From Chiloscyllium plagiosum (lineage: Eukaryota), in assembly GCF_004010195.1 (NCBI RefSeq), contig NC_057752.1, forward strand, positions 4,406,590 through 4,470,589: 64,000 nucleotides of DNA, given 5' to 3'. Every line of letters starts with the position of its first letter. Position 1 is the stretch's first letter. The notes under the pieces were generated by a model. The model searched no databases, had not been told where the DNA came from, and was given only the letters and a program-made list of their open reading frames with translations. Below, one piece after another: positions 1 to 64,000 of the stretch. The translations under genes and the position numbers were made by a program.

Positions 1-860
1 CACCGACGTCAGGCTCACTGGTCTATAGTTCCCTGGTTTGTCCTTACCACCCTTAAATAGTGGCACCACGTTTGCCAACCTCCAGTCTTCCAGCACCTCA
101 CCTGTGACTATCGATGATACAAATATCTCAGCAAGAGGCCCAGCAATCACAGCCCTAGTTGTCCACAGAGTTCTCGGGTACACCTGATCAGGTTCTGAGG
201 ATTTATCCATCTTTACCCATTTCAAGGCATCCAGCACTTCCTCCTCTGTAATCTGGACATTTTGCAAGACGTCACCATCTATTTCCCTACAGTCTATATC
301 TTCCATATCCTTTTCCACAGTAAATACGGATGCAAAATACTCCTTTAGTATCTCCCATTTTCTGCAGCTCCACACAAAGGCCGCTTTGCTGATCCTTGAG
401 GGGCCCTATTTTCTCCCTAGTTACCCTTTTATCCTTAATGTATTTGTAAAAGCCCTTTGGATTCTCTTTAATTCTATTTGCCAAAGTTATGTTCCCTTTT
501 TGCCCTCCTGATTTCCCTCAAGTATGCTCCTACTTCCTTTAAACTCTTCGAAGGATTCACTTAATCTAACCTGTCTATACCTTACATATGCTTCCTTCTT
601 TTTCTTAACCAAACCCTCAATTTCTTTAGTCATCCAGCATTCCCCACACCTACCACCCTTCCCTTTCACCCTGACAGGAATATACTTTTTCTGGATTCTC
701 GTTATTTCATTTCTGAAGGCTTCCCATTTTCCAGCCGTCCCTTTACCTGCGAACATCTGCCTCCAATCAGCTTTCGAAAGTTCTTGCCTAATACCGTCAA
801 AATTGGCCTTTCTCCAATTTAGAACTTCAACTTTTAGATCTGGTCTATCCTTTTCCATAG
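1..860 (-). mobile_element. CR1 (HER1-like) LINE fragment, ORF2 linker/pre-RT region, degenerate
   Basis: Minus-strand ORFs 487-858 (MEKDRPDLKVEVLNWRKANFDGIRQEL...) and 287-484 (NPKGFYKYIKDKRVTREKIGPL) are typical CR1 ORF2 peptides and closely resemble the copy at 8180-8700. Confidence 0.9.
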
Positions 861-1635
861 TTTATTCTATGTTACCTTTGTTTCATTTGTGTACAAAAAC
901 TTGATTTTGTTAAAACCAAATCTGCAGCATTAAAAAAAAATCTATCAAGGCAGATTTCAGTCTAGAATCCGACATGTCTGATAATAATATCAGCTAGCAT
1001 CATAAAGACAGACTGAATTATTCCCTTACAGTGAATGGTGAAAACCACAAACTTCAACTGTTCTCAAACATTTGCTTTTCAGAGTGGACACCTACGACCG
1101 GTGATGCTCCACAAAAATCAGTGCTGGGTCCACTTCTGTTTGTCATTTAGATGAGAAAATAGTAAGTTAGTAAGTTTGTGGATGACACCAAGGTTGGTGG
1201 TATAATGGACAGTGAGAAAGGTAATCTAAGATTACAAAAAGATCTTGACCAACCGGGTCAATGGCCTGAGGAGTGACAGTTTAATTTGTATAAATGAAGT
1301 ATTACACTTTGGTAAAACAAACAAGGACAGGACTTCTACAATTAAAAGCATAGCCTTGGGTAGTGTTGTCAGACAGAGACATAGGGGTTCAGGTACATAA
1401 TTCTTTGAAATTTGCATCACACGGTGGTTAAAGGCGGCATTTAGCACACTCCTTTGTTGCTCAGTCCTTTGAGTGGAGGAGTTGGGACGTCATGTTGGGG
1501 TTGTACAGGATGTTGGTGAGGCCTCTTCTGCAGTACTGTGTCCAGTTCTGGTCACCCGGTTATAGGAAGGATAGTATTAACCTGGAGAGGGTTCAATAGA
1601 TTTACCAGAATGCTGCCTGGAATAACGGTGTGAGG

Positions 1636-1914
1636 TTAGATTAGATTACTTACAGTGTGGAAACAGGCCCTTCGGCCCAACAAGTCCACACCGACNNNNN
1701 NNNNNNNNNNNNNNNNNNNNNNNNNNNNNNNNNNNNNNNNNNNNNNNNNNNCCTAACCTGCACATTTTTGGATTGTGGGAGGAAACCGGAGCACCCGGAG
1801 GAAACCCACGTAGACATGGGGAGCATGTGCAAACTCCGCACAGAGTCACCTGAGGCGGGAATTGAACCCGGGTCTCTGGCGCTGTGAGGCAGCAGTGCTA
1901 ACTACTGTGCCACC
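1636..1914 (-). mobile_element. tRNA-derived V-SINE (HE1-type elasmobranch SINE), contains the assembly gap
   Basis: Minus strand begins GGTGGCACAGTAGTTAGC (A box) and GGTTCAATTCC (B box), has the V-domain GGGTTTCCTCCGGGTGCTCCGGTTTCCTCCCAC and ends in a CR1-like tail with TAATC repeats. Confidence 0.85.
1696..1750. other. Assembly gap (55 N)
   Basis: Run of N characters. Confidence 1.
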
Positions 1915-3149
1915 CACAGAGATAGGGGGACAGGCTGGGACTTATTTTCAATGAACAAAAGGAGGTTGAGAAGTGACCTTACAGAAGTTTACAAAATCAT
2001 GGAGGGTATAGATAAGGTGAATGGCTGGTATCTTTTCCTTGGGGTGGGGATATTTCAAGACAGGGGGCATATTTTTAAGGTGAGAGCTGAAAGATTTAAA
2101 AAAGACATGAGGGGCAATTTTGAGTGGTTCGTGTGGAATGAACTGCCAGAGAAAGTGGCGGATGCAGGTACAATTACAACATTTAAAAGATATTTGGATA
2201 AGTACATGAACAGGAAAGGTTTGGAGGATATGGGCCAGGAGCAGGCAGGTGGGACGAGGTTAGTTTGGGATTATGGTCGGCATGGACTGGTTGGACTGAA
2301 GAGTCTGTTTCTGTGCTGTATGACTCTACAACATGTTTCCATAAATACTAAATATGTCTTTGGCAATTGTGTGTCAGCATGGTTGTTATGGAACTTCCTT
2401 TGCTTTAAATTACAGGCTAGTGACACTGACCAGCATTGCTGAGTTCCCTCTCTTTGGGATATTATTCTAGATGGATATCAAAGAGGAAAAAAATCAGAGG
2501 GTGAGTCATTCCTGCACAACTTTTTCACACTTCCTCACAGCTCAGAGATTATTGATGAGACTAGAGCAGGCTGGCCACACTGTAACCCAGGGTTGGGGAG
2601 AGAACACAAAATAGTGTATTTTAATGTACAGCTCCCCCACCCCCGCAAGAGTATGTATCTCTTTTCTCTGCTGACTTTTTCTGGGGTACAGTTATGCAGC
2701 TGCTTTCCTGTCAACAGAGGAGGTGAAAGAGGAGGGGGGGCATGGGATGGAAAGAAAATGAGGTCAAAGCAGATTGATTCTGAAATCAGACCCTGGTGGT
2801 GTTTCCCAAGGAATTACAGATGGCTGCAATTAACACTAGGCTGCAAACCAGTGGCCCAAATGATAGGAGTTCATGAAAGCATTCAGGGAATGGGCTGGTT
2901 AATGGTGCTTGCTTTTCCAGCTTCTTGTTATCGCTGCTGGCTGTTGCCTGTGAAAATTACTTAGCTGCAAAACCAACTGCAAACCTGAAACCAAACCAAC
3001 CACGTGTGGGTTAAATGATACAAAGCAAAACCAAAGACAATTATATAAATATTTAGAGGAGATTGTATTTTTTGTGTGTGCTCAGAGATCCCAGAAATAC
3101 CTTCAGCAGGGTCAGACCAGTAACCTGCAGACAGAAACTTCTTCTGGTC

Positions 3150-3640
3150 AAGTAGTTTTGGAATACTACATTCAATTCTGGTCTCCCTGCTATAGGAAGG
3201 ATGTTCAGAAACGATTTACAAGGATGTTGCCAGGGTTGGAGGATTTGAGCTCTCGGGAGAGGCTGAGCAGGCTGGAACTGTTTTCCTTGGAGTGACAGAG
3301 GCTGAGGGGTGACCTTACAGAGGTTTATAAAATCATGAGGGGCATGGATAGAATAAATAGGCAAGGTCTTTTCTCTGGGGCGGGGAATCCAAAATTAGAA
3401 GGCATTGGGTTAAGATGAGAGGGGAAAGATATAAAAGGGACCTGAAGGGCAACTTTTCACGCAGAGTGGTGAATGTATGGAATGAGCTGCCAGAGGAAGT
3501 GGTGAAGTTTGGTACATGAATAGGAAGGGCTCAGAGGGATATGGGCCAAGTGCTGGCAAATGGGACTAGATCAACTTAGGATATCTGGTCAGCATGGACG
3601 AGTTGGACCAAAGGGTCTGTTTCCATGCTGTATATCTCTA
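3150..3640 (+). mobile_element. CR1 LINE 3' end fragment
   Basis: LEYYIQFWSPCYRKDVQKRFTRMLPGLEDLSSRERL peptide followed by the CR1 3' UTR. Confidence 0.85.
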
Positions 3641-4215
3641 ACTGTAAGAGCAGGTCAAAGACTAGGAATACTGCAGTTAGTGACTCACCTCTTGACTCCT
3701 CAAAGCCTGGTCTACCATTTTCAAGGCACAAGTCAGGATGTGATAGAATACTCCCCACTTGCCAAATGGAGTGCAGCTCCAACAACTCTGAAGGTGGTCA
3801 ACACCATACAGGATAAAACAGCCTACTTGATTGGCACCACATTCACAAACACTCATAGTAGCAGTGCAAGCCTACAAGATGCATTGAAGAAATTCAGCAA
3901 GGCTCCTCAGGCAGCACCTTCCAAACCCACGACCACTTCCATCTGGAAGGACATAGGCGACAGATACGTGGGAACACTATCCTCTGCAAGTTTCCCTTGA
4001 AGCCACTTACCACCCTTACTTGGAAGTAGATCGCATTCCTTCCATGTCACTGGGTCAAAATCCTGGAATTTCCGCCCCAAAGGCATTGTGGGTCAACTAC
4101 ACCAAATGGATTGCAGTGGTTCAAGAAGGCAGGTCACCACCACCTTCTGAAGGACAACTAGAGATGAGCAATAATTACTAGTGTAGCCAGTGATGGACAT
4201 GTTCAACATGTGAAT
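3641..4215 (+). mobile_element. 3' fragment of an older CR1/L2-group LINE (tail shared with Deu-SINEs)
   Basis: IEYSPLAKWSAAPTTLKVVNTIQDKTAYLIG peptide and tail ...ttcaagaaggcaggtcaccaccaccttctgaaggacaactag. Similar pieces occur at ~47495-47660 and ~56695-57070. Confidence 0.6.
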
Positions 4216-5711
4216 TTAAAAACCCAAACAAATACATTCTCTCGCCCCACATAAATTTTGACTTGGTTATGGTTTCATTTCCCAGTTGAGATTCTGATGG
4301 CCTTTCATAAAATAGCTAAGCTTAGACTTTCTCAGCTTCACATAACTTCTTCAGATTTTTAAACAAACACTTCGGGTCTGGAAACTTGAATCTAAACTCT
4401 ATACATGGAGGTAACCTTTTTTTAAAAAAAAACACAACAGTCCTAAACTACCTCTCTTTCTTGGGAGCAACTGTTTCACACATCCACCTTCAGCCAAGAC
4501 TTCTGCAAACTCCCCAAACTGAAATGGAAAAAAAAAACGTTTTTCAAGCTGTGGGGGTTTCCCCTAAGTACCCCCCAAAATTACAGAAAACCTGACGCAC
4601 TGCACTGTTTACTTTGTTTGCTCATAAACCCTCCAAAATGAACAAAGCCCCATGAATCCCCAGCAAATCTCTCTCTAGTCGAGTGTTTTAAAAACAAATC
4701 ACCATGGCTGCAGAAATACTTACAAATTAATAATTGAACTCCTTATCGGGCACACAGAAAATCCATATGCCACTTGTTCCAAATTTAGAAAATCCAAATT
4801 ACTTTAAACTGTACAAAAATCATATACCTTGAATGACACCATCTTAACTTGGGTGCGGCCTGGCGTTAAACCGATTGTCGGTATTCATACCGATCTCGAT
4901 CCTGCAGAAATACGGTACATTACAGAAGTCGGAGGATGAAATACTACACGCCTCATTTCGATTTGAAGGTAGTAGTGTGAAGGAAAAAATGGTTAAAGTG
5001 AGCAGATTAAAGGTATTGGAGAACATCTGGAACCCAGTAAATGATGGTAAACTATTCAACTACAAGAGGCATTTTATGCAAGCCCAACCCATTCTTAAGT
5101 AGGAGGCAAGAATCCTGGCTGGCTGACCTTTCTTGTTCAAAAGGACAGTTGTGGAGCTTCCCCAACTAAGTGCAGGCTGTCGGTAGAACTTTGGACTTGA
5201 CTATCATTCTCATGAACTGACACACTGATCAGAGCCACTTCTACCAACAGCTTTCAGAGACTCACTCATTGATCCTCACTGCACAGAGTCAGCACCACCT
5301 GAGCTAAACAAACGTGAAGATGACGGAATAAAATAAATCCAAAACAAAGAACTGCAGATGCAGGAAATCGGAAACATTCCCCCTACCACCCTCTGTGAAA
5401 AAATGTCCCCTTGAATCTCCGTTAAACTTACCTCTCACCTTAAATCACCCCAGCTATGGGCACAGACAAGGAGAATAGGTCCTTCTACTAAACTAAGTAG
5501 ACCCATCATAATTTTATTCATTTCAATTAAGTCTACCCTCAGCTTCATCAGTCTAACTTATTGAATTCTTCCTCACAAAAACAATTTCCCAGTTCACACA
5601 ACATCTTTGTCAATCTACTCTGCATTCTCTCGTGCAACCATACCCTTTCTACAAATGTGACGACAGAATGGCATGCTATAATCCAACTGTGGTGCTAGCA
5701 TAATCTACAAA

Positions 5712-5930
5712 GGAGACAGTGAGGACTGTAGACACTGGAGATCAGAGTCAAAGCGTGAGATGCTGGAAAAGCACAGCACATCAGGTAGCATCTGAGGAGC
5801 AGGAAAATCGATGTTTTGGGCATAAGCCCTTCATCAGGAATGCCTGAATGGTTTATGCCCAAAACGTCGATTCTCCAGCTCCTCGGATGCTGCCTGACCT
5901 GCTGTGCTTTTCCAGTGCCACACTGACTCC
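5712..5930. mobile_element. Penelope-derived palindromic element with degenerate hammerhead motif
   Basis: Arms ~5745-5838 and ~5843-5929 are inverted repeats. The minus strand reads CTGATGA-A-GGGC-TTAT-GCCC-AAAAC. Confidence 0.7.
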
Positions 5931-6849
5931 TAAAATAATCTCTCAGTTTTTATAGGCTATTCCTTGGCTAATAAAGACAAGAATGCATATGTTTTCTTGA
6001 CCACCTCATCGACCTGTCCTGCTAACTTCAAGCCTCTCACTTCCTCTACACCTCTCAGGATCCTACCATTGTGTATTCCTTCCTCAAACAAAGGATCCTT
6101 CCCTTCTTCCGATTCAAATCTCCACAGTCAGATGTACAGCCAGAGCCAGAGAACAACAGCTCAAAGAAACAGCATTTGACAATCAAATTATCTAACAACA
6201 TTGCTATGAAGTGCCTTGAAACAGTTTACAACGTAAAATAACGTTTTATAAATGCAAACTGTTGTTGGGCTGCTGACGGTCCAGTAACTAAACACGTCAG
6301 AGTGGTACCAGGATTTCCACCTATTTTTACAATAGTTCATGGCACTGATGCTGTGGTGTATTCCAACATCTAGCCGATCCTGGCACTGACTCTACAATGT
6401 ATTCTCTATACTATTTCCATTGAAATCACAGCCGAATTAAGAATCGACTGAAACTGGATCCTTATTAACTGACTCTCCTAATCCCAGTGTTGGGATGCAC
6501 ATACACGTAGCCAACTTCGTGTGACTTAGCACTTGAATTTGACAGAGTAAGTGTCTCAAAGTGTTCAGGGCAGATAGGTAGTGTCTTGGTTACTTTTGTC
6601 TAAACAATGCAGCGAATTGAAGTCCAGGAATATTCAAAGAAAAGGTAAGGTTTTCAGTTTGTGCCTAATCTCTTTTCTCTACAAATTGCTTGCTCGGTAT
6701 AAGATTGATACTGTTGATTTGAAAAAAAGATGAAAAATACAAAAGTGTAAAAGGAGGAGGGGAACTAAAATGACTTAATTAACAAGTAAAATATGATCGA
6801 AACGACAGGTCAGTTGCTGTGTTGTAGTTGAACACAAGCATGATCTACA

Positions 6850-9800
6850 GGTATCGAGACAGGCTCTAATGCAATGAGGGCTACGTCGGGTTCCAAGAGA
6901 TTGATTGTGTTAGGGGACACTCTAGTCAGAGACACAAACTGATGTTTCTGTGGCCAGCAGCGAAAAATCAGAATGGTGTGTTGCTTCCCTGGTGCTAGGG
7001 TCAAGGATGTCTCAGAGAGGGTGCAGAATGTTCTCAAAGGGGAGAGGGACCAGCAAGAGGTCATTGTACACATGGGAACCAACAACATAGGAAGGGAAAA
7101 GGATGAGATTCTGAAGGGAGAATATAGAGAGAGTCAGACAGGAATTTATAAAAGGAGGTCCTCGAGAGTAGTAATGTCTGGGTTGCCCTCGGTGCTGAGA
7201 GCTTGAGAGGGTAGGAATAGGAGGATAGAGCAGATGAAGATGTGGCTGAGGAGCTGGAGTATGGGAGAAGGTTCACATTTTTGGATCATTGGAGTCTCTT
7301 CTGGGCTAGAAGTGACCTGTACAAGGAGGACAGATTGCACCTGAATTGGAAGGGGGCTAATATACTGGCAGGGAGATTTGCTAGAGCTACTTGGGAGGGA
7401 TTAAACTACATGGTGGGAGCAGGACCCAGAGAGATAGTGAGGAAAGAGATCAAGCTGAGACCAGTACAGTTGAGAACAGAAGCAAGTCAAACAGCCAGGG
7501 CAGGCAGGGACAAAGCAGAGAATAGAGAACAAAGTAGGACTGATAAATTAGACTGCATTTACTTCAATGGAAGGGGCCTAATAGGGAAAACAGATGAACT
7601 GAGGGCATGGTTAGGAAGATGGGACTGGGATATCAGTGACAAAATCATGGCTCAGGGATGGACAGGGCTGGCAGCTTAATGTTCCAGGATACAAATGCTA
7701 CAGGAAAGATAGAAAAGGAGACAAGAGAGAAGGGGGAGTGGCGTTTTTGATAAGGGATAGCATTACAGCTGTACTGAGGGAGGATATTCCCTGAAATACA
7801 TCCAGGGAAGTTATTTGGGTGGAACTGAGAAATAAGAAAGGGATGATCACCTTATTGGGATTGTATTATAGACCCCCTAATAGTCAGAGGGAAATTGAGA
7901 AGGAGATCTCAGTTATCTGTAAGAATAATAGGGTGGTTATGGTAGGGGATTTTAACTTTCCAAACATAGACTGGGACTGCCATAGTGTTAAGAGTTCAGA
8001 TGGAGAGGAATTTCTTAAGTGTGTACAAGACAATTTTCTGATTCAGTATGTGGATGTACCTACTAGAGAAGGTGCAAAACTTGACCTACTCTTGGGAAAT
8101 AAGGTAGGACAGGTGACTGAGGTGTCAGTGCAGGAGCAATTTGGGACCAGCGACCATAATTCTATTAGATTTAAAATAGTGCTGGAAAAGGATAGACCAA
8201 ATCTAAAAGTTGAAGTTCTAAATTGGAGGAAAGCCAATTTTGACAGTATTAGGCAAGAACTTTCAAAAGCTGATTGGGGGCAGACGTTCACAGGTAAAAG
8301 GATGATTGGAAAATGGGAAGCCTTCAGAAATGAGATAGAGAGTCCAGAGACAGTATATTCCTGTTCGGGTGAAAGGAAACACTGGTAGGTATAGAGAATG
8401 CTGGATGACTAAAGAAATTGAGGGTTTGGTTAAGAAAAAGAAGGAAGCATATGTCAGGTATAGACAGGATAGATCGAGTGAATCCTTAGAAGAGTTTAGT
8501 ATAAAGGCAGTAGGAGTATACTTGAGAGAGAAATCAGGAGGGCAAAAAGGGGACATGAGATAGCTTTGGCAGATAGAGTTAAGGAGAATCCAAAGGGTTT
8601 TGTCCAAAGGGACAAAAGGGTAACGAGGGAGAGAATAGGGCCCCTCAAAGATCAGCAAGGAGGCCTTTGTGTGGAGCCGCAGGAGATGGGGGAGATACTA
8701 AATGAGTATTTTGCATCAGTATTTACTGTGGAAAAGGACATGGAAGATATAGAATGTAGGGCAATAGTGACATCTTGAAAATGTCCACATTAGAGGAGGA
8801 AGTGCTGGATGTCTTGAAATACATAAAAGTGGATAAATCCCCAGGACCTGATCGGGTGTACCCTAGAACTCTGTGGGAAGCTAGGGAAGTGATTGCTGGG
8901 CCTCTTGCTGAGATATTTGTATCATTGGTTGTCACAGGTGAGGTGCCGAAGACTGGAAGTTGGCTAACATGGTGCCACTGTTTAAGAAAGGTGGTAAGAC
9001 AAGCCAAGGAACTATAGACCAGTGAGCCTGACGTCGGTGGTGGGCAAGTTGTTGGAGGGAATCCTGAGGGACAGGATGTACATGTATTCGGAAAGGCAAG
9101 GACCAATTAGGAATAGTCAGGATGGCTTTATGCATGAGAAATCATGTCTCACAAACTTGATTGAGTTTTTTGAAGAAAGAAGAAAGAGAATTGATAAGGG
9201 CAGAGCAGTAGATGTGATCTATATGGACTTCAGTCAGGCATTTAACAAGGTTCCCCATGGGAGACTGATTAGCAAGGTTAGATTTCATGGAATACAGGGA
9301 GAACTAGCCATTTGGATACAGAACTGGCTCAAAGGTAGAAGACAGAGGGTGGTGGTGAAGGGTTGTTTTTCAGACTGGAGGCCTGTGACTAGTGGAGTGC
9401 CACAAGGGTCGGCGCTGGGTCCACTACTTTTCGTCATTTATACAAATGATTTGGAATGTGAGCATAAGAGATACAGTTAGTAAGTTTGCAAATGACACAA
9501 AAATTGGAGGTGTAGTGGACAGTGAAGGTGGCTACCGCAGATTACAACGGGATCTTGATCAAATGGGCCAATGGGTTGAGGAGTAGCAGATGGAGCTTAA
9601 TTTAGATAAATGCGAGATACTGCATTTTGGGAAAGCAAATCTTAGCAGGACTTATACACTTAATGGTAAGGCCCTAGAGAGTGTTGCCAAACAAAGAGAC
9701 CTTGAAGTGCAGGTTCATAGCTCCTTGAAAGTGGAGTCGCAGGTAGATAGGATAGTGAAGGTGGTGTTTAGTATGCTTTCCTTTATTGGTCAGAGTACTG

Positions 9801-10138
9801 AGTACAGGAGTTGGGAGGTCATGTTGCGGCTGCACAGGACATTGGTTAGGCCACTTTTAGAATATTGCATGCAATTCTGATCTCCTTATGAAACTTGGAA
9901 ACGTTCAGAAAAGGTCTCCAAGGATGTTGCCAGGGTTGGAGGATTTGAGTTATAGGGAGAGGCTGAACAGGCTGGGGTGGTTTTCTCTGCAGCGTCAGAG
10001 GGGTGACCTTATAGAGGTTTATAAAATAATGAGGGGCATGGATAAAATAAACAGACAGTCATTTCCCTGGGGTGGGAGAGTCCAGAACTAGCGGGCATAG
10101 GTTTAGGGGAGAGGGGATAGATATAAAAAGGGACCCCA
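6850..10138 (+). mobile_element. Long 5'-truncated CR1 LINE (ORF1 esterase/SGNH part, ORF2 APE endonuclease and reverse transcriptase), inactivated
   Basis: ORF1 peptides VCCFPGARVKDV...HMGTNNIG and DRLHLNWKG; endonuclease [61 protein letters not shown]. Many frameshifts and stops. Confidence 0.95.
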
Positions 10139-10144
10139 GACCAA

Positions 10145-10275
10145 ATTTCCCTCTGACTAATGCACCTAACAGGGGGATTTAGCATGGCCAATTCACCTGA
10201 CCTGCACATCTTTGTGGCTGTGGGTGGAAACCGGAGCACCCGGAGGAAACCCATGCTAACCCCTGAGCCACCGTG
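10145..10275 (-). mobile_element. Partial HE1-type V-SINE
   Basis: V-domain ggaaaccggagcacccggaggaaaccca as in the copies at 1636 and 49265. Confidence 0.75.
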
Positions 10276-10284
10276 CTTGTAAAT

Positions 10285-10430
10285 CTCTAAGGTCACCTCT
10301 CCACCTCCAATGCACCAGGGAAAATAGCACAAGTCTATTCAGCCTCTCCCTATAGCTCAAACCCTCCAACCCTGGCAACATTCTTGTAAGTCTTTTCTGA
10401 ACCCTTTCAAGATTCACAACACGTTTCCTG
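10285..10430 (-). mobile_element. Short inverted CR1 3' fragment
   Basis: Reverse complement resembles the CR1 KRFTRMLPGLE region (cf. 9890-10012). Confidence 0.75.
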
Positions 10431-11289
10431 TAGCTTCTTCAGTTCTGAACTGGAATCATACCAAACTGGAAGCATTAATTCTCTTCTTCGCCACAGATGC
10501 TGCCAGACCTGCTGAGTTCCTCCAGCATTGTGAATTTGTTACTGACCCTATAGTGCAACACATACACTATCCTGGCACTGACCCTAAACTATATTCCAAC
10601 ACAATCTACATTATATTGCAATGCCCATTATACCACACTAAGCTTCTAGATTACATTCATATTGCACTACAGTCCTGTAAATACATACATCATATTTTAA
10701 CCAGAGAGCTGCTTACATCATGGCTATCATAAACTTCACTACAGTGCTCCATACATTCAATGTTGTCCCCTACTCATGTTGGTGTGCTTGTTGTCTTTTT
10801 TTTTAAAAAGACTTCAAAAGCACCCTAATACAACCTCTTTAGACTATTTGGAAGTGCCAGACTTGTTTCAAGGATTGGATGGGCCAAGAAACGCTTCAAT
10901 TTTGGCATTGAAGAAACTTAGCAGCACATGGTCATTGCCAAAAACGATGATTCATCCAGAACAGTGCGACTTATGATTCCGTACAGTCACAGTAACTATT
11001 CTTCCTGAGACTGTAAAGATACATACAAAAACAAATTTAAGACAGGTTTGAAATCAGGATTCAGAATTACAACAGTCTGGGCCAAACACTCCCAAACGAT
11101 ATAATAAGCACCGCACAGTCAAATGCAGCAAGTACATTAGACTTTTTTTAAAATTGGGGAATACAGTGCTATCACGTGTATTAAATACTACACTCAAACT
11201 CAAGATTCTATTTATTCTACTGTAGAATATTGCTGCAATAGTCAAGATGCCAAGAAAATTATCAATGTGTCATTCAAGTGGCCATTTGT

Positions 11290-11885
11290 CACATGTCAGC
11301 GTAAACACCAGAGCTTGTTATAGTCAAACCTGGATCTGCCCACACCTTAAGTTCACATATAGTCTTGTCAGCAGGTCACTGGATAGGTACCAGGGGTCAG
11401 CCTCATTGACAAATAAGTTGGCACTGATGCAAAGCCTAAACACGCAGAGGAATCTGAGCAACTTACTGTATGAATTGCAGGAAGCTAGCATGTAGGTACA
11501 GCAAGTAATTAGGCAAGTTAACAAGTGATAACATGAGGGAAACGGAATCCAAAATTAGAAGGTTCTCCTTCAGCTATACAGGGCATTAGTGAAACCAAAT
11601 CTGGAGCAGTGTGTAGTGTACTGATCTCATTTAAAATAGCATGGAAATGTGTTAAAATCCATTGAGGGGATTTACTAGACTAATACCTAGAAAGAGTGGG
11701 TTGTCCTTTGAGGAAAGGTTGAACAGACTGGACTTGTACCCACTTGAGTTTCAGAGTCCGCTTGACTGAAAGATAACATCCAGTGGAGTCTAGATAGATT
11801 TTTGTTAACCAAGTGGGTGAAACGTTATCAGGGTCGTAATCAAGTCAACAATCATCTCATTGAATAGCAAAACAGGCTCAAGGGA
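11290..11885 (+). mobile_element. Old, decayed CR1 3' fragment
   Basis: cagctatacagggcattagtgaaaccaaatctggagcagtgtgt (LYRALVKPNLE) and a degenerate CR1 3' UTR. Confidence 0.6.
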
Positions 11886-12554
11886 CACATTCATACAAGC
11901 ATATACATTAGGAGCAGAAAGATGGTACCTCTGGCAAGATAGCACGCCCTCAATGCCACATCAGATTGCCGGTCGAGATTTGTGTGACCAGTGACCTCAA
12001 CTTTCCAAATCAGACACAATTGGGCTACTCACCAAGCCACAAAAGGAAGCAGCAAATTCCACATTTCCATCATGAAGTTGTGAAACAGCTTGACGTTTAA
12101 GGTAATTGATAGTGAGGCAGATACACAATCAATATTACATTAAAAGCAGTTCAATCTTGGGCCAGGGAAAGCTGTATCTGCAATGCTTGACTCCTGCTTA
12201 GTTGAAACACAATCTTAAAGAGAGATTGATGTACTGCTACACTAAAGGACAGTAAATTGCTTTGGGATACCAAGTACTGTTTTGGATATATTAAAAAAGG
12301 ACAGATATTTTGTGACAGGCAGATCATACAACATCTATAATAACCACCACCAGCTTGTGTTTTTCATGATGTTGGTTGAAGTATTGTTACCATCCATGAC
12401 ACTGAAGGGATAGAAGCAGGACCAACACGCATGTAACCTAGGAGGAAAAGTTTAATAAACTCTGAAACCAAAGTTTGGTTGGTGTACTAAGCTTGTCCAT
12501 TCCAACTGCATGTCAGCAGCTAACAGCAATTGTAAGTTATACATAGAATGATTA

Positions 12555-13498
12555 GGCTGGGAATTTGTGTTGCAGATGTTTCATCCCCTGTCTGGGTGAC
12601 ATCCTCAGTGCTTGGGAACCTCCTGTGAAGCGCTTCTGTGTTGTTTCCTCCAGCATTTATATAGGGGTTTGTCTCTGCCGCTTCCGGTTGTCAGTTCCAG
12701 CTGTCCGCCGCAGTGGTCGGTATATTGGGTCCAGGTCGATGTGCTTATTGATTGAATCGGTGGATGAGTGCCATGCCTCTAGGAATTCCCTGGCTGTTCT
12801 CCGTTTGACTTGTCCTATAATAGTAGTGTTGCCCCAGTTGAACTCCTATTGCTTGTCATCTGTGTGTGTGGCTACCAAGGATAGCTGGTCATGTCGTTTC
12901 GTGGCTAGTTGGTGTTCATGGATAGTTAGCCGTCTTCCTGTTTGTCCTATGTAGTGTTTTGTGCAGTCCTTGCATGGGACTTTGTACACTACATTGGTTT
13001 TGCTCATGCTGGATATTGGGTCCTTTGTCCTGGTGAGTTGTTGTCTGAGAGTGGCTGTTGGTTTGTGTGCTGTTGAGTCCTAGTGGTCACAGTAGTCTGG
13101 CTGTCAGTTCAGAAATGTTGTCGATGTATGGTAACATGGCTAGTCCTTTGGGTTGTTGCACGTCCTCATTCCGTTGTCTTTCCCTTAGGCATCTGTTGAT
13201 GAAATTGCAGGGGTATCCGTTTTTGGCGACTACATTGTAGAGGTGTTCTTACTCTTTTTGACCTGGACCCAATATACCAACCACTGCAGCAGACAGCTGG
13301 AACTGACAACCGGAAGCGGCAGAGACAAACTACTATAAATGCCGGAGGAAACACCACAGAAGCGCTTCACAGGAGGCTCCCAACCACTGAGGATGTCACC
13401 TAGACAGGGGATGAAACATCTGCAACACAAATTCCTAGCTCGGCGAACAGAACCACAACAACGAGCACCCGAGCTACAAATCTTCTCACAAACTTTGA
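12555..13498. mobile_element. Penelope-like retroelement, 5'-truncated, with inverted pseudo-LTR and 12-bp TSD
   Basis: Minus strand encodes the GIY-YIG motif NVVYKVPCKDCTKHYIGQTGR (~12935-13005). 12556-12736 is an inverted repeat of ~13260-13440. TSD ATAGAATGATTA at 12543-12554 and 13499-13510. Confidence 0.92.
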
Positions 13499-14494
13499 AT
13501 AGAATGATTAACTAGATTCAGTCTGGTAACACAAGTGTTTGCTGGCACATAGCCTGATAATGTGCACAAAAAACAACACGTCCATGTTAGTGGATAGAAG
13601 TATGCAAATAGGAAAATGACGACAAATCTCAAAAACCAGAATCCAGATTAAAACCAGCTTGAATTTGCTGATTAAGCAGCAGCTAACACGAGGGTGTATG
13701 ATGTAGGCTGTAACTGAAACAGGTTAGCTGAAGAATAAGAAAATTCTCAAAATGAATCTCAAATTGCTGGCCTTGAGCATCCAGGCATTTATTCGCATAT
13801 AAAGAACCCACAAGTACATTTTCTTACCACTAGCTTACCTCCCAGAATAGTCATACGGACAATATCCCAGGTTCATTCCTCAGGCTATGAGCTGATGTCT
13901 GTTAGTAGGGGCACTATAACAAAAGCAGCAACCCCTGGATTTTGTAGTGGCATCTGTGTTCTGCATAACATTTGTGGATGGCAAGTTGCAAAATGTGTTC
14001 ATTGCACTAGTACGCCCAACGTATGGTCTCCCAGGCAAGTTACTGAAGATTGGGTTTTTTGCATCCAATTGTGCCTTGGGACTTGCACTAATTTAAGATT
14101 AAAGACAAGGGTTTTTTTTTGCCTGGGGGAAAAAAAAAGTGAAGAAAATGTATCAAAGAGTGCTTCCAGAATCTTGGCATAACCAGGCAGTTAGAGGCAC
14201 AATGAGCTTGTCATTCAAGATGGGATAAAGCAACAGCATGATACAAATTTGCGCGACTGAAATCTAAACAGCTTTTCCAAGTGTTGACCTGAAATATCAA
14301 GCAAGACCATTAGAAAAGGATGGAATATGGAGGGAGAGTGAATTTGAACTGTCAATGCTGTTGACCAACAAGTGTGAAACTTAGAAACCAGATGTCCTTC
14401 GGGGGAATTGTTGTAAGAATAGTTAACATTTGGGAGACAGTTACCATCTGCCATAATAATTACTTTTATATTGACAAGAGTTTTTCCAACTGAG

Positions 14495-14670
14495 TCAGTT
14501 AGCTCAGTTGGCCAGACAATCAGTTTGTGAAGCAAAGTGATGCCAATAGTTGGCTTCAATTCCTACCATGAAGGACCTCCCTTCTCAACCTCTCACCTGA
14601 GAGGTGTGGTAACCCTCCGGTCAAATCTAATAAGAGCATCCCTATGGTCTGATAAAACTGTGGCGACTTC
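14495..14670 (+). mobile_element. Decayed tRNA-derived SINE
   Basis: A-box-like tagctcagttgg and B-box-like ggcttcaattcc about 50 bp apart. Confidence 0.45.
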
Positions 14671-15354
14671 ATTTTTTAGTTGGACAAAATTAGAAATCAA
14701 ATTAAATCTCTGTTATACATATTAAATTACTTTAGGTGAAACCTTTTGACATGAATGAACCACATCTTGACTTAGGCAGCATTCTAAACAATTTACTGTA
14801 AACTTCCACCATAAACTCAAATAACCCATGTTAGTACTTTTTTAAAAAAAAATACAGTATGGCTTCCATTCCAATAGATTTGTTAATCACATGCATCATC
14901 TGAAGGAGTTTCTTTTCATTCTGGGTCAAGGCTCCTCAGGTCTAGGATGAATATTCATGCTCCAGGTCCAAGTATAGTTGCTTACAGATAGTCACATGCT
15001 ATAACCCACCAGACACACCCTTGGCATTGACTGCCTCATTGAAATTTTCTTTCCTGAACTACTTGGCCCAATTCTCTCACATTCTTACTGAGTTGAGCTG
15101 AGTTTTTTTGGTTAGCCAGAGCAAACTTTTCAGCAACCACCAGGTCTACCCTTCCTCTGCTTGCTGACTTGTTAAAAACCAGAACAGTTTCTGCTCAGGG
15201 CATAACAATCTCAGGGCTTTCTTGCTTCTAGAAGCCTCACGTTGGGTCCAAGGTTCAAGCAATGTTTGTGAGCATAAACAAAGTAATCACCTTGAATTCA
15301 CCTTAAAATGAACCCAAAACTACATTTTCACCTCAACGCAATCCATGATTTAGA

Positions 15355-15590
15355 ATCAGAGATGCACATCATGGAAACAGACCCTTCAGTCCAACCTGTC
15401 CATGCCGACCAGATATCCCAACCCAATCTAGTCCCACCTGTCAGCACCTGGCCCATAACCTCTAAACCCTTCCTATTTATGTACCCATCCAAATGCCTTT
15501 TCAATTTTGCAATTGCACCAGCCTCCACCACTTCCTCTGGCAGCTCATTCCATACCCATACCACCCTCTGTGTGAAAAAGTTGCCTCAAC
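15355..15590 (-). mobile_element. CR1 3' end
   Basis: Minus-strand VWVWNELPEEVVEAGAIAKLKRHLDGYINRKGLE plus 3' UTR. Confidence 0.85.
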
Positions 15591-17359
15591 CCCACAACTT
15601 CTGGCATCTCCAATACCATCCCTCAACCACCATCCCCTTCCCCCCAGCCTTCAGTCACCAACTTCATATTCTCAACTGAAAGAAGATTGCATGGCAAGGA
15701 AAATAATTCTTATAACACCCTCAAAACATTTATTTTGCACTTCTCAATTTCAGGGCCACACAGTGCTTTACAGCCAATTAAATATATTTGAAGTGCATTT
15801 ACTTCAATGCAACACAAGAAACAAGGCAGCCAGCTCCCACAAACAGCAGCATGATCATCAGATAATCTAATTTTACATTGCTTTATGGCTAAACATTGGC
15901 CCAGGAGATTAAACACTGTCGTACTCCCTCAGACTGCAGTTGTCAGCATAGATTGTACGTTAGAATCGGATCCAGGCCCACAACCTTCTGACTCAGGTGA
16001 GCACTACAACTAAACCACATTCAAGCTTGATTTACCAGCTTTTTCTTCTGGTTCCCCACACACTACACTGTTTTAAATGTGAACTTTGTGTCACAAAATC
16101 AACTAAAAGACTAAGCACAGCCTGCAGGACACCAAGACCTGCAGTCAGAAGAAAGGAGTCAGACAGATTTTCCAAGACATTGCAAAACCAACCTGCAGAA
16201 AGTCTGTTTAAAAAGACAAAAATTGCTGCAGCCAAGAGTTGTATAACAAAGTTAACATTTTAAACTGCATCAACTAAGGATTACCTAGTTAATTGTTTCT
16301 AATTTTTCTTTCTAGTCACAATTGTTTGTGGAGGTACAGCTCTTTCATTACTTCTGTCATCCGGATTTGAAGAGTATCTTAATAGGTGCCATCATTAACA
16401 ATGCTGGCCTAGTTTTCAACCAGCGAAAGCAGCCAGATGGGAAATAGATTGCGATGAGCATGGGGAAATCAGGTTATTGCCATTAGCCAAGCATATGGGA
16501 GACAATTGCAGCGTCTCACATTGCCTTCCTGGTTGAGATTAACTCAGTCCAAGCAGATATGGCAGCTAAGCCTATCTGGGCTGCATATTCAATGATCAGA
16601 AAGTTTCTTAAAACAACGATTTTGACTTGTGACCAACTCAACCCCTTCATTTATCAAATAGATGGCAATCTGAAGCTGGAAGGTAATTGCGCCTTCAAAG
16701 GTTTGCAGAGCCTCAATATAGTCCAAAGCATATTTTATCCAAGTGGTGTGTTCAGTTGCATCCATTGGAAATGCAGCAGAGTGCATAGAGTAACATTCTA
16801 CACCAAGTGTATAATAATTAGATTGGTATGTGATATTGATAAAATGTAGTCAGGACACCAACAGGATCTCTCCTTCCAAATAGTACCAATGAATATTTTG
16901 CACTCATCCAAAAGGCAGATGGAGCATTGGATTACTTGCTTGGCTGAAAGAACAAACCATTGACAGTTCAGCATTCCACCAGAACTGCATGAGAGCACGT
17001 ACAGCTTTGATCCAAGACTTGAGGTGAACTTTGTCCCACAGTCTACAGGTTTAAAAGGCAGGTGCACTATCATTTTGTATATGTTACTGTAGCGTAGAAA
17101 TCGAGTTCAACACCAAATGCTGAGGCTCACTGATATTGATCATACTGCAGAGATTTTATTTTTAAAAGCCCTTTTATTATACACAGTTATACAACACTTC
17201 GGATGTCTAATGTTTGGTGTAAGAGATTAGTTCCATTGCAACTGGTTTAACAAGCTACAAATTGGAACCTGGGCTAAGAGCAAATCAAATGAGATACCAC
17301 AATTTACCATTATTCATCCAAATGTTGGGTGAACAGTTAGCGAAAAGCAAACAAGAACA

Positions 17360-20300
17360 GGCATTGTTGATAACATATTTCAACTTTATTCACTAGATCT
17401 GGAAAAGCTTTGTACCACATCACTGAATCCACAACACAGCAAGCAACACATTTGTTATAGTTACTTAGAATAAAACATTTTAAAATTTCCACTTTTCTAA
17501 AGTTTCAATCCTGTTTCAAATGTTCCAATACCAAGAACTGGGAGATTGGGGGGGGGGGGGGGGTGAATACTGGATCTCTCCAAATCCCATGTATCGAAAT
17601 TTCATAGTGGCCTGATATCAATAAATAGAACTTCAATTCTTTGCAGGACGAAAACCCAACAGGTCTATGTAGCACTGCAAACTGTGGTAACCACCTGCTA
17701 GATGCAAATTTCTGTTGAATGCTTCCGAAAGAAAGTTTCCTAAATTACTTGGTTGCTAAATGCAGCACTTCAAGGTATAATATAAACCAGGAAGTGTTAA
17801 GTTTAACACTTGGAGTTATTAGCCAGTCTCTGCAGGGATATTACAAATGGGTCACCCTCCCAAAGTTAAGACAGGAAAGTCAACCTTGACCCCCACTTCC
17901 AATAACGGATTAATTTTTCAGAAAGATTTGGAGAAAGCATACAAAGAAAACTAACACTGATTAGTGTCTTAGGTTTGCTTAACTCACACCAAGATGATCA
18001 ATACTGCTCAAAATTTCAAAGTCATATTTACAATACAACTTCCAAAGTCAGTGTTTTTTCACATTTTACCTATTTCTGCACAGCAAGCACGGGGTATATT
18101 CCTGGTTTGTGGAATTACCAAAATGCTAGCAGGCTAGGCTGGGGCAACAGGAAGTGGCATAGGAAGATCGGTAATGGAAAAGGTTCTGAAGCTAAACAAC
18201 TACAAAAGTATAATCTACAGAATATGGTCTTAGTTATATTGTGGTAAACTGTTACTACACATTCAACACTTTCGTTTTCTACCCCTCTTTTTTCCAAGTA
18301 TCTAGATAAATGGACAAATATTTGAAAGAAAACTGCACATCTGTTAACGCTGGTTAATTATCTTGACAATTATTTCTGGCGATTTTCTCCAAAACTCTCC
18401 AGTGCCTTAATAGGCAAATATCCAAATGTGGTACAGAGTTCTTAAGTCCTAGACCCAATGTTCATTCCCTTGCAATCTGTGTTAACCCATCTAGGATGGG
18501 ACAGCAGGAGGCGAACTACAATTAACCAGTGCTGCTAGGCTAGGGAATGAGTGACTCTTGAAAGGAGGCCACATGTGGATGTAATAGGAGCACAAGATTC
18601 CTAGCAAAATCATCTTGGCTCATCTCCAGTACCAGAGGCTGCCAACACTTTGGTAATCATACGCCAGCACCTTTAAATACTACAAACCAACTGGATTTAT
18701 AAAAGTATTGTTCCCCTACATCAAAATCTAACTTGGTCTTAACTGAAGCTTGTACAACAGGCTTCTGCCAGTGTAACTTTTCCCAGGTCAGGTCAGGGAA
18801 CCTGATCCTCCAGAATTCCTATCTTTCCTTGGAGAACTAAACCCATCTTCCATTGGTCCTCTGGGTCAGTCAGCAGTCTTTAATCTAATGCCACATGCTT
18901 GCAGCAATAAGTTTCACCCATTTTAAGACTGGATTGGTCCCAAGTTTACAGCAAGTTTTCTTATTGAAAGCAGTGATGAAACAAGCTTCAGTACAAATTA
19001 GCTAATAAAGAGAGTTTAAGTATCAGGTTGAGGCAAGTACTCCATTGTTATGCATGCAGATGGGAAAGTACACACACCCTGAACTCTCAGAACCTGTAGC
19101 AATGACAGTGCTTCAGAAACCAGGTAACAACCATGCAAAACTAAATCTGGCAGGCCGGAATGACAAGACAGCCCAACCGCCATTCTTGAGCACTCTACAA
19201 AGGAGCTCCTTACTGCTGATTTACAACCACTAAGTGATTCAAAACAAACTGAATTCATCGCTCACATCAGACCTATATGCAACACACCTATGTGTACCAC
19301 CTTCCGACATTTAGCCAGAGACCACTTAAAAATGTTTAAAAGGGTGATATATATTGTGTGAAATAGATTCAAACAGAACGCCAGTCAAAAAACAAAACTG
19401 AAATTTACACTGATTGCCAGCTGCCATTTTAAACCCACATCTAAGAAGTTTGTTAACTCTACATTCTGTGTATATCATTCCAGATTGCTTTCCTAAAATG
19501 TACATCTAAAATATATACAGTATAGTAAAAAAATTTAAAATGGCAATGACACAAGGACTAAAAGCGTGGAAAGTCCTAAACAATATAGTATTGGCAGCTT
19601 TTAATAATTTTCAATCCTTAATTGGGTCATAAAAATAAATTGTCTAGTAATTAAAAAACTGGGCAAGTTGATTTTGTTGTTCTTCTACAATGGGCAATTA
19701 TTTAAAAGTATATAAAATATGGCTTTAACCCTTAGCCAATACATTAACTGGCAACCTCACTACAAGCACTGAATTTAGTTGACTGTAGACATTTACCTCT
19801 CTGACACGAGGAAGTTTGAGATGGCTGTCAGTAGAAGGGCAGAAACATTACCTGCATATATTGCCGGTGCAGAGAATCTGTACAGCTTTTAAAAGGTTTC
19901 TCCTGCCAACATCAAAATATTGCCATTTGGCAGCAAGACCATCAATGCCAGAGCCCATTTCAAACCCAGCTATAGCTAATGCTTGATATTGACTGGAAAT
20001 TTTATATTAGGTTGTGAATGTGAAATACTGCAAATTCACCCTTGAATTTATCTCCATTACCTGAATAGAGAAACTTTACAATAGACATTGCCATGTTTCT
20101 TACATGCCCAAAGATTTCAGTGGTCAAGGTATCTCTTCCTCCAATACACATGCCCATTTGAGTGCCACCAGGCAAGTGTGCAGTCCTATACTGTATACAT
20201 TTGCATTCAATATAGATAGGCAGCTTAAGAATTGCACTCATACTGCACCTCATTTCTGAAACGTCCCAAAGAATGCAGTGTAGACTGAATTACGTTGAAG

Positions 20301-21237
20301 CACAATGGCTGGTTTGTAGGTAAATTCTCGATAATTCATAGCGATGCTTGCTGTCCACGTACAGCAAATGCTGCACAACTCTGAAATTATACTTATGGCA
20401 ACAAGATAGTGAACAAATCAAAGATGAACAGACGTTAACGGCACCATTCAAGTCTGAGTTCAAACCAGTATTGCATCATTAACTTTATATCAGTGAAAGC
20501 AAAGTCAGCACTTCATGAGGAAAATGCTTTTTGATCATTTTCTTTCAGCACTTTTTGAATGACAAAAATGATTTTATTAAAGCCTTTGGACAAGTGCTCA
20601 CCACATGGGAGACATACAAGTAGCAATTATTCCCATCTCATCAATGGGAGCAAGCACAATTTAAGAACAAAAATCAAAAGTGCAGCAGTATCCCAGAAAG
20701 GATTACTTCTACTATAATGTTCCCAATCAAAAATGCATCTTACTCCCCTCATCAAGTGTTTCACAGTCTGAATACAAAACAAAGAGGGGTGGGAGTTGCT
20801 TTGAACACGTTTGCTGCAGTGAACACTGGATGTTCTCCCCCTAATGAAAGAACGAGACGATCAGGCCTTTTGACACAGCGAATCCCCTAGTCCAGACTAA
20901 GCACGCAACGACAGATGCAGTGCTTAGACAATATTCTGAAGTCACGTAGTCTGACAGTGAATACCCAATACAGTCCACTGAACAGTACATTTATTCCATA
21001 CCTCAGTATCAAGATTTAGGAATGATATTTTTGGAAAATATTCCCTCCATTTCTAATAAAACTAACAGTGTGAAAGGCAGCATGAGCACCAGCATGGGCG
21101 ATGTTGTCTTATTGTATGACCCTTAGTCTCTTTAAGATGCGAGCCTGTATTATCTGGTAGTTATTTGGTGTGGATATCTTGTGTCGGTATGGAACAATGA
21201 CTCTCCCAGTATTCTTGGTAGCATACAACAGTTATTC
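17360..21237 (-). other. PYM1: Probable long PYM1 3' UTR
   Basis: No recognisable repeats from the stop codon down to a minus-strand AATAAA (tttatt 17385-17390). Other AATAAA candidates near 17155-17178, 20573 and 20990. End position is inferred. Confidence 0.45.
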
Positions 21238-21709
21238 CTATAAACCCAATTCCAAACCCTCCAGCTCCTCCTCCAGCAGTTTTCGGCGGCTCAGCTTGTC
21301 CAGCTGCTCTTTGGTCGCCTGTTTAATCTCACCAGAGTCTAGTTTTTGCTGCAGTTCATCAATTTGGCGCAGTTTCTTTTTAAGATTTTTTACCTTCTTT
21401 GCCTTCTCTACTCCATCGTGATCACCTTGCAACGCAACAGCCTGAGAGTTCGGACTGCTACCACCGCCGCCAATGGTGGTTTTCTGCAATGTTTGACTCA
21501 GCTCATCGGCCTCGGCGGTGCCGTCACTTTCCTGCTGCTGTTTGCGCTTCTCTTTGCGCTTGAGGTTGCGTTTAGCTGACTTGGATAACCCAGCCAGCTC
21601 TCCGTCGTGCTTTGACTGTTGCTGCTTGCTTTTGGCGGTTTCGTCTGGGTTAAGGCCAGGTGGCAGGTCGGGTTTGCTTTTGAAAAACTTCACATACTTG
21701 TTTTCGTAC
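21238..21709 (-). CDS. PYM1: PYM1 (partner of Y14-Mago, WIBG) coding exon 3 (last)
   Basis: Acceptor gtgtgcag|[20 protein letters not shown]...[15 protein letters not shown]...[56 protein letters not shown]; 472 nt, phase matches exon 2. Confidence 0.97.
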
Positions 21710-23099
21710 CTGCACACAACAAATACAGATAATAACAGGCCATGCGAAGTGGGATACACAATCAGACCACGTTATCACAAACAAGTTTATTTTTTTGATT
21801 TTCTCTTTTCCTGATTCTTGCTGAGATACTACTTCATGTACATTAGTCACCTTCTGGTATCTCTCACTCAAGTGACTGCTCTGTGCCTGAACTAAGTGTG
21901 CCAACCATACAGGGAATTAAGAGACAAACCCGAGCCTGTCATCCTCATCTGACGTTCAAGTATATTACTGCCATATCAATTTCAAGACCTCCTCCTCCCC
22001 CAACACCATTTTTCTCATTCAAATTTGTTGAAGCAGTCATGCTTGAAAGTGACTGACCCATTGGTATAATGCTTCTAATGCTTTCATAATATGTGGGTCG
22101 CTTGCAAGTTTAACATTTATTCCCCATCCCTAAATGCTCGAGAAAGAGTGCACTGTCAGGGCCAAAGTCTACATTCAAGATCCATAATAAAACATACTGC
22201 ATGTTCTGGATAACATGTCCTCCTGCCTTGACGGAGAATACTTTTATCCTTCAGCAGTGTGGTGACACCGATGAATATGTAGAATCAGGCCCGGGTGTAA
22301 TGCCCTGGCAGCTAAACAGCTATTGACACTGAGAAACGACAAAGAATAGCCACTTGGGATGGGAGGCTGAGAATCACCTGATGAGCTAGATCCCATTCAA
22401 ATTAGAGGCTGCAAAGAGGGTATCTGGGGGAAAGAGAAGAAAAAGGAGAACTAATTTACACGGGCAGCAGAGGAGAGGGGTTTTACCTGCAGCAGGCACA
22501 GCCAGCCTTCAGTAGATATAACAGCCAGTGTACAACACACTTACACATGGAAAAAGATCTCAATTCCTGCACATCATCTGGGATAACGGTGCAACTAAAG
22601 TAACTGACAGAGATACCCCTCAAATTTGACTCTGGTTATTGGGAACACAGTACTATTTAATGTTAACAGCCAATATAATTTCTCCTATCTATGTATAAAA
22701 AATGGCCTTTTACTGGGCAGTTTTAAGTGTGGCCATGACTGTCAAGGAATATGGAAATAAACTCCTTTTTGAGCCGCCATTTGTGAAAGGAGTGTGAATT
22801 ATCCATTAACATCCCTCAGAAATTGCAGGTTAGTTACAAAAGAAAATGCAGCTGATTATGCCCCAGCCTGGAGATGGTAAAGTGTAAATGAGCCACTTTG
22901 CTGCTGCTTGTTTGAACCACATCACCTAAAGCAGTGAAAATTAGTTGAAATCAGTCAATCTGACATGTTCTCTTGCAACAGCTATTTGGCAGTTTGCAGA
23001 AAATCCCAAAATCTAGAATACCATGAGACAGTATCTTAAAACACACTTGTATTTAGGTTAAAAAAAGCAAAATAGCACAACATAAGATTTTACTATCTT

Positions 23100-23640
23100 A
23101 ACTTCATTGGTCAGAATATTTAGTATAGGAGTTGGGATGCCATGTTGGGGCTATACAGGACATTGGTGAGGCCACTTTTAAAATACTGCATACAATTGTG
23201 ATCTCCTTACTATAGGAAGAATATTGTTAAACTTGAGAGGGTGCAGAAAAGATTTACAAGGATGTTGCCAGGACCAGAGGGTTTGAGTTACAGGGAGAGA
23301 CCAAAAACACTGGCCCTTTCTCCCCCCTTCGTGTCAGAAGCTGAGGGAGTGACCTAATAAAGGCTTATAAAATGAGAGCCATGGATAAGGTGAATAACCA
23401 AAGTCTTTTTCCTGCAGTGTGGCAGTCCAAAACTAGAGGGCATAGGTGTATGGTGAAAGGGGAAGATTGAAAAAAGACAGAGGGGCAACAGTGTCCACAA
23501 CAAAGGGTAGTGCGTGCATGGAACGAGAAACTAGAGGAAGTGGTGGAGGTGGATACAATTACAACATTTAAAATGTATTTGGATGGGTAGGTTGAGGGAT
23601 ATTGGGCCAAATGTTGGAAAATGGGGCTAGGTCAGATGAC
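23100..23640 (+). mobile_element. CR1 3' fragment in PYM1 intron 2
   Basis: ctatacaggacattggtgaggccactttta...gagagggtgcagaaaagatttacaaggatgttgcca, then the CR1 terminus. Confidence 0.85.
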
Positions 23641-25999
23641 TTGTTCACACATAGCAAAATGTCTACACAACAAATAGCTACTGCAAATGACTGATTATGG
23701 AGAATTTAAAATTCATTTCTTTGAGCACATTTTGCACCACTGAATAATCTTTTGTAGTTAGCTAAGTGTTCTCTTTGGCATATGAAAAAATAGATAACGT
23801 AAATTGGCCTATCAACCAGTACAAATAGATTACTTGTCTGAGCTTAGCACTGCCCTGAGCAATCTTGCACTTTAGTGTAACAAAGCAGACTTTTGCTTAT
23901 TATTGATGAACCTATGTAGCATCAAAAAAAAAAAAGGGGGGGGGCATTTCACACTAAATCAGGCAATGTGCGCACCAGCTGAACAGTCACAGAAATGACT
24001 AAATGCAGATGGGTGGGGTGAGAGGTTAGTATGGCATTGACAGAATATGAAATTAAACATCTTCAAATTACGCTTACGTTTGCGCGTGCAATATTGCGAG
24101 CAGAACAAACGGGTTGGGGTGGCAGTATTGAAGAGAGAAAAAAAGGACATTAAAGCCTATTGCTCTTGTCACTTAGGAGAACTGAGGTGAAACCATGGAT
24201 CACGGTTGAAAACGAATGAAGTGGATTCGTCAAGCTCCAAAAAGTGAACTGAACTCTTGAGCCTAGCACGAGGTTTCACAGCACTAAATTTCAGGCTGTT
24301 TATTAGGGTTGATAAAAAGGATGGAAGATAGAGTGACGGGAGCAAATATTATGAAACTAAAAAGAAAGATGGAAAATTTAAAATAACAAGCTCACATTAA
24401 AAGTGACAAACAGTCTCAGAATTCTAAGCAGTGATGCACTTGTAGATGGTACTGTCAATATCATGTTACCTGGCAAGTAAGAAACCATCTACATTTAACA
24501 ACACCACAACCAAACAATACCTCAAGTGAATTAAACTCGCAGAAAGTAGGTCAGAAACATCAGAAGTCTGCTGGCTTTCCCTAATAAAGGTCAGGAGGAT
24601 GTGAACAGTTACAATTGGGACGATTTCAGCCAAAAGTTGCACCCCCACTGCCTGTACTGCATGCAAAACTAGATCTAATCTGCTGGGACCACTGCCCCTT
24701 CATACAAAGGTCTCTCCTAACTTATATCCAACCTCTTCTCTATACCCCTCCCTAAACTATAAATGGCAACTCAACTTGTACTCAAAATGCTACTCCCCTC
24801 TGACAAATCCTCCCTTCTCTTCCCCATTTACTGCATAGTCTGTTCCAAACTGGCTACCAATCCACCTCCAACACTAGTAATTTTTAAAAGTTTCTTTCAG
24901 CCCACAATCTTCCTATTTACATTAAATGCCTTAAAATGTTTCCTAGTTACACCAACCCCTTATCTGGATGGGTGACTAATGAATGATGGCTCAATTTCAA
25001 AACTGATCTAAAATTCCTCTTGTTCAGCGTCACAGCCCAACCAGTGGCTGATGTGTCCAACCATTATCATTGTCACCCTAAGGCTTTGATTTGAGACTTC
25101 AAAAGGCATAGATCCACTCTCGTGGTCATCATCCATTCTAAAATGCTCCTCCACTCTACCATTTCTTCACCACCCTCTGACTCAAACTCCATTTCCCCAA
25201 CCTCCTTTTACCTGTACCACCCCACCCCAAAGAGTTCCTGTATACCCCATCTCTATTACAGCTCAATCTGAAAATATTGTAACTATGCCTTGACCAGCTG
25301 CAATGCCAGAGACACCAGATAAATTCAGAGAAAGGCAAGGAGAAAACTGGATACACCATGACCAATTATGAATGTAAACTTTGGAAGACTATTAGGGACG
25401 AAGCAATAACTTGTGATAAACTCCCGTCTTTCTTGACAACCTTCAGAATTTCCAACATGCTAACTGGTTTATTAACATTCAAATTAGCTTAAGTTTTGAC
25501 AATAGAGGGTGTTAACTCAAAGCCACCTGCTGAAATAGTTTTAAACAAATAGCCCTTTGCACACCACTTTGAAAAGCCAAATGTATTTCATCAATCTGCT
25601 ACAAAATGCAGTAGTTTCTAGCAAAACTCAAAACTTTACTTTCCTTGATGCCAAATTATGTTTTTCCTATTTAAAGGCAAACCTTAACATTGACATTTTG
25701 GAATAAGCCATAATTAAAGCTGCTTTGCGCAGTGAGCGAACATGGGAATCAGAAGGTGTGCAATACACATCACAAGAGAGCGATAAAGACTGTTCAGATA
25801 CCTTTCATGATGTAGAAGATATGCCCCTGCAAATGTAATGCCTGTTGAGTAAAATAACATTCTTTCAATTTTTGAGTTGCCATTTTGCACAAAATTGCAC
25901 ATGCCATGAACTGAGCAAAAGGTCGCCCAAAGGGCCAAGAAACATTAAGAGGTTTATTCAAAGTTCATCCTGACAAATTTCTTTTTATTTTGGGGGGTT

Positions 26000-28255
26000 A
26001 ACAACCAACCATTCATTTCTGAGTGGAACTTTCAAAATTGGTGCCTGTAATAGTTAAGGTACCCCGAACATAGCTGCAACCATGATATGATTGGGTTTTA
26101 CATCAAGTTGAAAGGGTGAGAAAGTTGTTCTAAGACCAGTATTTCAAAATCTTAAATGAGAACAACTACGTGGGCATGAAAGCTGAAATGAACTGGGATT
26201 CTAGGCTAAGAAATAGGTCACTGATGGGCAGTTAAGGAAATATTTCAGAACACTTGGAATAAGTACACCCCTACTATGAAGGGCATTTCTAAGGAGAGGA
26301 CCCATCTGTAGTTAACTAAAAAAAATTAAGGAAACCAAACTTAAGAATGCATGTACTTGCACAAAACATGAGTAGCAGGTTCAGTAATTCAGCAGAATAT
26401 TAACAAGGGCAGGGAATGATGAAAAGATTAATTCGGAGAAAGAAATACTGTATTAAGAGAGGGGATGCTAACTAGAAATGTAAAACAAATGCCAAGATTT
26501 TCTGCAGGTCTTTAAAAAGGGAGAGAGTGTAAAATTAGCATTGGCCCTCTAGAAGCAAGAATGCAGAATTAGTAAACAATGAAATGGTTGGGACGAAGGG
26601 GGAAGAGAAACTTGATGAAATTACAAATCAACAAGAAAGCAACACCAAGCAAACCGATCAAGCTGCGGCTGATAAATCTTCAAGTCCTAATGTATTGAAG
26701 GTTTGGGTCTTAAAGAGGAGGCTAATGAGGAGTAGATGCATTAGTGTTAATTTTCTAAAAACTTTGTTTTATTCTGGAAAAGTATCAATGTAACTCCACC
26801 ATTCAAAAAGAGGGAGGAAGGCAAAAAAGACCAGGAAACTTTAGGCCAGTTAGCTTGATGGCAGCCTTGGGAACAGTATCAGAAGCAATTAAGGTCATTA
26901 GAGCTGGGCATTTAAAACTATACTGACTCTTCCTGATTACTTTTGAAGTTTTTTTGTGAAAGGGAGATCACTAATTTACTGGAATTCTTTGAAGTCAAGA
27001 TATACTATGGATAAGGGAGAGGCCGCAGATGTAAATTATTGGATTTCCAGAAGGTATTTGACAAGGTGCCACAAAGGTGGTTGTCGTGCAATGGAGAAGT
27101 TCATTGTGTAGAGACAACATAATAGCATAGCTAAGAGTGTGGTTGGCAGAAAACAGTCTGCACAAATGACACTTTCTCCAACTGGTAGGTTGCAACAAGC
27201 ATAGCCTAACATGGTTTCAGCTTTATACAACATGTATCAATAACATTGATTAGGGGAGTGAAGGCATGGTAACAAAATTTGCAGATAAATAAAGATTGGA
27301 AGATGTGTTGTGATGCAAACAAATAGGGTACACACAGGTAGGTCGAGTGAGTAGGCAAAAATCTGGCATTGACGTACAATGTAAGAAAATGTGAAGCTGT
27401 TCACTTGGGCAGGAAAAGTAGACAGAGTACATGTGTAGACAAAGACTTGGAATTCCAAGGTGTAGAGATATCTAGTTCAATACACATCACAAAAAAGTAC
27501 ACAGGTATAGTAAGTGATTAAGACTAATGGAATGCTATCCTTTATTATGAGGGGGGTTGAACGTAAAAGAAAGAAGCATTGGCTTTAGTTACATAGGGAT
27601 TGGTAAGACCACATTTTGAATACCGTGTGCAGTTTTACTTTCCTTACTTAAGGAAGGATGTCAATGCATCGGAGGTTCACTAGATAGGTCCGTGGAAAAG
27701 CAGGGTGTCTGCTCAGGAAAGGCTGGACAGACTGGGCTTACTTCCAACGGAGTTTAGAAGTGTGAGAGGTGACTTGATTAAGCATATGAAGATCTTAATG
27801 CTCTTGTGGCACAGTGGTGGTGTTTCTACCTTTGAGCCAGAAGGGCTAGGTTCAAGATCCACCTGCTCCAGAGATGTGCCATAAAATGCCTGAACTGGTT
27901 GTTTAAAAAGATCCATAAAGGCTTTGAATAGACAAAGCAAAGTGGACCCAGAAAGTAAATATGCGTCCTTTCATCAGGGAGCCCAGAACTAGGGCACATT
28001 GACCCCTAATTTTTAAACAACGTTTAGGGCAGAGATGAGGAGATTTTCTTTTCCCTCCAAGAGGGTTGTGAACTTGGAACACTGCCTCAGAAGGCAGCGC
28101 ACTGAATATTTCTAAAGGTGAAGGTAGATTGGTTCCCCTGCCCAAGAATTTAAGGATTTCCAGGGTAGATGGAAACATGGAATTCAAAACAGATAAGCTG
28201 TACTTGAATGGCAGGGTAGACGGGAGGGACTAAATGGCCTACTTCTGGTCCAAAT
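26000..28255 (+). mobile_element. Heavily decayed CR1 ORF2/3' end, with a tRNA-SINE head inserted at ~27800-27905
   Basis: Remnants ttggatttccagaaggtatttgacaaggtgccac (LDFQKVFDKVP), aaatttgcagat, gtgagaggtgacttgatt. The insert has gtggcacagtgg...ggttcaagatcc. Confidence 0.7.
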
Positions 28256-29966
28256 TTGAGTGTTAATTACTTTTAGGGCAAAAAATCCTGTGTACATGAA
28301 AACCAAATCCACATTGCTTAGAAAAAAAGTTTTCCATTTGGAGACATATTTGGTATATCACCAAAAAAATCAAAGTTCCCTGCTTATCCATGGTAAAAGG
28401 TACATAGACAAACCCTGGATCTGACTGACTGGAATGGGGAAAGGAAAAACAAAAGGCACGATCACTATCTGGTTTCATCTATCAACAAGTTCATTTGCAG
28501 ACATTGAGTTCTTGATGCATTCTCCCAGCCAAACAGTCTACTGACAAATTATCTTAACTTTCACATCAAGAATGGGTACTTGCAATGGAGAACTTCAGCA
28601 AGAGCTAGTACTTTCAAGAGTGGATGGCGGGGGAATTGCACAAGTAATAATAAAAGGTAATTTCCTTCATTCTCTATATCTTAACGGTGGCTAAAATACC
28701 ACGCGAGTAATCAGGCTGTAAAAGCCTTTAACGGTATCCCACAGCTTGTCAAGAGGAACAGCTCAATGTAATTTTATTTTCCTCTTTGGAATCACCTGTT
28801 GTCTAATTCTCAGTAACATGACTGTGCTCACCCAGTCTCTGGAAGCCATAACCCCATAAGTAGCTGCTCAAAATATTCCCAAATGTTGCATTGTGAACAC
28901 TGCATTAGTCGGCATCTACATGTTGACATTTACTTTAAAGAAGCAGTAATACAAGGTAATGGTTCTATATGCCAGTATTACTGGCCAGACTTGTATCGGA
29001 TTATGTGACAGTACTTCAGCTATTGTGTTGGGGCTGTTACAATGATTTTATGAACAGGATTAAGGAGTTAAAAAGGTAGATTAACCAAGTGCTTTTCATG
29101 CCATCAAATCGAAACCTGACTAATCAGGAAAGAAAAGCAAAACCTTGTCACTGCTGTCCGAAACTCACTGCAAAGATCTTTGTTAGTTATAACTCTCTAC
29201 CCTAACTATAAATGGTGGAAACACCCTAAATTCCTTCATCCAAAATTGAAGACAGATTTCTTTACCTCATCTTAAGGAAAGTCTTGTGAGGATAAAGGGA
29301 AAAAAGTCATACTTGCTTCAGTTTTAGAAAACTGAAATTTTCTTGGACTCCACATCACTTACTCTTCTTTCAAATGTAAAGTTTGTTACCTTAGTCAATA
29401 ATACAATTAGGAAATTACTTCAATGTAAAGACTTTCCTTTCTTTAAAAACTCTTATCATCCTTTTACATTCTATGAATACGCCACTACACAATTTAAGGC
29501 ACAGCTCAGGCTCATTTCTACTACATATCACTATCACTTTTGAAGCATAAGACAGCTGTCTTCTCCAAAACATTTGGCTGGAAAGGGGAAATCAAAACAG
29601 CAACAAAACACTTTCAGATCTGTAACAGTAGCCACCTGGCAAGTTCACTCAACTGTCACTTCGCAGGCTAAAGCTGATATTTGATTGCTGGCTACAATTT
29701 AAAATTTTAAATCACATGCACAGATTTGTGGAAAAGAAGGCTTTTGTCCTCAAAAAAAAATTAAACCCACCCCCAGGTAACCCTTGTACATTTAGTAGTC
29801 AGCAAGTGACATACCATTCAAGGAAGCAACAGCTACTATGGGGCATTATGAATGGCAGTTAGTAGACCAGATAATGTAAATAGACTGCTCATCACTTCTT
29901 AGAACAGAAAGTTGGAAATAATTTTGCCTTTCAAAGACTTAGTTTCTTAAAAAAAAAGTTACTTAC

Positions 29967-30060
29967 ACTGGCACCTCTTCCTGAGGTACATATCCTTCCC
30001 TTACTCGTCTTGGTTTCCGCCAGGTCCCATCAGGGCGCTGAGAGGCAGGAATATATTTGC
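29967..30060 (-). CDS. PYM1: PYM1 coding exon 2 (Mago-Y14-binding domain)
   Basis: atttgcag|GC...GT|gtaagt; 94 nt encoding [30 protein letters not shown], the hallmark PYM N-terminal motif. Confidence 0.98.
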
Positions 30061-31049
30061 CTGCAAATATTGAGAAAGAACATTTTAAATACTGAATAGG
30101 GAATTCTATGTAGTAAGAAGCATAGAAACAGTTACTGAAATCAGTCCTATCAAAGCTAAATCTTAAGTTTTATGCTCCAAATGACCGGTGGGAAAAAAAT
30201 ATAGCACTGTTAATCTTATTGTAAAACTAAATGTTTGGTAACCACAGAACATTAAGAGATCTTAAACAGTTCTTCATATCCTCAGTTCTCACCCTTCCCT
30301 ACGTGAGAAGTAGGGGAAAAAAATATTGGAAAAGTCAGGTTTCAGCAATTAGAAAAATGCAAAACTCTAGGTTAGACACCAGCCAAACTTTGGCAAATGA
30401 AGAACTAGTGCAGGAATACAGTAGCTATCCAATATCTAATCAGCTATCTTTCATGCACAAATTGATGATAATACCTCAACATTTCTCAAATGTAACAACA
30501 GGTTAAAAATTCCAAAAGAACTGCAAACCTGCACTGACCAGCACCTCTCAGTGTCCATAAGCACAGCTTGATGTCCAGTCACCAATTTTTCCTTTCGAGG
30601 CAGCTCCTAGTTTTTTTTAAAAAAACCTTTTTACAATGTCCACCATCTTGAGCTACCAAGTGGGGGAAATAGCAGCAAAAGCTCATCTCAAACGAGTGGT
30701 TACACATTCCATTTTACTTAAATCAAAGTGTTTAATTTGAGAAAAATAAATTTAAAATGGTTAAACAGGGACAGTACTTCAGCTCATCCACAATCAGTAT
30801 ATTGCTTCTCCAACAATTTTTGTTTCAGATTTCCAGTCTCCACAGTTGTTTTTATTTCAAAATAAAAAGTTTATTGGCTATTGGAAAGTGAACTTACAGT
30901 ATCATTCAAGTCTTCTGACACTTCATAAAGACTCCAGAAATAATGTACTTTTGAGGCCATCACTTATCAAGTACAAGATGAAATCAGTGAATTTAAGGCT
31001 TAAAATTCGTTTAACAAAAAAAAAACTTTAAAAATCAGTTTTGGAATTT

Positions 31050-31760
31050 TATGAAGCGAATTTGTTGAACGCGCCAAGAAACCTTGTGAGCATCAGAACA
31101 TTTCAATTCATCATTTAAAGAGAACAAGATTCATCAACTCGAGTTTACGAGTGTGATTTGGTATTGTTTTTGCTCTAGGCCACAAATGCTGCCTCGGATT
31201 TTCCCGACTATTTAGGGCGGCAGGCGCTCTGGTAAAGCTCATAACGAATGCGGCCGCAGGACTTTAGCGATTTAAGCAAAAAACAAAGGAATCAACGGTG
31301 AATATTTGAAACGGTGACTGCCTTCGGGAGTGCCGCCGACCGGGATCGGGGTAAAGATTTCGCTGCCTTTGGCGCCTAGGAACAGGGGGAAAAAAGCGCA
31401 CTCACCCGTCTCGTCCGTCACATAGGCCGCCATGATAGACCAGCCGGAAATTGCGCCCGTCTCCCCTACCATGGCGGGCAGTGAATCACTGCGCCGAGAA
31501 AATCATGAGGAAAATCTAGCTTTGTTTTCTTAAAAATATCGAGTTCTGAAAGATTAGAGGCGGAAGAAGAAAACGCGAATACTCTATTTTGTCCATATAT
31601 TCTCACCCCCACCTCGCTCTCTCCTTCAACGTTTGCCCTGATTGTGTCGCTGTTTCCGCAGGCCACAGGCTTCAGCCCGCGCAGTCTCGCTCAATTTTGA
31701 AGCTCAATAAGTGACCTACTTCACTCCATCTTACTCTTCGATCATAAATTCTCCCACCCC
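31050..31760 (-). promoter_or_regulatory. PYM1: CpG-island promoter / first exon region of PYM1
   Basis: Marked CpG enrichment against a CpG-depleted background; ETS-like CCGGAA (31444) and GCGGAAG (31560) and YY1-like GCCGCCAT around the start codon. Confidence 0.8.
31406..31433 (-). CDS. PYM1: PYM1 coding exon 1
   Basis: atcATGGCG (strong Kozak), MAAYVTDET+G then donor GTGAGT. 28+94+472 = 594 nt = 197 aa + stop. Confidence 0.92.
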
Positions 31761-32254
31761 CTACGTTCAAATTGCCTTTGTCGCTTATACCACCTTTCAC
31801 ATTTAAAAAAAAACTGGGGGAGGGGATTTCCTACCAGATTCGGCAGCAGGAACAGCCTCCATAGCAGCCCTGGAAAAAGACGATTTGAATCACGCCACTA
31901 GGGTGAGACTGGGTGTGGCTCAGTGTCATCAGAACAAGAGCCAACTGAATATCCTTCTTCAGAGGCGGGTCCCCTTCATAAAACACTAATCTGTCAGCAA
32001 ACTGAAACCTGCATGAACTGTTAACACACATCCTTAAATCAGGAAATTGTTTTTTTTAAAACGTTCATCGTAATGAAGACATTCTACTCCTGCAGGATCC
32101 AACAACAAGGCCCAGATAATGAAGGACTAAAACAAAGAACTGCGCGTACTAGAAATCTGAAACAAAAACAAAAATTGCTGAAGAAACTCAGCAAGTTCTC
32201 TCCACAGATAACGAAGGAAGTCTCCTTCTGAACTTGTGGAAACCAGGGGTTTAG

Positions 32255-32412
32255 AGATATAGAGATGTACAGGCCTGGAAACAGACCCTTTGGTCCAACT
32301 CATCCATGCAGACCAGATATCCTAAATTAATCTAGTCCCGTTTGCCAGCATTTGGCCCATATCCATCTAAACGCTTCCTATTCATATGCTCATCCAGATG
32401 CCTATTAAATTT
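32255..32412 (-). mobile_element. CR1 3' terminus
   Basis: ggaaacagaccctttggtccaactcatccatg...ggcccatatcc is the reverse complement of the CR1 3' UTR. Confidence 0.8.
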
Positions 32413-32964
32413 TGTCTGGAGGGTTTCTGAGCCCCAAGAGCCTATAAATAATTGTCCTCTTCAATCAGCAGTGAGCATTGCTAACTCCCCTGGAGAAAAG
32501 ACTTCTGATGACCTTTGCCTCGTTTCATGGGTATCTTAAAGAATGTGGAGAGATTTCTGAAGAAATTTCAGGGCTTAAGTCTTGGCCACCAATAGTGGAG
32601 TAAAGGGAGTGGGGATGCACAAGAGATCTGAATAAGAGAAATATAGTTTTCTTGGAGGTTCAAAGACTGAGGAGTTCTCAGAAATAAAGGAGGACTGATG
32701 CCCGAGAGGAGTTTGAACATCAGGATAAAAATAATAAAGTTAAGCTATGTATGTCAGCCATCACATGGACTTGATGCATGTTAGGATATGACAGCAAAGT
32801 TTTACATGTGTTTATGCAAGATAATTGAAGGTCAGCCAGGAGAGCATAGGAATAGTTGTATCTGAAGGTAACAAGAACAAGGTAGAAGGTTTCAGGAGAT
32901 AACTTTAAGGGTTTTAGTCGCCGGTAAGTTGAAACAGGCAGAGACAAGCAATATTACAACCAAA

Positions 32965-35640
32965 CATATGAATTAGAGCAGGAGTCGGCAAATTCAAGTT
33001 TGCTCTGCCATTCAATGAGATCATGCTGATCCGATTGCCTCCCCAATAACATTTAACTCCTTGCTAATTAAGAATCCATCTACTTTGCCTTAAAACTATG
33101 TAAAGACTGTGCTTCCACCACTGTTTGAGGAAGAAAATTTGAAACATTCATGACCATTTGTGGGAAAAAGAAATTTCATTATTTCTGTCTTAAATGGACC
33201 ACCCCTTACTTTTAAACAGTGACCCTTAGTTCTAAATTTTCCCACAAGAGGAAATAACTTTCCTACATTCACCCTTGGGACCTTTGTATTTTAAGCAAGT
33301 TGTCTCTTACTCTTTGAAACTCCAATCAATACAAGTCTGGCCTGTCCAATTTTTCCTCATAAGATAATCCACTATTTCTAGGTATCAGTCTAGTAAACCT
33401 TCTCTGAACTGCTTCCAATGTATTTACATTGTTCCTTCAATAAGGTGACCAATGCTGTATACAGAACTCAGATGTGATGTCATCTTTGTCCTGTATAGCT
33501 GAAGCATAACCTCCATACTTTTACATTACATTCTGTACGTAATAAACAATAACATTCTATTAGCATTACTAATTCTTTCTGTACTTGCATACTAACCTTG
33601 TGTGAATTATGCAGTAGGGGACCTACCTGTTTGCTTCCCAAAGTTCTGCAATCTTTCACCATTTAGATAATATGCTTATTTTTTATTCTTCTTGCCAAAA
33701 TAGATAATTTCACCTTCCCCAGATTATCCTCTATTTTCCAGAACTTTACCCACTCACATAACCCATTTATATCCCTTTGTAGCCTCTTTATGGGCTCTTC
33801 ACAACATGTTTTTCCTACATCTCTTTGTGTTATCAGCAAATTTAGCAATCATAACTTTTGTCCCTTCATCCAAGTTATTTACACACATTGTAAACAGCTG
33901 AGGCCCCAGCACTGATCCCTGTGGCATACCACTTGTTACCTATTGCCAATGAGAAAATTTCTATTTATGCCTATGCTATGTTTTCAGTTAGCTGGTCAGT
34001 GTTTTACCCATGCTAAAGTGTTACCCTCCATCCCATGAGATCTTATTTTCTGTAGTAAACTTTGATATGGCATCTTATCAAATGCCTTCTAGAGATCTAA
34101 GTACCTGTTTCGTACACTTACTGGTTCCCCTTTATCACAGCATGTTATTTCGTCAAAGAACTCCAATTAGTTGGTTAAACAGAATTTCACATTCATAAGT
34201 CATGTTGACTCTGCCTGATTACCTTGAACCTTGCTAAGTGACTTGCTTTACCTTTAATAATCACTTCTAGCATTTTCTGGATGATAGACATTAAGCTAAC
34301 TGGCCTGTAGTTTTCTGCTGTCTGTGTCCCTCACGTTTTGAAGAAAGGAGTTACATTTGCTATCTTCTAATCTAATCAAGGATGTAGCTAAAAGAACCTC
34401 AATACCACTTGCCCGGTCATTGTAATTTTGCTTGAGTTCCTTCCTCCTTTTTCCAGATCTACATCTATTTCGGGGATGTTACTTGTATCCTCTATAATGA
34501 AACTGATGGAAAATACCTATTCAATTCTTTTGCCATCTGTTTATTTTCTATTATTAATTGGCAAGACAATACTTTCTAGATGACTAGCACTTTGTTAACT
34601 CCTTATATCTATAGAAATATTTCTAGCTAGCTTTCTTTGTACATTAATTTTTTTTCTTCATTTTGATTTTGTCATTCTTTGCTAATTAGCTGGAAGGTTC
34701 ATTTCCAGCTCAGCGAGCAAACCGACATCCAGAACCTCAACCTGAGCTACAAATCTTCTCAAAACTCGTTAATCCAATCTCATTGCGTAATAGCAAGTCC
34801 AGTATAGCCTGCTGTCTGGTTGGCTTCAGAATGTGTTGTTCTCTTAAACGACTCCAAAAATTGACTGTGAACTCCTCATCTAAGCTACTTTTGCCTATCT
34901 GATTTTTCTCATCTGTTTGTAGATTAAAATCGCCCAAGATTATCGCTGTACTTTTCTGATAAACTCCCATCATCCGTTCCCTTAAACTCCATCCCACCCT
35001 GTAATTACTGTTAGGAGCTAGTACACCACTCCATTAAGTGACATCTTGCCTTCATAATTTCTCATCTCTAACCAGAATGCTTCTACATTCTGGTTTCCTG
35101 AATTTAGGTCATCCTCCTTTGTTGTTCAATTAATTAACAGAGCAATCCTAGCTTTTCCTAGCTTCCTGTCCTTCTAAATGCCATGGGTACCCCCCAATAT
35201 TCAGGTCATGACCTGTCATCCTACAGTTGTTAGTTCTTGCTTATATATTACTATTTGCCCTGTCAGTCATCTGTTTTGTTTTGAATGCCACATGCATTCA
35301 GATAAAGAGCCTTTCGTTTTAGCCTTTTATTAATTTTGTAACTTCTAGCTTTATTTGTTGATTTACTCTTAGATTAATACTCACACGCCTTCCTATCACT
35401 GTCTGAAGCTGTAACAAAAACAGAAATTGCTGGGAAGTCTCAACAAGTCTGGCAGCATCTGTGGAGAGAAATCAGAGTTAACATTTCGGGTCCAGTGACC
35501 CTTCTTCAATTCCAGCAATTTCTGTTTTTGTTTCAGATTTCCAGCATCTGCAGTTCTTCTGGTTTTTTGCAGTCTGAAGCTGATCAGGCTGGATCCAGGT
35601 GCACCCACATTCTGCAACTGCAACGCATCACCTGCCCTGC
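32965..35640 (-). mobile_element. Long decayed CR1 LINE (endonuclease to 3' UTR) with nested Penelope remnants
   Basis: Minus-strand IILGDFNL, PTRQQAILDLLL, GMPQGSVLGP (gccccagcactgatccctgtggcatacc), KFADNT. A short PLE tail (gagctacaaatcttctc) sits at ~34690-34770. Confidence 0.8.
35412..35571. mobile_element. Short Penelope-derived inverted-repeat element with 11-bp TSD
   Basis: aacaaaaacagaaattgctgg / ccagcaatttctgtttttgtt inverted arms; TSD GTCTGAAGCTG at 35401-35411 and 35572-35582; minus strand has TGAAGA-A-GGGTC-ACTG-GACCC-GAAAT. Confidence 0.8.
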
Positions 35641-36489
35641 CATTTGTATTGTATATTAATTAAGTAATTAATTAATTATTATATAAATGAACACTTCTTC
35701 TCACTACCAGTTTGTGTATTAACTTACACTTTAGAATGCAATAACTTCACCATTCAAGAATAAGAATATTATCAAATCACTAGTTTCTTACTTTTCTTCT
35801 GTTGGAGTTGCTTAAGTAATTATAAGCTAGGTAATTACAGGTTGTTCAAAAAAATAGTTTTTCTCCATTTGAGTACTTCACACACTCCCTAACAGCAGTT
35901 ACTCACCAAGCAATCAACTCATAACTTCCCTGTGAAATCATTATTTGATTTTGTTTTAATGCCCAGCATAACTGAACTCCTTCCCAATCTGTATATTTTC
36001 CCTTGGTCTACCTCTGCCTCCTCCTCTCTCAAAGTAATGATTATCTTTTTTGACATTTTATTTAGGCATTCACCTTACCACCACTTAGAGTACTAGTAAT
36101 AGAATAGACGTTTCCACTTAAAATTTTAAAAAACATATGATGTCCCAATTTACGTATCTTCCCTAAGAGCAGTTATTTACAAGCCAATCACCTTACAGCC
36201 TTTCTGCTATGTCACCCTTCACACAGGGTCCTCTTGTCCACCACTTGACAAAACTGACAGTTTTTGCTACAAAAATATGTTTTATTCATAAAAAGATTAC
36301 AAAAACAGTTTGACTTGAATTTTATAGCATTTGCAAAATTATTCAATATGTCTTCATACAGCATAGTCCACTCAATATGCTTATAATAACATTAATATTT
36401 ACAAACTATATTCAAACTATCGTCATTTATACGGCCTGAGGGTGAAACCAATTCAATTTAGAACTTTACAGGAAGTGCAAAATGAAGTA

Positions 36490-38737
36490 ACTCCACAGAC
36501 ACCAGTATCCGGTCAGCAAATCACCCTTTATTTACATATGAACAGTCCTTGACTCAGTACTGCTCCATTCGGAGCCAACTATCAGAGTGGCAATATCGCT
36601 GATATTCCCCTTTTTATCTATCAGCCAGGGCTTCCTGTTTACCCACCCCATTCAGGAAAATAATATTCTATGAGGTCCAGCCAGCTGACCTTTTTTACAA
36701 TCACTACAACACTTTCCCTCAGAGTCCGCACACATATGCCGATCCTTTTTCGAGGAGAGCCTCCTGGGACGTTTTAGCACCAGGTCAGATTAATCTGATT
36801 AGGTGTCTGATATGGGTGGTGTGTAACACACGGGAGCTTGCCTTTTGTGCCAAGAACACCTTGGTAGAATTTCTTCTGGCGGCAAAGGCGTTGAGGCGTC
36901 TACATCCGTCATGTCTCAAAGAACTTGAGAGAGGCCGGTATCCCGTCACCCTTTATCTACATTTGATAAGTCCTTGACTCTGGCACAGCCTTGTCAGAGG
37001 CAGCTCTCAGAGTGTCAGAATTTCTGACACTTCTCTTTATCTGTCAGCCAGGGCTCCCTGATTTCATCAGATTAACAGCCCCAATCAGGGAACTCTTTCT
37101 ATGAGGTCCACCTGGCTAACCTTGTTACAATCAATACTTTCTTCTCCCTCTGAGTCCGAGGACATAGGCCAATCCTTTCTCTTGGAGAGCACTTCTGAGA
37201 ATTCTCATCTAAATGCAATTGCAAATACGCATCGCTCATGTCCAGCTTCGTGAAGGACAGCCCCCCACTCCATCCCCGCCAGTTTTGTGTATAAATCCTC
37301 TATGCGAGGGATTGATCGAAAAATGTTGAGCCAATCAAGGTGAATCTCTCTTAACCAGTTATGCCCCATCAGGCTTGAGCCTGAACCTTTTAGACAATTA
37401 CTTGTCGCTAAATCTGCTGCTTTTCATTCAAGACTGGAACCAAAGTTGTCCCCGTAATCTGTAAAGGATCCCCAGTATACATTCTCAGTCTAGCTAAGGG
37501 TTGGGGTTCAGAGCGAATTTTGTTAAAGCCTGGTTCTATGATCACTGATACAGCCGTGCCGGTATCACTAGAACTGGGTGACCATTTAACCAGATGTTTA
37601 TTTTGATTGGTTCTGGTTTGGATGTTGCTAAGCAATTTAACTGTTCCAGACCAGATGTAGGTGGGCTTTCCAGGGTGTGCACTCTCCTGGATACTGGCCT
37701 ATGAGGTCTCTTACTCAATTCAGTGGGACTCTCTTGCTGTTTTGAGTCAGCATTCTGACAGTAACTACAATGGCTTGTCGGCCTGGATCCTGAATAAAAT
37801 TTTCACCGTTTGGCCGAGGCTTGGCTTTATTTTGGGGCTTTGCTGTGGGCTGGCCTAGAGTCCCTCTGTTCAGGATATATCCTGAGTGAGGCTGCACAAT
37901 TGCCTTCACTCAAGTGGTGTTCCCCAAGTTCAGTCAGTGTGGCGAGGGTGCCCACTTCCATCGGAATAGCCTATAACTCATATACTCCACTTGCTGCATT
38001 TTCTAATGACAAAGACAGTTGTAGTGCCTGTTTGAAGTCTAGTTTCATCTAGTAGGCACTTTTGCATGGTTACATAATTAATCCCACATACCAAACGGTC
38101 TCTCAGCATCTCATTAATGTTGAAATCAAAGTCACAGGCTTCTGCCAGTCATCTTAACCTAATCAAAAATCCCACTGCTGATTCCCGATTCTCAAATTGC
38201 TGAGTAAAAACAATAGCGTTCCAGAATTAGAGGGAGCTTGGATCATAATATTCTTTAACTTTATCCATCAATTCTTGAAAGATTTTAGTATGCGTCTCAG
38301 AGAAAGTTAAGCTCCCAATAACCGAACAAGCTGCAGGTCCGCAGGCTGTCAGGAGAGTTACTCATTGCTTTTCATTTGGTCCAATGTCATTTGCTAAAAA
38401 AACCCGCATATTTTCCACATACTGGGCCCACTCTTCTACAGCAGGATTGAACAAGTCAAACTTCACAAATAACTGCATGATGGTAGAAATGCTGATCCCA
38501 ACTCAAAGAGGGCTGTTATGAGCAGGTTTCTACAGGAGCATGCTTTAGAATTAACTCGGTGGTGATGACAGTAAAGAGGCTGGTATCCTGTCACCAAGTC
38601 ACCCTTGATTTATACGTGAACTGTCCATGACTTTAGTACTGACTTCGTCAATGTCAGCTATCTCTGACAATCTCCCTTTTTATCTGTCAGCAGGGGTTCC
38701 TGGTTGGGACTGTTAATCTGGTTCAATCAGGGAACTC
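36490..38737 (-). mobile_element. Gypsy/Ty3 LTR retrotransposon remnant with three LTR-like copies
   Basis: Minus strand gag-like FDLFNPAVEEWAQYVE (~38420-38460), protease DTGTAVSVI (~37540-37566), RT IPRIEDLYTKLAG..SFTKLDMSDAYLQL (~37215-37313). LTR copies ~36490-36708, ~36930-37137 and ~38570-38737; the first two are preceded by polypurine tracts. Confidence 0.85.
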
Positions 38738-38754
38738 ACCCATAGATGGTGGTT

Positions 38755-39168
38755 AAGATGCTAAACAAATATTTTGCATCTAATTACTGTGGACAACGAT
38801 ATGGAAGCCAGAGAACTTGGGAAAATAAATAGATATCTTGACAAGTGTCCATATTATAGAGGAGGTGCTGGATATCATAAAACAGATCAAGGTAGATAAA
38901 TCCCAATGACCTGATCAGGGTGTATCTCAGAACTTTGTGGGAAGCAAGGGAAAAGATTGCTGGGCCCCTTATTGAAATATGTGTATCATCAATTGCCACA
39001 GGTGAGGTACCAATAGACTAGAGAGTTGACCAAAGTGGTGCCATTATTTAAGAAAAATGATAAGGAAATGCCAGGGAACTATCGACCAGTAAGCCGGACG
39101 TCTTTGGTGGGTAAGTTGTTGGAGGGGATTCTGAGAGACAGGATTTACATATATTTGGAAAGGCAAGA
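38755..39168 (+). mobile_element. CR1 RT-region fragment
   Basis: gtagataaatccc...gtggtgccattatttaag...gggaactatcgaccagtaagc (VVPLFK..PGNYRPVS). Confidence 0.85.
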
Positions 39169-39328
39169 GTTGTGATGTAAATATGGTAGAACATTATGTA
39201 TACTACCTACATTATATTTCTATTAGTGTGTATTTTTTCATTAATTATGTGGACTTCTTGATTATCCAGAATATTTGATCAACCAGCATATTCCTAGTCC
39301 TATAGGTTAATAGGAAGTTTACTATAGT

Positions 39329-40067
39329 TCAAAGTTTGTGCGAAGATTTGTAGCTCGGGTGCTCGTTGTTGTGGTTCTGTTCGCCGAGCTAGAAGTTTTT
39401 GTTGCAAACGTTTCGTCCCCTGGCTAGGTGACATCATTAGTGCTTGGGAAGCCTCCTGCGAAGCCCTTCTTTGATGTTTCCTCCGGTGTTTATAGTGGTC
39501 TGTCCCTGCCGCTTCCGGTTGTCAGTTTCAGCTGTCCGCTGTAGTGGTTGGTATGTTGGGTCCAGGTCGATGTGTTTGTTGATGGAGTTTGTGGATGAAT
39601 GCCATGCCTCTAGGAATTCCCTGGCTGTTCTCTGTCTGGCTTGCCCTATGATAGTAGTGTTGTCCCAGTCGAATTCATGTTGCTTGTCTGCATCAACTAG
39701 CCACGAAACGACACGACCAGCTATCCTTAGTAGCCACACACGCAGACAACAAGCAACATGAATTCGACTGGGACAACACTACTATCATAGGGCAAGCCAG
39801 ACAGAGGACAGCCAGGGAATTCCTAGAGGCATGGCATTCATCCACAAACTCCATCAACAAACACATCGACCTGGACCCAATATACCAACCACTACAGCGG
39901 ACAGCTGAAACTGACAACCGGAAGCGGCAGGGACAGACCACTATAAACACCGGAGGAAACATCAAAGAAGCACTTCGCAGGAGGCTCCCAAGCACTGATG
40001 ATGTCACCTAGCCAGGGGACAAAATGTTTGCAACAAAAACTTCCAGCTCGGCGAACAGAACCACAAC
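39329..40067. mobile_element. Penelope-like element forming a ~700-bp palindrome, 13-bp TSD
   Basis: Arms 39368-39691 and ~39743-40067 are near-perfect inverted repeats of the Penelope 3' ORF end (AREFLEAWHSSTNSINKHIDLDP) plus pseudo-LTR. TSD AGTTTACTATAGT at 39316-39328 and 40068-40080. Same family as 12555-13498. Confidence 0.93.
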
Positions 40068-41754
40068 AGTTTACTATAGTATACACATTTTTTAGTAATG
40101 ATGTTAATGAGAAGAAATCTGTAGGGCTGAATGTGCCTTTATTTAGTTCAAATACAGTGCCTTTGTAATGCCAGGTGATGGCTGCATGTTTATTCTTATC
40201 ATACTTTTCTATATCAGTTTTATATAACTGATTGGTGCGTAGTTACAAGTTAGCTACATTGCAGTGGGTTTAGCGTCACAAGTAGGCCAGACCAAGTGAG
40301 GACAGCAGATTCCCTTTCCTAAAGGCCATTAATAAATCATATGGGTTTTTACAACAATCTAGTAGCCTAACAGTAACTGTTTTCTCCAGTATCGAATAGA
40401 TTTTTTTAAAAAGAAATTCCACACAAAAAAGGATTATTCATTCAACAAGTTTGTTGGCTCAACTGGAGTGTTATAGTAAAAAACGATGTATTTTAAAATA
40501 TGCTAACTTTTTCATGTGGCATCAGTGAGCGTGCCTGCACCAGAGGACATCAATCAGAATCAGGAAAGCCACTTGCTTGGTACCAGAAGACCAGTTCCCC
40601 AGATATGGTGATCACATTTATGTGTACTCACAGCAATCCAATCATGGTATTAGGTTGCCAGTTCTACTGGAATGAATTAATGGTTGAAACAGGGTGTATA
40701 CAATTCTCATTAAAACATTAACTGCCATAGTCAGGCTTTTATGATTAGTTGGTGGGCAGCCTCAAGGATTACATAGGTCATCTGGATCAACATACAAAAC
40801 TAATGTACACACCCAGCACTTTCCACATGTTGGCAGTGTTGTTGCTCTGGCTCAGATGGAGGGATGGATTGAGGCACTTAAGATTGTAAGGATTTGATAG
40901 GTTGCTAAGTAATCAGACTACGTTCTCTTTGGGTAAGCCCAGGTTTTAAGAATCTCATCGAGCTGCTTTGACTGTTTAACCTTGTAATACATGACATACA
41001 AGTATATCTCAACCTGAAACAGTACTGATATAGTTAGGGGGAGAGACTTTGGTTTAATTATCGTATCAAAACCAGTCGAGGAGCAGGTACCAAAATATTT
41101 GTAGAAATGGTGCCACCACAAAAAAAAAGTGTTACTTAATGATTTATTCAAAGCAGCATAGGGCATTCCATTTGCAGAAGACGCTACATAAACCAAAACA
41201 AACTGGCTCTATTGATCGAGACAAGATACGTTACAAGCCCTTTGAACTCTCAGAACTTTCACATTTTGGTCTCCACACCCCAAGCTCTTACATGTATTTT
41301 GCACCACCATCATGCCAATAGCTTGAAGAGATTTGGCACTAAATTCCCAGATTCTTCATCCTTTTCACAATTGTTAATTTCTATAAATAATTCAAGTTTG
41401 TGAAGTTCAACAGGTTGCCTGTTACCAAAAAGTATTCAGGTGTGGCCAAAAATAGAGGCTATAATGTGCTACAGATAACAAAAGCTTTCTGGTCATAGGG
41501 ATTATGGCAGCACATTGAAGTTGTCTTGTGATATTAATAGGTAAAAGAAAATTTTGGGAAGTAAATTCAAATCGTAACAGCTCTCCAACTTGAAACCTTG
41601 CACCATCCCGTACACTGTTCAATATTCCAAGATGAATAGAGGGTTAGAGATTGCTTGCAAAAATATTTTTCCACCTTGTGGTGAATTGAGTCACAGTAAA
41701 CTATATTAAAAAAAGTGTAATCCACACAAAAAAAAATGAAACAGCAGCAATAGT

Positions 41755-44659
41755 GAAGGTATTCCAAAGATTAGTTTATTGGAAGGAAAACTGATGGGGC
41801 ATTATACATGATAATAAAAGACATCTCCTGGAAAGCAGACTATAGAGTACAAATCTTTTTTAATAGAAGGTATTATACAAATTTTACATAAGTCCTCTGA
41901 ATGGTGATGTGGTGTAAACTAACTCATTAAATTCTTTTAAAATGGAGGGAAAGGGCTCACTTAGAAGTCTTACAAATAAATACCTGTGCCTAAAACTTGA
42001 TTTCTCAAGACACAAACTTCTTTTTGGACTGTATAACCAAGAATTTCAGAGTTATGAATTTGAGTTTTCTTTCAGCCAATTTTAATGTACTGTACACAAA
42101 GATTTCCAATTTTTTGCCCATCAAAATACTTCAGCTGATATTATGAATTCACAAACCTATTCCTACCAGATGAAACTGCTTTAATATTAGTACAAACCAC
42201 TGCAGCCATAAAATGACACTAAGTCTGGTAAAAGAGCAAAACACTGCTACTCGAGAGCAGTTAAGCAGTGGGTGAGAAATTAACGGGGCTTTAACAAGCT
42301 GTTAAAAAGAGTCCAGTTTGAACCGCTAGTGACCAGGTAAATCAGTACTGTACAAAACAAATTAATAGTAAGATGTGGGTTTTTGATTTTCTTAAATCGG
42401 TTTGTCAATGACTCAGTATGCAGTTGCTCTTCAAAGAGCCCTGATCACGGGTTTAGACCTGATTCACATACCTCTCAATGTGACCACAGTAATCTCATTG
42501 CTCCTCTACTAAACAAATCTTCAAACTAAATAGAATCATGCAATTTTTTTTCTAAAGAGGAAATCAAAAGACTCAGGGCTATTTCCAATGACATGCAGAC
42601 CCAACATAGCTGAAAAAGAACTTGAGATCTAATTTCAGGACTATTCAATTTTTTAAATTCGTAGCTTATGCCCCAAATAACGTCAGCAAAAGGAATCAAA
42701 GACAGGCATTTTTTTTTCCAAAGCCTGAATCTGATCACCTAAAAATTCAGGAAAGGAATGCAATTTTGTCAAAATGCTTGTTCTGCAAGGCGTAGGGCTG
42801 CACCAATGTGAGCCGTAAGAATTTAAGCCCTTTCAACTCTGCTAGGATGTGTTGTTAAGTCAGACAAAAAAAGGTGATCACCTTTATGAATAGCATTGGC
42901 TGTAAACCAGACTGAGTTGAGTACTTATGAAATGGAATATATTTCTGTTACCTTACAAATCAATGAGTTTTAAATCTCAGTAAGTTGGAAAAAAATTAAA
43001 TACAGTACATGCTTTTTTTGTACTGTGAAGGGTTACTCGTTTGCAGGAAATGTATTCCATTCAGGTCAAGTACAGTAGGTTAGACACAGTGTTAAGCTAT
43101 CCTTACAATGCTCAACCTGGAACAGCACTCAACTGTACCTGCTATTACAACCTATGTAAAGGCTGCTTCAGATGTACTAAAGTTAAGGGTAATGTCCTGT
43201 ATACTCATTTGTTGGGGAAGTATTTTGAGATTGCTCTAAATTATTGTATAAAACTGGAATTAGTGTATCAAGTGTACTAATGCAGTCTTGACTCTAGAAA
43301 CCAAATCAGTACAACGAGCAGCGTTTTAGTATTGGATATTTGCAAGTCAAAACAATTTTTTTTTTTTCTGATTGACTTGCAAATGTCTAGGACTTCAGGC
43401 TGCATCCAGATATCCTTTTACACAGAATTAGGGAATTTTATGCACTTGAAACATTAGCACATGGAAGCAGCAGAAAACAGAATAAAAACCAATCCCAGTG
43501 TGTCCAACATATTTGACGTGCTTGTCTAATTCACTTTCATATAAAATTTATTTTGATCAGCACATAAAATTCTCTTATTAGTTTGTAAGTCTTAGCTTGT
43601 ACATATAACTAAAACAATGCCACAACCGAGTAAGCCTGGAATCTGCAGTTTCAAACTTTGACTTGAATGACTTCCAAAAACTATATATAAAAAAAGATCA
43701 TAAAGGTGCACTGACTAAATATCGTTAAAAATTAGACTGCAAGTAATATCTTGACTTTAATAATGATGGTCTGTCGCGATCTCAACCTGTGTAAGGACGT
43801 TAACTGTTTTTGTGGCAGTATGCATGCATATTTGTCAGAAACTAGTATTACTGCTTTCAGAAACTGATATCCTGAAACAAGACACCACTATTGGCCACTA
43901 ACCCCAATGCATATTAGTTTACAGATGGAAGTACAAGATTAATATTTGGCCCCAACAATAGTCTCACCTGAAGACAGAAATACAAGCAATTTGACAGCAA
44001 GGAAAGCATAACCCATCCAAATTTATGGGAGAAAGGCAAAACAAATTGTTGGGAATTCAGCAACGTCAGCTGACAATCGTAAAAACTCAAGATTAGCTCC
44101 AGTACCAGGTTGATTAATTTGGATGTCATAGTAGAAATCAGAAAAGAGAAAATAATAACGTTTGGCTGACTGCGTCCCGAATCTCAATTTTTTTTCTTCA
44201 ATTTTTAATTTTTTTTTAAAACACCATCTGAAGCTTTGGAAGGAGCACCAAAATTGTGAAAACTATCTGCACCAATCGCACTAGCCCATTTTATTTTACC
44301 TTAAAAAGTGCACCAACAGTTATAATTTCTCTCATTTCATGGCCCACTGCTTCCACTATTAAATTTATTTTTTTGCCAAACTCTACCTGCTTAAGTCAAA
44401 AGAAAATATGGGATATCCAAATGTAAAATACCATTCTAACTACTGCACACAAATGTTTTCTCAAAAGCCTGAGGTTGACATGTTTTTAAATGGATGATGA
44501 AATCTCCATACGTTTCATGTTCAATGGCTGCAGCAGCATGCAAGAAAAAGTTCCGGGAGATGTAAGCCAAATGGGTTGTTAACAGTCACATTTTAATTGA
44601 AGTTCATTCTTTCAGTTCTCTGAAAAGGGGTAAGTGATGTGTTTTCCTCAACTAGAACT
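41755..44659 (-). other. EIF4B: Probable EIF4B 3' UTR (~2.9 kb)
   Basis: AT-rich sequence with no recognisable repeats from the stop to a minus-strand AATAAA (tttatt 41775-41780). Further candidates near 40138 and 40188. End position is inferred. Confidence 0.5.
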
Positions 44660-44731
44660 TTAGTCTGTACTGTCATCGTCTTCATCAGCATCGATCATCA
44701 AAGCAGCATATTTGCTGGCTGAGCTGAATTT
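44660..44731 (-). CDS. EIF4B: EIF4B last coding exon
   Basis: tttgtatag|AAA; KFSSASKYAALMIDADEDDDSTD-TAA matches the conserved eIF4B C-terminus (FSSASKYAAL). Confidence 0.95.
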   Translation of the reverse strand, partial: KFSSASKYAALMIDADEDDDSTD

Positions 44732-44904
44732 CTATACAAAAAGACAGAATGAATACATGAGACAGGATGAATAATTACACAGCCACAATGCACAATTCCC
44801 TCTTCTTCTGACTGACGAGTCTTATGTGCATTAGGGAATGATCTCTGGCACCTGCAGCATTTTTAAAATTTAACCAACAAACCAGCCTCTATGGAAGCCT
44901 GGAC

Positions 44905-45420
44905 AGAAGACCATAACATGTAGGAGCAGAAGGCGGCCTTGCAGTCCAATAAGCCTGCTCTGTCAGTACTTCAAATCATGGCTGATCTAATGATCCATAA
45001 TACCACTTTCTTACCTTTTCCCCCCACAGCCCTTGAATCCCATACTTAAAAATAATCTGTACTTCTCAGCTTTGAATAGGGTTAGTGACCCAACATGAAC
45101 AGCCCTCTGCAGTAAAGAATTCCACAATTCACAACTCGAAGAAAATCCTCTGCATCTCTCAAATGTGACACCCCAAACTTTGAGACTGCTCCTTCTGGTA
45201 CTAGACTTTCCTATAAAGGGAAACAACCTCTCTCTACCCGGTTATCCTAAAAATCCTGTATGCTTCAATAAGGTGGCCTTCCATTCTTCTATTTTCCAAG
45301 AAGCACAGACTCAGCTGGTTCACATAAGACAGTCCCTTCATACCGGTACCAACCTAGTGAAACTTCACTGGACTGTGTTCAATCCAGAATATCTTTCCTC
45401 AGATAAAGGGACACAAAACT
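44905..45420 (-). mobile_element. CR1 3' fragment (last EIF4B intron)
   Basis: Minus-strand MFPFIGKSSTR...WNSLLQRAV...FKAE..RLFL..GFKGCG. Confidence 0.75.
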
Positions 45421-45781
45421 GAATGTTGCCACTATTCAACAAAGGATCAAATATCACAGCTGAGCCAGATCTTGTCTTCACACAAAGTGTCACCAAACAG
45501 GAAGTTTGACCCAGACATTTAGACAGTCAACACTTGAGTTAGAACAATTGTTTGATCAGTTACTGATTCAGAATAAATTATTTTCACATCATTTTTCACA
45601 TCCTGTGGACCTCCATTCTTCAATAATGCAACTATTCAGTCATCTCAACTTGTCTACACGAATTTCAACTCTGTTCCTCACAACCTGCAAAGATTTTATA
45701 TATTTGAAGGACTTTCTACAAATTTGACAAAAAAAAAGCTCATGTCTCCAAAGCACTTTTTGAAAATTAAACCACCAAATG

Positions 45782-46625
45782 AGTACAACGGACCTTGATC
45801 AGATGGGCCAATGGACTAAGGAGTGGCAGGTGGAGTTTAATTTAGACAAATGGGAGGTGCTGCATTTTGGAAAGGCATATCAGGGCAGACTTATACACTT
45901 AATGGCAAGGTCCTGGGGAGTGTTGCCGAACAAAGAAACCTTATGGTGCAGGTGGAGTCATCGCAGGTCGACAGGGTGGTGAAGACTGTTTGGTATGCTT
46001 GCCTCCATTGGTCAGTGCATCGAGTATACGAGTTGGGATGTCATGTTGCAACTGCACAAAACATTGGTGAGGCCACTTTTAGAATATGGTGTTAAATTCT
46101 GGTCTCCTAGCTATAGGAAGATATTGTTAAACTTGGAAGAGCTCAGAAAAGATTTACAAGAATATTGCTGGGACTGGAGGGTTTGAGCTATTGGGAGGGG
46201 CTGAATAGGCTGGGGCTATTTTCCCCTGGCGAATCAAGGGATGACCTTATAGAGGTTTGTATAATCATGAGGCGCTTTGATAGGGTGAATAACCAAGATT
46301 TTTTCCCCAGGGCAGGGGAGTCAAACTAGAGAGAACATGGGTTTAAGGTGAAAGTGCGAAGTTTTATAAGGGACCTGAGAGGCAACTTCTTCACACAGAG
46401 GGTGATGAGTGTATGGAATGAGCTGCAAGAATAGGTGGAGGAGGTGGGTATAATTTCAACATTTAGAAGTATAATGAGTAAGATTATATGAATATATGAG
46501 TAGTAAGAGTTTAGAGGGATATGGGCCAAGTGCTAGCAAATGGGACTAGATCAGTTTAGAATATCTGGTTGGCATAGATGAGTTGGACTGAAGGGCCTGT
46601 TTCCATGCTGTATAACTCTGACTTA
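45782..46625 (+). mobile_element. CR1 3' fragment
   Basis: DLDQMGQWTKEWQVEFNLDKWEVLHFG, LHKTLVRPLLEYGVKFWSP and 3' UTR. Confidence 0.9.
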
Positions 46626-47707
46626 AATCCAAATGTCCTCTCAACAGTTGCCACAATGACCTTTAAAAACTATTTTATACACAGGTAAAGCCCAGGATGT
46701 GTATCTTGACACCAATTCATTTTGACTTGGAGCCCAACCCAGTAGTAAAGCACTAACCTCAAAAACCTCAGCAGGACCCAGGAGGTTGAATGGCTCACAT
46801 TATGGAATGCATAATGTACACGGTGTAAAAGAAAAACAGCCTTCAAAGCAGCAATTAATCCACCATCTTAACTTAAGCATTTTCACATACCATAGTAATG
46901 ATTTAAATTGGTGTCATTTCCAAACAAGGAGCCCCTGTGGACGAGTTCAATAGCTACCAGGACCAACTGATCAGATGGAGCAGGAAATACAAATCCATTG
47001 TGCACTCCTCATGTGATACCTTTATAAAGTCATCGCATTTTCCACTCTCATTCTGAATGAAGCTCATGACAGGCCCTTACATTATTTCCATCCCCATTTC
47101 CTTTAGCAAACTGGGACGCACATCATCCAGACCAGATTACTTATGCATTCAAAAACAACCAGCCTTTCCAGAACAGCCTGGCCATAAATTTTTACTTCAG
47201 CTAATACTTCTAACACCGTTGCATTGATTGATATTTTGTTGGTTAGCTGGTATGGACTCGAGAGTTGAAAGAACACATTGTGCTGTAATGACTATTATAT
47301 CTACCCACTTTCTAGGGCATTGTTCAGCCTTGAACATTTTAAAACTACTGCACCCATCCCCAAGCTGAAAGTTGAAGTATTCCATTTGACCATCCAGGTC
47401 ATTAGTTATCTAGCTTTCTGAACATCTGACATGAATTACAGCATCAGTTATTAGTATCTGAAAACATTTTAATCTTCAATCTGTTAATTCAAAGGGTGGG
47501 TCAAAATCCTGAAACTTCTTCCCTAACAGCACCATTGGCATCCCTACACCCTCCAGACTGATAAGGTTCAAAGCAACTCACCATCACCTTCTCCAGGGCA
47601 ATGAGAGATTTCAATACATGTTGGCCTAGATAATAACACCCATTTCCCCATTAATGAAGAGAATGTTATAGTCCAAATAGGCAATTATTTTACAATCTCT
47701 AACTTAC

Positions 47708-47777
47708 AGGAGTGGGTGATTCTTCATATTTCTTTGGCTCAGTTACAGGTTTTGAATCACGGCCCTTTTTATCTTTC
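47708..47777 (-). CDS. EIF4B: EIF4B coding exon (penultimate)
   Basis: ttcttgcacag|G...CCT|gtaagt; 70 nt, KDKKGRDSKPVTEPKKYEESPTP. Confidence 0.93.
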
Positions 47778-48144
47778 CTGTGCAAGAAAAATTGTAATTG
47801 CTATTTAATAATCATATACTAGAAACAATCATGCCAGGAACTGAGAAAGGCTTGGTTTTTTGTAGAAAATATCAACCGACTTTTGCAGTTATAATCTAGA
47901 GCTGAATTTGGCAATGTTCTACTTCCAATTATCAAAGTCATGATGCAGATAACAAATATGAGTAGCAGCATATCCCATGATATTATACACACAGTAAAAC
48001 AAACACACAAAGCAAATCTTCCAAATTAAGCTAGCTTCCACAAATATTTGACATCAGGTTCTTGTGCACAAATGAGATTAAGTTACAACTATCCTTCAAA
48101 TCATGGGAAATCTGGAAATGTAGCAATTGAAAAAGGAGGCAGAC

Positions 48145-48265
48145 CTGTCTGGTTCCTTCCTTCGATCCTTGTTGATGCCATCGTTTTGTCCCCGGCTCAT
48201 ACCACTTGCACCACCACGCTCTTTGGGTGAAGTTTTATCTCTTATTTCAGATTCTGTTTTATCAT
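48145..48265 (-). CDS. EIF4B: EIF4B coding exon
   Basis: catttttag|AT...AG|gtctgc; 121 nt, DDKTESEIRDKTSPKERGGASGMSRGQNDGINKDRRKEPDR; phases fit both neighbours, although the donor is weak. Confidence 0.85.
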
Positions 48266-49012
48266 CTAAAAATGATAGAAAAATTTAGATGCTTTCATGT
48301 AACGTGCAGATTAGTTCAGGTTGGGCCAGTCCATTAGCAAGATGTAGAGATGGGTGTTTTCAATGAATTGTTTTAGTACAATATTCTCTAGGAGCTCCCT
48401 ATTCCACTTTGACTAAAATATATCAAGAACACAAATTTCAAACTGTCATTAAATACCATTATAAAAAATTGTTGATGGGAATAAATTCAAGGTGGATGCA
48501 GTGATCACACAATGAGAATACTATATCCTATTCAGCATTTATTTAAACTGGATAGGTAGATTTTAAACAAGAGCACACTAAATTGTAATCTAGCTGTCAC
48601 TATCACAGAAGTATGGAGTGATTTTCTCACACACGGTTAGGTCTGGAATTCACTGAAAGGCTATTCTTACAGAAGGACAAGCAAATTTAAAAAAAAGTGT
48701 TCGCCCATCTTCAAAGTTCACAATTAATTAGAATTTGGCCAAAAGGAAAAAAAAAAAATCGAAAACAATTTTGATTGCAGTTAACTGCTTTTAAAAATAC
48801 ACAGCCCATGTTTCACAATGTGATTTACTGTCCCGCAGAGAAAGTCAATTGCTAGACCAGAGAAGAAAAACCAGAGCATTGGCAATTCAACCAGTCAATT
48901 TAGCTGTTGTGAACGGATTTTCCACTTTTTAAAAAAAAACTCTCAACATTCATAATGATTAGATGCCAAGAGTCCTAAAAATCAGGTTACTATTGTACAG
49001 TTCTTGCCGTAC

Positions 49013-49077
49013 CCTTAAATGATGTCTTCATGTTCGTATGTGTAGGTGAAACTAGGCCAGCTTTACCACTTGGCGAA
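49013..49077 (-). CDS. EIF4B: EIF4B coding exon (short)
   Basis: ttcctcccatacag|T...G|gtacgg; 65 nt, SPSGKAGLVSPTHTNMKTSFK. Needed to bridge the phase-2 donor (50585) to the phase-1 acceptor (48265). Confidence 0.82.
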
Positions 49078-49264
49078 CTGTATGGGAGGAAAGTGAAAAG
49101 ATAATTGTCAGGACAATTTAAATTCACTGTTGTTTGTAAAAACAAAATTAAAGATGTTATTCACCTCATGCTTAAACTATAATGGGCACTACAAAAATAA
49201 GGAGAAAATGCATTGGAGGAATATAAAATGGATGCCTTCACTCTTACTCAGGAATGAATTTTTT

Positions 49265-49574
49265 TTAGATTAGATTATTTACAGTGTAGAAACAGGTCCT
49301 TCGACCCAACAAGTCCACACCGACCGGCTGAAGCGCAACCCACCCAGACCCATTCCCCTATATTTACCCTTTCACCTAACACTACGGGCAATTTAGCATG
49401 GGCAATTCACGTAACCCGCACATTTTTGGACTGTGGGAGGAAACCGGAGCACCCGGAGGAAACCCACGCAGACACGGGGAGAATGTGCAAACTCCACACA
49501 GTCAGTCGCCTGAGGCGGGAATTGAACCCGGGTCTCTGGCGCTGTGAGGCAGCACTGCTAACCACTGTGCCACC
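49265..49574 (-). mobile_element. Full-length HE1-type V-SINE
   Basis: A box GGTGGCACAGTGGTTAGC, B box GGTTCAATTCC, V-domain, CR1-like tail with TAATC repeats. Confidence 0.9.
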
Positions 49575-49589
49575 CATTTATTCTAATTA

Positions 49590-49970
49590 GACAAGCAGGA
49601 GGCTGGAAGAACACAGCAAGCCAGGCAGCATCAGGAGGTGGAGAAGTCAACGTTTCGGGTGTTACCCTTCTTCAAGAAATGGAGGTGGGGTGGAGGAGAG
49701 ACTGGGTGAGGAGAGAGGTGGTGGTTACGACTTGGTCGATCGATGGGAAGAATTAATCCGGTGGGTAGCTGGAAGGAAGGGTCGGTAGGTGGAATGGAAA
49801 GGAGGTGGCGATGGGGGGGCGGGGGAGATGAGAGAGAGAGAGAGGATATGAGGTGGGAAGGTTATTTGAAATTGCAGAACTCCATGTTGAGTCCTCTGGG
49901 CTGTAGGTTGCCCAGGCGGAAGATAATCCTCCTACTTGTCTACTTCAGATTTTAGCATCTGCAGTTTTTT
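49590..49970 (-). mobile_element. Penelope-like element 3' end with pseudo-LTR hammerhead-like motif
   Basis: Minus strand IFRLGNLQPRGLNMEFCNFK-stop (GIY-YIG ORF C-terminus), pyrimidine tract, then TTGAAGA-A-GGGT-AAC-ACCC-GAAAC-GTT. Confidence 0.75.
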
Positions 49971-50584
49971 TGTCTCGAACATTTATTCTAACAGCTAAAA
50001 GCTTGAGTGTAACATTATGGCAGTATAACTGTTTAAATTTTAGGAAAAGAAAAACAAAAATTAGCCTCCTTCCTCCTCCTGATCCCTTCCCTTCACAAGG
50101 AAAGTTAATTACTGAGTCTGGGGGTCAGAGACAAAAAAGGATGGGCCCCAGTACTATCCCTGACCTGAGCACTCCGGATGTCCTACTTTTAGGGTCTCAC
50201 TGGACACCCCCGTCCCCCCGTCTTGGGCCCTGCTGGAGCCTTCATTCTCAAGATATCAAGGTGAGCTGTTGCAGCTCAAATCATTATTTCAAAAGAAACC
50301 AGAAACAATAGAAATCTTTCCTTGAGGCACAGTCACACACAGATGCAAGTCAATGGATGGGAGCAGCTCTTGAACATCTCCCAAGTGGCTATTCTTCATA
50401 TGCAACCATGACAATGAGTATCAGGAGGCTATTTGCTCACAAACAACAGCTGAAGCCAACCATATTCTAATGTAACACACCCACCTTTAATTGATCTAAA
50501 ACCATTTAAATTCTTTTCAACATTACAAAAATTCTCAACTGGATTAGAATGGTTCATATTTGTTCAAGAAATTGCAAACTTTAC

Positions 50585-50834
50585 CCGAGTGGTTTATTTG
50601 ATAGCACACTAGCAGGTGAAAGAGGTGCTGTGACTTCTGCTTCAGCACTCTGGTTACTACTGGAACCTCCAACTGTTCTCTTTGTCCAGGCATTTTCTTT
50701 AGGTGGAGGGGCAGGTACAATCTTAAGTGGAATCTGGTCTGGTTTAGTTGATTTAGACACTGGTGACTGTGGCTCCTCCTCCTTGTTGAACATATCATTG
50801 TCCAATGACTTCTCACTCTCTCTCCGAACTGTAG
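50585..50834 (-). CDS. EIF4B: EIF4B coding exon
   Basis: ATVRRESEKSLDNDMFNKEEEPQSP...PLKIVPAPPPKENAWTKR...NKPLG; donor GG|gtaaag. Acceptor is AAG (exon start 50834) or CAG (exon start 50828). Confidence 0.95.
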
Positions 50835-52058
50835 CTTGATTAGATAGAAAATAATTTATTTTAGTAATACAAGCTTGTACCAAAAAGCTTGACGCTAATC
50901 TTTATGAACTCCATAAATATGGATGGTGTTCAGAATGTTCATTTTTAATACTAAGTGAAAAATTACTCCACAAACCTACAACCTTCCTAATAATTGGCAA
51001 TCAACATGCTTTACAACATATTAAATTTTCTGTTTTAACTGAAACAGCATGATGGTGGTAGAGAAAACAAAAGTAAATCACGTCAGGAGATGAAGATCAT
51101 GCTCTGTGGAATCAAATTTACTGCACATAGTTTTCTCAGGATATGGATAGACAAAACATTTTTATTTCAAGAGGAAGCACATTCATCTTTTCTCCCATAT
51201 ATGTTTTCACTGGACAATTTAAACAAGGACTTCTCATTACACACACACCAACAAATATTAGAGACAGGGTTCTACCATTTTCCAGCAATATTGGGGACAA
51301 GCAATTCTGAGCTTTAGTGTGTTAATGAAGGATCCATTGCACGTAGTCTTTGCACATCAACAAAAAGAACTGTCATATTTATGTCTCTATCAAAGTAAAA
51401 CACATGATGGCCGTGAGATGTTATAGAGTAGGATCGCCTTCACAAAACAATCCGTCACAAAAGCCGAAGCTTTACCTATGTGGCTTTGCAATTGCATTCT
51501 TCTATCTTTGTAGTCCCAAAACAATTAGTAAGCATGTACAAGAAAAACAGAAGATCAGTTTTGGCTTCAGATAACAAAATATTAACATTAGCTTACAAAA
51601 TTGAAGCAGTTGTCCTGTGCAGATCATATTAGACATTATAAGGACAGCCATTTACCAGTTTTGTTTTTCACTACAATCAATGATGTGGTGAAGTGTACAG
51701 TTCTTTATGACTTAAAAGGTTAATGAAAATGATTAAGCTAACTAACTGGGTGAAAGTGACACACATTGGATAGTTGCCAAACTACTGGGAGGTTAATCAC
51801 GTAGTAATGTTTGACAAATGTAAACTAAACAGAAAACTTGCCACATGGAACCATTTCTCCAGTTTTGCACTACAGTGGGCAGATTTTCAATTTTGTAAAG
51901 TAGCAAACCTGGCGAACACTTTTAAAAAAGCACATCAATACATTAGCTGTACATTCGCTTGAGAACTACCAATCTTCTTAACAAGCTTAAAAACTGTAAA
52001 ACGCTCAATGTTTATCCTAATAACGTTTTGAATAGTCTGTGTAAACATTAAGTCTTAC

Positions 52059-52153
52059 CTCGACCTCCAGAAGCACTGGTATCAGTCGGCTGTGAAGAAT
52101 CGCTAGCTGGTCTTGAACGTTCCAGCTGTTCCTCACTGCGCCAGCTTGGATGC
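52059..52153 (-). CDS. EIF4B: EIF4B coding exon (contains the S406/S422-equivalent kinase sites)
   Basis: aatatag|G...G|gtaaga; 95 nt, HPSWRSEEQLERSRPASDSSQPTDTSASGGR. Confidence 0.95.
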
Positions 52154-53793
52154 CTATATTGAACCAAAGTACATCGCTAAATGGCATTAACACACAGTTT
52201 TTACATGTTAATTAAGAGAAAGAGTAGTTGGTTATCACGGGAAGTCAATTAAAGGCAATAGGAACATTTCCAAATAATCCAGGGTGTCAACTCGCAGATA
52301 ATTGCCTTTGGAATAAAACTGCATATTAACAGATCAGCAAAAAAAAAAGACCAAAAACTTAAATGTTGTGCACCCTTCCTCAACAGGAAGACCACCACTT
52401 TCTTTGCTTGGATTACATCACCAGCTCCATGGCATGGAGAGTTATTCAGCAAACCTTCGTGACTTTTAGAATTAAAGATTTCCATGGGTCAAGTGGGTAG
52501 GTAGGGAATGACAGGCACCTTTGGGAATAGCGAACCAACATAAACTCAAAAAGGATTTAAGTAACAATAGAAACAAACAAACATCACAAAATGCTCTGTT
52601 CACCACAATTTTTTAAAAGAACATGTATTTTACAAATATGTAGTGGGACAGATGAGTAACTTGAATTCAAATACTAGTTATGGCACATTTCTAATCGAGT
52701 GTACAGAAATTTGTCAAGTGAAACAATGGTCATAGACAACTAAATTGTTACCATTCTTCTGGCCATACACAACAGACACTGGAACCATGCCAATGTTAGT
52801 ATCCCCCCCTTCCCACCCTACATGGTAAGTACCATATTAAATCAAGTTAACTACACAATAATACCAAAACAAATTTCCACTTGGCCCGATTCAACACAGC
52901 ATCTGGACTGCAGTAACCACTTGCAAACTATGTCAATCTTATCTTGCCTTAATACTCACTTGGATTTGTTTTCCAAAATATTATTTATTTGCATTAATGT
53001 TTTAAGATATTTTAAACTTAACAGCTTTCATTTCTGTGATACTTCAGTTATATTAAAACAGATGTTGCATATAGATGTATTCTAACAAGCATTGGAATTC
53101 AAAACATGGATCAGAAGATAAAGATTAATTTGCACAACACTACAAATAGCACAAGCTGATATCAATGGTGAAGGCACTGCATTTTAAACTTTTTGAAGGC
53201 TGAAAAAGCCAAGTTGCAAATAAATTAGAGTGCTGTCACTTCAACCTCTACCATTGAATAACCATACTTAATAGATGGTTGAGAATAGTTACAAGTATTG
53301 TTATCAAGTGCTTTGTAAAACCTAGGACTGATTAGGGACAGTCAACATGGCTTTGTGCGTGAGAAATCATGTCTCACTAACTTGACTGAGTGTTTTGAAG
53401 TAGTAACAAAGAGGATTGATGAAGGCAAAGTGGTGAATTTGATCCATATGTATTCAGTAAGGTATTTGACAAGTTTCCTCATGGTAGACTGGTTAGCAAG
53501 GAGAAAATTCTTCAGCCAGAGAATGGTGAATCTATGGAATTGATCGCCACAGAAGGCTATGGAGGCTGGGTCATTGAGACTGAGATCGATAGGTTTTTGA
53601 TTGTTGAGGGGACTAAGGGTTACGGGGAGAAAGCAGGAGAATGGGGTTGAGAAACTAATCAGCTATGATTGAATGGCAGAGCAGACTCGATGGGATGAAT
53701 GGCCTAACTTCTGCTCCAATGTCTTATGATCTTCGATCACATGGAATACACAGAACTAGCCATTTGGCCACGGAACTAGCTTGAAAGTAGAAG

Positions 53794-54021
53794 TTAAAAA
53801 TCACAACACCAGGTTATTGTCCAACAGATTTATTTGGAACCATAAGCTTTTGGAGTTTTTACTATAAATTCTGTGTTCTATGATCCTGCCCCACTAACTA
53901 CCTGATGAAGGAGCAGCACTCTGAAAGCTTGTACTTCCAAATAAACCTGTTGGATTATAATCTGGTGTTGTGTGATTTTTAGCGTGGTCCACCCCAGTCC
54001 AACACCAGCTCCTCTACATCA
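53794..54021. mobile_element. Penelope-derived inverted-repeat element with hammerhead core
   Basis: aaaaatcacaacaccaggttattgtccaacag.. / ..ctgttggattataatctggtgttgtgtgattttt inverted arms; degenerate TSD (ttgaaagtagaag / tcaaaagtaaaag). Confidence 0.75.
53899..53933 (+). ncRNA. Minimal type I hammerhead ribozyme motif (PLE-associated)
   Basis: TAC-CTGATGA-A-GGAG-CAGCA-CTCT-GAAA-G-CT-T-GTA: intact CUGANGA and GAAA boxes, stem II, stem I TAC/GTA and a short self-complementary stem III (AGCT). Confidence 0.6.
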
Positions 54022-55433
54022 TCAAAAGTAAAAGACAGAGGGTGGTAGTGGAGAGTTGTGTTTCAGACTGGGGGGTCTATGACCAGTGCTGTCACAAGGA
54101 TCAGTCCTGGGTCCACTGCTTTTCGTCATTTATAGAAATGATTTGGACGTGAACACAGGAGGTATCATTAGTAAGTTTGCAGATGACACCAAAATTGGAG
54201 GTGTAGCGTACAGTTAAGATTACCTCAGGAGTACAATGGGATTTTGATCAGATGAGCCAATGGGCTGAGAACCAGCAGATGGAGTTCAATTTAGATAAAA
54301 GTGAGGTGCTGCATTTTCGAAAGGTAAATCAGGGCAGGACTTGTACACTTAAATGGTAAGGTCCTGGGGACTGTTGCTGAACAAAGACATTGGAGTGCAG
54401 GTTCATAGTTCCTTGAAAGTGGAGTCACAGGTAGATAGAATAGTGAAGGTGGCATTTGGTACGCTTTCCTTTATTGGCCAGTACATTGAGTATAAGAGTT
54501 GGGAGGTCATGTTGCAGCTTTACAGGATATTGGTTAGAACACTTTTAGAATACTGTGTGCAATTCTGATCTTCCTCCTATTAGAAGGATGTTGTGAAACT
54601 TGAAAGGGTTCAGAAAAGACTTACAAGGATGTTGCAGGGTCAGAGGGTTTGAGCTACAGGGAATAGGCTGGGGCTATTTTCCCTGGAGTGTCAAGAGGCT
54701 GAGGGGTGACTCTATAGAGGTTTATAATATCATGAGGGGGTAAATAGACAAAATAATTTCCCTGGGGTGGGGGAGTCCAGAACTAGAGGACATAGGTTAA
54801 GGGGTCCCTTTTATATCCTTCCTCTTTCACCCTAAACCTTGAGGGGCAACCTTTTCACAGAGGGTGGTGCGTGTGTGGAATGAGCTGTCAGAGGAAGTGG
54901 AGGAGGCAGGTACAATTCGAGCATTTAAAAGGCAGCTGGATGGGTATATGAATAGGAAAGGTTCAGAGGAATATGGACCAAGCACTGGCAAATGGGACTA
55001 GGTTAGGTTAGGATATCTGGTCAGCATGGACGAGTTGGACCAAAGGGTCTGTTTCTGTGCTGTACATCGGACTCTACAGGCTGCTTGAATAACCCACTAC
55101 TCCACACTGCTTGAATTGCAAATGCTGCAAAATTTGTGCTTTCAGATATAAACAAATGCAGGTAAGACGACACTATTTTAAAAGCAATGCAAAGTGCTTC
55201 TGACTATATACTACGCTAATGAGTTTCCAGAGGTTTGTAAGATGAACAATTATTTTAGTGGTTAGAATAAAGTTGTACATCACTAAAAAGCAAATGGCTG
55301 TGCTGGATTTCAGTAGGATAACCAAACATATTACATCATCTTGAATATTCCCATTTCTACTGCAAAATGTTTGCACTATTTTTATCCCAGTTCATTTATC
55401 CCGAAGACTGTGGGTACATTTAGACTCACTAAC

Positions 55434-55677
55434 CTTTCCCTTGGCTGCTTAACCCCTTTAATCCCTCTTTCTTGATCCTCTATTTGCCGCTGATATTTTT
55501 CTTGCTCTTTTTTCAATCTCTCCTCAACCTCGCGTTCTTTAGCTGTTGTGTCGACTGGTTTGGCAGCCCCAAATATGGATGCAGATCTTCCAGATGACTG
55601 CGCTGGAGGAGCTCTGACAACTTCTTCTTTTGGAATGCTGCGAGGTTTGAGGTTCAGTTTAGGTCTCTGCATGGAAC
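55434..55677 (-). CDS. EIF4B: EIF4B coding exon
   Basis: tcaatag|GT...AG|gttagt; 244 nt, SMQRPKLNLKPRS...SIFGAAKPVDTTAKEREVEERLKKEQEK, the eIF4B/eIF4H-family signature. Confidence 0.97.
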
Positions 55678-56409
55678 CTATTGATATAATTTCATAAAAC
55701 ATAAGTTAAAATGCTGCACTATTCCAAATTCACTCAAGAAATCATTGACCCAAGAGCCCAAATCAGAAGCATTTGGCCATATTTTATATTCCTTTATCAC
55801 TAATCTATTACCTTAATTTAAAAAAGTCAAGATTTATTTGTAGTTAGAAGCTACATCAGAAGATACAAAAAATATTGCATACAAGAAAGGAATCTGTTCA
55901 GGCAATTAACTGGAGACTGTGTTGAGGCAAGATATTTATTTGCTAACTGCTTCAGAAACAAACTGCTTTTCAGATCAACAATGTACTGTTGAGTCTCAGT
56001 ATGATGTGATCTTTAGCATGGTGATAATCTCACATGTAGAACACAACTGGGGTAGGAATCAGAGTAATGGAGATGCACTAAATTACTGAAATGACAATTT
56101 TGTCCCAAAATTTGTAAGCAATTTTTCTAACTTTGCTGGAGTAGTATAGTTTCTAAATTGCAGCACGAAAAATAAAAATAAAATTGAGAAAACAGCATCT
56201 ACTGAGGCAGAAGTGAGAGAGATAAGTTAAATGGACCCACTGACATTAGTGCATAAAACATCTACTCATAAAATGACACATTCAGGCAAGTTCAACATTT
56301 ATCTTTAGCAAAAGCTCACTGCAACTGAGAAAGGCTCAAAATGCAATGAGTTATTCAAAGGGTATTGAAAAAAAAATTAAAACATTTACTTTAGCAAGAC
56401 ATCAGTTAC

Positions 56410-56595
56410 CTCTATCTTCCTGCCTCATTTCATCTCTTGAACCATAGTCACTTCTCCGTTCATCTCTTCTATCAAAGCGGTCAAAGCCATCACTGTAGCG
56501 GTCACTATAACGATCACCACCACCTCTGAAATCATCACTCCGCTTGTCATCATAATTATCTCTTCTGAAGCCACTGCCAAACACACGCCGGGAGC
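56410..56595 (-). CDS. EIF4B: EIF4B coding exon (DRYG region)
   Basis: ttttctag|GC...G|gtaact; 186 nt, SRRVFGSGFRRDNYDDKRSDDFRGGGDRYSDRY...QEDR. Confidence 0.95.
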
Positions 56596-56694
56596 CTAGA
56601 AAACAATTGAATCGGCTGAGATACTTTTCACTAATAAAAATATAGAACTTTTAGAAATGTACTTGCCTTGAGTTCTATTTCTTATTTGCCTACA

Positions 56695-57070
56695 TCACAA
56701 GAAGCTTGACACCATCCAGAATAAAGCAGCTCATCTGATTGATATCCCATGCGCTATCTTCAACATTCACACACAGTGGAAGCAGCGTACATCATATATA
56801 ATATGCACTGCAGTAACTCAAGGCTCGAGTTGGCATCTTCCAAACCTGCAATTTGATCTCCAAGTCACTCACTATCCTGACTTGGAAATATATCACCCTT
56901 CCTTCACTGTTTCTGGGTTATATCCTGGAACTCCCTGGCAGTGTACCCATAGTACATGGACTGCAGCTGTTTAAAGGATGTTCACCATTGCCTTCTCCAG
57001 AACAATTAGGGAGAGGAGCAAAAATACTGGCTGAGTCAGTGATGCCAACATCCCAAGAGCAAATAAAAAC
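56695..57070 (+). mobile_element. Older CR1/L2-group LINE 3' fragment
   Basis: aagcttgacaccatccagaataaagcagc and tail as at 3641-4215. Confidence 0.55.
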
Positions 57071-58866
57071 AATTCACTTATGAAAGCAAAAAACACCTTT
57101 ATACTCACTAACATAACCAACACAATTTGTTAATTCACTGTCCTCAGTGAACCTTATTTATTTTTCATTAATCTCAGTAGAATATACATTTCTGCAGAAT
57201 GCCTAATTTGCAGGAAAATTCTAAGCATTGATCACATTTACACAATCTGCTACACTTGTGGAATAAATAGCACCCAATATTTCAAAATATTGTATATTCC
57301 CTTATACTGTAAAAAGGATACTGTCCCAAGAAATGTTTAAAAAAAAGTTGAGATGTTAAGGGGTTAACAGTTACTGCTGAGTAATCAGTCGAGCAATTAC
57401 AATGACATGCACCAAGCCAGATGGCATATCCAGATTCTCTTTAATCAATAGGAGTATTTTGTGAACAAGAGTATATTGATAAACAGTAGCAATCTCAACA
57501 ATAGAGTGCTACACTCCTGCACTAAGTTAGCAATATATTACAACATTGGTCAGAATTTCCCCAGTATGTTAAAAACATCCACTGGCTAGAGTGTATTTTT
57601 CTTTTTAAAATCATAGGAGAATGGACTTCCGTCAAATCAGATATTTCTATGCAGTTCACACCATATGAGGACTGAAAATTAACCTTCCCACCTCCAGACA
57701 GCCAAACATTCACAGGATAGTAGAAAGCTTCTCTCTCATGCTCTAAGATACAAGACTAGCCTGAACAAAGACTCAGGGAATATTGTTTTGTTTATAAATA
57801 TTCTTGGCGTAGAACCTTAAAGAACCCCAAAGGTGCATTCAAGCTCCCTGCTCGAATTATACCATTTCCTTTTGTTTGCGCGGATTTTTCAGATTCAAAA
57901 ACGAAAAACAGATAGAAAGTCTAGCTAAAAATAAGACCTAAAATCTGTACTAGTCTCTCCCAAAACTCATTCAGAACTGCAAGGCCTGGCTCTGAAAGTT
58001 AAATGAAAGGCCAACCTCTTTCTCAATATAAAAAGAGCGAAAAAAAAACATCATCTGTGGCAAAACTTTTAAGACATTGTGACGGGAAGCATGGTTAACA
58101 GTGCTGACAGTACAACAAAACGGATTTCCGAAGTTAATACAAGTGACTTCAAGAAAAGATCATGCAACTTATGGGGATGCTGAAAGGGACTTTTGTGAAC
58201 AAAAACTAAACACACATATCCAAATTATGAAAGGAAACTCTTGCCAATGTATCTACTGTAAATAGCCTATAGCTAAAAATTAATAAAATTAAATTCAAAT
58301 GGGAGAAAAAAAAAAAATCACGTGGTCTGGTCTGTACCCACATTCATATTCCAATGGCCAGTGGGTTTTTAGAGCAGTGTAGATTGGAGTTGCATGTCAA
58401 CACCATGCAGAATACCTGACACAGCAGAGTCAGTGGGATTTGCCTGGGAAATTGAGACTTCTGATGGACAATTCCCCTGCGCCCCCCCACCCCTCCCCCC
58501 CAAACAACCAAATCACCCGTCTGGAACCCTACCCATTGACACACACATTTCCTCAGTCACTGTCAAAAGGTCCTCTGGGACCTTGTAACTCCTGAAGTAT
58601 GTGCCACCAAGTGTCATTAAGGAAAGGGACACATCTTGGCCTGCAGCACTACCCTCATGCTGAGTGGATTGGGTCCTAATTTCTTCTAATGGACACATTC
58701 AAAACAGGCCAGACTTGGAATCTTGGCCAGAAAAATTGATGACAGGTAGGTGGGCTGTTTTAAAGATAATTACCATTGAATGAATCTGTTCCAACAGTAT
58801 AGCCATACTATTGCTTTCATAAGTTTTGAAAAGTACATATCGCAAACTGCACTTCGAAATCCAATA

Positions 58867-59025
58867 CAGAGGAAACTCTATTATCCAAAAGGACACGGGC
58901 AGGAAGTATTTCGTTCAGTTAGTGGAATGCCGAATAACAGTTAGACACGCACTGGGACCTTGCGATCTTGCTCGGATGATCCGAAGTTTGGTTAATCGAA
59001 TGCCAGATAAATCGAGGTTCCTCTG
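58867..59025. mobile_element. Tc1/mariner (Tigger/pogo-type) MITE, 159 bp
   Basis: TA|CAGAGGAAACTCTATTATCC ... GATAAATCGAGGTTCCTCTG|TA: terminal inverted repeats flanked by TA duplications. Confidence 0.75.
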
Positions 59026-59269
59026 TAGAGAGCAACCTGTTTTTGAGTACTGCAATAAATTAGTAACTCAGACAAACCTTTCAATGCTTGGAAAAACTCA
59101 AAAGGTGAACAAAGGCAAGACTTGTACTGGTAATGATAGGGCTCAAAGCATCTTTCCTTTAAAATTTTCAAAAACACAGGTTGCAGCTTGCTTTGCTGCA
59201 CTCCTGGGTCTTAATGTAATGCACTCAAGAGTGCTTGAAAAATGATTATTTATCAGCACTGACTATAAT

Positions 59270-60422
59270 CAGTAAAGTTAGATCACATGGGATTCAGGGA
59301 GAGCTTGCCAATTGGATACAAAATTTGTTTGACAGTCGAAGAGAGAAGGTTGTTTGTCGGACTGGAGGCTTGTGACCAGCGGTGTTCTGCACGAATTAGG
59401 GCTGGGTCAACTGTTTCCCATTTATATAAACAATTTGGATGATAATTCAGAAAGCATGATTAGTAAGTTTGCAGATGGCACCAAAATTGATGGTATAGTA
59501 ATGTGAAGAAGATTATTTCAGATGATGACGGGGGGGAAGGAAGTGTCCTGGGTGGGATGCAATGCAGAGGGTCAGTGTGGACTCAATGGTCTGAAGCTCC
59601 TGCCTCCATATTGTACGGATTTTAGGATTATACGAATTGGGGTTTAGTTTGGATAGATCAGAGGTGTTGCATTTTGGTAAGGTGAACAAAGGCAAGACTT
59701 GTACTGGTAATGATAGAGCTCTGATAGTGTTGTTGAACAGAGAAATCTGGAGATGAAGGTACATAGTTAGATAGCTAGTTCATTGAAAGTTGCATCACAG
59801 GTAGACTGTATGGTAAAGGTAGCATTTGGCATGCTTGCCTTCATTGTTCAGATAATTGAGAATGAAACATAGTGTTGCGATTGTACAGGACATTGGTGAG
59901 GCCACTTTTGGAGGACACATACAGTTCTGGTCACCCTGCTATAGAAACTGATATCATTAAAGCAGAGAGGGTGCAGAAAAGATTTACAAGGATGTTACCA
60001 GGACTGGACGGTTTGAGTTATAAGGACAGGCTGGGACTTTTTCCCCCTGGAGTGTAGGAGGTTGAGGGGTGACCTCTTAGAGGTTTTATAAAATCATAAT
60101 GGGCATTGATACGGTAAATAGCAAGATCTTTTCCCTGAGATAGTTCAAAACTAGAGCGCATAATTTTAAAAATGGAGAGGAGAAAGATTTTAAAAAGGGA
60201 CAATGTTTTCACACAGACTGCACCTGTGCATTGAAATGCCAGAGGAAGTGGTAGATGCAGGTACAGTTACAACATTCAAAAGACATTTAGATCGGCACAT
60301 GAACAGGAAAGGTTTAGAGGGATAGTGGTCAAACGCAGGCAAATGGAACTAGTTCAGTTTGGAAAACTTAGTCAGCACGGACCAGTTGGACTGAAGGATC
60401 TGTTTCTGTGCTGTCTGACTAT
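59270..60422 (+). mobile_element. CR1 RT-to-3' fragment
   Basis: agtaagtttgcagatggcacc (SKFADGT), LRLYRTLVRPLLE, ERVQKRFTRMLPGL, 3' UTR. Confidence 0.85.
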
Positions 60423-61062
60423 CTGGTTCATAAATAGGAAACCCATTTGCTTAAGGTAATACAAAAGCAAATAATAGGCATAGAGAAAAGTACAGCACAG
60501 AACAGGCCCTTTGGCCCACGATGTTGTGCTTAAACAAAATTAGCCAATTTACACAGATTGCTTAACATCAAAAAATTAAGTGCATTGCTTCTTTAGCACA
60601 GAACTGACAAAATGATGCAGTATTCTAGTCAGAAGGCATTGCTAGTTCCACTGCTGGAACTGACCACATGTAACTATACCTGACAAAGCATTTAACAGAA
60701 GAACCAACAATACAAAATTGAAAATTTGAGTCCTTTTCAAAGATATATATATATATAAAACAATAATTTACAATATAGAAACTTCTGCTGACATTCAACA
60801 TTGTTAAGCAGAGTGGGATGCTGAGATTTTTCCTAAAGATTTTGACTAGCATTTCCAGTGATATTAATAAGCAATCAAAGTTAATTGGCACAATCCTAAT
60901 TTAGACTGCTTGCACGTTTATGCTCAAATTAAATACCCTAAACAATGAAGGTGATTGCTTTTCAATATTTATTCATCACTGTGCATCCAGTGATTCACAA
61001 AGTACTGGGAAGGCAGGTGCTTCACTGGCTACGCTATAGCTGTTAAGCATTAGTGAACATAC

Positions 61063-61161
61063 CTCTGTCATACCCACGATCCCTGAAACCATCATCCCTG
61101 TATCTGTCTCCATCTCGACGAAGACCATCCCGGTCACGGGACTCGTAACGGTCCCTAGTTC
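61063..61161 (-). CDS. EIF4B: EIF4B coding exon (start of DRYG region); upstream exons lie outside the window
   Basis: gttttgcag|GA...G|gtatgt; 99 nt, TRDRYESRDRDGLRRDGDRYRDDGFRDRGYDR; phase 1 at both ends. Confidence 0.9.
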
Positions 61162-61914
61162 CTGCAAAACACCGTACCAGAAATGTTAAGCATTACAAGA
61201 AATCATACAACCAAAATAATGCACACCTTTAAAATGAAAAAAAAATCCTCCAAACTGTATGCGCTACATGCAACAACACACTTGTGTTAAACACACATTC
61301 GTGAAGTAGGTGATTGACAGTAGTAGTACTAATAAGGGTGAGCTTCACATTGAAAATGGGAAAACATTGCTAGCGCTGTGAGCAGCCGGGTCCTATTTTA
61401 TATCATACATTTTTGAATAATTTTAAAATTTGTTTTAGCAGACTAACAGAAAACAAACCAAGGTACTTTATAAAATGAAGCATGCACCCAAGGGTGGCGA
61501 GGTGAGAAAGAGAAAAGGAGAGGATAATCTAACAGATTCTGAAATAAAGCCACAGAGATATTCTTTCAAGAGAATTGTTCAGAGGCAGTTCCAAAAAGCC
61601 AAACAACACAGTAATGATGATACTTTGAAAAGATGCAGAGAGCTAAACACTAAACACACACAAAAAGGCCAAAAGAAATGCAGATGCTGGAAATCAGAAA
61701 CAAAAACAGAAATTACAAAATAAAAACAGTCGTGATGATGGTGGATATTGTTGCCAATCATAAAAGGTGCTGTTGAGAAATAAATAATTATCATTGAAGT
61801 CAGACTTGGCTTTGGCCAGGGTAGTCTCAACGGTGAAAGTAGGCCTGAAACTCAACTGGATGAAAGCAAACAATGGAAATGCTGAGTTTTAATATATTTA
61901 CTGCTAGATTAGGA

Positions 61915-62215
61915 AGTGGCAGTGGTCTAGTGGTACCACTAGACTAATAATCCAGGCTAACGATCTGGGGACATGATTTCAAATCCACCATTTTAAATAG
62001 TGAAATTTCAATTTAACAGAAATATGGTATTAGAAGCTAGACTAATGGCAAACCCATTGTTGATTGTTATAAATACCCATCTCCTTCACCAATATCCTTC
62101 AGGGAAGGAGACCAGCCTATGACGACTCCAGATACACAATAAAGAGTGCCTTCTGAAATGGCCCAGTCATTCAGTTCCAGGGTAACAAATGCCAGCTGAC
62201 ACCCACATCCCATTC
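61915..62215 (+). mobile_element. Decayed Deu-SINE (SacSINE1-like)
   Basis: tRNA-like head (gtggtctagtggta...ttcaaatcc), Deu-like tccttcagggaagga...gactccaga, tail cacccacatccc. Confidence 0.55.
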
Positions 62216-63686
62216 AAGGTCAAGGGTGCCTGAAGGAAAAGGACTATTAACTGTCACCTAAAATTGAGTCCAGAGTGGAAGTCAATCGCCCAGACATTAA
62301 AAGGATTTGTGCATCAGGAATTAATAAGTTTGCTATAAGTTTTCTCAAACTGTGAAGGAAAACGTACAGCAGCGTCACACACTTGCATCACTCATGTCAC
62401 CTTCAGTTGATCCAGACTCAGCAGCATATTGTTTCAAATCCTCTTGATTACAAAAGACTTTTTCACAGTTGTAAGAAACCAACTGTAATCTTGACATTTT
62501 GTTCGAATGTTTCAGGGTTTTAGAAAGCATTTACACACAAAAGGCAGCAAAGTGGAGTTGATCAGATCAACCATAATCTCACCAAATGGCATAGCAGACT
62601 CAACGGACTGAATGACCTGCTTCTGTTCCTATATTGCTAGTATTTTCCTGATGGGTTTCTCAGAAGGAGCAGAAAAGACGTCCTCCCAGACCAAGCCATC
62701 ACACATGTTGAAATTTAGCCAACACATACTTCAAGTTTGCAAACTCTGTACTGTTCTGACATTTTGAATGTTGAAATGTACATCACATTTTTCCTGCTAC
62801 AGAGAATAGTACTCCCTTAGCAGGGCACTGGAACTTTATTCTCTACTTCCAACACATCTTTAGTTCTTAACTCTTCATTACCCTTTCACTAATGCCATGA
62901 TACTCCACTCACCTAGCATCATTAAAGAAATGTTGCCAATTGTCCGTCTGAAATATCACTAACATATTTATGCAGATGCTTCAATCTAAGTTCTGTTGAG
63001 CACTGCCGTGACATAACTTTTTAAACAAGATGACACATGGTGAAAAACATTAAAAGCTTCGCAGAATTATACGGCAGCGATTTATTTTTCTGCTAATAAT
63101 TCTCAACATCCAGCAGATTTTAAGTGACAGCAGAATCAAAAGGCTGAATTAATAACATTGCCAATTTGTTACCTTAGCTATACTTCATAATATTCTTTTA
63201 TTTGGAAAAGGCTTTAAAATCCAAGAACATCATACACAAAGTTTGTGACTTGAAAGGACATCTATAAGCAGTAAATTAAAATTTTGATAACAATTAACTT
63301 CTGAAGTACAGTAAAGCCAAACTTCATCCAAGGGGGAGGGAAAGGTTATCCAGAACCAGAAGAGTATGCTATTTTTAGATTGGTTAGATTTTTGTTTTGT
63401 AAAATGTCTATATCCTTCAGCTATAGATCTTTTCCCCCATTGCCTTCTCACCTTCTTTGCAAACAGTATTTGCTGGTGCTGACAAAATAAAAAAGCACAA
63501 GTCAAGGTGAGTGATGTTAGAGGCTGCAAATGTATGAAAAGCTCCCAAGCCACAGTCAGGTAATGCTCCCTCACCTACACCCAGGTCCAAATCAGAATGT
63601 TTCTTTTGCACAAGTTTAATTTTCCACACTAGCCTTCAGTATACCTTTGGTGTGAAGCTGCATTGTGCATACGGGCTGACGCTTAC

Positions 63687-63889
63687 CTGCAATTTCACTC
63701 ACGACTCCACACAACAGGAGAGGGGGCGGGGTGATGGTGTCGAGATAGAGCGAGCTCGAGAGAGAAAGCAGAGCGAGCTCGAGAGAGAAAGCGAGTGAAA
63801 GAGGAGAAAAGGAAAGACGAGAGAGATCTAGCTCTTCTGATGCCCAACACTACAGGAGAAAGGACAGCACGCTAAACCATCGCCTTAAC
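63687..63889 (-). other. EIF4B: Candidate alternative (poison) cassette exon in an EIF4B intron
   Basis: Donor CAG|GTAAGC after 63687; acceptors tttacag| (exon start 63889) or tcctttctcctgtag| (exon start 63849); CpG- and CU-rich; introduces stops in the required frame. Confidence 0.5.
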
Positions 63890-64000
63890 CTGTAAAGCCA
63901 TTAAATAATCTTATGAACTCACTGTCCCCAAACGAATCTTCCATCCTTCTTAATGGATAATCATCGTTGCTATTACTTGATGGCCTAGCTCTCCAATCAG

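Follow-up and report, generated by a model that had tools for sequence, protein, structure and literature searches.

Known systems of unproductive splicing

Poison cassette exons of the SR and hnRNP genes are highly conserved and have spliceable introns on both sides. Another layout is that of RPL10A/rpl-1 (L10ARE), a translation-machinery gene in which a productive upstream donor and an unproductive downstream donor, the latter shown to be in use, enclose a 39-nt element whose conservation extends from worms to vertebrates and to which the product of the gene itself binds, with NMD as the outcome (PMC4937301). Another study describes non-conserved cryptic exons and exon extensions that PTBP1/2 repress through CU repeats, some of them exonic, the tracts lying mostly upstream of the acceptor and the events being defined by their appearance on PTBP loss (PMC5959245). 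For the duplicated coding exons 4a and 4b of OGDH, both of which are used, branch points less than about 50 nt from the donor enforce mutually exclusive choice (PMC7969005).

The segment analysed here (63660-63900) lies behind exon 6 of EIF4B in the shark Chiloscyllium plagiosum and shares features with each of these systems. As in the SR and hnRNP cassettes, the stops are in frame with the upstream exon and far above the last junction, whereas EIF4B has an upstream gap of 33 or 73 nt, and no deep conservation emerged from one teleost and three amniote-type sequences. The likeness to RPL10A consists of a translation-machinery gene, a productive upstream and a potentially unproductive downstream donor, a candidate element in between and a predicted NMD outcome; the candidate element at EIF4B, however, is a low-complexity C/U tract. 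With the PTBP-repressed exons and extensions, the locus has in common C/U repeats in or beside a latent exon, no clear conservation and no sighting in normal RNA, but the EIF4B tract is degenerate and CpG-rich. Branch candidates at most 50 nt from the upstream donor recall the OGDH pair, whereas the EIF4B candidate has no relation to exon 6, contains stop codons and has not been seen in use.

The class of mechanism is well known, and the arrangement of splice sites at EIF4B is real but unproven, of known type, and was misdrawn as a cassette by the sequence-only reading. No published EIF4B event of this type was found in the literature on EIF4B with splicing or NMD, a coverage outside which most subscription papers lie, and EIF4B was not found in the supplementary files of PMC6547761 (one file), PMC5378362 (one) and PMC13247117 (nine).

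The EIF4B gene and its junctions

In the window, the whole 64-kb stretch of DNA that was analysed, a cartilaginous-fish eif4b gene lies on the minus strand, with an 80-residue exon up to 100% identical to named eIF4B proteins. Ten exons were placed from 63998 down to 44663 by tblastn with a 628-residue shark eIF4B; their numbers (6, 7 and so on) are those we take them to have by homology. Exon 6 is about 45 codons long on the same homology, and intron 6 measures only 2.76 kb.

Four RNA runs (X1, X2, X7 and X8) were aligned on 60900-64000, as Logan contigs, which drop rare forms, or as reads. Splicing from 63923 to 61161 is constitutive, the joint being present at a depth of 47.4 in X1 and 74.2 in X2 and in 2 reads of X7; these were the only informative reads of X7, and X8 had 0 reads and so provided no test. 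The segment belongs to the start of EIF4B intron 6 and is not a free exon. A free cassette with an upstream exon beyond view was rejected, as exon 6 is within the window and ends at 63923; the sequence-only reading had missed this exon, which leaves gaps of 33 and 73 nt before its two proposed exon starts. Its assignment of the gene to EIF4B and of phase 1 to the exon beginning at 61161 agrees with both the protein map and the sequence.

Several other sites of alternative splicing were observed along the gene. The exons at 56410-56595 and 61063-61161 (minus strand) of the DRYG region both run from phase 1 to phase 1 and are divisible by three in length. Among the annotated catshark isoforms, exon 7 is skipped in P0003 and P0179 (2 of the 68 cartilaginous-fish cluster proteins) and exon 8 in P0002, so that the DRYG region is, to judge from these annotations, varied in frame. 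An optional 30-nt in-frame exon with an AAG acceptor is located at 51476-51505 (minus strand), and its peptide occurs in 18 of the 68 cluster proteins, so its alternative use is common to sharks and rays. Two acceptor AGs 6 nt apart precede exon 11 (50828-50834, minus strand) and may lie behind isoform pairs that differ by two residues.

Two donors and the read-through stop

The features at the start of intron 6 are collected in Table 1. Pairing of U1 with the donor at 63687 (-11.0 kcal/mol) is better than for all 10 true donors scored (-5.2 to -9.6 kcal/mol), and an intronic decoy at 62913 pairs better still (-11.7 kcal/mol). The 63687 motif by itself is within chance expectation, because seven donor 9-mers with at most one mismatch occur in the 18,021 nt of EIF4B introns, about one per 2.6 kb, three of them in intron 6. 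Besides 63687, two strong donor-like sites of intron 6 lie at 62904-62915 and 63443-63454 (minus strand), with no joints among those listed.

Table 1. Features of the EIF4B exon 6 to exon 7 region, in window coordinates
Feature	Position	Strand	Basis
EIF4B exon 6, 3' part, constitutive, ends in phase 1	63923..64000	-	tblastn (63998-63924 match residues 205-229 of a named shark eIF4B); X1, X2 and X7 splice from it to 61161
Donor in use, ACA/GTGAGTTC, weak U1 pairing	63915..63922	-	joint ends; duplex -5.7 kcal/mol
Acceptor-like AG 'A', at which the 203-nt form would begin, 33 nt behind the exon-6 donor and so near that the two could not pair	63890..63891	-	sequence; length limits of PMC4463651 and PMC11291888
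In-frame TAA, 12 codons past exon 6 on read-through, 198 nt before candidate latent donor	63885..63887	-	translation
Acceptor-like AG 'B' with pyrimidine tract, start of 163-nt form, would close a 73-nt intron	63850..63851	-	sequence
C/U-rich tract, 92/111 pyrimidines, between the two donors	63716..63826	-	base counts
Perfect two-copy 23-nt tandem duplicate, 4 of 13 CpGs inside	63747..63792	.	repeat search
TGA closing the frame of the 163-nt form, 8 nt before candidate latent donor	63695..63697	-	translation
Candidate latent donor CAG/GTAAGC, exon end would be 63687	63681..63689	-	U1 duplex -11.0 kcal/mol; X1 contig unspliced across
EIF4B exon 7, 99 nt, first of the DRYG type, in phase 1 at both ends	61063..61161	-	protein map and RNA joint

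The donors at 63923 and 63687 are 236 nt apart and in register with a stop between them, which is the layout of an alternative-donor AS-NMD switch. Choice of the 63687 donor is predicted to lengthen exon 6 by 236 nt, to bring in the TAA after 12 codons and to make the transcript an NMD target. The 50-nt rule for NMD is set out in PMC3446288, and the stop precedes a later junction by more than 50 nt, as in a poison exon. Nine exon junctions follow both the read-through stop and the cassette stop.

Most of the elements named by the sequence-only reading are present: the near-consensus donor after 63687, the two acceptor AGs of the 203-nt and 163-nt exons, the long CU-rich body, and the TAA (63887-63885) and TGA (63697-63695) ahead of nine junctions. 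Its prediction of NMD is right if the 63687 donor is used, and its cassette model is largely wrong.

Acceptors and the cassette question

In human, introns seldom fall below a threshold of about 65 nt, although a few of 37-65 nt are known (PMC4463651), and a donor-to-branch distance below 50-55 nt impairs splicing, the minimum reported being 46 nt (PMC11291888). If these human limits are applied to the shark, the 203-nt form cannot be spliced in as a cassette after exon 6 because the gap is only 33 nt, and the 163-nt form, with its 73-nt intron, is borderline, at the steric limit. The sole adenosine between +44 and +71 of the 73-nt interval is at +50 (63873), 23 nt upstream of acceptor B. The spliceable introns that flank a poison cassette on both sides are thus missing for one of the two exon forms proposed and borderline for the other.

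The 163-nt form has an open frame of 54 codons; its coding use was rejected on 0 matches among 244 candidate proteins, which is weak evidence. A truncated RRM-only protein, also suggested from the sequence, was likewise rejected, the five matches among 19 short candidates ending at other places.

Composition, repeats and fold of the segment

Thirteen CpGs were counted in 63660-63900, in line with the dozen or so first reported, whereas the window averages 2.8 per 240 nt; at least 12 are found in 1.5% of sliding windows. With 11 CpGs, the first 241-nt window of intron 6 was joint top of 71 non-overlapping EIF4B intron windows (mean 2.4), the other window with 11 being inside a dispersed repeat. 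The count for the segment is 11 when the 23-nt duplicate is counted once. One X1 contig differs from the window at 63767, within the duplicate, and the duplicate together with this possible variant suggests a recent change, while the retention of CpGs outside it suggests constraint. The C/U tract is degenerate, with no pure dinucleotide repeat, and is CpG-rich; one other comparable tract occurs within the 64-kb window.

A dispersed-repeat origin was rejected, upholding the description of the island as non-TE: the segment has no other match in the window at E<=1e-3, and contig depth on it was 4.2, whereas a repeat fragment of intron 6 (85% likeness) reached about 10,000; the check covered the 64-kb window and contig depth. 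A structured RNA, such as a snoRNA or similar, was rejected on 0 Rfam matches and a fold z of 0.63. Pairing of the C/U tract with exon 7 was the best of 327 pre-mRNA windows, yet 10 of 100 shuffles equalled it; this was put down to composition and the candidate was rejected.

Elsewhere in the window, intron 7 of EIF4B contains a CpG-rich insert with inverted ends (about 58860-59025), which resembles a small DNA-transposon remnant, and a nearby 43-nt stretch near 59102-59144 recurs at 59679-59721. A second gene lies downstream on the minus strand (about 21241-21720 and 31250-31820), with a CpG-rich first-exon region near 31430. Its long exon had no Pfam match and only a weak PDB match to eIF2A, and presumably resembles PYM1/WIBG.

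RNA over the segment

Unspliced RNA covers the C/U tract. A single contig, from X1 (63634-63836, depth 4.2), is listed over the segment; it runs unspliced across the 63687 donor and 53 nt beyond it, without a link to exon 6, and other intron contigs have depths of 2.7-3.2. X2 and X7 had no depth over the segment, and in X1 none was seen between about 63837 and 63921. Among the joints listed in the four runs, none went to 63687, 63849 or 63889, a low-power result since NMD targets are scarce. The junction reads predicted by the sequence-only reading, from 63687 to 61161 and from the upstream exon to 63889 or 63849, are accordingly absent from these listed joints.

Comparison across species

No insert after exon 6 was annotated in any of the 67 cartilaginous-fish isoforms that contain this exon (68 cluster proteins), in annotation that seldom lists NMD products. 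A scan of metagenomes for related loci gave one true locus, from a teleost (L001), among 177 stretches. Further scans gave no true locus, and one match from them (L002) was rejected as spurious and bacterial. The teleost locus shares the exon 6 end, and its exon 5 ends in phase 1. The 202 nt of its intron that were compared, which stop short of +236, have no C/U tract and no similarity to the shark intron, 36 of 150 shuffles being equal. Read-through meets a TAA at +36 to +38 in both the shark (63885-63922) and the teleost (1781-1818), a shared position that is probably due to chance, given the lack of similarity in the stretch between.

A search with the read-through peptide led to three amniote-type genomic read-throughs (P0207, P0208 and P0209). 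P0207 resembles the shark intron from +9 to +35, with 18 of 20,000 shuffles equal when anchored to the donor (p about 0.001), and its best-case nucleotide match is 20 of 24 nt (7 of 3,000 shuffles equal). Without the anchor, 13 of 150 shuffles were equal (0.09), nothing is similar beyond +44, and P0207 had been picked by a search whose query contained the read-through peptide. P0208, P0209 and the teleost locus, three of the four comparison sequences, had no resemblance to the shark read-through. The resemblance of P0207 lies outside both the C/U tract and the 63687 donor and serves as a lead only.

Competing explanations

The reading that we prefer, at a probability of roughly 0.45, is that the donor at 63687, next to a C/U tract, is latent and normally goes unused. 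Exon 6 ends at the weak donor 63923, with the stronger-looking donor 236 nt further on and the low-complexity tract between them, the second donor being seldom or never used. Its silence might have two causes: the extended exon of about 370 nt may exceed an exon-size limit, and C/U repeats inside the extension can recruit repressors of the PTBP type, for which they are candidate binding sites. The arrangement would then work like a repressed cryptic extension and not like an evolved feedback switch. The latent donor is supported by the intron-like depth (4.2) of the read-through contig, the absence of a joint to 63687 among those listed, the unlike teleost intron and the unlike sequence of two of the three amniote-type peptides. 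The retained CpGs and the resemblance of P0207 at +9 to +35 speak against it, and a weak donor followed by a strong one could reflect selection just as readily as silencing.

These last points are also what could be said for an evolved alternative-5'-splice-site NMD switch, in which the tract would bind a regulator (eIF4B itself or a C/U binder), splicing would shift to 63687 and NMD would tune eIF4B, a reading that we regard as possible but doubtful. It accounts for the weak upstream donor, the strong downstream donor and the stop in between, and the conserved RPL10A element (PMC4937301) sits between two alternative donors in the same way. Mouse Eif4b is on a gene-level list, without coordinates, of more than 2,000 genes that have raised PTC junctions found solely in Upf2-null liver (PMC3446288), and tethered EIF4B promoted inclusion of a reporter exon, a result that its authors suspected to be a false positive (PMC11389820). 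Such a switch is opposed by the lack of a 63687 joint among those listed in RNA data of low power, and the P0207 signal that could support it fades once unanchored, ends by +44, came from a query that included the peptide and is matched by blanks in three of four comparisons. It is unlikely that the segment holds an exon that brings its own acceptor, whether acceptor B after a 73-nt mini-intron or A or B joined to the exon-5 donor as a poison exon exclusive with exon 6. Acceptor B has a good pyrimidine tract and the branch candidate 23 nt upstream, the short donor-to-branch distance is of the kind that enforces exclusive exons at OGDH (PMC7969005), the P0207 resemblance ends at acceptor A, and both stops would apply if exon 5 ends in phase 1 as in the teleost. 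Against it, the 50-nt distance falls within the constrained range of PMC11291888, X1 depth stops short of this stretch (about 63837-63921), no listed joint ends at 63889 or 63849, and the 54-codon frame was without matches.

The C/U tract might also act without alternative splicing, for example by strengthening the weak exon-6 donor or by keeping unspliced pre-mRNA in the nucleus, which appears improbable. Its place about 95-205 nt behind the weak donor and the unspliced RNA that covers it are consistent with such a role, but the depth of 4.2 is near that of other parts of the intron, which indicates no marked retention. The set of 3,150 high-coverage introns of PMC4281565 includes two of mouse Eif4b, but these lie on either side of a 213-nt exon and probably do not correspond to this intron. 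TGCAG/GTAAGC might serve in recursive splicing or close an in-frame microexon of 18 nt (63704-63687), with the C/U tract as a distant pyrimidine tract, but this is very improbable. An acceptor-like CAG does directly precede the strong donor; however, the 28 nt ahead of this CAG consist largely of purines and already contain two AGs, the tract itself is broken by two more AGs, the intron is only of modest length (2.76 kb), and the microexon peptide occurs in none of the proteins compared. Even taken together, these last two proposals are unlikely.

Implications for eIF4B

Self-control of eIF4B through a splice switch behind exon 6, by a second donor or an exclusive poison exon, that is part-conserved from sharks to amniotes and cuts the mRNA between RRM and DRYG, is improbable on the evidence above. 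If the 63687 donor is latent, it would be an ordinary intronic decoy. If a regulated switch were true, eIF4B would join ribosomal proteins such as RPL10A, its level buffered by unproductive splicing.
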